From contig JAPETS010000004.1 in assembly GCA_026023565.1 (NCBI GenBank), forward strand, positions 744,001 to 808,000: DNA of 64,000 nucleotides, given 5' to 3'. This document shows, one piece after another, positions 1-64,000 of the stretch. Under the pieces are notes generated by a model, which was not told where the DNA came from, ran no database searches, and saw nothing but the letters and a program-made list of their open reading frames with translations. The translations under genes and the position numbers were made by a program. This DNA is from Cirrosporium novae-zelandiae. Its lineage: Eukaryota. Positions within the stretch are counted from its first letter, which is position 1, and each line of letters opens with the position of its first letter.

Positions 1-3000
1 AGATCTTTAGCTACAAAACCTCCCGGGGATCCTCACGATAGACGGTTTATTCAGAACGATATTGTAACCTTGGAGGCTGTGACGAACTCATCAAAGTGTG
101 CATCTTTCCTCACAATTTCAAAGTCACAGTTCTTATTCGCTACTTCCAAAAGTAAGACTCTTGTTCCACCAACTCTAAAGAATTATCTAAAATATAAATT
201 AGATCAAATACCCAAGGTAGCTGTAAGGAAATCTAAGAAGGAGGTGGAGGCACTTCTTGGTGGTATATATTCCCCAAGTTTTTCTGTAGGAACCGGGTGT
301 TAACAATAGCGAATTATAGGTCAGAAAGCATTAGGGAGGAAGAAAGTCAAGCTTTCCTCAATGAAGAGAGCTCTTCAAGCTGGGGATAGTGCCTCAAATT
401 TTAATTCCCGTAAAGTTAAAAGTGGTAAGCGATAAAATATCTCAACGGTCATGTTCCCACTAATATGACAATGAACACAGATTTTTCATCTCGTATGTCA
501 ACACAAGGTCAAGTAACATCTGAGTCACCATCGACCTCAACATCCGAGGAGGAAGACGACGATTCCTCGTCATACGTTTCCTCCTCGGATGAAGAAAACG
601 AGGAGTTGGAAATCATGGCGGAACCCTTTCCTTTATCTTCGACAAGACCCTCAGACCCAATAGCTGGTACAGAATATGATGCAGTCAGGATCATCTGGTC
701 TCCCCGAAACAAACAAGTAAGTGAGGAGATGATTAGGAATACCCTTGCATCTTACGGACAATTCATTGTTGGTCTACGGGAGAAGTTGAGGACAGATACA
801 AATACGCTCAAGGAGGCGGAACAGGCGAAACAAGGAGCCAAGATATCAGATCTCAAGAGAAAAACTGACTTGCAGCGAAATAAAATCGACATTGCCCTTA
901 GTGCTGCCACAGAGTATGGTCATGCAGAATATTTATCCAGGTTAGTAATTACTTTCTTCTCTTGGCGGTTCCTTACATCCCTCTCTTGGAGCAGAAGAGA
1001 GCCCCGTAAATGATCTTTTTAATACAACTATGCAAAGCCGATATTATTTAAAGATAAGGTATTTATCAATTATCCGGACCTAGATAACTTGCCTGGTCGT
1101 TTGCATAAGGACTATGTCTAGTTCACCAAAGATGGTCTTGGCTTGAAAGGTTATGGTGATAGATTGTGGTTATTTGCCATGCCGCGGCATGCCTACGATA
1201 TGAAGATTCCCTAAAATTATCTCGTTTGCCCATGAGGCAACATGAGATTAGACTTATTATTGTATTCGTGCCTTCTCGCAGTGCCAAGCAGCCATTAATT
1301 GTCGCCTTAATCAGTATTTGTACTCTTGCTGACAATTAATAATAGACTTGCTCAGCATAAGCAACTTATGGCCGCATTGCAACAGTTGTTAATCGATCGC
1401 TACCAAGAAAAGGATGTCAACAGCGGGTTAACTCTACACATATTAAGAGTAAGGCATGAGGATTACCCCCAGTTACCCATCTCGTTACTTATGGGATATA
1501 GTTGATGACAAATTTCACTGATCTCGATCGGGATACCTTGGAACGATTCAAGCTTGACAAGATAATCCGCTTGATCACCAAGAAAGGTGCTTCTAAAGCA
1601 AGGGAATTCGCTCAAAAGGTTTTGGACAATGCCGACACTCGATCTAAGAAAGGGGATTCTCCTTCTTCCACCACGAAAGCATCAGACAATAAGGGCGTCT
1701 ACATTACTCCATCCCAGATATCCTCCAGTGCTCGCCAAACAGTGGTCTCAAATGCCCTAAAGAGACCCCGAGAAGGTGATAGTGGGCAGCTTCCGCCTCA
1801 GAAAAAGGCAATCCCTTCTGCAAATAAGGCAGTCACTTCTCAGGCTTCAAAGACTAACGGTACTGCCCTAAAGCGTCCATCCCCAGCAGTTGATAGCAAA
1901 ACCGGCTCAGGTAGTTCTATAAGCGCCTCTTCGAAGGTGAAGATTAACCATATATCTGCAAAGCCATCAAGCCTTATTGTCGGCCTTACTTCTGCCTCCA
2001 AAAAGCCAGGAACATCAAATGCAGAAAAGGCTGCAAAAGCTGCAGCAACAAAATCACCGTTAGTCCCCTATACTACCCGAAAACTCGTCAATATTATGCT
2101 GATTGTGTGATGTGTTAGTGGCCAACATGAGGTGAAAAAAGCTTCAACTCCCAAGCCAGTATTTTCCTTTACTCAGATGTTAGCTAACATCAACAAACCT
2201 AAATCGCCACCACCAGAAGAGAAAACGAAGGTTGTCGCACCTCCTGAAACCGAAGAAGAACGGAAAAAGAGATTGCGAAAGGAAGAACGTCGAAAACTAC
2301 GTGTCACATTTAAACCTGATGATAGCTTGACCGAGGTTCGAATCTTCACCCACGATCCGGACGAAGAGATTGGCCATGAAGATAGTATGATGCGTGATAT
2401 TGACGATATTGGTGGCGAGGGCCGAATGCACAAGTTGCATATTGACAAAGATATTTCTGACGAAGAAGAAGAAGCGGGGCTTGGTCCACGTGAAGAGGAG
2501 TTTAAACCTTGGCAGGATCCTTCTCGTATATTTCAGCTCTACCCTAATCCTATTTCGGTAAGCTAATTATCTTCTAGCTATCGATTTCAGTCGTATTGCT
2601 GAACAGTTAAATATCAATTACTTCAAGCGTGGGGGCTCAAAAGAGCCAGAAAGCGAAGAACGGAAATCCCAAGCTGAGCGTGAAGCTACTAAACTGATGG
2701 AGGTATATACGAGCAGAGCTGATATTCCTCCGTCTCCCCGTGAGCCTCAAGACTGCTACTCGCCACCTCCTGCCGAAACACCTTCGTTTGGAAACATTGA
2801 ATTTGGATGGCTCAAGGTGAGATGATTACACCCTTCGCAGACATGTTTACATGCTAACTTCAACTTAGGAACGAGAGAACGGTTCGATAGAGAAATATGG
2901 TCACTTCCCACTTGGTAGTCACCAAACGTCCGTGATGCCTCCAGCTATCTCGCAATCTTTACCTCAAGCCACATCACATGCTGTACCGCAATTTGATATC

Positions 3001-3607
3001 ACAGCCCTGGCTCGGCTTCTGGCGCCACAACAACAACCTACTCCCCAGTTACCTATTCAGCAACAACCAGCTGCTCCGTCTCAACTAGAGAAAGTTTTTG
3101 CAATGTTTAGCAATACACAAAGTCAACCTCAGGTTCAGCCACCTCCTCAGCCAAACCCCGTGGCCTCAAGCTTCAACCTTGCCGGAATCCTCTCGTCGTT
3201 AAACTCGCAAGTTCAGGTACCTGTACCACCACAGCCGCAATCCCAGCCACAATTTAACTTTACCCAACCTCCCACTTTACAAGATATTCTATCACAATTC
3301 CAGCAGCCTGGTATGCAACAGCCTATGTACAACGGCTATCAGAGTCAACATCAAGGTTCAAATGAGAATGACAGAAAAAGACAACGAGGAAGTGGAAATG
3401 GACAGGACTATGATGATTATAATAACGGTGATCATGGTTATGGTAAAAGGGCAAAGGCGTCTAATGGAAAGAAAGGTTACCGGGTAAGAATGATATTCAC
3501 TTTAGATATGGTTATGTACTAAATTTTCTCTATAGAAGATTAGGTGCAAATGGTTTGCGCAGGGGAACTGCAGATACGGCGACGAATGTACTTACCTTCA
3601 CGAATAG
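1..3607 (+). CDS. PNUTS/Ref2/Ppn1-like PP1 regulatory protein (multi-exon, 5' end outside window)
   Basis: Exon pieces in ORFs 465-1013, 1502-2110, 2132-2566, 2932-3522; TFIIS-N-like helix (TLERFKLDKIIRLITKKG); PP1-docking RVxF motif KLRVTFKPDDSLTEVRIF; last exon encodes CCCH finger CKWFAQGNCRYGDECTYLHE with TAG at 3605-3607. Confidence 0.75.
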
Positions 3608-3883
3608 GCAACAGTGTCCTTGTTACGTCATCCGTATAGCATTTGTGGGGGAAGCATATACCATCAGTTGGGCGTTCGGTGGTTTGATAGGAATTCAGGC
3701 ATGAGAATCGCATGGGTGATACCACACAACTGGCATGTTTGCTAGGCGTCTGAAAGGGTTCTATTATCGCATCTTCGGGCGTATGATCATACAAAAAACA
3801 GACCCTTAGAGCAACAATATCAACAAGCAGAGTGAGTTTATCGTACTACGACAGGAATGGGACAAGCGAGGCATTTTTTTTTT

Positions 3884-3918
3884 CTTCTTCTTCTTCTTCT
3901 TCTTCTTCTTCTTCTTCT
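3884..3918. repeat. (CTT)~12 microsatellite preceded by a T10 run
   Basis: Read directly. Confidence 0.95.
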
Positions 3919-4592
3919 CATTCATGTACTCATTCTCCTTCTCTTTTTTATTTCATGGGCTTACCTCTTTAGAGCACGAACGGGAGCCTAACCTAAGGCA
4001 AAGCATTTTTCGTTTTTATTCTCGGCTATACTGGCTTGTTGGTTTGTAACCTTGATACGTTTAAACCTAACTTTTTTTTTCCCTCCTTTGCTTCTTGTGT
4101 TTTCCTCTCCCCTGAATAGAGGGAGTGGTTTTTTTTCGTTGCTCTGTATTGTATATAAAAAATTAAACAACAATGAAGTTTTGGAATTTTGGAGTTGAGA
4201 TGTTTATTATGAACTTTTTCCTAGCTGAGCTTGCTTAAGGCATGTACTGTAAATATATGGTTATGCCCTAATTAGCGTGAACTATACGCTTATATGTACA
4301 GTACCGTAGATTAGAGACGTATTATTGATTATTAGATACCTAGGTAATTACACTTAGCGAGTAAACTTAACTTGGTTGAAAAAAACCATTTGATTTTTTT
4401 TAAACTTTTTAAAGCAAAGAGAGAGTGCTGGTAACGTTTAAAGCCTTAATTCACTTCGTGACGTACAATTCCTTGTCAACACCATTGTTTATTTAAAGAA
4501 CTCCTACTATGCAATGTGTGTGTGTGTGTTTGTCTAGACGTTTTATTCGGCTTGATTAAGTGACCGTAAAAGCATTTCTTTTCCTTTTCTTT

Positions 4593-6621
4593 TTAAACTA
4601 TACTGCTATTGTTCACGCGTGGGACCTTTTCGTCCCCATCGTTGTCCCCACCAGCAGCATCTATTTCCGTTTCCGTTTCCGTTTCCCGGGTCCCATGGTC
4701 CACGTGCACACCGTCGATGACCGCCATCTGCGCTTCTGAAACCTTCGCCTCGAATCCGTATGCCACGTCATCGCCGGGGACTTTCCAGATCCTCCCCATG
4801 AGGAGATAGGAAAGCCCGCCCATGAGGAAACTCAGAATCCAGCCGAGCACGAACATGTGCTCGGCGGCTGCACCTACTGAATGTCCAAACGAAGCGATGA
4901 ACCCCGGTAAGGGTAACGCAAAGCCTGCCACGAAAGCGAGGAAGGCGCGCGGGTTGAAGCCGTGGATGTAGTGGTATTGGGAGCTGGGGGCTGTGCTGTA
5001 GAGGGCGGTGATGTTGATGTTGCCATTGCGGAGGAGGAAGTAGTCTACTATCATGATGGAGACGATGGAGCCTTGGAAGATGGAGTAGCCGGATAGGAAG
5101 GTTAGGAAGCTGTTTGCTGTTGCGACGATATTCCAGGGGGTTATGGAGAAGGCGATGATTGTGCAGAGAAGTTGGCCTCGGATTATGTTTATATATTTTG
5201 GGAAGAGGCTGGTTATGTCGGCTGCGAAGGGTGTCTGGGGAGGGGAGGGGGTTGGTTAGTTAGCTTTGGTTGGAAAGGGTTGGGGTTGGGATGGGGGGAC
5301 GAACGATATTGCAGGCTATGGAGGTGCCCATGGTGGCAAAGGCCCAGGAAGCGCTGGCGAAGAAGACGCCCGCACGAGATTTTGGAGTGCAAGTGTGGTT
5401 GAGAATTCCGTCTAGGAGGTCGTATGTGTTCCAGTAAGTTTCACCATACATGTGCTGGACGGCGGACTAGGGTTGGGCGTGTGTGTAAGTAGTGAAGCGG
5501 ATAGGTGAGGGGAATAGGGGATGGATTTACTGTTGTAATGATGCCGAACGCTGAGCAGATGACACCAGAGAATGGTAGGCCGAACGCTTGGCCCCAGAGC
5601 TGGGCGTTCTTGGTTTTCGAGTACCGCGCTAGATCGGGGACGGTTACCAGCAAGGCGGAGTTTGCGCCCATCACGCTGTTGAATTGACCGACGATTCCCC
5701 ACGCGAAGACTGCGGTAGAGGTTCTTGTGGAGGTGTCCACAAGGTTGTCGGCACTGACGCTTCCCTAGTTGCATTTCTGTGAGCAAGGTTCTCTCGGAAA
5801 GGGAGGTTTGGATACTTACATTCGCCGTGGTAGCCCAGCAGACGATCCCAAGACCGGTGAGTGGGATGAGGAAGGACTTTATAGTGAAAATATATCTGAT
5901 CTTGGTAGTGTGGATGAACATGAATGGGATGGTGAAGAGGAAGGCGAGGAAAAACCCAACCATGTCCGTCGTAGTGATATGTTGGCTGGCTGGTATCTGG
6001 TTGGGGATTTTTGCCCATCCTGGGAAGATACAGCGGAGGCAGATGGAGATGAATTTGCCTTCAAAGTACATCTGGACGCCTCCCTATAAAGGGTTTTAGG
6101 TGAGTTGGAGGGAAACGGGTGTAGGGGCTTACCCAAATTATACCCAGAATGCTTCTTAGAATCACACTGAAGTACTGACCATACATGCCGAAACTGATAC
6201 GAGTCAAGACAGGAAATCCCACATGATATCGGGAAGCTGCTCTCCCATTTAATACAATCTGTCCAAGGTTAGTTAGAGTTTTATTAACCATATATATTGA
6301 TAGACAAATAATGCTCACGATAATTGCGGAGAGGGTATTGGCAAATAACACAACGAGTAGAGCATCCCTGACGGTAGCTCCTAGTGCGATTAGAGATGAT
6401 CCAATCGACCATGTCGACACAGCCCATGACTCGCTCCACCAGTAGGAAAAAAAAGACCAGGTATCCCAGGTCCATCTATCCGGGGGCGATGGGAGCAAGT
6501 CCTCATTTACCAGCCTGGAAGATGAACTCTTGAGAATCAGGGCTTGATGGAATGCATGCGGAGAGGAGAAGGCATGCTTAGCGCGCGCCCAGCAGGAGTG
6601 GGAATGTAATGATGCAGCCAT
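4593..6621 (-). CDS. NCS1 nucleobase:cation symporter (Fur4/Dal4-like), multi-exon
   Basis: Motifs LVNEDLLPSPPDRWTW..FFSYWWSESW, YHVGFPVLTRISFGMYG, PDLARYSK, MIVDYF..NGNI, GFNPRAFLAF; several GT-AG introns. Confidence 0.92.
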
Positions 6622-7127
6622 CGGAGGATAAATGAAGATGAATAACGATGTAAGAAATTGATCATGTCCATCATCTTTAATAAATGAGGTTCAATTATAT
6701 CTTAATTCAACTGCATCATGATTTCACAAATCTAAGGATCATTTAGCTATAGCTACATTATCTTTAAGATACGTCAAACTCCGAGCAGAGGCCGTATCTA
6801 ATTGTGGATCCTTTCTTGTCCATTCTTGTCCCCAACGTGGGATAAGAAAGGTCAAAGCTATTACTACCACGTGACTACTTACTTGTTTCATTGGCTCGTT
6901 GCATGGGTTTGATAGACCTGATAGGCGTCAGGAGCTAAACAATACTAAATCGTCTTAGTTGGATGGGGGGGACTAGGACTGGGATCGGGGGTATTGGGGG
7001 GTACACAGGCAGGCTACAGCTTATTGATATACAGTACATAGAATATATTTATGTATAACTATAGAGCCATTGAATATTATCCTTTAAAATCTTTTGAATC
7101 AATTGAGATCATTATATTTTCTACATC

Positions 7128-8205
7128 ATGGCTGAAAATGGCCCATTAGAATCAATTCAAGGGGGGAAGGCCTGGTACTACTGTGATCCTCCCATGAATT
7201 TAGGCGAGGCTCCTATCTATCGAGCTTCTGATTCTACTCTCCATTGGGTTGATTGTCTCTGTGAACCTCCAGAGCTGCATATCCTCAAAGTTGATCCTGT
7301 GACTGGTGATGCGATAGGACGTGCTAGGGTTCTCAAGCTTGAGGATAGCGTGACCGTTCAATTCTTTCGGAAAAATGTACCTGGAAGCTATATCTGCGCT
7401 TATTATCAAGGCGTCGCTTTTATGGACGAGGCAACCGGGAAGCTTCAAATCCTGAAAGAAATTATTCCAACCGACCAACGGAACAAACTGCGGTTCAACG
7501 ATGGGGGCGTAGACGGTGAGCCCTCTAAGTCAGACTCTCACCATTAAATCTAGATATCTAATTCTTGCAGCCAAGGGCCGCTTCTGGTTGGCAGAGATTG
7601 ACAAGAAAGCAATGGCATTTGGTCCGAATAAACTGCCTGCAGACTATGGAGAGCCCAAGGGACGTCTATGGCGTTATGATCCGGACGGAAGTCTTCATCA
7701 GATGGAAAAAGGCTTGGTCTGTGGTAATGGATTAGCATGGTCGCCAGATAACAGGACAATGTACTTGAACGATAGCGTTGCCATGATGGTTTTTGCATAT
7801 GATTTCGACCTGGAGACAGGAAGCATGTCAAATAAGAGATTGTTCATTGATCGAAGGTCGACATTTGGAGAGCCAGATGGCATGGTTGTTGAGTAAGTCC
7901 TACCCGGATGACCCCTTGAACTTACTGACATATTGAAAAGCACAGAAGGCAGTCTATGGATTGCTGTTTTCGCTTCAAATAGAATAATGGTCTTCTCACC
8001 AGAAGGAAAACACTTGAAAGATATAGTGTACTCGGCCTATAACCCTGCTTGCACGACTTGGGGAGGAAAGGACCTCAATATTTTGTACATGGCCAGTGGA
8101 AAAGACAAGAACCCAAGTGCTAAAGTGGATGATGAAGGAGGGCACATGTTCATATATAAGCCCAAGGATACCAAAGGGTATGCCAAGTTTGAATTTGACG
8201 GATAA
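7128..8205 (+). CDS. SMP-30/gluconolactonase/regucalcin-family protein, 3 exons
   Basis: LGEAPIY..LHWVD, RFNDGGVD, CGNGLAWSPD..MYLNDS, GEPDGMVV, PACTTWGG. Confidence 0.93.
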
Positions 8206-8385
8206 TCTACTGTAATCCGCAAGTCGGCGGTAATGGCGGGGGCAGGGGGTAAATACTTTGCTACCACAGCTCGTGGTACTAAAGGTTGATGCCTAGGTGC
8301 CTGGATACCTGGATATCTGCAACTTAGCCTATTAGTTTAGTTTTCCAATTCATGACTCTTCCCATAATTTCATTCCGTAAGAGAA

Positions 8386-10739
8386 ATGCAAGCTTCCAAT
8401 AATAAAGAAAGAAATTATGTTTGCAACTTTCCTGGTTGTGACAAAGCATTTTATCGATCCGAACATCTCTCCAGGCATCGACTTAATCGTAAGATTCAAT
8501 CAAGCCTTCCATAGACACCATTGGTCGGCTAACTTAAATACCATGATGTTTAGATCGTCCCAAAAAGGTGTTTTCGTGTACAAAATGTCCAAAAGAGTTT
8601 GTGCGACTGGATCTCCTACAAAGGCATTTGAGGCGCCATGAAAAGGGAATGTGGTTTCGAAATATTGGAGGCGTTGTGAATGCTGCTCCTGAAACTCAAG
8701 ATGAGGATGCAGCTTCCTCAAGTAAGGGTCAAACAACTACACCAAGTATTAAAGAGGATGATACCATCAGTCCAGTGGGCACAATAAATGCCCGTCAGAT
8801 TGGAGGAGCAAACTCGCTCTTCTTTGATGCTTCAACAGAAATGCAGGATGTCCCTACCGATCTTGGTTGGCTCTTTCAAGATACCCCTCTACAATCCTTT
8901 GAGAACCCAGAACTTCTTGGAACTATAAATACACCATCACCAGATTTATATGGTTCTCTACCGCCTTTGTATTTCCAGACGCCTTCGATAATACCTCCAT
9001 CTCTACCAACAGACCCCTGGTTAACTGCTCGTTCCAGGTTGATCGCAAGCCTAGGAAGTCTTCCTCCATCACTATTGGAATCTTCATTTTTCTATCCTCA
9101 AAATCTGTCTTCATTTTATGATTTATATTTTGAAAATTATCATCCCCATTTCCCTATCCTTCACCGGCCTTCCTTTTCCCCTACTGATGCATCTCCATTT
9201 CTTATCGCATCACTAGTCACCCTGGGATCGACTCTGGCTCCAGATGTGACGTTCTTTAACATTGCTAAAAAGATTCACGATCAACTACGGTGGATTATCT
9301 TTGGTGTACGTAGATAATTAACCATTCTGAATATCGCTTACGATTGTAGACCGGTACATTTGAGCCCCCTGCCCCACTTTGGTGTCTCCAAGCATTGCTT
9401 CTTATTCAAGCATTTGAGAAAATGTTCTCAACGAGGAAGCATCATGAATTATGTAAGTATTATTTAATTGCTTTCACTCCCAACCGTGTATTAAAGTGCT
9501 AATATGAGCTTCTTATCAGCGTCAATATTTCATTCTTCAATTATCACAGTAAGTTGGTCGGCACCTTATTGGATCTTCTAACCATTCATAGTTGATGAGA
9601 CGAGGAAGTGCCTATACTGCTCTTTCACCGATAGAAAACGACAACTCTACATCTCTAGAAAAATCTTGGTATCAATGGATTGACAACGAATCTTCAAGGC
9701 GAACAGCTTTTTTTGCATTCATAATGGATGCCCAACATGCTGCAATATTCGGTATGATTACAGCCTTGAGACAGTTTACTGGCTTCGATTGGCTAAGAGA
9801 CGCATAGGTCATACCCCTGTGCTTTCGGCAGTGGACATTCGATTACCATTGCCGTGTCCTGATACTCTTTGGGACTGTCCAACGCCCGACCAGTGGGAGA
9901 AGATGAACCAAACTACACCAGAATCACCACAATTCCTGCCCACATTAAGGGCCTTGCTTCGGAAGATACCAATACCTTCGGTTTGTAGTGCCTTCTCTAG
10001 GTTCATTCTGCTGCACGGACTCTTTAGCGTTATCACCCACCTTCAAACGCGGGATTCAATGACTTTAGGAGTCGGGGTGGGAAGAAGCCCACGGCACTCT
10101 TCTACTTCACCTTCTATAGAGGATTGGAAAGATATTCTCGGTCGAGCAATTGATACGTGGTCCTTTTCGTTACTTTCTACAACCCCATCCCTATGCGTAG
10201 AGGCCGCTCGGCCTCTTCATCGAATGGCACATATCATCATGCACGCAAATCTTATAGATTTTCACATTGTAGCAGGAGCTCCGTCCCTTTTAGGGAGTTT
10301 GCTTTCTAGGAATGATTACGCAAAAGCAAAGAGTCGGGTACGTGCTTGGAGCGAGAGTTTTGAGGCAAGTAAAACTCTTGTTCATTGCTTGTTTTTGGTT
10401 CGAGAGACAATCTTTACAAACAGACAATATCGAGCATGGGAAGACAACATACAGTTGCGACCTTGGAGTTTGTATCATGCTACTCTAATTTTGTGGGCAT
10501 ACGGTTTTATGGTAGAAGGTAAAGCAGAGGAAGATTCCCCAATAGTCCCAGCGGAAGAGTATCTGGTACGAATGATGTGCTCGGTAGATAGGCAGCCAAC
10601 AAACATCAAAGGGGCTAACCAGACGCGCGGTTTGATATTAGCCGTCCGGGATTGCTTCGAGGGATGTAGATGGGAATTGGTGGAAGAGGCTTATGTGACA
10701 CTTGGAAGACTGATTGGTATTTCAGGACATGAAGTATGA
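8386..10739 (+). CDS. C2H2 zinc-finger plus fungal-specific transcription factor domain protein
   Basis: Exon 1 YVCNFPGCDKAFYRSEHLSRHRLNH; second finger CTKCPKEFVRLDLLQRHLRRH; YFENYHPHFPILHRPSF; WIDNESSRRTAF; LPLPCPDTLW. Confidence 0.9.
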
Positions 10740-10893
10740 TGGAATTTTAATTTCTGGAATTTAATTCGTCTATCCCTGTGCCGATTTCTTCCGTTATAAC
10801 ATGGCGATACTCTCGACGTTCTTCCCCGTCGATGTTCGGCGGCTTCTGTTTAACAGTCTTAACCAAAGGTTTCTTCCTAAAGAACCTACACCC

Positions 10894-11383
10894 TTACTGC
10901 AAGGCAATGCATTCGATTTCGACGTCGGCACCTCCTGGAAGTTTTGCGACAGCGACACAGCTATTTCAAGTTAGTCCAATGCAACTTTTACAAACTCCAG
11001 GAATCATAGGGACTAACGTTCGGCAAGGCTTGACATCTCCCCAGTATTGCATGTACACTTCGTTGACAGCGGCAAAATCATCCATGTTCATGAGGAACAC
11101 ATTGACCTTGACTACTTTCTCAAGGCTTGAGCCAGCAGCTTCCAAGACAAAACCTAGGTTCTGGATGGCACGGTGCTACTTCAACATTAGTCGAGAAACT
11201 ACCTTTCTGAAATCATTCACCCACAGTCTGAGCTTGAACATCGCCATCAATTAGTTTGTTGGTAGCAGGGTCTATAGCTGTACATCCCGAGCAATAAACT
11301 GTTGGGCCATTGGCAATAATAGCTGGAGAGAAGAAAGGAAGAGGCTTGGGCGCCTTGTCGGAAAAAACTGCTTGCTTCGACAT
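10894..11383 (-). CDS. RidA/YjgF/UK114-family enamine/imine deaminase, 3 exons (absent from ORF track)
   Basis: Manual translation: MSKQAVFSDKAPKPLPFFSPAIIANG..VYCSG..IDPAT.., NLGFVLEAAGSSLEKVVKVNVFLMNMDDFAAVNEVY, KPCRT/CVAVAKLPGGADVEIECIALQ*. Confidence 0.93.
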
Positions 11384-11623
11384 TTTGTGATTGTTGTAAG
11401 ATTCAGGAACTGCTCTAGTTTGCTACGATTAATGGGAATGTGTCCCACGCTTTTTAAAAGGGCGTGGAGAGTTTGACCCACCAACAGAGGATTTGGATCT
11501 CCGTTCCGATAATCGCTTTACGAGTTATGATTCCATGGGCGATCCACATTGTGCCCAATTTGCCAATATTGGAAGAATCAGTGGGGGATGTAAACAGCCG
11601 GCAGCCCACTTAAGCAGGGATCC

Positions 11624-11634
11624 GATAAGATAAG
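11624..11634 (+). promoter_or_regulatory. Tandem GATAAG sites (candidate AreA/Nit2 binding) in RidA/hydrolase divergent promoter
   Basis: GATAAGATAAG at 11624-11634; another GATAA at 11508. Confidence 0.45.
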
Positions 11635-11787
11635 CAATAATGAGCTCATAAATTTGACCACAAACATGGTCAACAACACCCACGGTGCAGCTATTAATAT
11701 AGCTATCTTGACAGGCAAGTAACCCATTTTTTTACCATTGCTATTCATTGTAATATTCTATAAAATACATTTTTAACAATTGTTAAC

Positions 11788-12865
11788 ATGTCAGGTATTG
11801 TCGACACTGCACAAGGCCCACAACCTCCTTATCCGTTGCATGAAAGTGTGAAGGATCGCCTTGACCCCGAATATGTTTCTTTCTACAACAAACACATTAT
11901 TAATAATCAACAAGTACACTACCAACCTGTCGCTGCTTCTCGGACTTCAGGAATCTTAATACCTGGAGGTGGCCCCCTCGTCCCCGTTGGCAACACAGAA
12001 GATTTCTCTATCAAACGAATAGAAACAGAAGGCCCCGATGTCAAAGTTCGAGTCTTTACGCCCACAGGCGAGAAGCCAGAGAATGGGTGGCCGGTGATGG
12101 TGTATTATCATGGAGGAGGCTGGGTGTTGGGAACAATTGATACCGAGAATACTGTTTGTACCAATATGTGTGCTAGGGCCAACTGCGTTGTTGTGAATGC
12201 GGATTACCGGTTATTTAACCCCTATAAATATTCACTTTGCATCCCATTAACACTCTTATAGTCTGGCACCTGAATATCCTTTTCCAGCTTGTGTTGAAGA
12301 CTCCTGGGAAGCTCTGCTTTGGATCGTTACTCTTGCTGTTCCCCTCCTCTCCCTCGACATTTCTCGCATGGCAATTGGTGGCTCCTCCGCTGGAGGTAAC
12401 CTCGCCGCCATCATGACCCACAAAGCTCTCGCACGCCCTAATGATATTCCTCCCTTCAAGAAGCAACTCCTCGTTGTACCTGTTATGGATAATACCGCCA
12501 CAGTCGAGACCAATTGGGCATACAAAGAGTTTGAAAACACTGCAGCCTTGCCGTCAATAAAAATGATTTGGTATCGCAAGCATTACCTGCCAAATGACGC
12601 GGACTGGAATCACCCAGAGGCAAGTCCGATATTTTATGATGATGACTGGTCAAAATTACCACCAGCGGTGGTCACGGTAGGAGAGCTAGATGTACTTAGA
12701 GCGGAGGGAGAGGCATATGCGGAGAAGTTGCAGAAGGCAGGCGTGAAGGCAGAACTACATGTGATGAAGGGGATGCCACATCCATTTTTAGCCATGGATG
12801 GGATTTTAGAAGCGGGGAAGCAGGCTATTACTTATTTATGCGAGGGACTTGAGGAGTCGCTATAA
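11788..12865 (+). CDS. Alpha/beta hydrolase, HSL/esterase family, 2 exons
   Basis: YYHGGGWVLG, DYR|LAPEYPFPACVED, GGSSAGGNLA, ELDVLRAEG, MPHPF. Confidence 0.93.
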
Positions 12866-13321
12866 TAATATATATAGACTTGACATAAAGCAAGGAGGCC
12901 AAGCTGTCGCTGGCCACTTGCTTTTAACAATCATTAATATAAAGATAAATTAAGGTGGAGAAATCAATGTTGGTCGATATTTCTGGGAAATCGCCCCTGT
13001 TGCTGGAGATTATCCCGGATTGCCTTAAATCACAAGGATCACGGGAAGACGTATGAGCTACAGTATTAGCTACTCACGTGCCATTCTAGATTTTAGTCGC
13101 AGTCATCATATCATATCCATTAGACTAATCGTTGAATTGTAGTCAGTTACCGTAGCATAAAAGTCCTGAGAACTTGGTTTTGATTAGGGTCCGGCTCGCC
13201 CCTAGCCCCCGCCACCGATGCCACTTTTCTCACTAACCAAGCCCTCCACCCACCCTCGGCCCCAAGGGTATATAACCACATCAGCTCGTCAACAAAACAA
13301 CAATCCAATAAACGAATCCTC

Positions 13322-13413
13322 GCTTGAGTAGTTCAGGGGTAGAATTCGAGCTTCCCATTTCCTTCCAAATTTTGTGTTTGCTCGAGGCCGGAGTTCGAGT
13401 CTCCGTTCAAGCA
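13322..13413 (+). tRNA. tRNA-Gly(CCC) with 21-nt intron (13358-13378)
   Basis: Acceptor GCTTGAG/TTCAAGC+A, D stem GTTC/GAAT, anticodon stem CGAGC/GCTCG with CCC at 13354-13356, T arm CGGAG-TTCGAGT-CTCCG, T6 terminator; 71 nt after intron removal. Confidence 0.9.
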
Positions 13414-14339
13414 TTTTTTGTTTGTTCTTGAGAGTAGGGTTCTATTTCCTCGTGGGTACGTTTCAATGTGTGTGCTGAGGAGATGGAGATATTTCGGAAG
13501 CGGTGACAGTTAGGCAGGTATATAATCGTGATAGGGTGACCGTTTATATTCGTTGATGGCTGATTCGGCATTTCGTCTTGAATAGTATTGGTTTTTGAAC
13601 TTTCTGTGGCAAGGATGTTCATGATATATCGAAACTCGGCTAGAAAATAATCTCGATATTGGTATACACAGTTCTCATGCTCCTCATATAGGTCGTCTCT
13701 TTTGAATTTCTTGATTGTTAGTTTTGGGTGCCGGGTCTCGAGAGTATCCGTGGTGTAATGACGGATGGTGAACAAATTTCTACGTTGACGTTGTCGTTCG
13801 CCTGGGGTGTCGTGAGTGAGGAATCCTTTAAAATGGAGGTTAAAGTCAAGTTCATCAAGACCAAGTCCTTTTTTATCTTTTTCGCTTAGCTTTAGGGCAG
13901 AGAGTGTGTTATCCATTTGAATTGTTGCTGTGGAATTGTGCAGTTGGTGTTTTGAACGATCCAAGGTAATATGTGTTTCTATGTTATGAATTAGTTTCAA
14001 CAGTATTTGCATTTGCGAGATTTGCAGCTTTTGGGAGAGCCATTCGTCATATATAAGGGTATATGCTAGAACCCTAACGACGTCGACCAGTTGAGTTTGA
14101 AATTGAACCGTTCCAACTTGAAATGCCGGCGCACGGTTTTCCCTGAACACTCAACAACGAAAAGCCGAGATTTTACTGAATACCTGATTGAGTACAAGTA
14201 TTTCCCCGGGCATTCTACTGGGATACTCACTAGAGACCTTAGTCAGGGCCTCATTTCGGTCTTCATTCATCATAATCTTTGGCAATACCCAGAAATGGAA
14301 CCGAAAAGTAACCCTACGATATAAGTATACGCATGACAT
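13407..14339 (-). other. Unassigned long reading frame with one internal stop (14151-14153); orphan or decayed
   Basis: ORFs 13407-14150 and 14151-14339 share a frame; no recognisable domain; stop overlaps tRNA-Gly 3' end. Confidence 0.3.
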
Positions 14340-14812
14340 TAGAACTTACCGAAGCCTCCAGAACAAAAATCTATTTCTAATGAAAATCGATTTGAGTCAT
14401 AACCTAATTTAGCTTAAAGGCCTTCCCAAAGTTTAAAAAGCAACCTCTTCACATTACTTCTCTATCAACTTCCCTTTTTCGCTAACATCCTCCTCCTCCA
14501 ACTTTCTAGTTCCCTAACAGTTTTCCAACACTTTATTGAGCTTTCTAACTTTCTCAGCTCTCCGCCCTCGTAAATTCTTTCCTCCTAAAGCTTTCTAATA
14601 GCTCCTTACGTTCTTCGACTTGGAGCATGCTATTTATTTATTTTCATTACTTATGTCCACAATCACTCCATTTCCTCACAGCCGTGATCATATTTATTGA
14701 TTCATTAGTCCTCTTATTTGTCGACTCTTTTCTATCAATCCTTTTCTGTTGATCTAGTGTAGTATGTTTTTAAGCAGCAGAGGCCATTCATCATCCATAC
14801 CAACCAAAAAAA

Positions 14813-14930
14813 ATGTCTGCCACAACCACCAAAGAATACACCTTTGCAGAGGTATCTAAACATGCTAGGAAGAAAGATCTTCTAGCCGTAATTCACGACA
14901 AAGTCTATGATGTCACTTCATTCGTTGACG
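14813..14930 (+). pseudogene. Cytochrome b5 N-terminal fragment
   Basis: MSATTTKEYTFAEVSKHARKKDLLAVIHDKVYDVTSFVD, breaking off just before the HPGG heme motif. Confidence 0.85.
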
Positions 14931-14945
14931 CTTCACTTTTACCTC

Positions 14946-15107
14946 TCCAATGGATATGTCAATGGTATCTACGACTCCGCCAAGGAAGACCTAAAGACCC
15001 CTCTCGACCGCTTCAACTATGCGCTTTTCCACGCTCCCACCTGCAAACTAGTCTCAAAATTATACACACATATGTTATATAACGATTTCCTTACCAACCC
15101 AGCACAC
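14946..15107 (+). pseudogene. Internal fragment of HMG-CoA synthase (ERG13-like)
   Basis: KTPLDRFNYALFHAPTCKLVSKLYTHMLYNDFLTNPAH matches the HMGS FHxPxCKLV..Y.R.LYND motif. Confidence 0.8.
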
Positions 15108-15227
15108 TTCAACTTTAGATCACTAGATCCTCAATAATCCTACTTTGGAATATCTCGAGCTCTACCCACTACATAGTAGCTAGCACTAAGACTGGGGAGG
15201 ATGCCAATTGGTGATCTTGAACGTATA

Positions 15228-15374
15228 TTTCAAAACCGTCTCCCATTTTGCAAATCAGCCAAGATTATGACTAATCCCATTCCTAACATGTCTGGTGGAT
15301 ATGGTTTCGTTCGCTTCTACGATGAGAATGACCAGCAGCGTACCTTGAGTGAAATTCAAGGCGTTTACTGCGGT
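15228..15374 (+). pseudogene. RRM fragment of Nam8/Ngr1-family RNA-binding protein
   Basis: FQNRLPFCKSAKIMTNPIPNMSGGYGFVRFYDENDQQRTLSEIQGVYCG. Confidence 0.85.
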
Positions 15375-15928
15375 CGTTACCTCCTCCAAAGCTTTGTGCT
15401 GTTCTCTTGGACCAACATCCAAATCTATTGCCCACAATTGCCTTGTCTCATGCTCTGGACTCCACAAACGCAGCAAGCTTATATAACCAAACATGATTAT
15501 CCGCAACAACAGCAAGAAATCACGCCCTTTTAGCTTAGTAGTAGGAGTTTAGCTTACCTCTTTATAGGAATATGGTAAAGTGGTGACTTGATCCTACTAC
15601 ATACACCCTCAAAGGTAAGCAATCTTTCGACCACCCTCTATTTGACCCTCTAGCTTGATTGTATCTCTCTCAAGTAAATTATTGGCTAATATCAACGGCA
15701 GGAACACTACGAGACGGCTAGCAGTGGCCATGGTGATGGTTACGAGAATATCCAACGAGGAGTTTCCTACTGCAGGTGGTGTGGTGTGGTATTTGCTATT
15801 CTTGGATACCTGATGTACTTGTATAGTATCATGTAGAGAGGGAGAGTTTATAGCTGGGGGGGGGAGGGTTGTCCTATCGACTTGATGAAAATACAGTACT
15901 TTCAATAGGTATTAGATTGAAATGAATA

Positions 15929-17771
15929 GAGAGGTCGGACGGGTCTATGGACAGCCCTAGCTTTTAGCCGAAAACACCACAACTTCTCAATTCATCCCCA
16001 ACTCACCCCCCAATCAATTTATTCAATTCAACACCACCACCATGCCTTATAATTCATCTGTTAATGAGTCAGCTCTTCAAGCTGCAATTGCTGATTATAA
16101 AAAAGGCATTTTTTCAAATCTTCGAGCTTGTGCGGTGACTCATAGAGTCACCCGATCTACCCTATCTAATCGATTAATTGGGAAAGCTAAAGCAATGCGC
16201 AATTCGTATACAAATCAGCAAATTTTGTCTGAAGATCAGGAAAACGCTATAGTTGATTGGATAAAAATCCTAAATGATCGAGGTCAAGCTCCAACATTCA
16301 AAATTATACGTCGTTTCATCCTCGATGTCGCGAAATATATCGCCGGTCCAAACAAGCTTAGTCAGAAATGGGTGATTCGATTTGTAAATCGACATCCAGA
16401 CATCAAAATCCTTCCGAATCGTCCTATTTCGACCGACCGAACCTCTATTACGGCTCAAGACCTTATTGCTTTTTTTATTTTATTCGATCGTGTTAAAACT
16501 GAGTACAATATGAAGCTGGAGAATATATAGAATATGGACGAAATAGGTGTTTCAATGGGGACATACAATAATACAACTAAAGTGGTAGGGCGGGCAAATC
16601 AGCGGTCTACGACTAAGGCTATGCCTGGTAACCGTGACTGGATTTCTATATTGGAAACCGTGTCTGTACGGGGGAAATATATTCCGTGTGTTATTATATT
16701 CAAAGGAATGTCGCTTATTGCGTCTTGGTTCGATAATTATATCCCCGATTTATATTATACGGTGTCCCCGAATAGGTGGACGAGCAATGATATTGGGGTC
16801 AAATAGTTGAATACGGTGTTTATTCCCCGGACCTCGCTGACGCTCCCCGAAACTAAAATTCTAGTGGTTGATAGGCATGGTAGTTATATAACCCCAGAGT
16901 TCATATAGATATGTCACCAAAACAACATTCAATGTCTATATTTGCCTGCTCATTCATCTCATTTGCTGCAGTCTCTGGATAGAGGCGTGTTTTCCCCCCT
17001 AAAAAACGCATATAAACGTGATATTGAAGACCTTTCTATATAGGATAATGCCGCACCCGTTAAGAAAGAGAGCTTTATGCGAATATACAATTAAACTCGT
17101 ATTGAACACCTGACTCGTCGGACAATTACAGCTGGGTGGAAAAGAGCTGGTTTATATCCTTTTAACCCTGACCGAGTGCTTTTTTCCCCCGAATTCAAAA
17201 ATTCGAATATTCCCCCCCCTAGAGCGGTTACCCCATCCCCTCAGCCCCCCCAATCTAGCACCCCGACGATATTCAATACCCCTAAAAACAAAAAACAGCT
17301 AGTAGGCTTGGCGGTTGACTTGGATATACCGATTACCCGAAACGTCCGGACGTTCTTAAATAAGGCCGGGAAAAGGCTCGATCAACAAAGCTTCGACGAA
17401 AGCTTTACAAAATTGCAACTAAAGCAAACACAAGCCGAAGTCGAGACTTTCAAGAATAAAAAACGTACTAAGATCGCAATCGATTTAAATAGTCGATTTG
17501 CTGACAAACAAGGTATCGAACGCGAATTGCAGAGGCAGCGGGAGAAACAGGAGCAAAATAAAGTCAAAAAACGGGGGGGTCGTGGGCGGGGAAGGCCAAA
17601 ATTGCCTAAAAAGGAAAGGTCGCATTCTCAGGAATCTCCTACTCCAATGCAGAATTTCATGGGGCAATTCTATGTACATTAATATATAAATTAGTCGATT
17701 GTACTCGAATTGAGAAGTTGTGGTGTTTTCGGCTAAAAGCTAGGGCTGTCCATAGACCCGTCCGACCTCTC
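15929..17771 (+). mobile_element. Fot1/pogo-type Tc1-mariner DNA transposon, 1843 bp
   Basis: Perfect 65-bp TIRs (15929-15993 / 17707-17771), TA target duplication (15927-28, 17772-73), internal transposase frame. Confidence 0.96.
16042..17682 (+). pseudogene. Inactivated pogo/Fot1 transposase (HTH psq, CENP-B HTH, DDE_1, C-terminal AT-hook-like RGRGRPK)
   Basis: Single 546-codon frame with stops at 16528, 16804, 16906, 17041, 17092; motifs NI*NMDE, DRHGSY (for DGHGSH), LPAHSSHLLQSLD. Confidence 0.93.
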
Positions 17772-18150
17772 TAGATATAAATTTTTAAATATTTTCGGCC
17801 GAGAAGGGAATTTCTTGAATACACATTATTCAAAATTTAATTTTTTTTATTGGGAGTTGGTATCTCGTTTTGTCCTAAGGCCTCCCTCCCTAACTACAAC
17901 ATCTTTGGTTAATCCGAATCGACATTTTAACCGAGGGTTTTGGGAAAATTGATTCTTGCTCTTAATCTTGAGGCCGTTAAGTAGAGAACTGGACGAATCA
18001 TATGGATAGCCTTGGTATAAAAAAAAGGTATCTAATACTATTTTTGGGTTCTGGTAGATGATGGTAAGTAATTAGTAGGTATCGGTCCCTGAACCTTAGC
18101 TGACTTGCTCCAAAAAATTATTAGAGTCAACACAAAAAAAATAGAAATTC

Positions 18151-18232
18151 CGACGCCGACTGGATTTGAACCAGTGCCTCCGAAGAGATGTGATTTCTAG
18201 TCACACGCATTAGACCACTCTGCCACGACGTC
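18151..18232 (-). tRNA. tRNA-Ser(AGA), intronless, 82 nt
   Basis: GACGTCG acceptor, TGGCAGAGTGG A-box, TGTGA-CT-AGA-AA-TCACA anticodon arm, long variable arm, GGTTCAAATCC B-box, downstream T8. Confidence 0.96.
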
Positions 18233-18501
18233 TTTAAGATATAATTCAGGAGTGTTTTTTAGGATTATAATCTGGAAGGGAAGGGAAGGGAAGGAGAGGA
18301 GGTAGGTTTCTAAAAGAGCTAGGGTTAAAGGACAAGGGGTTACATGTACTGTATATATACAGAGAGCTACAATATATAAAAAATAATTGGATGTGATAGA
18401 CTATGTTTTGTTTTATTTTATTTTGTTTCGGCCTTGCTTGATAATATATGTGTAGGTATTTAGGTAGGTAGTCAAGATAGTTTTTATGTGTTGAGTTAGA
18501 A

Positions 18502-18565
18502 GTTGGAAGTTGGAGTTGGAAGTTGGAGTTGGAAGTTGGAGTTGGAAGTTGGAGTTGGAGTTGAA
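18502..18565. repeat. Tandem repeat (GTTGGAAGTTGGA)x4 plus partial units
   Basis: Read directly. Confidence 0.9.
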
Positions 18566-18915
18566 GCATGTGTGGGCTAGGTGGGAATGGAAATAGAAAC
18601 GGAAATGGGAACGTCGGACTCCTTGTTATGGATTTATGGATCGATGGATTTAATCATTAGTTTATTTCATTGATTTACTGATTCACTGAGGTTGTGTCCT
18701 GCATTGGATTTGCGTATTTGAGGGAGTTTTTTTAGAGCTTTAAGTTTCATCAACCAAAAAGGCGAAAGTAGGGTGGTGTGCCTCCGAACTTCGAATGAAG
18801 ATATGGGGAGTGAGGTTGGATACGGTTATTATGAGAATTCAAAGTCTGTATCTATATCTGGACGTTAGACCTGGACACATTTTGGTGTCTACTATGTATG
18901 GGTCAACCGTGGATA

Positions 18916-19656
18916 ATGCTTGCTGCCATAGATATTTTAACTAGAACTGATTCGTCCTATGGAAATCCTGTTGGACCTGTCCTTAGATGACATGCTCGCG
19001 AGTACCCTGGGAGGAGGGAGCAGGTTGAAAGGAACGACTGTGAGTGTACATGAAGAAGATTATTATGACTGGGGGGGGGGGTGATATTGATAGAAGAGTT
19101 GGTGCGTTTGTAGTGTGCGAGAAAAGGGATCCGGAACCCATTACTGTCCCGGACTAAAGCTCCGATAAAAAGAAAAGCTAGCCGGGCACGGCACCGACAT
19201 TTGCATCCCAAGCTTCTTCCTCTGTTAATTCTCTCGCATCAATGAAGAAAGAAGACTTCGAATTGAAATACCAAGACCGCCCGGATGCACACCAACAGGA
19301 AAACCCTAGCAGCCGCCCGCACTCGGTATTTCTCCCCTCCACCACTGTCATTCTCTTCTCGCCCGTTCATTTGGATTCGTATCCTCTGCACATGTCCCGG
19401 TGGCGAGCTCCAGGGCTACGGTGCTGCTGTCTTGGAGTCGGTACTGGGGGTTGTGAGGAGGGAGGGGAGACCGGTTGGATTATGGTCGACGGAGAGGGCT
19501 AGGGTTTTTTTTGAACGGGTGGAGAAGTAGATGGCTAGGTGTAAGTGGTCGGAATTGGGGGAAGTGGTAATAAGGGCTTCGGGGGATTCGGAGTAAGATC
19601 GCTTAAGGGTTTGGCCAATGTCTTTTGAGTTTGAGGGGAATGGGAGGGATAGTTGA
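18916..19656 (+). pseudogene. GNAT N-acetyltransferase pseudogene
   Basis: ..FIWIRILCTCPGGELQGYGAAVLESVLGVVRREGRPVGLWSTERARVFFER..*..WSELGEVVIRASGDSE*DRLRVWPM; upstream pieces HAREYPG, VGAFVVCE, RPDA; stops at 19528 and 19594 plus frameshifts. Confidence 0.7.
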
Positions 19657-20913
19657 TATCCTAGAATCTGGTGAGTAGCGAATCCCATAACCAGGGATTC
19701 AACAGAGTAGTATGAAATAGAACCACGAGTGTAGTGGATAATATCTCCCTGTTCAAGATAAACCAAAGTACATTATTAGTGTCTGAAGCCTTCCCCATAT
19801 CAAGCTACACCCAAGAGCATAAGGTAGAGTGGAGGTTTATATCAAAACGACCAAGAATCCGCTCAGCTTAGGACGCCCCCACCTCTGAAGGCAAGAACCA
19901 AGTCAATCCAAAAGACGACCTCGACCTCGACCTCGACTTCTCATCCCTAAAATTCGAGATCGAATCTAACGCAAAAAAATGTCAAGCCCTCGAACAAGAC
20001 AACATAAATCCCCCGTGGAAGATGACAATGCAAGAAAATAGGCATTGCAAATTAGTAGAGGAAGAAACACGGCCCTCTCTCATCCCCTTCCTAGGCGCAA
20101 AGGCTCAGCTTCATTGTAGTATGGGCTAATATTGATGTGGCCCTATTATGAGTACGGTGATATTCCATAAAGCTAGCATCGATACTATGGCTAGATATCT
20201 TAACGGTGACAAAAGAACAACACTACCGGAAGTGTTGTCTTTGTGGGGTAGACAATAATTTGCTTACTGTACCTACTGCTGTATGGATTTGTTGTAGATA
20301 TGCCAAGTGTGCTTTTGGTGAGGTGTATTGTGATATCAGCTGACTATCATGAAGAATGAGATACTTGGCCAAATATGAACGCATTTATGCTGGAAGAGTT
20401 GGTTTCAATGAACATATTTTTCGTGGTCTACGATATCTACACCTGTGGGAAAACAACACGTCAGTAGTATGGCCCAATGTGTGCACACTACAGAAGACGT
20501 GGAACAAACAAGGCTAGTTTGATTCGCAAACCGCGGAGAGATACCTGCATCAATTCTTTCATCTCACCAGAGATAGAGAAGAGATAGCAAGGTATAGATA
20601 GGCCAGGCACAATACATCAATGGTTAAGCGGACAAATCACCCAAGTGACGCCTCCATTGGATTGCTCAGAGTTTTAAAGTAAAAGCGCTTGCGCGGCTTG
20701 CAATTCATTTGTGTATGCTAGTACACTAGTAGACCTTTTTTTTTTAAATAGTTCGACGTTCATCGCTAGCTGTTGCAACGCCATGGCCATAGCTGCCGCC
20801 GTGCAATCGAAAAATCCTTTCGAGTCCTAATACATATCCCTTTGCTTTCTTCGTCGGCCCTTCATTCGTGATCCATCACACCCCCCGGAGTCTGTTATTT
20901 GGAGGAGGCGAAT

Positions 20914-21966
<1,053 letters not shown>

Positions 21967-22324
21967 TTTGACGTCGTTAGATGCTGGATGGGTTAGTAGA
22001 GAGAAAGGGTTCAAATTGTCGACGTTGAAGTTGTGCCTCCAACAATTCAGATTTGGGAAATGTGGGAGCTAAGTGCCGGAAACCCTATGACTTGGCGCTA
22101 ATCCTTACCTAAGCGATATAGCTAAGGTTCCTTCGCGAACTTTGACCGACTCTATCTGAACGCGACCTTTACCATACTTCTTCTGCATCAAAATAATTAT
22201 TGCTCAAGGTTATCTGTGAAGTCCTTAGTCGAGCGTCAGACCTCCTTTGAAGCCCTAAAGCTTCGCTTTTTAATCTTTGGATATCGTTGCGAAGTCGCCC
22301 TAGGGCGCACAAAAACCAATCATC

Positions 22325-23280
22325 ATGGCATCAGCCAACAAGCAAGGCAAGATGGTAAGCTCTCTCTCTAGACAATATAAAGCTGTTACTATTTCGGATG
22401 GCCTGCGTTGACAGAAACAGCTGACTCGGTGGCCAATTCATAGCAAAATCTCGTAAGTCGGCCCGAATCTGCGGATAAGAATGAACAGCTTTTGACATCT
22501 ACTAGATAAATTACCGCATGCGAGTTACCCTTAACGATGGCCGTCAAATGACAGGACAAATGCTCGCTTTTGATAAAGTACGGACCCAGTTCTTTGTTTC
22601 TCTCAGTTTTTTTGGACTCATGTCACTGATTTACTATAGCACATGAATCTCGTCCTTGCAGATACTGAAGAATTCCGCCGTACAAAACGCAAGCCCAACA
22701 AGTCCACAGCCCCTGGTGCTGCACCATCAGATGCTCTCATAGAAACCGAAGAAAAGCGCTCCCTAGGTCTCGCAATTGTCCGCGGCACTCACATAATCTC
22801 GTGTTCTGTTGAGGGTCCTCCACCGGCAGATCCTGGTGCTCGATTGGGTGGTGGTGCTCCTGGCGGACCTAGTGCCCCAGGTGCGATGGCTGCGGGACCT
22901 GGTGTTAGCCGACCTGCTGGTAGAGGGTTGCCTGTTGGTTTGACCGGCCCGGCAATGGGTGTGGGGACATCTGCACCAGGAGGGTTCCCACCGGGTGGAT
23001 TTGCACCTCCTGGATTTGCGGGAGCACCACCTGGATTCGGAGGGAGAGGCGCAGGCGGACCACCCGGATTTGCGCCGCCTGGGTTTGGTGGACAAGGACC
23101 ACGTAAGTTTCTGCTTGGATTATTTGTGTTTTTGGTCTTATTTCCTCTTGAGAAAAGAGAAAAAGATAGTCCTAACATTTCACTCTTGAACTTATAGCTG
23201 CTGGGTTCCAACCACCACCTGGTTTCCAAGCGCCACCAGGCCAAGGACGAGGATTCCCTCCACCAGGCTTTGGGAGGTAG
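22325..23280 (+). CDS. SMB1: Spliceosomal Sm protein B, multi-exon
   Basis: KQGKM|QNL|INYRMRVTLNDGRQMTGQMLAFDK|HMNLVLADTEEFRR; G/P/F-rich tail ending GFGR*. Confidence 0.95.
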
Positions 23281-23952
23281 TGCAACACCCTTGATATACC
23301 TCACTATAAATCACGAAAATGAAACAGAGGATGAAAAATGAAGCAACACAACACCTTCGAGTTAAGACTTGGAAGGCATCAAGAATTAAATTTGCTGGGA
23401 TTTGCTAGATGGGTTGTCAGACATTGGAAGAAGGGGAGGGTTGAGAGGATAGAAAAGGGCATATGTCGGGGTGTGGAGTTTACATCGAAGGGCTGAGATA
23501 ATGAACCTAGAGGCTAATCGACTTGTCCTTCTCGAGCCCTGGGGTAAAGATGTTATTCTTTACTGTCCGCAAAGCGCTAGCTTATGGTCTTGAAGCAGAA
23601 AATAAAAACTACAGTACAGATGATCAACTATTATTCTGGTTTGTGCGATTTTTTGCGTAGCATAAAGTTTTCTACCGATTAAAATGATGGCGTTATCCCA
23701 AAAGAATAAATGTACTCACGCCAACGGCATATTATTTAAAAGCAGTGATAAGGAAGAGGAAATGTGACGAAGCAATGAATAGTGTATGATTAAGGCATAA
23801 TATGCTCCCGTTTTTTATTTCCGTTGCTAATTTTATGCCGTCTATATATACCTGGCAGGAGTTTCCCATCAAACGCAAATGCTAAAACTTTACTATCCCA
23901 TTTCTAGTAAATTAAAGCAGAAGAAAGATTCAAACAACAAAGATGAAGACTG

Positions 23953-25202
23953 CTATCTCCGCTTTTTCTTTCGTCTTCTCCTTCCATTACTGTCACCAAC
24001 AGCACCTTTAGTATCATACCCAGATGCACCCATTTCTGGAGGCACGATTCCGATCCTTACCCCTTCATCTTCGGACTCGTCATCATCTCCCATTCTCCCA
24101 CCTAACTCAGGTTCAGACGTGACGATTTGATGGCTAACAAGCTGAGATATGGGTATTGGCGTTCGTTTTGACATAGAAGAATAGTCTGGTGGGCCACTCA
24201 CATTCCTTGGTGGGTATGGTGCACGGGAATCTAACTGGTGACGTGAAGAATGGGTAACAGGATAAGGATACTGGCGAACTGGTTCTGCGGAATGGGCACC
24301 AAGATTTGATGTCGACCGCGCACGTGGATGTCGACTTGAGTCATCAGGAGGACGTGGTGACGACGATGAGGAACCGGGGTGTTGAGACTGGTAGGATTCT
24401 TGACCAGGGTAATACCATTGATATGATTGACTGTCAAGGTATGTTGGAGATGGAGGGTATGGAAGAAAGGGCGAGGGTGGCTTTTGCTGGGATTGTGATG
24501 GGGTGCGAGAACCGCCAGCAGAGGAGGGATTACTGTAGTAGCCGACTGGAACGCGGGTCACAGATGAGGAAGAATATGGAGGTGTTTGGGGATCAGAACG
24601 ATTTGAGCCAGTTGAAGGCCTATGTTTGTGTCTGGATGGTTCAATGGCACGGGTTGGAGGGGTACCGGAAACACGACGACTTTTGACCTTGGGGGCCTTG
24701 TTGGCACTTCGAGCTTCATCGACCTGATATCTCTGGCGACGATGTTCCAAGGCATCAAGCTCTTCTCTTGTGAGGTTGACATCGGGTTGGCCTTTAGCCT
24801 GTGCACGTCGAATTCGGTACATTGCCTTGTCACAAATCAAATCCTCCTTTTCTCTGAGCGCTATTTTCGCGGCTATCGCTCGCTGGTGTTCCGCTTCGTC
24901 AGCATAGCCAACCTCATCCGAATAATCAGTTTCTCCCTCATAATCATAATCCACTTGCTGCCTTGCTCTCCTGCTTCCTAAATCAATGCCATCAAAACGA
25001 AGCTCGTCACTAACATGTCTTTTCCCCCGACGAAAACCAACCGCCAAACCAACGCCATCACCATTGTCTTCATCTGAACCGACCTCCTCAAACCTCGAAT
25101 GTTCCTCCCATTCTCTCCCCCACTTCTTCTCCTTCCTCCCCGGTCGTGCCCCTGATGGTCTTCCCCATTGGGGCGTATCGTATGGAGTTCGCGGCCGACC
25201 AC
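23953..25202 (-). CDS. Uncharacterised S/P/R-rich protein or exon continuing from YIP3 (no ATG before the DKAM segment)
   Basis: About 415 stop-free codons after YIP3 stop; motifs RPRTPYDTPQWG and ALREKEDLICDKAMYRIRRAQ..VNLTREELDALE; basic C-terminus. Confidence 0.65.
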
Positions 25203-25733
25203 CTAGACCGCCTCCTCGGAAAAAGCATTCTCGATTGGTTTGTCTAAAAAGGAAGCATGACCGAGGACAGTTACCCCGGTAGCTCCGATCAACCAGAGAA
25301 TGGTTGAGATAGGTGAAGCCCAGATACCAAGAGGGACGGCAATCACAAGCAGACCAGTCCAAAGTTGGGATGTAGTAACTCTAGACATTCCAAGCTCGAG
25401 ATCACGGCCATCAAGTTTCATAATGGCCCACCAACCTCCTGTAACAAACATAATGACAAAGAGTAACAGGAGGTTCGTCAGCAAACTGTAAACGCTGAGC
25501 ATGAGAAAAACAAGAAAATAGTTGCTTGAGAAGTAGCTGAGATTGTAGTTGACACGGGATTGGACCTCGCTAAAGTTGTGTGGTTTTGAGAGTCTCTTGA
25601 AATCACAAAATTCGGAGATAGGTTTGAGATTGGCAAATCGAGAGGTCACAGATTGAGAGCGTAAGCTATCAAATCGTCCTTGGAGGTTGAATCTCGATGC
25701 CAAAGCATCGAGAGGAATTTGTAGGCCAGGCAT
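25203..25733 (-). CDS. YIP3: PRA1-family protein Yip3 (176 aa)
   Basis: RLSKPHNFSEVQSRVNYNLSYFSSNY, WLIGATGVTVLGHASF..FSEEAV. Confidence 0.93.
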   Translation of the reverse strand: MPGLQIPLDALASRFNLQGRFDSLRSQSVTSRFANLKPISEFCDFKRLSKPHNFSEVQSRVNYNLSYFSSNYFLVFLMLSVYSLLTNLLLLFVIMFVTGGWWAIMKLDGRDLELGMSRVTTSQLWTGLLVIAVPLGIWASPISTILWLIGATGVTVLGHASFLDKPIENAFSEEAV

Positions 25734-26523
25734 GGTAACGGTTGAAAGGATGAAAAGGGTTGTATTTTTGTTTGATGTAGGGAGATGGCGTCCTTTTTCT
25801 ATTATAAAGTTGTTAGATAGGAGATCAAAAAAAGGAAAATGATTTCGGAGACATGTGAATCTTACAAGGGTAGTTTTGTGATAGATTTTCAAAGATGGAT
25901 AGGAAGGATTAAATAGATGGTTAGATAGATAGTTGCCTAGAAGGAATAGGAGGAGGAGGATGACGGGGGAGATGAAGAATGTCCAAGGCAGAAGAATGCC
26001 AAATGTTGTTTTTGCGGTAAGGCTGTGCTGGTGTTGCTGCGCTTTGTGCTCTGTGCTCTTGTTTGCTATGCTGAGCTGAGCTTGCGCTTAAAGCTGCTGT
26101 GGATTTCACTGATGCCTGGGGTGTCTTTTTTGTTCAATCAGGGGAAAATGGAACAATCACAGGCATAAGGCCAGATTGACCATCCAGCTAAGCTTAGTTG
26201 AGCTTAATGGTAGATCCAATCTGATAACAAAACAAACCAAACAAACCAACTAAAACCCACTTAAGGTCCTTTTTTCACTCTCATCATCTTTTTTAATGAT
26301 GAGAAAATCTTCTCAACTTCCCCCTTCCTTGACCTTCGCCATGATCAAGTAAAATATCAAAAGGATACCTTTTTTTAATGAGTGATGAGTTGAGGAAACT
26401 TAAGAAAAATAAAAAGACGGTAAAATCAACTGCTTTTTAACGAAACTTCTTTCTTTGCTCAGGCCGTCTTGCACACCGCTGGGCAGCACTACTGCAGCCA
26501 GAACCCACCAGTTCCGATTACCT

Positions 26524-26534
26524 ATTGGACCACG
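26524..26534 (+). promoter_or_regulatory. ERSE-II-like element ATTGG-N-CCACG upstream of ER J-protein gene
   Basis: Exact match ATTGGACCACG ~340 bp upstream of ATG. Confidence 0.4.
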
Positions 26535-26872
26535 TCGTTACATCCACCTCATACTGTGTACAAAGGTCAGATCTTTACTGTCTGACTAGGGCAAGAAGCT
26601 TCATTCGATCCTGTGGACACACCACTAGGTCAACCACAGAAAAGTCTTAATTCTTAATCAATTGAAACCTTGGTACTTTGCATCGCTGTCGTGATTCACG
26701 TGCGTGAAATTTATTACATCCCGCTTGACAAACCAGAGTCAAAGGACAGAAGTAATCGCTGAAGGCCTCTAAAAAGTCTTCTTGCCACGAGTGGCTTACT
26801 TTTTGGTATTGGTTTGATTTGGTGTGAAATCCATTTCTCTACATTCCTCTACCTCCAAAGTCTCTAAAACCC

Positions 26873-28159
26873 ATGACCATGCGACTCTCCCTTCGTCCAG
26901 CAACCTTCCTTTTCGCCCTCCTCCTCCTCCTTCCCCTCATTGCCGCCTGGTCTCCGCAAGACCACGAAATATTCCGCCTCCATGACGAAGTTCTAGTCGC
27001 AGAAGGATCCGATGCAACCTTCTACAGCTTCCTAGGAGTCCCTCCTACTGCCTCCTTAGAAGACATCAATAAGGCGTATCGTAAGCAATCCCGGAAGATA
27101 CACCCAGACAAGGCGAAGCAAGCTTTCATTTCCTCGTACTCCAAATCAAAATCAAAGTCTGGCTCAAAAAAGAACAAGAAACCCGGCGTCCACGTCAGCA
27201 AACCTCCGTCACAACGTGAAATCCAAGCTGCTGTAAAGACTGCCAATGAACGATTCACTCGTCTTGGTCTCGTCACGAAGATTCTTCGAGGGCCCCTCCG
27301 TGACCGTTATGATCACTTTCTCAATAATGGCTTCCCTATCTGGCGTGGAACGGGCTATTACTACGCTCGCTTCCGACCTGGTCTTGGTAGCGTTCTACTA
27401 GGCCTTTTCATCGTTGGAGGAGGTGCAGTACATTATACCGTTTTAGTACTAGGCTGGAGACAGCGCCGTGAATTTGTCGATCGCTACATCAAACGTGCTC
27501 GGCGTTCGGCATGGGGCGATGAAACTGGTATCAGAGGTATTGGTGATTTCACTGGTGGCGGTGCAAGCGTTCCTTCTGCTGGAATAGAATCTCAGGAGCA
27601 GCAGCAACCAGCTTTAACTCGCAAACAACGTCGTGAGATGGAGCGACAAGCAGTCAAAGACCGGAAAAAGGCCTCTCACAAAGGCCAACCTGAGAAAGAG
27701 GAAAGCTTCACCCCACCCCCAGGTCGTGTAGAAAACATGGGCACCAAAAAGCGTGTAGTCGCTGAGAATGGAAAAGTTCTTATTGTTGATGCTGTGGGAA
27801 ACGTGTACCTGGAAGACACTGATGAAGATGGAAATATTGGCGAGTATCTGTTGGACCCAGATGAGCTACCGAAACCAACAATTAAGGACACGGCGTTGGT
27901 TCGATTACCAGTTTGGGTTTGGAGAAGCAGCATGGGAAAGGTCCTTGGTACAAAGAAGGCGGGTGAAGAACTGACAGAGGAAGAGGAGACTGAAGAAGAT
28001 AGTAGTAATGAGGGAGGTATTAATACTCCACCAAGCTCGGAAGAAACTAGTGAGGAGACTGAACTTCTCAATACCATATCAGCCGAGAAAAAGTCGGACA
28101 ATAGTAATGCTATCAGGAAGAGGGCAAATAAGAAGGCTGGCAAAAGACAAAAAAAATGA
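26873..28159 (+). CDS. ERJ5: ER membrane J-domain protein (Erj5-like)
   Basis: Signal peptide, AWSPQDHEIFRL, TFYSFLG..AYRKQSRKIHPDK, RYDHFL.NGFP.WRGTGYYYARFRPG, TM segment. Confidence 0.88.
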   Translation: MTMRLSLRPATFLFALLLLLPLIAAWSPQDHEIFRLHDEVLVAEGSDATFYSFLGVPPTASLEDINKAYRKQSRKIHPDKAKQAFISSYSKSKSKSGSKKNKKPGVHVSKPPSQREIQAAVKTANERFTRLGLVTKILRGPLRDRYDHFLNNGFPIWRGTGYYYARFRPGLGSVLLGLFIVGGGAVHYTVLVLGWRQRREFVDRYIKRARRSAWGDETGIRGIGDFTGGGASVPSAGIESQEQQQPALTRKQRREMERQAVKDRKKASHKGQPEKEESFTPPPGRVENMGTKKRVVAENGKVLIVDAVGNVYLEDTDEDGNIGEYLLDPDELPKPTIKDTALVRLPVWVWRSSMGKVLGTKKAGEELTEEEETEEDSSNEGGINTPPSSEETSEETELLNTISAEKKSDNSNAIRKRANKKAGKRQKK

Positions 28160-28880
28160 CGGGACCTAGATATTCCTAAATACTACCATCATGTCAGTAT
28201 TGTTACGGGTTAGATTACTAGTAAGGGTACGGTAAGCAGTTACAATAAACTGTTTACACGAGAATAGAACGTCACCTTTTAACCACAATTACAATCAAAC
28301 CCCCACCCTTTGGTGTATACCGAATATATTTGCATGCAAAAGTTCTGATTTGACTATAGGATGAGCATTTCCGCATGATAAAAATAGACACGGGTTCCAT
28401 GAGCGGAGGGAACAAGTTAAGAAATGGATATGTAAATGCATTTCTAGATCTATTGAAGGAGCTAAAGGTATCTCTAATGGTATGTACAATACGTATCTAT
28501 TATCTACACGTATGGAATTGAGGTACTAATGGAGGCCTGAGGCAGGGGGCCAGCCACTTGTGGCATGTGGCACGATAAGAATGTCACACGTCATTGTCGA
28601 GATCATCAAAGGTGGCTCTTCCCCACAAACTCTCCAAAGGCCACAACCATCTACTGTCTATGTACCTACATTACATTAATGGTCCCATATACTTTCCATC
28701 TTCTCTATTTTTCATAATACCTAGGCCTATATCCTAGTATTCCTCAGTCAACATTACTCAATCCCAAGAAACCCAAAGAACATCAACTCGTTGCCTTCAA
28801 TCAAAGGTCATCGAGAAACTCCCCAACATCCTCGCCTTCACGCTTAGTCCTCACCTCCTACGTACTTATTCTTTTACAAG

Positions 28881-29759
28881 ATGACGGGTAAGGGGCCATA
28901 ATAAGTCCATAACCCTTATTACTCAACCACTAACGCTTCTATAGTCTCACCAATAGATTTCTGTATGACCTCCCCCTCCACCATACTCCCCACCTCTATT
29001 AATCCAAACCCCCACAGACAAAGTCCTCGAAATCTCTCCCACCGCAACCCAACAACAGATCCGAGAAGCCTATAAACGGTACCAACCCCCCTTCCATCTC
29101 TGCAATCCAATTCCTAATACCCCTCCAGTGCAGCCCTAAAATCCCATCCAGACCGTGTCCCTGCCAACTCTTCTGAACGCCCCGCCCGCACCAAGAAATT
29201 CCAACAAGTAAATGATGCCTACTACACATTATCAGACCGATCCCGCCGCCGCGACTACGATGCCGCGCACAAGGTGCAGACCCCGCTATCATCAGGTGCC
29301 CAAACCCCCTCCTCCGCCGACGAAGATATCCCGCGACCAGAAGCAGGGGGTGCCGCTCCCGGTGGTTTCCCATGGTCGGCATTTGGATTCGGAGGGGGAC
29401 AGAGCAGCAGTGGTGGATATACGCCCTCAAAGGATCAGGAGGCATTTTCGTCTGCCCAATTCGGCGATGTGTTTGAGGAAATGCTGAAGGAGGAAGGGAT
29501 GGCCGATTCCAGTACCTCGCAGCCCACTTCCAAGTTCTGGTCCATTATCGGGGGACTTTCGGGGGCTGCCATGGGATTTATTGTGGGAAATATGCCAGGT
29601 GCTGTGGCGGGTGTGGTGGCAGGGAATCGGTTAGGAGCCATTAGGGATAAGAAGGGAAAAAGCGTCTATGAGGTCTTTGCGGAATTACCGCAAGGAGATC
29701 GGGCGAGGATCTTGAGCCAGCTTGCTGCGAAGATTATCGGAGGAGCAGTTGGGATCTAG
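28881..29759 (+). CDS. DnaJ-domain protein, 4 exons
   Basis: DFYKVLEISPTATQQQIREAYKR|AALKSHPDRV..KFQQVNDAYYTLSD..RRRDYD; Gly-rich C-terminal hairpin, AIRDKKGKSVYEVF. Confidence 0.9.
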
Positions 29760-30555
29760 GACGGCTCCTGGTCCTAGGATGGACATGAGATTTTTTTATA
29801 CACATACGCAAGGACGCTGGCGTTACGATGGGGAAAAGGGTTGGACTGGGACCAAAGCCCATTGAACGATTTATGATATACTACGGTTTTTTGAAGCTGG
29901 TCAGTTTTTAGGAATGGAAGGTACAATTAGTTTTCGACGTCAGCACATGCATGATATCCAGAATATTTCAAATGGCGTTGGACGTTTGCCGTATCTATAG
30001 ATATCCCCTCCTTTACTGACCTGTCTCAATGAGTACTCTCGTCATTTAATTTGCCTAAGGACCCCTTCAATACTATAAATATAAATGATGACTTGGATCA
30101 ATCAAATATGGAGCTGGGGAGACTTCCTTAGGATCACTTTCATTTCCACCCGTCGAAAGTACAACACTAGTTAATACACCATATATCTCCTTAAATAATC
30201 TTATTATTTCACAACACTTTTATAAATTACTTAATCCAGCGCCTACACCGAAAAAGAAGAAGAACAAAAGAAAAAAAGGAAAAAAGGAAAAAAGGAAAAT
30301 CTCAGCATTAACCACAAGGCCTTACCAAGCACGCTGACGATGTTTAATCTGGCCCTTTTTACCATTGCTAAACCCCTGTCCACCTTCGATCTCGAGAGAA
30401 AGCAGAGGAGCAGGTTGAATAGGTTCGGATTTATCTTTGTCACTATCGTCGGCACCGCAGCTATTTGCGTCCAAAAGCGAAAGGCTAACTCAGGTGTTTC
30501 TTCTTCGATTTGCTTGCCAAAGAGTAACTCACTTCTATTCCCAAGCCAAAAAAAC

Positions 30556-30707
30556 AAAAATTTGGAGCTTCTCTTTGGTTAAGCGTGTCATCCTTGTGCA
30601 GGGGCCATGCTAATCTTCTCTGTCTGTTTCTGGCGTTAGAATATTTTCGCACGCGTAGGGGGTCACGTGACTCACATCGTTTCAAATTTGACCAAATGCC
30701 CGAAGGC
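30556..30707 (-). ncRNA. SNR6: U6 snRNA gene copy A, with 52-nt spliceosomal intron (30624-30675)
   Basis: GCCTTCGGGCATTTGGTCAAATTTGAAACGAT|intron GTGAGT..CTAAC..ACAG|ACAGAGAAGATTAGCATGGCCCCTGCACAAGGATGAC..; T-run terminator. Confidence 0.95.
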
Positions 30708-30973
30708 GAAAGAATGAGCGAGTAAAATGGTTTATTAATGGAACCTTAATGAGAAAGGTGGGGTTTGGGGTTCAATTCTGAGAGTCTACACAATTCTTTT
30801 TTGACTAACAACTTTTCGCTTACAGTAGAAAACAAGGGCCACGTGCTGCTTTCCCTCATTTGATGGACAAGGAGCACGCCAGCTTTCGCTAGATTAATTT
30901 TATGAAGAATTATTATCAAATGGTACTACTCGGTAAATTAATAACAAAAGTAAAGTACCTAGGTAATTAGCCC

Positions 30974-31074
30974 AAAAAATTTGGAGCTTCTCTTTGGTTG
31001 AGCGTGTCATCCTTGTGCAGGGGCCATGCTAATCTTCTCTGTATCGTTACGTTGACCAAAATGGGGTTTCCCCC
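30974..31074 (-). ncRNA. SNR6: U6 snRNA gene copy B, intronless, variant 5' end
   Basis: GGGGGAAACCCCATTTTGGTCAACGTAACGATACAGAGAAGATTAGCATGGCCCCTGCACAAGGATGACACGCTCAACC..TTTTTT; upstream TATA 31095-31104. Confidence 0.92.
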
Positions 31075-32096
31075 AAAAATTAGGCGGGATTTAGAATATA
31101 TAAAGGGTAGAAAAGCATCAAGATGGGGAGTTCGAATCCGGGAGGGACCAACGACAAATTTTTTTTTTCGCGTTTTCTATTATTTGCACGTAGCTTCTAT
31201 TATTTATCGTCACTTCGAAAAAGTTTCTATTAGGCTTTTTGTTTTGAGAATGTATTTTTTTTCTTATCCACTACAAGGAATTTTTATTAGGCTCGACTCA
31301 TAGATGGGAGATTTTAGTATCTTCTATATTGCAAACACAAATGATACCTCGGGCGACGACACCAAATTCATCTTGAGACTATCTGACGAAATAGTAAAAC
31401 AGTTGATCATGATGGTCGAAAGTGACTATGTCAAAAATTCATCTGACTGCCATTCGAACTAATCTACAATAGCTAAGCAAACTTCAAGGGGTTACCTTAG
31501 CCATCTACAATCTCATCCTTTACTCCCAAACACCCTTTACACAAACTTTTCTCCTAGCTCCCATGCCAGCGAACCCCCTATAGTCCTGAATAATTATATC
31601 AACTCTCTTTTTATCACGATGCAATGCCGCCAAGGTTTCTAGACCTTCCAACTCCAAAAAGAAGAAGTGGGAAGAAGTCCTCTACCACACGCCACACATA
31701 CGTAGAACCTAAGCGGACAAACTGACTGACCATATATGAAGGTACCAAAAAAGTATTAAAAGAAATCACGAAACTAATGCCTTCGCCAAAAAGCGGCTTA
31801 CAACTAAACGGGCAAGTGGCTGCTTCCCTTACTACACAGCCCGTAGACGTTCCTATACGTTAGCCTGGCCAGGCACACACGTTGATTAGAAAGAGGGGCA
31901 TAAATATTTCTTCATAATTCTATCATCACATCAAATCCATGCCAAATGACGCTAATCGCTTTCCCAGATATCCAACATGATCGAACAATGAAATGCATGA
32001 TAGTGCGCCGGTAATGCAAAAGGGGTATGTATGTGAATCTAAGATAAATATGAGGACATTAGGTTTTAGGGCTATTAAATTCGGAAATGAAAGAAG

Positions 32097-33087
32097 TTAA
32101 ACAGCCCTGTAACCTCTATTAACCGCATTATCTTCCGCTAATCCAGCAGGACCTCTTGAATCATTTGTCAAGTATCTTTCTATACTATTCTCTCCGTTGG
32201 CTTCTGTCATGCCAACAGCTCTTTCAAGCTCTTTTAAGCCTTGTGGTATATGCTTCTTGGTCCTTATAGCTGGCAATAGATCGATAAGGAAGCTCAATAC
32301 CCAAAATGTGAATATTAAAGCAATGACCCATTCAATGACGGCACCAGCGTTTGGGCTCTTGTGGCTACCCACGGTGCAGATGCCGAAACCGATAGCGAGA
32401 CCGAATTCGATGATAATGAAGCAGAGCTTAATCCAAAAAGAGATACGGAGGATACGGTGTTGACGGTAGTGAATGCCGAGGCGTTGGTATTCGGCACAAA
32501 GGAAGATAGCGGCAATAATGTAACCAGCAATGAAGAGAAGGAGAAATCCATCATGCAAGCGTGGGTGACGCCATGTATCAAATATCGATAGAAGAATCAA
32601 CCCGCATGTACCCGCGATTGAAAATATGATCGCAAGAATCGAAAGAGCTTTGTCCCACTTGCAGTGGTTCTGGACGAGGAAGCCCTTATGACGAAGCCAA
32701 CGCTCGGAAGCAAAGGAGAGGTCCAGAAAAATTGTTGTGATAACACTGCCAGTAATAAATAGAGGTTTGAGGCCTTGGGCACCGATATCTAAATATAAAC
32801 GCTCTGTTAACTTAGGGGCTCCAGTATAGTTGATGATATCTGATAATTGGCCAAAGCCGATTCTTGCTAAATAAATTCTGGGGGCATTCAAAATCCCCCT
32901 AAATGTAGCTCATCCCCTGTCAAGCCCGATCGAACGTACCGGAAATGTATGCGATATGCTGGCTATCAGACATGCTTGGATACCATGGCGATCCTTGGGC
33001 CAACCACGTTATTAGCATAGCAAGCAGCATTCCAAGCCACATGCATGCTGATATTACTGGAAAGACCCAGTATCCTATTATCCACAT
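32097..33087 (-). CDS. SFK1: Frag1/DRAM/Sfk1-family membrane protein, 2 exons
   Basis: MWIIGYWVFPVISACMWLGMLL..HIAYIS|DIGAQGLKPLFITG..ERWLRH.., LSIFDT.RHP.LHD, AVIEWVIALIFTF. Confidence 0.88.
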
Positions 33088-33968
33088 TTTAATGTGATTG
33101 TATATGAGGAAGCGGCGGGAGAAGTAGATGGCTAATTAGAGACTTTAACTAGAAGTAGATAATTGTTAATATATCATCTTAAAGCAATTATTAGGTGAAA
33201 ATATGGTACCTCGGAGATATTGGAGTTTGCGACAGTATGCAACAACTGATGAGTGACCCTCACGTGCTTCTTTACTTGAATAGGAAATAGCGGATTATTC
33301 AAATAGATGAATGAAGAAAACAAGTAAAGAGAAGAAGGGAGAAATACGGGGAAGTAGTAGGATTGGGAAGGATATGTAAATACAAATACAAAATGAAAGA
33401 TGTTGGGTTGCGAAGAGCGAATGGACTTCCATAAGGGAAATTTGGTGTTTAGAAATGTTAAGTGCCTTGGGTGTATCCTGGGGATCCATCGTTGGCTGTG
33501 TAAAAGGAGTTGCGTCATCATTGTTTACTCTCTGGTACTTTGTACGTACGGGGGAAATATACGAATGATGTAACTTCGGCACGGAATTCGGATATTTCTT
33601 TATGGCCGTTATGGCCGTTATGCAATTATCCGTCCCGAGCCCAAGCTTTAAGTCCATTTCAAAGCCTCAAAATAGCCTAAAGCGGAAATCGGCACGTGCA
33701 CTCTACTACATGAATGACTCGTCAAAATTCTGACCAGGCAGATTATTCATCATTCTTGAACAACCTTTTTTGAGACCTTTTGGTAAGCAACTTAAAGTCA
33801 TTTCGATGAATGAGTGACCTCATCTGACTACATCTTAGTTTTAGTCTAATCCACTCACTCTCCTTCCACACCTAGCAATAACTAGAGACTGATATTTTCG
33901 AAAGTACACAGTATCCTTTCCTTCTTGCTTTTCAATTTTTTACTTCATCTGTATTTCCTACTGCATCT

Positions 33969-34992
33969 ATGGAGAATCAATTAAACGACTTTATTAAACG
34001 CCATCCTCTCCAACGTATTGCTTCTCCCTCCAGAACCATTTCTTTAGCCCTCCATGTATGTTACTTGTTTGACTTCCGGTTCCACTGAACCACATTTATT
34101 CCAAGAGTGTAAGGCTGAAACAAAATGTTTCGATAGGTCATCGGTCTTTCCAGCTTTGCAGGTTCATACAAATAGTATTGTTTCCCCTTTACACAAACAT
34201 TTGCCTCTTCTCGGTCTATTAGCTAATTATTGTCATTTTTTGAACACAATCCAGTCTTATCGACAACCCCAATCAAATGTATGATGACTCTACTTACAAG
34301 CCGTTACTAGATAGAAATCTCCATGTGCTAAAAGAATTGACAACAGAAATGATTCATATGGCTGGCACTTCCAATATCTCACCATTCTCGGCCTGAGTCT
34401 TGCGACTTTGACATTTCTGTTCGGCTCCCTCGCAGATATTAGTCTCTCGCGTTCTGCTTTTTTTGTCAAGAATGCACTCTCTATTTTATCTACTCCATTA
34501 GAGGTCTTGATATCCATCCTCTACTGGGGCCTTCGCGCTGTACGTATAAGGACACCCATTTGTTCGGTTCAATTACCGAACCATGGTTTCGAAGTGGCAG
34601 AAGCTGATGTCTTGACCACGTATAAACAGATCGATACCAAGCTAGTCATTCCTGACTGGGCCGAACCTATAACAATCTATGCAGATGTTGGCTTCCATCT
34701 TATGCCTGCCTTTGTTCTCTCTCTAGACCTGCTCTTTCTCTCCCCTCCTTGGACCATTACTGCTCTTCCCTCTATCGCTGTTAGTACAATATTTGCCTTT
34801 GCATACTGGGGCTGGGTTGAGGTATGCTATACTCATAATGGCTGGTACCCATATCCCATATTTGAGTTGCTCGAGCCTAAAATAAGAGGGCTACTTTTTG
34901 CTGGAAGTGCCATAGTTATGGCCACCAGTACAGCAACTCTGAAATGGATTTATGGCAGGGTAAATGGCAAGGGGGAGGTGGAAACAAAGTGA
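33969..34992 (+). CDS. FAR-17a/AIG1-like membrane protein, multi-exon
   Basis: RHPLQRI..; DSYGWHFQYLTILGL; PLEVLISILYWGL; ADVGFHLMP; NGWYPYPIF. Confidence 0.88.
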
Positions 34993-35420
34993 CTGAGTGT
35001 CTCTGGTTAAAGACTATTGACAAGTTTGATTTGGAACGAAAGTTATAGAATGTTGGATAATAGAAATATTTGCATACAGGAAAGTCGACTTAAAAGGATA
35101 TAGGATCATATAGAGGGATTTAGAAGGTTATGAATGAAATCCAGAATTAAATATATAAGGTAGCCATTCAAGCTTTTGAATATAAACTGTGCATATTATG
35201 TGCATGTACAGTACATAGGTAGCCATTTGAAAACATTTGAGGTTCATGGTTGGTACGTAGGTCCTTACTAAATATAGTTAGTGTGACATGGTTCAAGGAA
35301 TATCAAAGCTCCACCCTCGTCATTAACTTGTTTACCTTAATTTTCAAACAGCCCATCTGAACATCGCCATGTCCGCTGTCTCATAATCTTTCACGTTCGC
35401 CTGACCAAGGAGTGTTCATC

Positions 35421-38190
35421 ATGGATCAGGTAGTTATATATGACGACGATGATATTGACTGGAATACTCAAACCCAGTCGCCACGGGATCTCATCCTCCA
35501 ACTCACCATATCCGCTGTTGTGGGTCTCGCAGCTTTTCTTACTTTCTGCTTTCTAAGGACACGATGGACTGGACTATATGCAGCAAGAAAGAGGCAGTCT
35601 AGTGCTGCCTCCAGACTCCCAGATTTGCCAGAATCCTTTTTCGGATGGATTCCCGTCCTATATCGTATCACCGACCAAGAAGTCCTTTATGCTGCTGGTC
35701 TTGATGCCTTCGTTGTAAGTTCCACTCTCATAACCTCTTCACTTTGATTCATCTAACGGCGCGAAAAGTTCCTCTCTTTTTTTAGACTGGCGATCAAGTT
35801 CCTGACCATCACCTTCTTGTTCTCTCTGGTCATCGTCTTGCCAGTGCACCACTGGTTCGCAGGAGACTGGGCACCATTTCCTGGCGACGGCAATGATAAC
35901 CAAACAGAAATTTTCTCGCAATGGCCTGCGGAGATATCCACACAAACAGCGCAATTCAAAGATGGCACAAAACCACCAAGTAATTATATGTGGATGTATG
36001 TGATTTTCACGTACTTTTTTACAGCACTAGCCATGTACCTCATGATCTTGGAGACGAACAACGTCATCGAAGTCCGACAAAAGTATCTTGGAAGCCAAAC
36101 CACCATAACCGATCGAACCCTTCGCCTCTCGGGTATTCCTGCGAATCTGCAATCGGAAAGCAAGATCAAGGAGTTTTTAGAACAACTAGAAATTGGTAAA
36201 GTGGAGAGTGTTATGCTATGTAGGAATTGGAAAAAGCTGGATGATTTAATGGAAGAAAGAATGAATATCCTCAAAAAGCTGGAAGAGGTTTGGACTGTTC
36301 ACCTAGGATTTCGACGAGTGGAGAGAGACATATCGTCCTTGCCAATTGTTCAACCAAGTCCACCTGGTCCAACAGGTGATACCGATGCTGAAGATGGCCC
36401 GCTTTTATCCGCAATGGGCCATGTCACACCTTACAGGAGGACCAGACCGAAGATCCGAATCCGACGTGGCTTCCTGGACTTTCGAGGAGTATCTACCGAT
36501 GCAATCGATCATTATACAAAGAAACTTCAAAGGCTTGATTCTCAGCTTGAACTCATGCGTAGGATGAAATATAAGCCTACACCTTTGGCTTTCGTAACCA
36601 TGGACTCAGTTGCGGCATGCCAAATGGCCATGCAAGCTATCTTGGATCCGACTCCGATGCAACTTCTGACCAAACCTGCTCCAGCACCTGTAGATGTGAT
36701 TTGGAAAAACACATATCTTCCTAGAAAGAGCAGGATGGCTCGAGCATGGTCAATAACCCTCTTTATTATTTTTCTTACGATTTTCTGGTCTGCTATACTT
36801 GCTCCAATAGCTGGTTTACTGCAACTCAAAACAATTCATAAGTGGTTTCCTAGTCTTGCTGAAGCTATTCAAAGCCATCCAGTTATAACATCTCTCGTAT
36901 CGACTGGTCTTCCCACATTGGCTATATCCCTGTTGAGTACTGCTGTGCCGTACATGTATTACTGTGAGTGTCACACCTTGGAAGCTTCGTTCTTTAACTC
37001 ACTTCATGACAGGGCTTTCAGCTAAACAAGGAATGACTTCGCGCAGTGACGTTGAGCTGTCCGTCATTTCGAAGAATTTCTTCTTCGGTTTCTTCAACCT
37101 CTTCATTGTGTTCACGGCCTTTGGTACAGCATCGAATTTTTATGGGTTTGTAGGCAACCTTCGCGAATTGTTGAAGGACACGACCAAGTTGGCATTTACT
37201 TTGGCAGAAGCTTTGGGAAGACTCGCACCCTTTTACACCAACTTGATTGTTCTTCAAGGCATCGCTTTGTTTCCTTTCAAATTGTTGGAATTTGGTACTG
37301 TCTTTATGTATCCATTCAATTTGATTGGTTCAAAGACTCCAAGAGGTACGTCCACCCTAAATATATTCAATATTCGTAGTCGATCAAGTCAACCCAAAAC
37401 TTAGCTTCAAGTTTAACTCGCGGAATCTGAGACTTTCAAACGGGAATGAAATCCCAATTTCCAAAGACTACACTCCTTGCAAGATCCTTGGATCCCCAAG
37501 AGGCTTAGTTTGGTTACAGTCTTGACTTCTTGCGAACACTGGGCTACTACTATTGTGGTTTTCTCTGTCTAATGCGTTACAGATTATGCCGAGCTTGTTC
37601 AACCTCCGGAGTTCAGTTATGGACTTTACCTCCCACAAACAATTTTGGTCTTTGTGATCTGCACTGTGTATAGTTTATTCGAATACTCCTGGCGACTTCT
37701 TGGGTTCGGCCTGTTATATTTCGTCATAGGTCATTTTGTGCACAAATATCAGCTGCTCTATGCCATGGATCACAGGCAACATTCGACCGGACGAGCATGG
37801 CCCATGATCTGTGCCAGGGTATTCGTTGGAATAATTGTGTTTCAACTCTCAATGTCAGGGTTCCTAGCACTAAAATTGGCAATCAAGCGGTCAATCTTGA
37901 TCCTCCCACTCATTGCATTTACGTTGTGGTTCAGTTATACTTTTAGCCGTTCTTTTGAGCCTCTCACAAAATTCATTGCTTTACGGAGCATAGAACGACC
38001 AGATGGTGAGCACGACCTTCCAACACCCCCCGGAACTCGGTATAGCCTATGGGCAGGCCAGAGAAGAACCGTAGAGGAATCGCAGGAAATGGGTATGAAG
38101 TTTGTCAACCCAAGCCTGGTTGACCCTTTGGAAAAGCCTTGGGTTTCGGCAAATGGTTCTTTGGATAGCCATGACGAAGAAACGGTTTAG
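35421..38190 (+). CDS. CSC1: OSCA/TMEM63/CSC1-family calcium-permeable channel (DUF221), 4 exons
   Basis: SFFGWIPVLY..AGLDAFV; AFVTMDSVAACQMAMQA; PAPAPVDVIWKN; HKYQLLYAMDH..STGRAWP. Confidence 0.9.
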
Positions 38191-38686
38191 GCTAAAGGCT
38201 TTTCATACGGATTATACCCACTACGTCATATTCCGATCGTTTTAGCATTGTTAGAGAAGTATATACACACAGGAAAGGAAGATGTTTATGATGGTTGAAA
38301 TGTTGCTGTTTGTAATGAAGCCTCCCGAGGTAATGTTCATAGTTTTATATCAAATTGGATATCAAGAAATTCCCATGAACACAATTGTCACAATATTACG
38401 CTGACCTTTTCCCTCTTTAATTCTAAATCAGACTCAACTAAATTTTAATAACAATTATATTCGTTATAATATCGTTTAATATTAAAGAGGAATAGCTCAT
38501 CTCCTAGAAGCTACCTAGGTATCTTTCTAATACTCCATTTCAGCTCTCTTTCCAGTGAAAACGCTACAGTCACTCTACTACTTTAGCAATCCAACCCCGA
38601 GCCATCTTTTCAGGTTCTATTTGGTACCATTTCTACATAACCCACAACATTTTACGTCAATCCCAGTTCCTTTAACTTCCCGCGTG

Positions 38687-40521
38687 ATGGCTTCACAATT
38701 CGACGATTCTTATATTGAAGTAGATCCACTAACACCGCAGCAGGAAGATCCTTCACCAAAGCCAATTCTACATATTGAGGCTCGCCTAAGACAAGGGCAC
38801 CACATTCTTCAGCTTGAACGTGTAACTTTCCACCCGGTCCCTACTTTAGTTTCCTTTCCCTCTAACTGCTCCATGGTTTTTAGATTGCTGAGAGTGTTGC
38901 GAAATGGCTCCTCACTGAGTTCAACAACCTGATGATCGGTCAGGAGGTCCTTGGCTGGGAACTTTTGGATGAAGCACAATCACTCGAGTCTATCAGAGCC
39001 GTAGACATCTCAGGAGTCTCCCGTTGCGATCCTCCTATATATGAACTAAGTGAAGTCGACATCGAAGTACAGGCATTTCAGTTAAATCCTTCACGCCCCG
39101 AGGATCTTCATAAAGACCACAGCCAGGATGAAGAGCATAACAGTGGCACGGACATTCCTCAAGCCCGGGTAATGGAATTACCTAGTCAAGACCTGGACAA
39201 AATTTGGGATTCGTATGCCGTCACGCTCATTTCATGGTTTTGCGGCTTGCTGAAGACTCTTTTAGGTTGATATACGACACACCGATTCCAAATTTGCTGC
39301 TGCGCTTTGTAACTAGAATGAGTATGTGAACAAGTATTCCTAATCGCAACTAGGTTGCTATCTCTAACACAACTCTAACAGTGAAGTTATCATCTCGCAT
39401 CTCAGATATAAGACCCCTGGCATGGAATCGCTTGATTCTTCTTTACGGATCCCCAGGCTGCGGAAAGACCAGTCTTTGGTAAATGCAATATCCCTTCACC
39501 ACCACCACCCTTCCTGCAATCACATCATATCGCTAATCAAACCCAAGCCGCGCCCTCGCTCAAAAGCTTTCCATCCGCCTCAGCAAACAGTACTCCCAAA
39601 GCAAGCTGATAGAAATAAACTCGCACTCCCTCTTTAGCAAGTACTTCAGTGAAAGTGGAAAACTAGTGAGCAAGATGTTCGAAGGCATCGAATCGCTGCT
39701 CGACGAAGACGAGGACGTCTTCGTCTGTGTCGTCATTGACGAGGTGGAAAGTTTAGCCATCACTCGCGAAAACGCAGTCCGTGGCAACGAGCCTAACGAT
39801 GCTTTGAGGGTAAGTCGTTCAACTTCCATTCCATCTCTCCTTAACCTACCATGCCACAAACGGACGGGACAAAAAAAAACTCATCCCTTTCCTTCGTATT
39901 TACCAAATCTAGGCCGTCAACGCCCTCCTTACCGCCCTAGACCGACTGCGAACCCGCAAAAACGTAGTCGTCCTCTGCACCAGTAACTTAATCACAGCAA
40001 TGGACTCGGCCTTCCTCGACCGCGCCGACCTAAAAGAGTTAATCCCCAACCCCAGCCCTAAAACCTGCTACGAGATCTTCCGCCGCTGCTTGCTCGACCT
40101 AGCTAGCTGTGGCATCATCTCTCCAGATAACAACGGGGATGGCCTTCCTGACTTCTATGAAATGCGTTTGCAGACCGCGTGTGATGATACCACCAGCGTA
40201 CCCGCCATGCTGGCGAAAGTCGCTACGAAAAGTGAGGTTAGTTTGAAACTCCCAAGGCCTGCTCCCTCACCCTCTCTTCATACGAATCTTAACCTCTACT
40301 CCCATCTTCCAAACCAAACCAAACAAACGCTCAACCCACCCACTTATACTACACAGGCCCTCAGCGCCCGCACCCTAAGGCGCCTCCCAGCCTTAGGCAT
40401 AGCCATGTACTCAGATAAAGAAACCTGCGATCTTAGCGAAGCCATCGACGCACTAAGTAAAGCCGTAGATAAAGAAACCGAAGCGATGCAGACAGCAAGG
40501 AAAAGTAAAATGACCTTTTGA
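38687..40521 (+). CDS. PCH2: Pachytene checkpoint AAA+ ATPase Pch2/TRIP13, multi-exon
   Basis: WNRLILLYGSPGCGKTSLC|RALAQKLSIR, IEINSHSLFSKYFSESGKLV, IDEVESL..GNEPNDALR|AVNALLTALDRL, DSAFLDRAD. Confidence 0.94.
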
Positions 40522-40781
40522 TTATATGTGTATATTTTTTTTTGTTAGGGAACATAGGGGGAAGATGGAGGTTGTGCATCAAAAAAGACTCGTGTGCTCT
40601 GACTGACCTTATTTTATTCATGCTTATCATGCTTAATTCTTTTTCGATTTCATGCAATTCACGAATAGCTACCTACTTATCTACACCTCATCTCTCCCCA
40701 TAAGAATATCCCCAACAACAACAACAATAAAAATATACCCCCTCCCCACCTACTCTCTCACACTTTCTTCCCTGTTCACGC

Positions 40782-43523
40782 TCACAGCACATCCAACTCC
40801 AAACTCGAGTACCCAAACAAAAGCTTCTCATAATCATTCATCACTGAAGATTCATCCTCATCCTCCCGCTGCCCAAGGAAATCCGGAACCCAGTCATGAG
40901 AGCCTTCCGACCACCTCGCTTCAGGATTAGGAATCGTCATTGCAAACGAACTCAAGGCTAGGCGCTCGTCCGCCTCATCCACACCAACCATCGAATCAAC
41001 CTCCGTACCCATGCTCATGCCGTCTACATCTAAATCCGCAACACCTTCATCTAATGCCTCGAGATTGAGTGGAACCCTCCCATTTGTAATGATACGATCC
41101 CCAAATGTAAATCCCCGGGCTGTGGATATCTCGCCATCGAATCCAATATGTCGATTGAAAGTACGTCTAGGGGAATCAGATATCACCATTACTGAATCAC
41201 CGTCTTCGTCTCGGTCATCCTGAATGACATCGCCACCAGCGCGTACTATACATCGTCTTACATCTCCAACCGGGTGTTTTCCCCCATGCATTTGCCACAC
41301 AAAAGCCTCGGCGCCACTGCTAAATGCCCAGACTGTAAAGTCTAGACTAGCATCAACGTGGATTTCGACAAGACCAGAAAGTCGGCCGAACTCCTGACCG
41401 CGCAGAATAACTGGCCACTGAATATTGTCAGATTCTGTTAGGTCCAAATTTCCACTCAGCCTCTCCTGGAGAAGTTCTGACGGCTCCGATCTAGATATTT
41501 CAAAAATGTCTGAAGGAAGCGAGAAAAGAAACAGCCTGTCTCCAAATAATCTGTCGGCGTAGCCTATTACGACTCGTACCCCCCACCGCAAGTCTCTCCC
41601 CGCTGAATAAACGGTCGGAGTAGTATCTTCTGGTCCTTCGAACCTAATCATTCTCAATAATTTTGTTGGTCCTCCAAGGGGTGCATCTTTACCTAGGTAC
41701 ACGGTACTCGTAGATGGATCTGTGAAAAGAACGTGGCACCCATCACTTAATGGGACTGCCTTGTAGTGATCGCAGCTTGTATTTCGTATTTCACTTGATG
41801 AGGCATTAGGACATGGTCGGGGCTTATGACGTTGTGCGAGTGAGGCTTGGGACGGCTCTGCGGTCGAAGAGATTAAGCGTAGCCTTTTAGCCGAATCGAT
41901 TCCAAGTCGGGGAGGAAGAAAATATAAAAAGTTTGAAGGCGCAGTCAGAGGAAACCATCGATTGAGGTCCTCTCCGGTGAGAGCGTCAACCCAGTGAAGC
42001 TCTATTCCAGAAGAACAGCCAAATGCAACGCATCGACGTTGCGGGCAAATAGCAACACTGCTAGGAGGATCCTGGAAGGTACAAAGACTGCGATAGACTA
42101 TCCTATTTCCCTTTTCAACAGGTATTTCGCCGGAGTGGTTGGATGCTTTTCCTGTGCTAACTAAACAGTCTTCCGTGCAAAGGATATTGCGCCAAGCTTC
42201 GAGAGGATCTGTACCATTCTTAATAGCATCTTGTACTTGTCGAAATGTATCGTTCGAGGTAGATGGACTATGATGATACCTTTGTTCTGTCAAGACTGAC
42301 ACGCGAGCCAAGATTTCTTCTCTGGGGCAAATGTGTTTACACCTAGTCAGTCTACCTGCACTCGACTCGAAGTTGCTTTGAATGACTGGCATAGGTAATT
42401 CTGGGTCCTTTGTCATTGCTTGGCTGATATCACAGACCATACCCATTCTCCCATCCATAAGAGAGGCGATGGCAAATCGGTCATATGAAGTGTCCATACT
42501 GACAGCAAGGACCCGGCGAGGACATATTATGCTAGTTATTGCTTGAAGCCTGGCACAATATCCGGGACCCCTGAGCGTGTAGACATATATCATGCAACCG
42601 TCAACCACGAGGATGAACTTTCCGCACATACTAGCAGTGAAGTCAATTGAAGTTTGGGATGCAAGGTCAGAAAAATCTGCCACAGCGGTAACTACTAAAC
42701 TACTCTTTGGTGTTCCAGGTATGCCATTACCGGTATAGTCAGGACTTAAGGAACACTCCCTAGCTAATCTTTTGCTGAGGAGCCATTCCTGAGAATCGTA
42801 AAAGTTCTTTAGGTAGTGGTCCGGGGAGGAAAATGAAATATCCAATTGAGCGGCGGACCACCATCGCCCACGCTTCAGCATCATCGTCAGCATTTGCACT
42901 TCAAGGCTTGCTTCCATCCAATAGTGGCAAGTGTGCCGAGCCGCATTGAAGTCGATTGGAGCAAGGTATCTATATATTTCCTGTATAACCTCCGTTGGTA
43001 AGAAATATACTTTTGGCATTTTCAAGGGAACAACCGCAGTGAGAGTAGTAGACCAATCTCGACAAGTTAGCCGTAAAGCAAGATATTCCATGTGTGAAAT
43101 ATAAGGCAGGAGAGCCTCTGCAATACTGATCGGGAGTTCTGGCGCCCGTCCCAGGTGTGGATGGAATAGAATCAGCGAATCCCGATGACCAACAAATGAG
43201 CGTGGAATGATTTCGCTCGCGCCAGAGCCTGATGAACAACTTGATAGGGTCTCAAAAATCTCTTCGCCGTCGGTAGGCATAGGGCTTGGGCCCTGTTTCC
43301 TTTGAGCAGATTCTCGCGATATAAGACCCATTTGAGCACCAAAGACGTCTAACATTTGACTCCGGGGCGGTACTTGCTGAGGATGATAGTTTGAAGTTTC
43401 TTCTAGTGGGGGAGATAGGCTTGATCTCATTAGATCTTGTTCGGTATGATGCAAACTAATAGAATTCGCACGAGAACCAATAGCGGTGACTTCAATTGAT
43501 TCGCTAGGGTAAACCGTAACCAA
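40782..43523 (-). CDS. F-box domain protein (N-terminus uncertain; frame open further upstream)
   Basis: 913-aa ORF with LPTEVIQEIYRYLAPIDFNAARHTC; CPRRVLAVSMDTS, SVAICPQRRCVAFGCSSGIELHW. Confidence 0.8.
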   Translation of the reverse strand: MVTVYPSESIEVTAIGSRANSISLHHTEQDLMRSSLSPPLEETSNYHPQQVPPRSQMLDVFGAQMGLISRESAQRKQGPSPMPTDGEEIFETLSSCSSGSGASEIIPRSFVGHRDSLILFHPHLGRAPELPISIAEALLPYISHMEYLALRLTCRDWSTTLTAVVPLKMPKVYFLPTEVIQEIYRYLAPIDFNAARHTCHYWMEASLEVQMLTMMLKRGRWWSAAQLDISFSSPDHYLKNFYDSQEWLLSKRLARECSLSPDYTGNGIPGTPKSSLVVTAVADFSDLASQTSIDFTASMCGKFILVVDGCMIYVYTLRGPGYCARLQAITSIICPRRVLAVSMDTSYDRFAIASLMDGRMGMVCDISQAMTKDPELPMPVIQSNFESSAGRLTRCKHICPREEILARVSVLTEQRYHHSPSTSNDTFRQVQDAIKNGTDPLEAWRNILCTEDCLVSTGKASNHSGEIPVEKGNRIVYRSLCTFQDPPSSVAICPQRRCVAFGCSSGIELHWVDALTGEDLNRWFPLTAPSNFLYFLPPRLGIDSAKRLRLISSTAEPSQASLAQRHKPRPCPNASSSEIRNTSCDHYKAVPLSDGCHVLFTDPSTSTVYLGKDAPLGGPTKLLRMIRFEGPEDTTPTVYSAGRDLRWGVRVVIGYADRLFGDRLFLFSLPSDIFEISRSEPSELLQERLSGNLDLTESDNIQWPVILRGQEFGRLSGLVEIHVDASLDFTVWAFSSGAEAFVWQMHGGKHPVGDVRRCIVRAGGDVIQDDRDEDGDSVMVISDSPRRTFNRHIGFDGEISTARGFTFGDRIITNGRVPLNLEALDEGVADLDVDGMSMGTEVDSMVGVDEADERLALSSFAMTIPNPEARWSEGSHDWVPDFLGQREDEDESSVMNDYEKLLFGYSSLELDVL

Positions 43524-43972
43524 TGGAGGAGTCGCCGGTATTAAGGCAGGAGATGTAGGTGCGGAATGAGGGCCGGCGACCCCTCTAGAAAGAAGTATTT
43601 GAGACGACGTGATGGATTCGTAATAAATAGGTGGTGGCGTTCGACGCTGGTAGAATATTGATAGAATAAGAATTGAGAAGAAGAGCGGTAACGAGAATTG
43701 GGACTATAGAGACAGCGGAATCGAAATATCCAAGAGCTAGATTATAATAAACCTAGAAGGGCCATGCAGATCACACTCAAGCTGGAAGGAGCTGAAAGGA
43801 GTTGGATAATTTAGCTAGATATAAATAATTAGGAAGGAACGACACCTGGCTTGGAAGCTAACAAACCAAATACTTGTCCGAGTATTTGCGAAGCCAATGT
43901 TCTTGTCAACAGACTGCTTCAGGCCAGGAGGTTGTTTCTATGTGGACTATCTAATGGTTTTCGCCGCATCTC

Positions 43973-46003
43973 CTAGGTCACTGATATTGATATTATTTTT
44001 ATGTCGGTTTCTGGCTTCTCCTTATAGACTCTCGTGTTTTCAATCCGGTGAATGACATCCATACCCTGGAACGCCCTTCCGAAAATTGTATGCTTCCCAT
44101 CCAACCATGGTGCCTTCTCAACGGTAGTTATGAAGAATTGACTTGCATTTGTATTTGGGCCTGCATTTGCCATGCTCAGCGTATATGCTTTGTCGTGTTT
44201 TAATCCGCCATTGAATTCATCCTCAAACTCTTTACCCCAGATACTCTCACCACCCGTACCATCACCCAAGGGATCTCCACCTTGAATCATGAACTTGCGT
44301 ATAACACGATGGAATATTGTGTTATTATAATAACCGGTTCGAGCATGGGTAACAAAGTTCTCCACGGCCTTGGGTGCCACGAGGGGGAAGAGCCGAAGGT
44401 GAATGTCACCATATGTGGTATGTAGGATGGCGATGGAGCCACTCTCTGTATGCTTTGATTCAGCCTGAGTTCGGGAAGCTTGGTTACGAGGTTTTTCGTT
44501 TTGGACATCCCGTGATGGTCTGTTGATGTCGGTTTCATTGGTGAACATATAAAAGCGTACTTTGCCAGAGGCCGTAGTAGCAAGGAGAGGATCCCTGGCC
44601 TCTGCCTCTTCGAGAAGTGGGTTGGATGATGCCGCCATGGAAATTGTCACGACATTCTTCTTCTGGGGTGCTCCCTGATATAACGCCAAGTTCAGTGCAC
44701 GAAACGGCTCCTCCTGTGCATAAAGTTTGACAATGTGGTTTGTAAGCATGTTGATGGTTTTAATACCGAGAAGAGAACCGTAGATTATGAAATTGCTTGA
44801 TTCGTCAAAGATGATGTTAATTCTGCGATGTAGTGCTGGATGATCCAAATCCCGCTCTACCGCAAGACGACGTCCAAATTCAATATCCTCTAGTTTGATA
44901 TAAGCGGTACCGGCCTGCTGCATGGTAGTAAGGGTAGGGATAGATTCATCGTAGGTACGATGAAGTTTTCCACTAACAAAGTCGAATATTCGTACTTTTC
45001 GATCAGGAAAAGAGAACGTTGCAAAGTGAGTTCCCGAAGGAGATATCGTAATAGAGGTTGGTAGAGATTTAGATTTTTTGAAGTCGAAAAGATTAGTGGA
45101 TGATTTATATTGGAATACAGTATTAGGCTTTTCATAATTCCCGCTAGGTTGCCAGTACTCGACCATTCCATTTTCGTCAGCAGAGACTACACAATCGTAA
45201 CGCTCATTGTAAGCCATAGCTAGAGCAGGTTTACGATGGATGCTCTTCAGCTGGTGAAGAGGGGTCTGATTTTCGCCCCGACCATCGTAAATGTTGATTA
45301 TATTCTCCTCTTCGGAAGAAACGGCTAACAAGGGCAAGGATGCTCCGCGCTGGTGCACCCAACTGATACATCTTGGAACGGTTGAGAGCGTTAGCATCGA
45401 GAGTAGATCTGGAAACGAATTAGCTTCTATATTCTTCATACATAGCACATATCACAAACCAAATGTCACTACATCAAATATCTTCACAGTTTTATCTGCA
45501 CCTGCTGTTGCGAAGCTTCTTCCATCTGAACTTACACTAACCCCCTTGATTTCTCCATTATGTGCTCGAAATTCTTTAACGAATTCAATTCCTTGCGCCA
45601 TCTTCTTCCAGAACTTAACGACACCATCGACGGAGCTCGTAATCAGAAAGTCAGTCAAGGGAGTCATTGTCACAAAGCATAGTTGGTCCCTGTGCATGAG
45701 AGATTTGGAGTAGAGAGGAGAAGTGGGCAAAGCTGAAACGTATAGTTTCTCGTAGGGGAGCTTGCGGCGCTTCTTCTTAGGAGCAGCAGAAGGTAGAACT
45801 GGGCCGAAATCGTCATCCTCCGATGAGGTACCATCTATCACTTAGGTTAGTAAGAGCTATTTAAAAGGTTGGGGCTGTTGAAATAACTTGCTGTTGTAAT
45901 CCTCTCCATTCTTTTGTGAGGTCTGCGCTTCTTTGTCGTCTTGTTCCATCGAGGACTGCGATCTCTTATTTGACCCGGTATCTGTTATATTCCCGGTCTC
46001 CAT
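43973..46003 (-). CDS. PPWD1: WD40-repeat cyclophilin PPWD1/Cyp15, 3 exons
   Basis: YSKSLMHRD..VVKFWKK, EFGRRLAVER, cyclophilin FHRVIRKFMIQGGDPLGDGTGGESIWG. Confidence 0.95.
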
Positions 46004-46291
46004 GACTACGTGAGATTCGTAGTGTATCTTAACGTTAAGTTAAGTAAATGTCAGTTGTTGATGTTGTCCAAGATATTGATTCCCTAAACTCCAGAGTCTC
46101 AAAGTCGGCGGAATCAAAGGCCGACTTCCATCGAGAAATCTTGGCGCAACTTGCTAGGCTTGACGATAATTATTGCAAACTCCCAAACTACACCCCACAT
46201 CCACCACAACTTTTATTTAAGACATATTGAAGCTGTAGTAAGATCTAACAATAATTCTTTTCTCTAGATCTCTGACTCACGTGAATAGACG

Positions 46292-47987
46292 ATGTCAAAT
46301 CCTACGCAAATTTTTGCTAACGACGTCACGGAGGAGAAGGGCGAAAATGCGCGCCTTTCAGCATTCGTGGGAGCTATTGCAGTTGGAGACTTGGTGAAAA
46401 GCACATTGGGACCGAAAGGCATGGACAAAATATTACAATCTGCGTATGCATGTTCAGTGCCTCAGGTGGAAAGCGTCCAAAGTTTGCTAATCAAACTTCA
46501 GCTCAACTGGATCGATATTAGTTACAAACGACGGAGCTACGATTCTAAAGTCTATTGCTTTGGATAATGCTGCAGCAAAAGTTCTCGTGAATATTTCAAA
46601 GGTGCAAGATGACGAAGTTGGTGATGGCACTACATCAGTTGCGGTGCTTGCTGCCGAACTACTTCGAGAAGCCGAGAAATTAGTCGACAAGAAAATACAC
46701 CCACAAACCATCATAGAAGGCTACCGAATAGCTAGTAGTGCAGCCTTGAAAGCATTAGAGGAGTCTGCGGTGGATCACAGTGATGACAAAGAAGCTTTCC
46801 GAAAAGATTTAAGAGCTATTGCAAGGACAACTTTGAGCTCAAAGGTGCTCAGCCAGGACCGTGATCATTTCGCTGACCTCGCATGTGATGCTGTTCTTAG
46901 ATTAAAAGGTTCGACTGACCTAAGTCATATACAAATTATCAAGAAGTCTGGTGGGAAACTTAATGATTCTTACTTGGATGAAGGCTTCATACTTGACAAA
47001 CGGATCGGCGTCAATCAGCCAAAACGGCTTGAGAACGCCAAGATTCTTGTTGCCAATACTGCCATGGACACAGACAAAATTAAGATATTCGGGGCCAGAG
47101 TGAAGGTGGACTCTACAGGAAAGTTGGCTGAACTTGAGAAAGCGGAAAAGGAGAAAATGAAAGCAAAGGTAGAAAAGATTAAAGCTCATGGTGTCAATTG
47201 CTTTGTGAATCGTCAATTGATCTACAATTGGCCTGAACAACTCTTTGCTGAAGCCGGAATTGTTTCCATCGAACATGCAGACTTTGATGGTATTGAAAGG
47301 TTAGCTCTTGTGACAGGAGGGGAGATCACTTCTACATTTGACCATCCTGAACAAGTCAAACTTGGCCATTGTGATTTAATTGAGGAAGTCATCATAGGAG
47401 AGGATACTTTGATCAAGTTTTCCGGGGTTGCTGCAGGACAGGCATGTACTGTCGTATTGCGTGGAGCCACAGAGCAGCTTCTCGATGAATCCGAAAGATC
47501 TCTGCATGATGCGCTCGCTGTTCTATCTCAGACTGTCAAGGAACCAAAGGTGACCTTGGGTGGTGGCAGTGCTGAGATGCTGATGGCCAAAGCTGTCGAC
47601 GAAGCTGCGAAAAAGGTTGCGGGAAAGAAAGCCATTGCTGTGGACTCTTTTGCAACAGCTCTTCGACAGTTACCAACAATACTTGCAGACAATGCTGGTT
47701 ACGATTCCAGCGATCTTGTGGCAAGACTCCGGTCAGCAATCTACAATGGCAAAACCAATTCGGGTCTAAACCTTCTGACACCTGGCGGGGATATTGCGGA
47801 TATGCGAGAGTTAGGAGTAATCGAGAGTTACAAACTCAAGCGAGCTGTGGTATCTTCAGCATCTGAGGCTGCAGAGGTATGAATCATTATTTCCCCCATA
47901 TATATTTTCAATGCTAACCAAGACCAGTTGCTATTGAGAGTCGACAACATCATAAGAAGTGCCCCAAGGAAAAGGGAAAGGATGTGA
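46292..47987 (+). CDS. CCT2: Chaperonin CCT subunit beta, 3 exons
   Basis: [59 protein letters not shown]. Confidence 0.97.
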
Positions 47988-48658
47988 GTGCGGCTAAGTT
48001 CATCTCTCGGTCTTAGCGCCGGGCTCTCCTGCTATGTTCACATGACTACTTGCAAGGAATGGCGTTCGCAAAAAGGAAGAGCGATTGAAGAGCGTTATGA
48101 CTAAATGTGCTGTACATGATGAGAGGTTGGACAAGCTTGCGTTAGTATCTGATGACTCAGGACAGCAAGGCATGATAATTAGACGATTAGCAAAGCGATA
48201 TTCTGATAGATGTGCAGGAATGAAAAAAAATGATGATTGTATGCTCATTTATTGTTAGATGAGAACATGGTTATATACGGTGGTAGGAATTAAAGTATTT
48301 CTCTAGGGCCAAGCTCTCATCCAAATATAGTTTAGCTCCAGGCACATGAGGCCATAAAGCTTCGATTAGATCCGAGTGTCCGTCCCATTACAAGAAAATA
48401 ATGCAGGGGAGCTTTTTCCTATTGTTGTCCAGTATTTAACTGCCAACGTCCGCTTCTTTGTACTTGATTTATGAAAAAGAAATTTTTGTAGATAGCTTAC
48501 AGCTCCATAGTTATTACTATATTAGACATCTTACCATCTCCACTCAAGTCATCCCCACACAGGAATGTTTTAAGTTTCATCATTGGTGACAACGTGATAT
48601 CGGTTGGGACAACACATTAACCTTCCAACCTCAATCCCAAGCAGCAGCGATTTTTATC

Positions 48659-50146
48659 ATGGCGGCAAGTGAAGAAACTGCCGCTCCAAATGGAGTGAAT
48701 GGAGAATCTCATCAAGGGCAAAATGACTTGAACGGGGCAACTGATTCTAAAACGACCACGTTAGGTCGCCGACAGGGTACCGAGAGAAAAGCATCCCAAC
48801 CTCTGATGCCTTCATATATGGTTTCTGCTCCTGGAAAGGTCATTGTCCATGGAGAGCACGCCGTTGTATATGGGAAGGCAGCAATTGCAGCAGCTATTAA
48901 TTTACGCTCCTACCTTTTGGTTACCGCACTCTCGAAATCTCGACGAACCGTTCAGCTCATCTTTCCGGATATCAAATTAGACCATACTTGGGATATTGAT
49001 ACCCTACCATGGGATGCATTCTCGGCTCCCTCGAAGAAGAAATACTATTATGACCTTGTTTCCGAGCTTGATCCTGACCTGGTTGAGGCCATGCAACCAT
49101 TTATCAAACCTGTATCTCCAGGCCTCCCAGACCACGTCCGCAAGGTCCACCAAAATGCTGCATCTGCCTTCCTCTATCTCTTCCTTTCTCTAAGTTCTCC
49201 ATCAGCTCCTGCCTATATTTACACACTCCGGTCCACACTACCCATTGGCGCTGGTCTTGGTAGCAGTGCGAGCATCAGTGTCTGTCTTAGTGCTGCTCTC
49301 CTCCTTCAGATCCACGTCTTATCTGGCCCACATCCAGATCAGCCACCTTCGGAAGCCGCTATCCAGGTAGAACGTATAAACCGCTGGGCTTTTGTGGGTG
49401 AGCTTTGCATTCATGGAAACCCCTCCGGTGTTGATAATACGGTCTCTACCGGCGGCAAAGCTGTACTATTCAAGCGGTCAGATTACACAAAGCCACCGGT
49501 TGTCACTTTGCTTCGATCCTTTCCAGAATTACCGCTCCTTCTTGTCAATACCCGGGAACCTCGTTCCACGGCCATAGAGGTGGCTAAGGTCGGCGGGCTA
49601 AAAAACAAACATCCACTTCCCACTGAAGCAATTCTTGACACTATTGACAAGGTGACCGAATCGGCAAATACACTACTCGCATCTCCAAACTTTAAACCAT
49701 ACGATCCGGCATGTCTTCAGAGCCTTGGTGAATTGTTCACACTCAATCATGGTGCTCTTGTTGCTCTGGGTGTTTCTCATCCAAAACTCGAGCGTATTCG
49801 AGAACTTATTGATCATGCTGGGTTAGGCTGGACAAAACTTACTGGTGCTGGGGGGGGTGGGTGTGCGATTGCGTTGCTGAAACCGGAAATGGATGCTGAT
49901 GCACTTAAGAAGCTGGAAGAACAACTACATAAAGAAGGCTTTCAAAAGTTTGAAACAACGTTAGGTGGAGATGGGGTCGGAGTTCTGTGGCCTGCTATTG
50001 TACACAGAGGATCCCAGGATGAGGAAAAGGGTGGAGAGGAAGTAAGTCTAGAGAAGTTTCTCAAAGTAGAAGACAATGACGGAATTGAAAAATTGGTGGG
50101 CGTTGGGATAGGAAGAGACGGAAAAGGATGGCGATTCTGGAGATGA
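48659..50146 (+). CDS. ERG12: Mevalonate kinase
   Basis: SAPGKVIVHGEHAVVYG, PIGAGLGSSA, HGNPSGVDN, KLTGAGGGGC. Confidence 0.97.
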   Translation: MAASEETAAPNGVNGESHQGQNDLNGATDSKTTTLGRRQGTERKASQPLMPSYMVSAPGKVIVHGEHAVVYGKAAIAAAINLRSYLLVTALSKSRRTVQLIFPDIKLDHTWDIDTLPWDAFSAPSKKKYYYDLVSELDPDLVEAMQPFIKPVSPGLPDHVRKVHQNAASAFLYLFLSLSSPSAPAYIYTLRSTLPIGAGLGSSASISVCLSAALLLQIHVLSGPHPDQPPSEAAIQVERINRWAFVGELCIHGNPSGVDNTVSTGGKAVLFKRSDYTKPPVVTLLRSFPELPLLLVNTREPRSTAIEVAKVGGLKNKHPLPTEAILDTIDKVTESANTLLASPNFKPYDPACLQSLGELFTLNHGALVALGVSHPKLERIRELIDHAGLGWTKLTGAGGGGCAIALLKPEMDADALKKLEEQLHKEGFQKFETTLGGDGVGVLWPAIVHRGSQDEEKGGEEVSLEKFLKVEDNDGIEKLVGVGIGRDGKGWRFWR

Positions 50147-50481
50147 CGTTTTATAGGTAATACTTTTTAATACATTTTGGTCCTATCCGTAATTATTAAT
50201 CAACTATTAAAAGGGCCAGACTGTAGAGAGATTGATAGAATCAATAGATGTCTTTGATATTGTACTCAGTAGTATAGGGTAGTATAAGAGCAATGAGATA
50301 TCTCAGACAGTGGTACTTGAGTAATTTTCCCGCATCATCATCGTTCCTTTGTTCTCCCCACCAACATCTGAGGGTTTCCTTAGCCCCTCCTTCCGGAAAC
50401 GTTTCCAGGCCTCGAGCCTTTGCTACTCATTTAAAAATCGACCATCCGACTATTTTATTTTCCTCATTATCTATCTCCAGC

Positions 50482-51545
50482 ATGGGAAAATATTCCGACT
50501 CCTCCGCCTGGGAGGATGTAATTCCAATCCCTCAAGATGATGGCGGTCCCAATCCTTTGGCTGCAATTGCCTATACCGAAAAATACAGCGAAGCAACTTC
50601 TTACCTACGTGCAGTTATGGCTGCAAATGAGATGTCCGAGAGAGCCTTGGAACTTACTGAGGACATCATTAAGATGAATCCTGCTCATTATACTGTGTGG
50701 TGCGCATCACTCTAATGCTTGAAATCAACCTACAATATAAACTAATTCTACTTGTCATTTACAGGCTCTATCGTGCTAAAATAGTCGCCTCTATCCATAG
50801 ACCTGTCCAGGAGGAACTTGAATGGCTCAATGCCGTCTCCCTCGAACACCTAAAGAACTACCAAATTTGGCATCACCGGCACCTTCTCCTTGCCTCTCTC
50901 CCGCCACCCGAGCCAGATAATGAAACGTCCAAGATCCTCGCAGCCGAGTCACCCTTCTTGCAGGAAATGCTTTCTAAGGACGCTAAGAATTATCATGTCT
51001 GGTCATACCGGCAATGGCTCGTTGGGCACTTCAACCTGTTTGACTCGCCTATTGAGATGAAAGCTGTCAAGGAATCGATTAACGAAGATGTGAGGAATAA
51101 TTCGGCATGGTGCCATCGGTATTTTTTGGTTTTTGGTCGAAACGATGTGGACAAGGGCAAGGGACCCCTAGTGGCAGAACAAAAGGATGAATTTGACCCG
51201 GAAATAATCGAGCGTGAGATTAGATACACCAAGGGTAAAATTATGTTGGCACCACAGAACGCCTCCCCATGGACATATCTTCGGGGAATCTGCCGGCGCG
51301 GCGGGCGCCCACTATCTTCTCTTACCTCCTTTGCGCTTCAGCTTGCAAATCCGGATTTGCCTGATGCCGTGCGGAGTTCTTGGGCATTGGATTTCGTGGC
51401 TGACGCATATGCACAGGAGGGTAAAGAGCCAGAGAAAGTTAAGAAAGCATTGCAGTTGTTGGCAGAGAAATACGATCCGGTTCGTAAGAATTATTGGGAA
51501 TATCGAATTGGGCTTCTAGGCGACGGTACAGTGCAGGAGGCATAA
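50482..51545 (+). CDS. RAM2: Protein farnesyl/geranylgeranyltransferase alpha subunit, 2 exons
   Basis: PFTA repeats NPAHYTVW|LYR, KNYQIWHHR, KNYHVWSYR, RNNSAWCHR, YDPVRKNYW. Confidence 0.95.
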
Positions 51546-51860
51546 AAGCGAAGAGAAAAGAGGAAAATAAAGGAGGAACTACGCAGTACGGGCTGGCGCA
51601 ATGGCAATTAAAAATAGGCGTTAGAAATTGTCCCGAGGCTCAGGCTTCATTAGGTGTTCTTCGTCAAGGATGATACCCCCGATTCTATAGCTTCTATAGC
51701 TTCACAATGACTATATAACTATTCGAAGTCTATAAAATCTAGCTAATTAATCAAACCACATCTCTTTCGTGCCCATTGTATAAAAACCAGATCCCATATA
51801 ACCCGCCTAACAGCAAGATAGCTTAAAAGTATCGATTCTTTCAATAAACCTCTCTCACAC

Positions 51861-52977
51861 TCAGGCAGTAGCAGCTGCTGCATCCTTCCCCATCCCCAAG
51901 CCCATCCTCCTATACTCCTCGACCATCTCCAAATTAACATTCGCCCCCCCACAAATCTCCACAACAACCCGACTCTCCTCCCCGAACCCCTCGACCAACT
52001 CCCTCAACAACCCCCCACAAACCACGGCCACACAAACCCCACACGCCAACTCCACAATAATCCTCTCCTCCTCAGCCAACTTAACCACGCCAGCGGCAGC
52101 CTCCTTGTCCCCCAAAACAACACTCCTCATATTGGGCGACTGAGCCAACTCAAACGCCTGGGCCGCAACCCTCGTGGCGCCCAAACTCGTTGCCTGGCTC
52201 GTAATTCCGGGAAGCGTCACCAGCTCCCCAGCCTGCAGGCTCCGCGAAAGCGACTCCGCACCCCTCGCCTCCACCGCAATCACTTTAGTAGTGTGTACCC
52301 ACCCCGCATACTCCAAACCCGTCTGGATCCCACTGAAAAGACCCCCGCCACCAACACTACAGATAATAGCATTTGGCGGCCTACCGTCGGGTAACTGCCT
52401 CTCCAGTTCCTCAACGATGGTGGCAGCGCCGGCCCAGATATCCGGATGGTCGAACGGGGGAACATAAATCCCCGTCTCAAAATTAGATTCCTTTCCGGCT
52501 CCCAGAATCTCCTCCCGAAGATACCGGTCCGCCTCCGCCCACGTCGCTCCCACCTGCACCACATCCTGCGCTCCGGCCTCCCGGATTTTCTTTACCATCA
52601 TTTCTTTCGTGCTTGTGGGCACGACCACCGATACCGGATGGCCTAGTGCGCGGCCCGCGGTAACGGCGGCCAGGCCTGCGTTTCCTCCTGAGGAGCTGTA
52701 GAAATGAAGATTGGGGTCGGGGTGGGATAGGCATTTTTGGAGAATGTAATTTCCGATCCCGCGGGATTTGAACGAGTGTGCTGGTTGGTGGTTGTCTAGT
52801 TTTAGGAAGATACGGCTATTTTGGGGGAGAGGGGGTAAGTTGGTTAGTTGGTTTTTGAGGTTTGGAGTTTGGGGGGGAACAGAGGGCTTACCAGCCTGCG
52901 ATGCGGGAGAGAGCTGCGGACTCTATGAGGGGGGTTTCTATCCATGGGTTATGGGGAATTCGAGGGATGCTACCCAT
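51861..52977 (-). CDS. CHA1: PLP-dependent L-serine/threonine dehydratase, 2 exons
   Basis: PWIETPLIES..RIFLKLDNHQPAHSFKSRGIG, SSGGNAGLA, PPFDHPDIW, SVGGGGL, ATSLGA. Confidence 0.92.
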
Positions 52978-53726
52978 TGCTTTTGATGTGTGGGTGGTAT
53001 GTATAAATTAGAGGAAAATGAGAAACGACAAGATTCGTTTGCAAGAAGTCCGGTCGCTTTTATAATAGAGTATAGTAAATAAGTCGGTCTTTCTGTTGTA
53101 TGTGAAAGTTAATCGAAAGACATTCGACATTTGTTGAGTGAAGGGGAGAAAGTACAGAGAATTTATACCAATTAATTAAATTGATTTGATCTTATTCAAC
53201 CATAAGATACTTTGGTTGAAATCCCAAAGAAAGTTATATACGATGCGTTGGTTCCAAAAGGGTATATAAAATGGAATTTGTATGTAATGTACTCGAGTAA
53301 ATAAATGTCCACACCGAACTCTTTATCGCAAGCCAACGAACCCCACATTGGACGAGGGGGAGAGGAGGATGACATTCTCGGAGGGCGTAAAGAGTTGAGA
53401 GAGCAAGGGTTGGCTACGGTTAGCAACGGAGGTTCCTCACCGATTTATCCGACGAGGGTACACATCGGATAGATATCCGATATCAAAGACGGCATCGTGA
53501 TATTTACATGCTTTGGAGAAGCTTTCCATGTGATACATTGAAACGGATTTAGAAATCCCCAAATTTTGGCGTACTCAAATGAGGGGCTTGGTGGCCTGAG
53601 CTGGATTATCGGTCCCCAGATTGGCAAGTTTATCCATCTTTTTTGTTCATTCCTACCTACCGTCCATCCACTGAGCTTCATCCTCTCCTCCCCCACTAAG
53701 CATTCCAATAGTCATTGTACGAGCTC

Positions 53727-55728
53727 TCAATCCTCACAAATTAATGGCGGAAATAGAACGCCTTCTATGCCATTACCTAATGGAGACCTACTGGTGCCAT
53801 AAACTATATCACCTCGGAGCTTTGTGTCCGCAAAGGTTCGCTGTTCTTGGTTAACTCCCAACATATCAAGTAGTTGAGATGCTTTGGATGGCATATAGGG
53901 TTGGAGTAGAATGCCGCAAATCCTGAGGGCCTCAGCACAGAAGTATATTATCTCGTCAACTTGAAGTGTAGTTACTAGGTCCTCGGGCCGTAGAATACTG
54001 CGAAACCAGGGACCTTTCCCGGTACCTTTTGCCAGGCTCCAAGGAGAGGTATCTTGCATGAATTTGTTTGTCTGACAGTCAAGTTAGTAAAATACCGCAA
54101 ACTCCTCAATGCTAATCACTCAGCCGAATAGAACTACCGTATATATCATCTCCATGATCTCCTTCAGTGCCCCGCCAACATCCAGCGCGTCAAGTTTTTC
54201 TTTGACCTTCTCAGGGAGTTCTTGCAACAAAGTACGTTGAGTCTCACTGAAACCATTAAACGCCGATGGGTCGATAGAAGCCATAGATTTCACGGCCCTT
54301 CGCACATCCCAGCCCTTTCCACGTAATATTCTGCTTGTTAGGTTGCCAAGACCATTCTGCAACCCTTTCTTATATTTCTCAACAATATAAGAATTCTCAT
54401 AATCGGCATCGTCAACAATTCCACCATCATGTGCTAAATAATACCGCATTATGTCTTGTCCGAAACGATCCAATGCAAAAAAAGGGTTGACCACGTTTCC
54501 TATAGATTTGGACATTTTTTTGTGGTCAAGGGTCCAATGAGCATGCGTGAGCACTTGGTGTGGCAGTGGTAAATCAAGAGCCATCAAAAAGGCTGGCCAG
54601 TACACACAATGAAACCTACAGCTAATTAGTCTATCTAGGTTGTAGAATTGAATATCAACCTACCGAGTAATGTCTTTACCGATGACCTGGCAATTTGCAG
54701 GCCATCCAAATTTATTCTCCTCTCCTGGTGTGAAAGGGTAACCTGCTGCTGTAAGATAATTGATTAGAGCATCGAGCCACACATATATAGTTTGGGAATC
54801 GTCATCAGGTACTCGAACCCCCCATGTAAGCCTTCCTATAGGTCTGGATATTGAGAGATCCTCAAGATTTTCATTGACGGACTGAATGACCTCGTTCATT
54901 CTAGTTTTAGGAGTAATGAAACCGGGGTTGTTGCGATAATACTCAAGTAAACGATCTTTAAAGGCAGACAATCGGAAATGATAATTTACTTCAGACGTCC
55001 ATTCGACCTCTTTACCAGACTCCCTAGATGTCATCATCTTGCGGCCAGTTGGTGGGTCCTGAGTCAATTGGACTGCGCTTTCAGGGTAGAATGTTTCGTC
55101 GCTAATTGAGTACCACCCTTCATGTTTCGATTCATAAATGTAGCCACGCTTATTGAGCATCCTCCAGAAAAACTCCACAGCTTCCTTGTGGTCTGCATCA
55201 GTCGTTCTAATGAAACGATTATATTCAATTCCGGCACGATCTGCTAGAATCTTAAAATCTTTACAGGTCGTGTCGCAGAATGCCTTCGTATCTATTCCTG
55301 CATCTGAAGCCGCTCGTTGAATTTTCATTCCATGTTCATCTGTGCCGGTAATAAGAATAGCCCTATTTCCCTGGAGGGTCTGCCATCGCTTCAAAACATC
55401 CGTAAGGACCATAGTATAAAGGTGGCCAACATGAGGGGCTACGGGTGTGTTTAGTTAGTTTCATATGAAAACAATATGGAACATCAGTTGATTCACCAGC
55501 ATTGACATAAAAGATTGGTGTTGTTATGTAGTAGGGTTTTTCTGGTTTGGAGCTGGACTGCTCTCTTGATGGTCTTGACGTTGCGAATCTCTGCTTGCGA
55601 CATGCTGGACGTATCCAACCGGAATTGAATGCACTTTTAGACAGAGGGCGCAGAGGGCGCAGAGGGCGCAGAGGACGCAGATGGCATAGAGAGACTCTGG
55701 CAGAAGAAGCGAAAAGGAGAGAATTCAT
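53727..55728 (-). CDS. MSM1: Mitochondrial methionyl-tRNA synthetase, 4 exons
   Basis: Arg-rich presequence, YYITTPIFYVNA|APHVGHLY, TGTDEHG, YVWLDAL, KMSKS. Confidence 0.95.
55642..55677. repeat. 9-bp tandem repeat x4 encoding (LRP)n in the MetRS presequence
   Basis: CAGAGGGCG x3 + CAGAGGACG. Confidence 0.9.
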
Positions 55729-56035
55729 TTCTTCAGTTGGGTGAAGAAATCATCAATTCTTTCACCAAACCTCCGTAACTTCCGAAGCATTCAAGACGGA
55801 TTTACTACTGTATAGTTTTGTAGGGCTGAGGATTTAAATTGTGGCCCAAGCTCCCCGGAGAGCTGGGGTTTCCAGGAACGGAGACAAAAGAACCGTCATA
55901 CTTTTTAGTTTGTAGAAGAATTTCGCTTTCTCGACTTTAATACAACCTCATAGGAAACCTCCAAGACTAGGCAAGACTATTTACTGCTGAAATCTCATAG
56001 CCAAGACATTATATGATACTGGCTTACCAATAGCT

Positions 56036-56623
56036 ATGCCTCCGACGGGTCCCAAAGCAGATGCTGTAAAAGCTCCCACTGAAGATAAGTTGATTGAAGT
56101 CTCTACCGATGGTATTTTAATGAATACGCAGAGAATATAAATCATAGAACTGACAATTTATACAGGGGCTCAAAAACTCGTTGAATCATACTACAATGCT
56201 CTTCAAACAGATAGAGGAAAAGTCGACGCTTTCTACGTACCTCCCCATACAACTCCAGATGGAAAACATAAATATCCTTTCATTGCTATCAACGGTGAGG
56301 TGATGGAAACCAGCAATGCTCTAAAGGAATATCTCAATAAGATGAGACCAGTACATTACGAGATTCAGACAGTGGACAGCCATATTATAAATTCCCAATA
56401 CCCGTTAGGTGAAGCTGGCTCTGTCAAACCTGAGAAGGACATCAGTATTTTAGCCGTTGTGAGTGGTGATGTGCAGTTTGGTGGGACGGAATCGCCTAAG
56501 AATGGGTTTTCAGAAAGCTTTGTCTTTGTGCCGAATAAGCCTCCAAAGGATTCCAAGGGTAAAGGGAAAGTGGCAGGAAAAGATTTTCTTATCGAGACTC
56601 AAAACTTCCGAGTTGTAGTATAA
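56036..56623 (+). CDS. NTF2-like export factor (Nxt1/Mtr2-like), 2 exons
   Basis: AQKLVESYYNALQ..FY..INGE..YEIQTVDSH..VVSGDVQFG..GFSESFVFVPN..IETQNFRVVV. Confidence 0.8.
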
Positions 56624-57326
56624 ACAATCAACCATGGGACTCTAAAAAACTCCCAAGACACAAAGGTAAATCTATAGCCGTGAGGAATTGAAGAACCGTC
56701 GCTCCCCTCCCTTACTATTTCAATATAGAGATATCCAAAGCCTTGCTTTTGTTGTACAGACACGAAGCCAACTAAATTGGTAGATGTGCTCTTTCGCATT
56801 ATGCAAGAGGCTCCCCAACCTCTTATAACTAGAAACTTGATTTCGATTGCACAACGGTTTATTGCCAATTCTATTCTAGCTAAAAGACTCCCGGATGCAA
56901 GTGGTTGGTTGATGGCCATTACAATGCTAATTTCCTACTCGCTAATTATTCGACTCATATTTATACATGAAAAAGAGACCAGGCGTCATATTGTATTAGT
57001 CCAGGCACAGCAGCGAACTCTTTCATGGCTCCTAGGTCAAGATCTTAATTACCTCTAACCTTCTACCTTTACCTCTTATACTTTTCCCTAGTCAGAATCT
57101 CAGATTTTTGAAGATTCCTAGAATCATCTTCCAGCTATTTAGTACTTTAGCTGCAATTCGATTTCAAATCTTCCTATATCCCATCACATTCCATCAACAA
57201 CACTTGCAAACACTTAAAATCCATACCAATCATTGAATGTCAGCCCGTCCAACGTGACCCGTCATCCTGATCATATATATCCTTCAGCCATGTCTTCTCG
57301 CCTTTCAGAAGATCAAGATAATTGTC

Positions 57327-58457
57327 ATGACCGTTCAAAGAGAGTCCCCAGGGATGGAAGGGATTCCAAATCAACCAGTTTTCCATCTACAGACCACAGT
57401 CACATTGGAGAGCAAGCTCAGGTTTGTTGACGTGACTCTTTGGAGTGGACCACATCTAATGATAAAAAAGGATCTAATGAACTCATACACCAACCCTAAC
57501 GATATCCCCAAAGAGCCATACGGTAACCGCAAACGCTACCATGACCACAACGATCTGCATGATCGCAAGGAGTACTGTACTTACTGGATTCGAACTGGTC
57601 ACTGCACCTACGGACACCGCTGCAAATACAGACATGAAATACCAGGAGATGAGCGCACACTTGCACGACTCGGCTTCCGTTCTAATCCCATCCATCGTCC
57701 TTGGGTTGAAATAAAAGATCGTAAACCTAAGCAAAATAACCTAAATTACGACGACAAAGTGTACTGCACATATTGGCTTAAATTCGGAGAATGTGACTAC
57801 TTGCAACAGGGTTGCAAATACAAACACGAGATGCCTGATTTCTCTACTTTGAAAAATATGGGCTTCACCCATGTTCCTCGATGGTTTCGGGAGAATCATG
57901 AAGCACCAGGTTATGATGCCTTGGGCATACCCGAATGGCGATTACCTGAACCTCAAATTTCTGCGGATCGTGACATCAAGGAGGATGTCCAGACCACCAA
58001 ACATGATCTCCCCCAAGAACATCCCCGGGACAGTTCTCAGGATACACATCAGATTTCTGAAGACTCTTACCAGGAGGCTTCTCGGGCCAGTTATCAAGAG
58101 TACTCGCAAGATGTCCAAAGTCAACCCCAATCAATCGAAAACTTTGGATCATCACCTCCCAAATATACATCGACGCCTGAAGCGAAATATTCCCTCAATG
58201 CACTCTATGACGTGCAGAAAATCATTGCGGACTTGCGTCATCGGATATACAATAAAGAAGTCTACATGGAGGTTACAACAAGAGATATATGGAGGTTGCA
58301 AGAAGATTTGACCAAACAAGAGTCATTACTTGAGGATATAAAGGAAAACCTTGTGGTATGTTACCTCTTTGAGCCTAGTCTTATATTAATCGCTCTGTGC
58401 TTCTATGTTCTAGGAGAATGCTTACAGAATATGGGTATAGGAGGATTATTGACTTAA
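57327..58457 (+). CDS. Tandem CCCH zinc-finger protein (ends uncertain)
   Basis: KEYCTYWIRTGHCTYGHRCKYRHEIP and KVYCTYWLKFGECDYLQQGCKYKHEMP. Confidence 0.75.
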   Translation: MTVQRESPGMEGIPNQPVFHLQTTVTLESKLRFVDVTLWSGPHLMIKKDLMNSYTNPNDIPKEPYGNRKRYHDHNDLHDRKEYCTYWIRTGHCTYGHRCKYRHEIPGDERTLARLGFRSNPIHRPWVEIKDRKPKQNNLNYDDKVYCTYWLKFGECDYLQQGCKYKHEMPDFSTLKNMGFTHVPRWFRENHEAPGYDALGIPEWRLPEPQISADRDIKEDVQTTKHDLPQEHPRDSSQDTHQISEDSYQEASRASYQEYSQDVQSQPQSIENFGSSPPKYTSTPEAKYSLNALYDVQKIIADLRHRIYNKEVYMEVTTRDIWRLQEDLTKQESLLEDIKENLVVCYLFEPSLILIALCFYVLGECLQNMGIGGLLT

Positions 58458-58674
58458 GCACGTCGAACTCCAAAGAATATCGACGTTAAACCTAAAAAAA
58501 CCTATGATGTGCTACTGTACCAACTTAATTTGATGTGAGAAAATACAACGCCAAAATGTCAAACCGTCAATTCTCCACAAAGTCTATTTCGGACAGCCAC
58601 GTCCGTAAGGGAGTCAGAATAGTGTCGGAAATTCCCCTCTGCAATTTGATTGTATCGCAATTATTACTTCACGC

Positions 58675-59230
58675 TTATGCTCTCGGTGGTGCCCTCATAT
58701 TCGCCTTCACTCGTTCCAACAACTCCTCCCGTGATGCTGTCGAGCTCGGCAGTAGACCTCGATTCTTCAACCACCGTCGCAGCTCTGACTCGGCCCAGTA
58801 CTCAGGATCTGTTCAAGTATCACAAGGCTTTTTATTAGTTTCAATGACTATACCTGGGGACTGCTAGGCTATCGGGTCCTTATTTTTTTTTAATTCATAG
58901 ATTCATTCAATGAAGGTGTTTTAAAATAAGGTGTGTAGAAACACATTAGAAGCCGTCAAACGCACCTCCAGTGGGGTCATTCTCGGAAGGAAACATATTG
59001 CTGCCCCATATAGACCATGCTGCAACTGCTGTGATCATGCCCGCGAAGCCTAGCGTAGTAAAATAATTAGTCCCAGTTACTCTGGCTAGAGAAATTGTTT
59101 CGCCTAGGTAAGCTCGAGACAGGCTTTGGTACCTAGGAAGGCATTCTAAGAAACATTAGCAAGGCTTAAAGAATGGATGCTAGAGCAACTGTACTCTATT
59201 GCTCATTGCCCGATCAAGAGGTGTAGGCAT
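58675..59230 (-). CDS. Small 88-aa single-TM protein with Ish1/HeH-like C-terminal motif, 4 exons (absent from ORF track)
   Basis: Exons 59195-59230, 59133-59145, 58966-59049, 58675-58808 join in frame: MPTPLDRAMSNRNAFLGFAGMITAVAAWSIWGSNMFPSENDPTGDPEYWAESELRRWLKNRGLLPSSTASREELLERVKANMRAPPRA*. Confidence 0.85.
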
Positions 59231-59858
59231 TTTTGGACTTGTTCGGAGGAGAGATGGGTTGAGGTAGGTGGAAGTAGGTAGGTATAAGCTTAAGCTTCAG
59301 GACTTGTGGGTAACTTCAAGTATCAACCTCGAATGTGTAGTATTTCTTCAGGTTAAAGACAGGGAAGTAATAAACAAACAAAAATATTTCTATTATAAAT
59401 AACAACAGAAAAACATAAGAAGGGCCATTCACTTTATAGCTATGTCATGGAGCCAAAATTCTTCCAGGAACCTGAATTCTGTCCTTATTATTGCAAAAGG
59501 CAACAGCAATAAAGCACATACGCTAACCCAGCTCTCCCTCATTCGCCACCCGACGTCTCTCTCTCTGATTGCTCCAAGTAATCTTATCAGGCTTTATCTA
59601 CTGTACACAGCCACAGCTAATTACCAAGTATCCCCCAGTTTTTCGGCCCTTAGGGTTTTCCCGCACCTAATCCATCCAAAGAGCCGAGCCGAGCCCACAA
59701 ACAAACTTGCCAAACCGCGGCACGCACCACCTCCCTCCCATTCCTATCGACAATTGTTTGCGGATCACGACGACGACCGAACGACCAAAAAAATCCCCTC
59801 ATATTCGCACCTAACCCTTTTCACACAGAAATAATCGCGATAAAACCCGGCCGCCAAA

Positions 59859-60473
59859 ATGCCTTCTCAAGTCTCAGATATCAAGCAATTCCTTGAAATT
59901 TGCCGGCGCAAGGACGCTTCGTGTATGTCTTTTTTTGGTCTTGCGAAGATTTTTTTTTCTACTAAAAGGAGAAGAGAGAGAGGAGAAAGCGAGAAAAGAA
60001 ATATTCATAATCATATATTTTCCTCCTCTCCCTCATCCATCAGCACACGCACACATTGCATACCCATCCCCATTGAATTCCGATCCCCCCCCTCACCCTT
60101 AAACCCCTCAAAAGAATCACCTATAACTAACAAAACCTCATCTTTCAAACCCTTAGCCGCCCGCATCAAGAAGAGCTCCAAAACCCAAGCAATCAAATTC
60201 AAAGTCCGCTGCAAGCGATACCTATACACCCTCTCCCTTCGGGATTCCGACAAGGCCGATAAGCTTAAGCAGAGTTTGCCTCCTAGTACGTCATTTTACT
60301 TTTCTTTGAAATATTCTTTTTTTCTTAGGAAGGGGGGAGAAAGGAAAGGAAGGATATGATGAATAGACAAGACAGAGATAGGGCACATATGCTGATTATG
60401 AACTTCCGACGTGAATTTAGGTCTCAAGATCAACGATGTCCCCAAGAAGAACAAGAAGGGAAAGCGGGAGTAA
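59859..60473 (+). CDS. RPL38: 60S ribosomal protein L38, 3 exons
   Basis: [61 protein letters not shown]. Confidence 0.96.
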
Positions 60474-61261
60474 AAAATGGAAAAGGGGAACGCAAAGGAA
60501 ATATAATGTCATGACGAACTAACTGACCAATCTGACCGAACTGACTTGGCTAGCTGGGGCTCATTGACACCGGGAGTGGGGTGTGGAGTGGGGAGAGAGA
60601 GGAGAATTCGAAAAATAAAAAAGGGGATTAATAGCATACCTACTTAGGTTACCTACATCTAGAGAAAGAGAGATGAAATGAGTCTATGAAATAATGGTCA
60701 TGGTCATATTGGTGACGGACGGAGGTGAAAATTAATCTTTCGAAAAAAAAAAAAAGCTTCAATAACCTACCTTACCTACCTACGTACACACTCCCATATC
60801 CATATCCACCCTTTGCCTAATTAGTGACATATAAAAAGGTTGTACCAAAGAGGGCATATCAGAAATTCAAATACCCATGAATCAAAAAAAAACATTCAAA
60901 AATATAAGGTTGAACTAAACCACCAAAAAGCAAGAGGGAGTTTCTTAATCTGATTATTCTAGTTTAGGTACAGTACTTTCTTTAAGAGAGAACGAACGCT
61001 GTTTTCCTTCAAAAACAACCTCCGTATGGAAATATTTACTTTTATCTTTGAATGTAAGGAGTCTCTAAGTTGATAAGAGGGAGAAAAAAAGGCATTTTAG
61101 TCCACAGCTGTTAGAAACCCTTTTTAATTTTGAACTCATTCAGGACAATCCCCAGTAAGCACCCAATCATGGGTTTTGTTTAAAAAAAACTCCACAGCTC
61201 CTTGCTGAATAAAACCATATTAATCCAGGTTTTGAAACAATCGTTACCCTTTTTCGCCTTA

Positions 61262-63805
61262 TTAACCAAACCTATACAACGTTTGCTTCTTTCCTTTATT
61301 TCCCTTTGCCTTTTTCCCACTTGTTGCCTCTATCGATTCCTGGTTCTGCCCAGAGCCTTCGGCCGAGACTGTGCTCCCGGTAGTACCCCAAGCATTGGCA
61401 GCCTCGTTCCTAGCGACGCGACGCACGGGTGCAGTATTCATGCCCCATAAAGTTGTGTTTGGTTTTTTAGCTGCTGGAAGTGCGGGAAAGGCTTCCGCGT
61501 CGTTTGCGCTAGAGATGCCAGCTTGGTTTCTCGAGACTGGGCGGCTTGAAGAAGGGGATGGACGAGAAGCCGAGACCCACGCTGGGGTTGATCCGACAGC
61601 TCCAGCTCCAGATCGAGCAAGGTTTGTCGATGAGGCTGAAGGAGTAGGACCACGACTTCTAGACAATGATGATATTGGTGGAAAGATGTTTGGATTTGCT
61701 GAGGTGCCACCCCAGCTGCCTTGTTTGCTCACAGCAGAGCGGCTTGATTGAGCTGTCGAATTCTTGAGACGCAATACACGCTTTCCACCACTACCAGTAG
61801 CCGCAGCAGAGGATCCAGGAATAATCCCGCTAGGCCCAGGAAGCGCAGGATAATCTTCGTTAATTGCACGCCAATCACCCCAGGATTTTAGGAGTGCATT
61901 GCGCTTATTCTCGTTTTCGTAGATTTCGGCCAGTTCTTTGATGAGTTTGCCGAGATCAGCGGCGGGCACATCGAAAAGGGAAAAGAAAGAGTCGATCAAT
62001 TCAGTAGCGGAGAGAGACGAGTGTTGATAAGATGATACTTTGGTGCGGAAAGAGGCGATCTTAACGGGGTCGTTCTTGAGAAGATTTGAGGCTCGTTCAA
62101 TTACAGTTGAATGTCGAAGGCGGCGGGCTTGTTCTTGAGGAGTAAGATCAGCAGTAGATCCCAAGTCCGTACTGTTAGAATTGAGGTTCTGGGGGCCAAC
62201 TTCAGGAACTTGTCCATTAGATCTAGGTGTAGGTCTTGGTGCTGGTCTTTGTGCAGGCTGGGTTGCTGTTTGAGTTGCAGGGCCAGGGGTTCTAGTTGAT
62301 GGAGCAGGGGTATGGGAACTTAGTTGACCGCCAAAGCTTCTTGTAGAGATCGACTGTGCACTGTGAATCGCCATCTGTCTCTGGTAAGCTAGTTCATCTC
62401 TACGAAGTGGTTGAGCAGAGGATCTTGGCAAAGGTTCGGTGTTTGGGTCTCTTCCCCTACCCCCTAGTCGTCCCTGTCTTCCTCTGTCTGCTTGACCGAG
62501 AGGAGCGCGATAGTTGAAGCTGGAGAGGTCTACCCTTTGAGCATCTCTTCTGGCATCCTTCGATAGACTGTTAGGATGATCTTCTAGCTGATGCGCCTTT
62601 AGATCAATCTCCGAATCAAATACGACAAATTTCTTTTCTAGACATTCCTTTTCAAGGCAGAGGAAATGGTCCCGACCAAAGTGTTGTTCCAACGAATTGT
62701 AGTCAACATAGTATTGCTGGTTGCGTCCTTCATTACGTCTGTCACAAATGTGGCACCTTTCGTGTTTTTCCCTGCAATGGGTATACAGCTCATCATCCCC
62801 GTAGAACCGTTTACGGCAGAAGCCACATTCGGGATGGCCTCGGAAACCACTTTGGTCCACGGCTCCTGGATGGTCATCTCCAAATTTCTCATGTTTTCGT
62901 AACTCTGCATTCGTAAACAGCTCATGCTCATGTGTAAAGACCTTTTTATTCCTTGTACAAAGGTCGCTAGGGACATGTTAGACACTGAATAGGGTAAAAG
63001 GGGGTTAGGAGAATCAACTTACCACATAACTTTATGATGAATATTTTTCACATGACGGTGTAAGTCTGGCCAGCCCAAACAAGCAATATCACAGTCCTGA
63101 TCTGGGCAGTTGTATCGCAACAAAAGCACCGTATCTTCGAAGATTTCTTCATTTTCATATTTGATTCCTAATGTTTCATCTTCTTTCGCAAAGTCTGTAC
63201 TTTGGAATTCTTGGTATTTCTTCGTTGGGTCGTCCGTAAATATAACATGCTCGGCTTCGGTCTAGTAAAGAGATGTTAGTCACTAATAAGAAAAATATGA
63301 ACAATAAACTTACTCTACAATGGGCGCAGGTTTTATTCTTGTAAAGCGCTCGAAGTCGGAGGGCACAAATATGACAAGTTCTATGACTGCAAGGTGCAAC
63401 AGAATGATGCGCCACAGGGGATGCACAGATAAAACAGACTTCGCCCTCGGCATCGTCGTCTTGCGCAGATGACTTCTCAGCGCGAGATTTCCCCTTGCTT
63501 CCCTCTTCGCCCTCAACATTTTTGGCATCTTCGGTCAGGCGAGCACCGAAGGTGCCAGGAGGCCGTAGTCCTGGTGGTGGTGGGATAGATGGGGCGAGAT
63601 CGGGGGGATTTGAGGATCCATCGGCATGAGGGATGGCTTCAATTTCTCTTCCACCACGTCCTCCTCTGCCTCTACCTCTTCCTCGACTATTTCCACGGAC
63701 ATTGTTTTGTGGTCCACCACGTCCACCTCTATGGCCAGCTCTTCCCCCGCGTTGACGGGTGTGTGAGGGGTTTGCAGGAGTTTGGACAGTAGGAGTGTCG
63801 TCCAT
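61262..63805 (-). CDS. HEL2: RQC E3 ubiquitin ligase Hel2/ZNF598, multi-exon
   Basis: RING CFICASPV..APCSHRTCHICALRLRALYKNKTCAHC; GFRGHPECGFC..FYGDDELYTHCR; HFLCLEKECLEKKFVVF. Confidence 0.94.
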
Positions 63806-64000
63806 TTCAGAAGTTGCTTGGACGAAATAAGGGTAAAGACTATTTTGTCTAAGGCAAATGAAATGAAAATAGAAGCAGGTGTGCGTTCGCTTCAGGAGTC
63901 GTTTAGTTGTTGAACGAATGTTCGAGTGATACAAACTTTGAGCTTTGGTTATAGGTGGGGGTGAGGTGATGGATAGTCTCGCGGTCACTATCACGTTGCC

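Follow-up and report, generated by a model that had tools for sequence, protein, structure and literature searches.

How an open reading frame (ORF) of several hundred codons that overlaps the end of YIP3 in another frame, and has no ATG near its beginning, could be translated is the question raised by this locus of Cirrosporium novae-zelandiae, which lies within a window of 64,000 nt (the whole stretch of DNA analyzed here; JAPETS010000004.1, GCA_026023565.1). The YIP3/PRA1 coding sequence (positions 25203 to 25733, minus strand) encodes a short form of 176 aa and 19.7 kDa, is present as a single copy in the genome, and scored 145 bits against the PRA1 family (PF03208; cut-off 30), being an ordinary member of the PRA1/Yip3 family. 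In the -1 frame, an ORF runs from stop to stop over positions 25380-23953 (475 codons) and continues for 415 codons past the YIP3 stop; thus, the coordinates agree with the overlap and the continuation of about 415 codons described in the initial annotation. The earliest ATG of this ORF is found at 24822, some 127 codons past the YIP3 stop and within a predicted helix (tail residues 110-144), as had also been noticed. An upstream ATG in the -1 frame was absent from the Cirrosporium locus, and was found in only 9 of the 79 loci of the comparative sample described below.

The other frames close earlier. In-frame readthrough or editing of the YIP3 stop was considered and rejected, because translation in the 0 frame would end 74 codons on and cannot enter the tail; among relatives with a -1 tail, this closure occurs 20 to 122 codons past the stop. 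The +1 frame at the Cirrosporium locus closes after 44 codons. Upstream of the gene, an intron of 67 nt in the 5' UTR (25799 to 25865, minus strand), with canonical donor, branch, and acceptor, was predicted from the sequence; it holds an ATG that would be lost on splicing. In a search for transcript-derived contigs, an intron-like 5' UTR stretch of one relative (L059) was absent from two loci of other species (L044 and L063), and a further locus (L031) retained the intron. Neighboring ORFs are located at 26828-28159, 29118-29759, and 22640-23197, all on the plus strand. Judging from their translations, two neighbors, one of them divergent from YIP3, are presumably J-domain proteins, and a neighboring exon convergent with the tail is what we take to be part of an SmB-type snRNP-like gene.

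The same arrangement has been described in Podospora anserina, where a programmed -1 frameshift occurs at U_UUU_UCC in YIP3 (Pa_1_8470), followed 2 nt downstream by a stem or pseudoknot with a 3-nt bulge (Malagnac et al., 2013; PMC3777964). According to the text of that article, a GFP fusion band of 88 kDa was detected in Podospora, the long form was scarce and localised like the short form, and a deletion was not rescued by the long form alone, whereas the short form alone could rescue it. The frameshift was reported as conserved across Pezizomycotina, and Capnodiales and Ophiostomatales were described as having a +1 arrangement (PMC3777964). Later, a review passage restated the PaYIP3 frameshift (PMC5009743) and a table row gave it a value of 0.01 (PMC9375231); in the literature searched, no later study of the YIP3 frameshift was found, PMC9437294 holding no relevant passage. 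PaYIP3 and Cirrosporium YIP3 share a U_UUU_UCC site that lies five codons ahead of the stop, a 2-nt spacer, a stem with a 3-nt bulge and the stop codon in its loop, a lineage-specific tail in the -1 frame, and a 5' UTR intron, the latter predicted in Cirrosporium.

By analogy, a single mRNA would bear both YIP3 and the tail ORF. Most ribosomes would terminate at 25205-25203 and release the PRA1 protein of 176 aa, while a minority would pause at an RNA structure just past U_UUU_UCC and slip by -1, five codons before the stop. The 3' ORF counted from the shift site (23953 to 25224, minus strand) has 423 codons and is single copy in the genome, and the predicted long form is a Yip3 of 593 aa and 66.3 kDa with a tail of 421 aa, which would retain all membrane segments and lose just the last four residues of the short form. 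In this context, the YIP3 locus is almost certainly an example of the known programmed -1 frameshift, which we infer to operate in Cirrosporium. The initial annotation had favored a short Yip3 and a long fusion from one locus, and this idea is supported by the conserved site, the first stem of the RNA structure, the -1 ORF, and the published mechanism; its fallback, a -1 shift at the run of five U, is the mechanism reported in Podospora (PMC3777964).

Relative loci were retrieved through alignment of the Yip3 protein and not through the motif. Of 239 confirmed loci, 80 were retained, and one of these (L054), which ends before the stop, was removed, leaving 79 loci. Clustering at 93% identity produced a representative set of 47 rows including the window, which excludes two loci that are too short (L009 and L021) and two of the +1 type (L061 and L075). 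The sample favors close relatives (68-78% identity) and does not represent the full span of Pezizomycotina. Among 63 loci with sufficient sequence, 61 have a -1 ORF of 334-566 codons, so that overlap and frame are conserved in relatives; in the remaining two, the tail lies in the +1 frame. Judged from these comparisons, the arrangement of YIP3 and the -1 ORF is not a chance product. Two near-identical YIP3 genes (L057 and L058) are followed by -1 ORFs of 334 and 425 codons, respectively, and L057 is possibly misassembled.

The shift site (25218 to 25224, minus strand; Phe171-Ser172) is identical to that of PaYIP3. The codons for Ala-Phe-Ser read GCT TTT TCH in 77 of the 79 loci, creating a U_UUU_UCH site, and site and first stem are both intact in 76, the misses being L021 (cut short), L061, and L075. 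Of the last seven codons of YIP3, six are conserved, and at these the share of the majority codon is 0.91-1.0; upstream, it averages 0.59 over 73 conserved columns, of which two reach 0.9. Because a stop closes the -1 frame two codons ahead of the Phe codon in 21 of the 79 loci, entry into it is confined to the last eight codons. That this frame stays open for 52 codons upstream in Cirrosporium is a local accident, for in 36 of 79 loci a stop interrupts it within 5 codons. U_UUU_UCC does not match the X_XXY_YYZ heptamer, and re-pairing of the tRNA-Ser would be mismatched. Furthermore, the spacer to the stem is 2 nt, outside the canonical 5-9 nt; melting of the lower stem would leave a distance of 6 nt to the upper one.

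The initial annotation had proposed another route, in which alternative splicing from a donor at 25327 to an acceptor in the YIP3 stop codon at 25203 removes 125 nt (25203 to 25327, minus strand) and gives a fusion of 551 aa without the last PRA1 segment. Its arithmetic stands, including the GT, the stop context, the length of 125 nt, and the open frame of 551 aa, but a functional intron found no support and was rejected. The match of phase carries no weight, as dozens of other in-frame donor/acceptor pairs exist. A GT is present at the proposed donor in 14 of the 79 loci, with G at position +5, the fungal norm, in just two of those 14; no phase-compatible GT is common to more than 20 of 47 loci, and a branch motif precedes the acceptor in one of 47. 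The YIP3 stop is TAG in 75 of the 79 loci, as an acceptor would demand, but it is TAA or TGA in the other four, where the AG is lost and the tail kept; moreover, pairing of the loop would also be expected to preserve the stop context, whose conservation follows from a conserved RNA structure overlooked in the initial annotation. The intron would also remove the invariant PRA1 residues P141, W147, L148, G150, and A151. In Podospora, the 12 cDNAs described were unspliced over the coding region and the junction (PMC3777964).

Database proteins longer than the short form were also informative about splicing. In two of 128 such models (P0015 and P0032), the break falls at residue 135, just as the proposed intron would require, but the point at which the Yip3-like part stops takes 19 different values across the 128: in 64 models it is residue 175, after which the sequence resumes at varied positions of the tail, and 3 models have no tail. 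The model identical to the Cirrosporium locus (P0003) implies another intron of 32 nt (25261-25230, worked out by hand), which is probably a prediction artefact. Scattered break points and inconsistent introns fit the repair of a frameshift by gene finders, and we regard splicing from 25327 to the stop codon as having next to no chance of being the route to the long form.

With the frameshift as the preferred explanation, the structure downstream of the site becomes the main point. Stem 1 (25184 to 25215, minus strand) is composed of a lower stem of 4 bp, a 3-nt bulge (25190-25188), an upper stem of 6 bp, and a 9-nt loop (25205-25197) that opens with the YIP3 stop codon. It belongs to the minimum free energy (MFE) fold and is recovered unprompted by RNAalifold, while the stability of the 86-nt element as a whole does not exceed that of its shuffles (z = -0.24). 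Pairing in the upper stem is complete (100%) over 44 distinct rows, with a two-sided change from G-C to A-U at one pair in 3 rows; compared with the Podospora insert, Cirrosporium shows a swap between U-A and C-G in the upper stem, and the bulge differs as well. A search of Rfam over positions 23500-26500 gave no match at E<=1.

Beyond stem 1, we propose a longer pseudoknot. The loop (25203-25197) would pair over 7 bp with a 3' strand at 25154 to 25160 (minus strand), forming stem 2, and a 4-bp G-C hairpin at 25163 to 25173 (minus strand) would form stem 3 within the connecting loop. In this model, stem 2 is reached from the bulged stem 1 across a loop of 2 nt. Proposed stem 2 ends about 15 nt past the end of the published reporter inserts, which, like the one of 59 nt that gave 1% shifting against a background of 0.3% in yeast, do not hold its 3' strand (PMC3777964); proposed stem 3 is a further difference from the element as described in the text of that article. 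The energy of stem 2 is -8.8 kcal/mol, versus -5.5 for pairing with a nearer strand.

Comparative data are consistent with the far strand. In stem 2, 98.1% of cells are paired across rows, and two-sided changes occur at two pairs, from U-A to C-G in L017 and L079, which belong to different clades, and from G-C to A-U in four rows; the 8-mer that opens its 3' strand is present in all 77 loci with sufficient sequence. In stem 3, three pairs are kept in 100% of rows, with no two-sided change. The published inserts stop at tail codon 19 (PMC3777964), and synonymous invariance runs past that point (codons 21 and 22, 44/44; codon 23, 42/44); at 26 conserved columns farther downstream, synonymous conservation averages 0.48 and reaches at most 0.78. 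These figures are to be read with care, as the model of stem 2 was derived from the same sequences and its covariation rests on about five events. By chance alone, about 0.17 of stretches of 45 nt would hold a perfect partner for the loop, for which reason the Cirrosporium window alone proves nothing about stem 2. Kinship among sequences can beat all shuffles in a shuffle test, and on a stricter measure 33 of 500 shuffles equalled the number of covarying pairs. Pair 31-84 is broken in two rows (L017 and L023) and, outside the representative set, in L026 and L034, and pair 27-85 is broken in four. RNAalifold, which draws no pseudoknots, joins the C run to a later G run instead of forming stem 3. 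This G run (25152-25149, minus strand), after stem 2, is conserved, tail codon 25 being GGG in 39 of 41 loci, and its pairing with the C run is a possible alternative conformer.

A simpler stimulator would be stem 1 alone, or a two-stem pseudoknot in which the loop pairs with a nearer strand (25175-25172) inside the published insert, the far strand being conserved for the peptide it encodes. This explanation is compatible with frameshifting, and we consider it possible, if somewhat doubtful. The near 4-bp stem is 93-95% paired and formable in most rows, and compensatory changes have been reported by the authors for their pseudoknot (PMC3777964); in our reconstruction, however, two-sided changes are lacking from the near stem, most rows form two of its four pairs as G-U, and a single pair is broken in 6 of 44 rows. 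Conservation of the far strand coincides with invariant Gly-Arg-Pro residues, as selection on the peptide would predict, but such selection does not account for the synonymous invariance of tail codons 21 and 22. Covariation at pair 31-84 was also assessed at the protein level, on the 28 of 153 proteins that hold the segment: a compatible residue was found in 9 of 9 with predicted A versus 14 of 19 otherwise, a difference that is not significant (p = 0.14) and so favors the simpler stimulator. Near and far pairings may also be two conformers.

On balance, the stimulator is probably a three-stem pseudoknot. That this model, which spans about 62 nt (25215-25154), is correct and also new to print is in our judgement an even chance; no statement of a three-stem YIP3 knot was found in the literature searched, which for PMC3777964 covered the running text through the discussion. 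If the proposed model holds, it would resemble the three-stemmed -1 pseudoknot of SARS coronavirus in topology alone (PMC1110908; PMC3575852), differing in its cellular gene, non-canonical site, 2-nt spacer, bulged stem 1, and far smaller third stem; no homology is claimed.

The two loci of the +1 type bear on the same structure. In L061 (stop codon and intron at 3029-3081) and L075 (1513-1565), the U run is lost and an intron of 50 nt lies directly after the stop, inside the loop. Once this intron is taken out, the tail falls in the +1 frame, and stem 2 could form with its full set of 7 pairs, though the loop is then read in another frame. We propose that lineages of the -1 and of the +1 frame alike retain the knot, some of which would assemble it solely after splicing. 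This '+1' class may in fact use a -2 shift, since TTC TCT would let the P-site tRNA-Ser re-pair perfectly two bases back, an idea based on these two related loci.

The base of proposed stem 3 also touches a further explanation, by which the tail would be also, or only, a separate protein, made by re-initiation at tail codon 17 (25176-25174, minus strand) or from a transcript of its own. The description of the ORF as lacking an ATG holds for Cirrosporium, where codon 17 is ACG, but not in general: among the 47 representative loci, codon 17 is ATG in 22, GTG in 16, TTG in 3, and ACG in 2, and many database entries start there. Against initiation at this codon, it is TCG, GCG, or GGG in the other 4 loci, and TCG in the Podospora insert, and in Podospora a band of fusion size was seen (PMC3777964). 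Its G is invariant and its middle base nearly so, both of which an RNA structure could impose; the start-like codon is probably a by-product of this G, which sits at the foot of proposed stem 3. Moreover, a separate protein leaves the conserved U run and the open eight-codon overlap unexplained, making it highly unlikely as the source of the tail. Frameshifting, by comparison, predicts translation of the segment before the first ATG; this segment is conserved at the protein level, with synonymous sites free at residues 44-81, as expected if translated.

Concerning the tail itself, 439 relatives were detected at E<=0.001, and it is homologous to the tails found in other filamentous ascomycetes. 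A two-helix segment (24700 to 24897, minus strand; tail residues 110-175) shows amino-acid conservation with free synonymous sites, and an AlphaFold model of tail residues 1-200 placed helices at 110-144 and 153-175, with pLDDT of 84-96 over 111-170. Outside these helices, model confidence was low, residues 1-110 having neither helix nor strand, and residues 201-423 are, by inspection, rich in Pro and Ser. No Pfam family was assigned to the tail of the Cirrosporium protein, and among 43 relatives DUF2476 was found in 3 and PBP1_TM in 1. Searches of the PDB returned no sequence match and two fold matches at E 7.7, which were disregarded, and the Atlas rows (0.80-0.81) fell below the useful range. 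The long form thus differs from ordinary PRA1/Yip3 members (PF03208) by a tail that matches no Pfam family and no PDB entry in sequence or fold. The tail may tune the amount or stability of Yip3, and would add no catalytic domain; as a best guess, shifting would divert part of the Yip3 output to an unstable or differently bound form.

In brief, the sighting itself adds little, as the YIP3 -1 frameshift is a published rarity that was correctly spotted; the new lead is the apparently longer reach of the RNA knot. Database models of YIP3 have been patched with inconsistent introns, and should be read as a frameshift. The published element did not stimulate a viral site, for which the authors propose a missing host factor (PMC3777964), and the proposed longer knot bears on this point, left open in the text of 2013, of why shifting reached 1% only and the viral site was not stimulated. 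If the proposal is true, the 3' strand of stem 2 was missing from the 59-nt insert and the 1% came from a truncated stimulator, so that this value and the lack of effect on the viral site may conceal a cellular frameshift that is far stronger. Since few cellular, non-retroviral -1 frameshifts are known, according to the same authors (PMC3777964), the true efficiency and structure of the one in YIP3 would be of interest to the recoding field.

Follow-up and report, generated by a model that had tools for sequence, protein, structure and literature searches.

A pair of U6 genes in one intergenic gap

The window, that is, the whole stretch of 64,000 nucleotides analysed here, contains two U6 snRNA genes, which lie in the same orientation on the minus strand with a spacer of ~266 bp between them. 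They share a gap of ~2.3 kb whose flanking genes (29118-29759, plus strand; 32097-32909, minus strand) meet it with convergent 3' ends; one of these neighbours is a DnaJ-domain gene and the other a member of the Frag1/DRAM/Sfk1 family. When the 64-kb window was searched against Rfam at the gathering threshold, two of the three matches were to U6 (RF00026), both on the minus strand, and both copies passed the gathering score of this family (44 bits). Relaxing the Rfam search to E values up to 1 over positions 30000-31700 returned only the two U6 genes, and ARAGORN found no tRNA in the same stretch. The open reading frames that overlap the U6 genes (30235-30582 and 30971-31303) were without a Pfam match, and a protein-coding reading of the two loci was therefore rejected.

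The simpler of the two genes, copy B (30974..31075, minus strand), is intronless and aligns with the full RF00026 model (positions 1-105; match 30975-31075, 82.2 bits, E 2.3e-19), from a 5' hairpin of the form (U)GGGG-GAAA-CCCC(A) to a T6 terminator at 30979-30974. This is the intronless U6 that the initial annotation had placed about 270 bp from its partner. Copy A, comprising exon 1, an intron, exon 2 and the first T run, occupies 30556..30707 on the minus strand by Rfam match and sequence reading. In the search of the unspliced sequence at the gathering threshold it matched RF00026 over 30556-30658 (77.7 bits, E 5.5e-18). However, the 5' part of the model overlies unrelated or intron sequence there, with four non-standard-pair marks in the 5' stem, because the true 5' domain (30707-30676) lies upstream of the match. 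Such a mis-laid match agrees with a remark in a preprint that standard Infernal searches miss intron-bearing U6 genes (10.1101/2023.05.04.539401).

The true 5' domain is exon 1 (30676..30707, minus strand, 32 nt), which folds a GCC-UUCG-GGC hairpin and continues into the conserved run that ends in AACGAT. By itself it takes model positions 1-34 with standard pairs, at a score that is not significant alone (9.0 bits, E 7.3). The 52-nt intron that follows (30624..30675, minus strand) is of the spliceosomal type, with GTGAGT at 30675-30670, TTCTAAC at 30641-30635 and CAG at 30626-30624; its predicted branch A is 30636, and the 3' AG lies 12 nt beyond. Exon 2 (30556..30623, minus strand, 68 nt) begins with the ACAGAGA box (30623-30617), continues through the AGC triad (30611-30609) and the internal stem-loop region, and ends in a T5 terminator (30560-30556). 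On its own it scores 70.9 bits (E 1.2e-18) against model positions 38-105, on which the box, the triad and the internal stem-loop region of both copies align without a gap. One base past the T5 lies a second run, T7 (30548..30554, minus strand), which by sequence reading is likely a back-up Pol III terminator. Exon and intron lengths were computed by script (32, 68 and 52 nt), and removal of the intron leaves a colinear U6 of 100 nt. The splice junctions cannot shift, since the two differ in their flanking bases, and the U that precedes ACAGAGA comes solely from exon 1.

Both copies thus have the RF00026 score, the catalytic motifs, the 5' stem-loop and the 3' oligo-U end of a U6 gene. The central claim of the initial annotation, a 52-nt GTGAGT..CTAAC..ACAG intron splitting U|ACAGAGA whose removal restores a 100-nt U6, is borne out by the sequence reading, and its span for copy A and its 30676/30623 junction are correct to the base. 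On this reading, copy A is confirmed as a predicted U6 gene that carries a spliceosomal intron directly before ACAGAGA and has an intronless paralog beside it.

Comparison of the two copies revealed a sharp boundary between what is shared and what is not. Exon 2 shares 67 of its 68 bases with copy B, and the T at 30581 against the C at 31000, a difference already noted in the initial annotation, is the sole mismatch. Exon 1 matches the 5' part of copy B at only 22 of 32 positions and the two differ in length by 3 nt; their 5' hairpins are spelled with different letters and yet both close, with a UUCG loop in copy A and a GAAA loop in copy B. The copies can be told apart by these hairpins and the one base in exon 2, so copy-specific read-outs are possible. 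Outside the exons we found no resemblance above chance: the local alignment score of the 150-bp upstream flanks was reached by 117 of 500 shuffles and that of the 150-bp downstream flanks by 410 of 500, while a search of the locus for a counterpart of the copy A intron found none (102 of 500 shuffles reached its score). A near-identical exon 2 between flanks at shuffle level indicates that the exons were kept constant while their surroundings were randomised, and suggests that the copies were duplicated long enough ago for neutral sequence to lose all resemblance, with the exons remaining as they were. A duplicated promoter block, which a MAFFT alignment had suggested from an A run and a B-box-like site shared by the upstream flanks, was not upheld, its alignment score being the one met by 117 of 500 shuffles. 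Folding by minimum free energy added no distinction, since neither the precursor (-26.8 against a shuffle mean of -32.2), nor the spliced form made by script (-15.9 against -18.8), nor copy B (-18.2 against -18.5) was more stable than its shuffles.

The host was placed by means of a cyclophilin-WD40 gene, one exon of which (488 aa; 43973-45439, minus strand) matched 7995 of 8000 scored candidate proteins and was 73-74% identical to the best of them (best 120 of the 7995). Because the named matches examined among those listed all belong to Pezizomycotina (Lecanoromycetes, Dothideomycetes, Eurotiomycetes, Xylonomycetes, Geoglossomycetes and Sordariomycetes), the host is a member of this group, a filamentous-type ascomycete, with no close sequenced relative among the listed matches in that database. 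This gene (43979-45829, minus strand), of the cyp15/PPWD1 type, is linked to the spliceosome, and a CCCH zinc-finger protein at 57327-58457 (plus strand) would be Cwc2-like, with a Torus-domain match of 28.8 bits against the Pfam cut-off of 29. That two spliceosome-linked protein genes share the window with the U6 pair is probably coincidence. According to Rfam and ARAGORN, the window also contains a tRNA-Trp(CCA) of 92 nt (13322-13413, plus strand), which probably contains an intron, and a tRNA-Ser(AGA) (18151-18232, minus strand).

An mRNA-type intron in front of the ACAGAGA box

To assess the intron against chance, both strands of the window were scanned with a strict pattern (GT[AG]AGT, 15-70 nt, CTAAC, 6-20 nt, [CT]AG). 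There were six matches, against a mean of 0.75 and a maximum of 3 in 100 first-order random sequences, an eight-fold enrichment; the U6 intron is one of the six, whose lengths are 43, 95, 52, 56, 52 and 51 nt. Chance can be excluded for the U6 intron in particular, because excision of precisely this strict match brings back colinearity with copy B.

The intron was then set against 12 other candidate short introns of the window, namely the five remaining strict-pattern matches and seven picked by hand from an open-frame intron screen. The screen itself began with 143 candidates, of which 91 passed the filter; it proved too noisy for a host consensus, so the strict and hand-picked sets were used instead. 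Of these 12, only 45409-45459 is supported externally: two homologues aligned across it by tblastn as a single segment 57 nt longer than the protein span. The comparison introns measure 43-60 nt, apart from one of 95 nt, begin with GT[AGT]NGT and have a CTAAC- or CTAAT-type branch motif ~10-14 nt from the 3' AG, where one is visible in their 22-nt tails. With its length of 52 nt and branch distance of 12 nt, the U6 intron falls within the host range. The intron of copy A is thus of the mRNA type in its sequence, having the 5' splice site, branch site and 3' splice site of the host's own introns.

The composition of the U6 intron is less typical. Among the 13 candidates, the 12 others being mostly unverified predictions, it has the lowest T content (17%) and the highest G+C content (52%). 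No run of T in it exceeds 2, while 4 of the 12 others have runs of 4 or 5. Runs of T cannot be afforded in a Pol III transcript, and a T-poor intron is therefore what would be expected here. The T-poverty appears to fit Pol III transcription, in a sample that is small and mostly made up of unverified introns. Ahead of the 3' AG, a purine-rich stretch stands in place of a pyrimidine tract.

The position of the intron makes the choice of 3' splice site critical. AGs past the branch A (30636) end at +6, +12, +16, +18 and +21. Only the AG at +12 yields an intact U-ACAGAGA, and it is the first at the usual host distance. The AG at +6 is closer than every branch distance among the comparison introns, and 6 nt between branch and AG is taken as too close, both from yeast splicing in general and from the distances in the host candidates. 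The AGs at +16, +18 and +21 lie beyond the junction, and their use would remove part of the ACAGAGA box; the first of them, 30621-30620, is inside the box. The geometry that the initial annotation had pointed out is therefore correct: the box survives the use of the +12 AG alone, and splicing at ACAG|AGAAG destroys it.

Promoter elements

A TATA element lies ~30 bp upstream of both copies. That of copy A is the TATA-like TTAATAAA at 30731..30738 (minus strand), at -31 to -24, that is, 24-31 bp upstream of the start, for which the layout of yeast U6 genes suggests a promoter function (PMC5855946). That of copy B is the TATA box TTTATATATT at 31095..31104 (minus strand), about -30 to -21, with the same putative function by sequence reading. 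The copy A element is the weaker of the two.

We searched positions 30200-31450 for B boxes with the consensus GGTTCRANNCC, allowing up to two mismatches. Four B-box-like matches were listed. Two are 11-mers on the plus strand with a single mismatch: one at 30769..30779, which precedes copy A by 62-72 bp and lies ~195 bp downstream of copy B, and one at 31129..31139, which is 55-65 bp upstream of copy B; both are weak leads. The others are an opposite-strand reading of 31129-31139 with two mismatches and a weak two-mismatch site at 31290. In the whole window, such 11-mers occur at chance density (28 found, 25 expected), and the only perfect match, 18162-18172, lies within the tRNA-Ser(AGA). 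The better reading of both single-mismatch sites is the antisense one, and each is preceded, at some distance upstream on the U6 sense strand, by an A run. What is noteworthy about them, as a lead only, is their matching position upstream of both copies; if real, this would be a U6 promoter layout with an upstream B block, unlike that of S. cerevisiae or S. pombe. The site at 30769-30779 also stands where SNR6 would have its B block relative to copy B and, again as a lead, could serve that copy as a downstream B block. For copy A, no B-box-like site with up to two mismatches was found within 355 bp downstream or in the intron. Nor did the sense strand offer an A block when matched to the tRNA consensus TRGCNNAGTGG with up to three mismatches. 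The A blocks of U6 genes are degenerate.

The intron of copy A also holds the palindrome TCACGTGA (30663-30670), which we take to be an E-box/Cbf1-type site, and the spacer that separates the U6 genes has a further CACGTG (30840-30845). The window contains 11 CACGTG and two TCACGTGA in total, and their occurrence at the U6 locus may be due to chance.

Does the split copy make U6?

We consider it probable, from the arrangement of the locus, that copy A is an active Pol III gene whose transcript must be spliced. The pair would be transcribed by RNA polymerase III in one orientation, and copy B would be made directly as a U6 of ~100 nt. Copy A would give rise to a precursor of ~152 nt, directed by the TATA-like element at -30 and ended at the T5/T7 terminator, from which the spliceosome would remove the canonical 52-nt intron between ...AACGAU and ACAGAGA. 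The 100-nt product would then be distinguished from copy B by the 5' hairpin, the spacer ahead of AACGAU and one base of the 3' part. As the simplest account, the intron itself may be an insertion that is tolerated, like others near the catalytic centre that have been ascribed to reverse splicing, and it could be spliced constitutively, with no regulatory role required. We infer all four elements of this account from sequence: the transcription of copy A, its splicing, the function of its product and the origin of its intron. In its favour, exon 1 retains a closed 5' hairpin with a stable tetraloop and the conserved run to AACGAT, and the 5' splice site, branch site and 3' splice site all conform to consensus. 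There is also the precedent of S. pombe, together with the many fungi in which U6 introns have been predicted (PMC5855946).

Several observations nevertheless weigh against an active copy A, and they lead to the alternative of a dead or dying duplicate that is untranscribed or unspliced and whose exon 2 stays close to copy B through occasional gene conversion. The TATA-like TTAATAAA is the weaker one, neither an A block nor a B block is recognisable in the classical places (downstream and intron included, for the latter), and exon 1 alone is not significant. The near-identity of the copies is moreover confined to the 68 nt of exon 2 and breaks off in exon 1, as would be seen with conversion tracts that end at the intron. 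Conversion by copy B, and not selection on copy A, could account for the identity of exon 2. However, conversion from copy B cannot hold parts that copy B lacks, and it is because of these parts that an active gene is favoured over a dead copy: the three splice signals, all at consensus, a distinct and still closed UUCG hairpin, the TATA-like TTAATAAA at -30 and the T5-G-T7 double terminator. All of these persist beside flanks that have diverged to randomness, and the intron is free of T runs. We therefore regard a dead copy as unlikely.

If copy A is active and spliced, the question arises whether the pair regulates U6 supply. Such a splicing-gated supply, with the output of copy A proportional to spliceosome activity and copy B as a splicing-independent baseline, would tune U6 dosage through the pair. 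Two intact-looking copies do coexist 266 bp apart, the METTL16-type motif UACAGAR (PMC12371086) would be completed by splicing alone, and a role of this kind has been named for species with mixed paralogs (PMC5855946). The feedback proposed in the initial annotation is in that sense not new, since this 2018 review had already suggested that intron-bearing paralogs might regulate U6 levels. Nothing in the sequence, however, demands regulation, and no regulated element was found in the intron, which has no B box and just the TCACGTGA palindrome. More splicing would yield more U6, which is positive feedback and not homeostasis. A single intron-containing U6 gene is also sufficient in S. pombe (PMC5855946), so that a bootstrap copy is in principle dispensable, inherited mature U6 being enough. 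On balance, a splicing-gated supply seems less likely still than a dead copy.

A more elaborate form of this idea would make the site of the intron itself purposeful. METTL16/Mtl16 methylates the A of the UACAGAR motif in U6, in S. pombe at A37, and in C. elegans methylation of the A-G within a UACAGAR-type motif at a 3' splice site blocks the use of that site (PMC12371086); the initial annotation's identification of the motif as a METTL16/Mtl16 target agrees with this source. In the copy A precursor, a G (30624) and not a U stands before ACAGAGA, so the motif lacks its U and would be completed only by splicing. Copy A could then supply a later-maturing pool of U6 with its own hairpin that tracks spliceosome capacity, against a baseline from copy B, and control could extend to the choice of the 3' AG among five. 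If so, both the amount and the modification of copy A U6 would follow spliceosome capacity, and one of the five nearby AGs would be the same A-G that carries the methylation in mature U6. We hold this to be very improbable.

Finally, that the unspliced or alternatively spliced RNA of copy A is itself the product, either as a variant U6 with another 5' domain or as a decoy for the partners of U6, is hardly credible: the whole catalytic part is intact in exon 2 (ACAGAGA, AGC and internal stem-loop region) and the Rfam model takes the unspliced 30556-30658 at 77.7 bits, but that alignment has four non-standard-pair marks in its 5' stem, the consensus splice signals favour removal of the intron, and the AGs at +16, +18 and +21 would delete part of the box. 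An active copy A with a constitutively spliced intron would remain the most plausible of these readings.

Two pattern scans of a metagenome collection, run without a positive control and so of no bearing on rarity, gave 0 stretches each: one looked for CGAT and ACAGAGAAGATTAGCATGG separated by a GT..AG gap of 38-68 nt, the other for an AG adjoining the ACAGAGA core on its 5' side.

Placed among known U6 genes, copy A appears to be a further example of a class that has already been catalogued. U6 introns provided early evidence for U6 at the catalytic centre and for splicing running backwards. Those of S. pombe and other fungi lie near the catalytic motifs, and reverse splicing has been proposed as their origin (PMC5855946), as the initial annotation also states. 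In the survey of 145 fungal genomes by Canzler, Stadler and Hertel (2016), as it is summarised in that review, many species have evolutionarily unrelated U6 introns, a single gene carrying as many as four; these introns have canonical signals, are otherwise unconserved and concentrate near the ACAGA box and the internal stem-loop, while the genomes average 2.3 U6 copies and include paralogs with and without introns (PMC5855946). These introns are predictions for which experimental validation is still called for (PMC5855946). Copy A resembles them in its canonical signals, its site near ACAGA and its mixed paralogs. An intron-bearing and an intronless U6 side by side would offer a natural test bed for expression, splicing and the control of U6 levels through splicing, all of them questions raised in the same review (PMC5855946).

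The sole U6 gene of S. pombe, with its spliced mRNA-type intron next to the AGC triad (Tani and Ohshima 1989, per PMC5855946), is similar to copy A in being a Pol III U6 gene with a short spliceosomal intron in the conserved catalytic region, whose excision is needed for mature U6. The S. pombe intron, however, lies by the AGC triad and carries the B block of a single-copy gene (PMC5855946), whereas that of copy A lies directly 5' of ACAGAGA, has no B-box-like site (up to two mismatches) and belongs to a gene with an adjacent intronless paralog. Fungal U6 promoters are flexible: the B block is inside the intron in S. pombe, and the S. cerevisiae gene combines a TATA box upstream, an A block within the gene and a B block downstream, as reviewed by Didychuk, Butcher and Brow (PMC5855946). 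SNR6 of S. cerevisiae shares with both copies described here a TATA element ~30 bp upstream and a T-run terminator (PMC5855946). SNR6 has no intron, its A block is internal and its B block lies downstream, whereas copy A is without a downstream B-like site; the B-like sites of the two copies, unlike that of SNR6, lie 55-72 bp upstream and read best on the antisense strand. The sams pre-mRNA of C. elegans, a target of METT-10, offers an analogy only: it shares a UACAGAGA-type motif whose central A-G can be a 3' splice-site AG (PMC12371086). The counterpart in copy A would be the cryptic AG at 30621-30620, 16 nt past the branch A, in a precursor motif that, unlike the C. elegans site, lacks the leading U.
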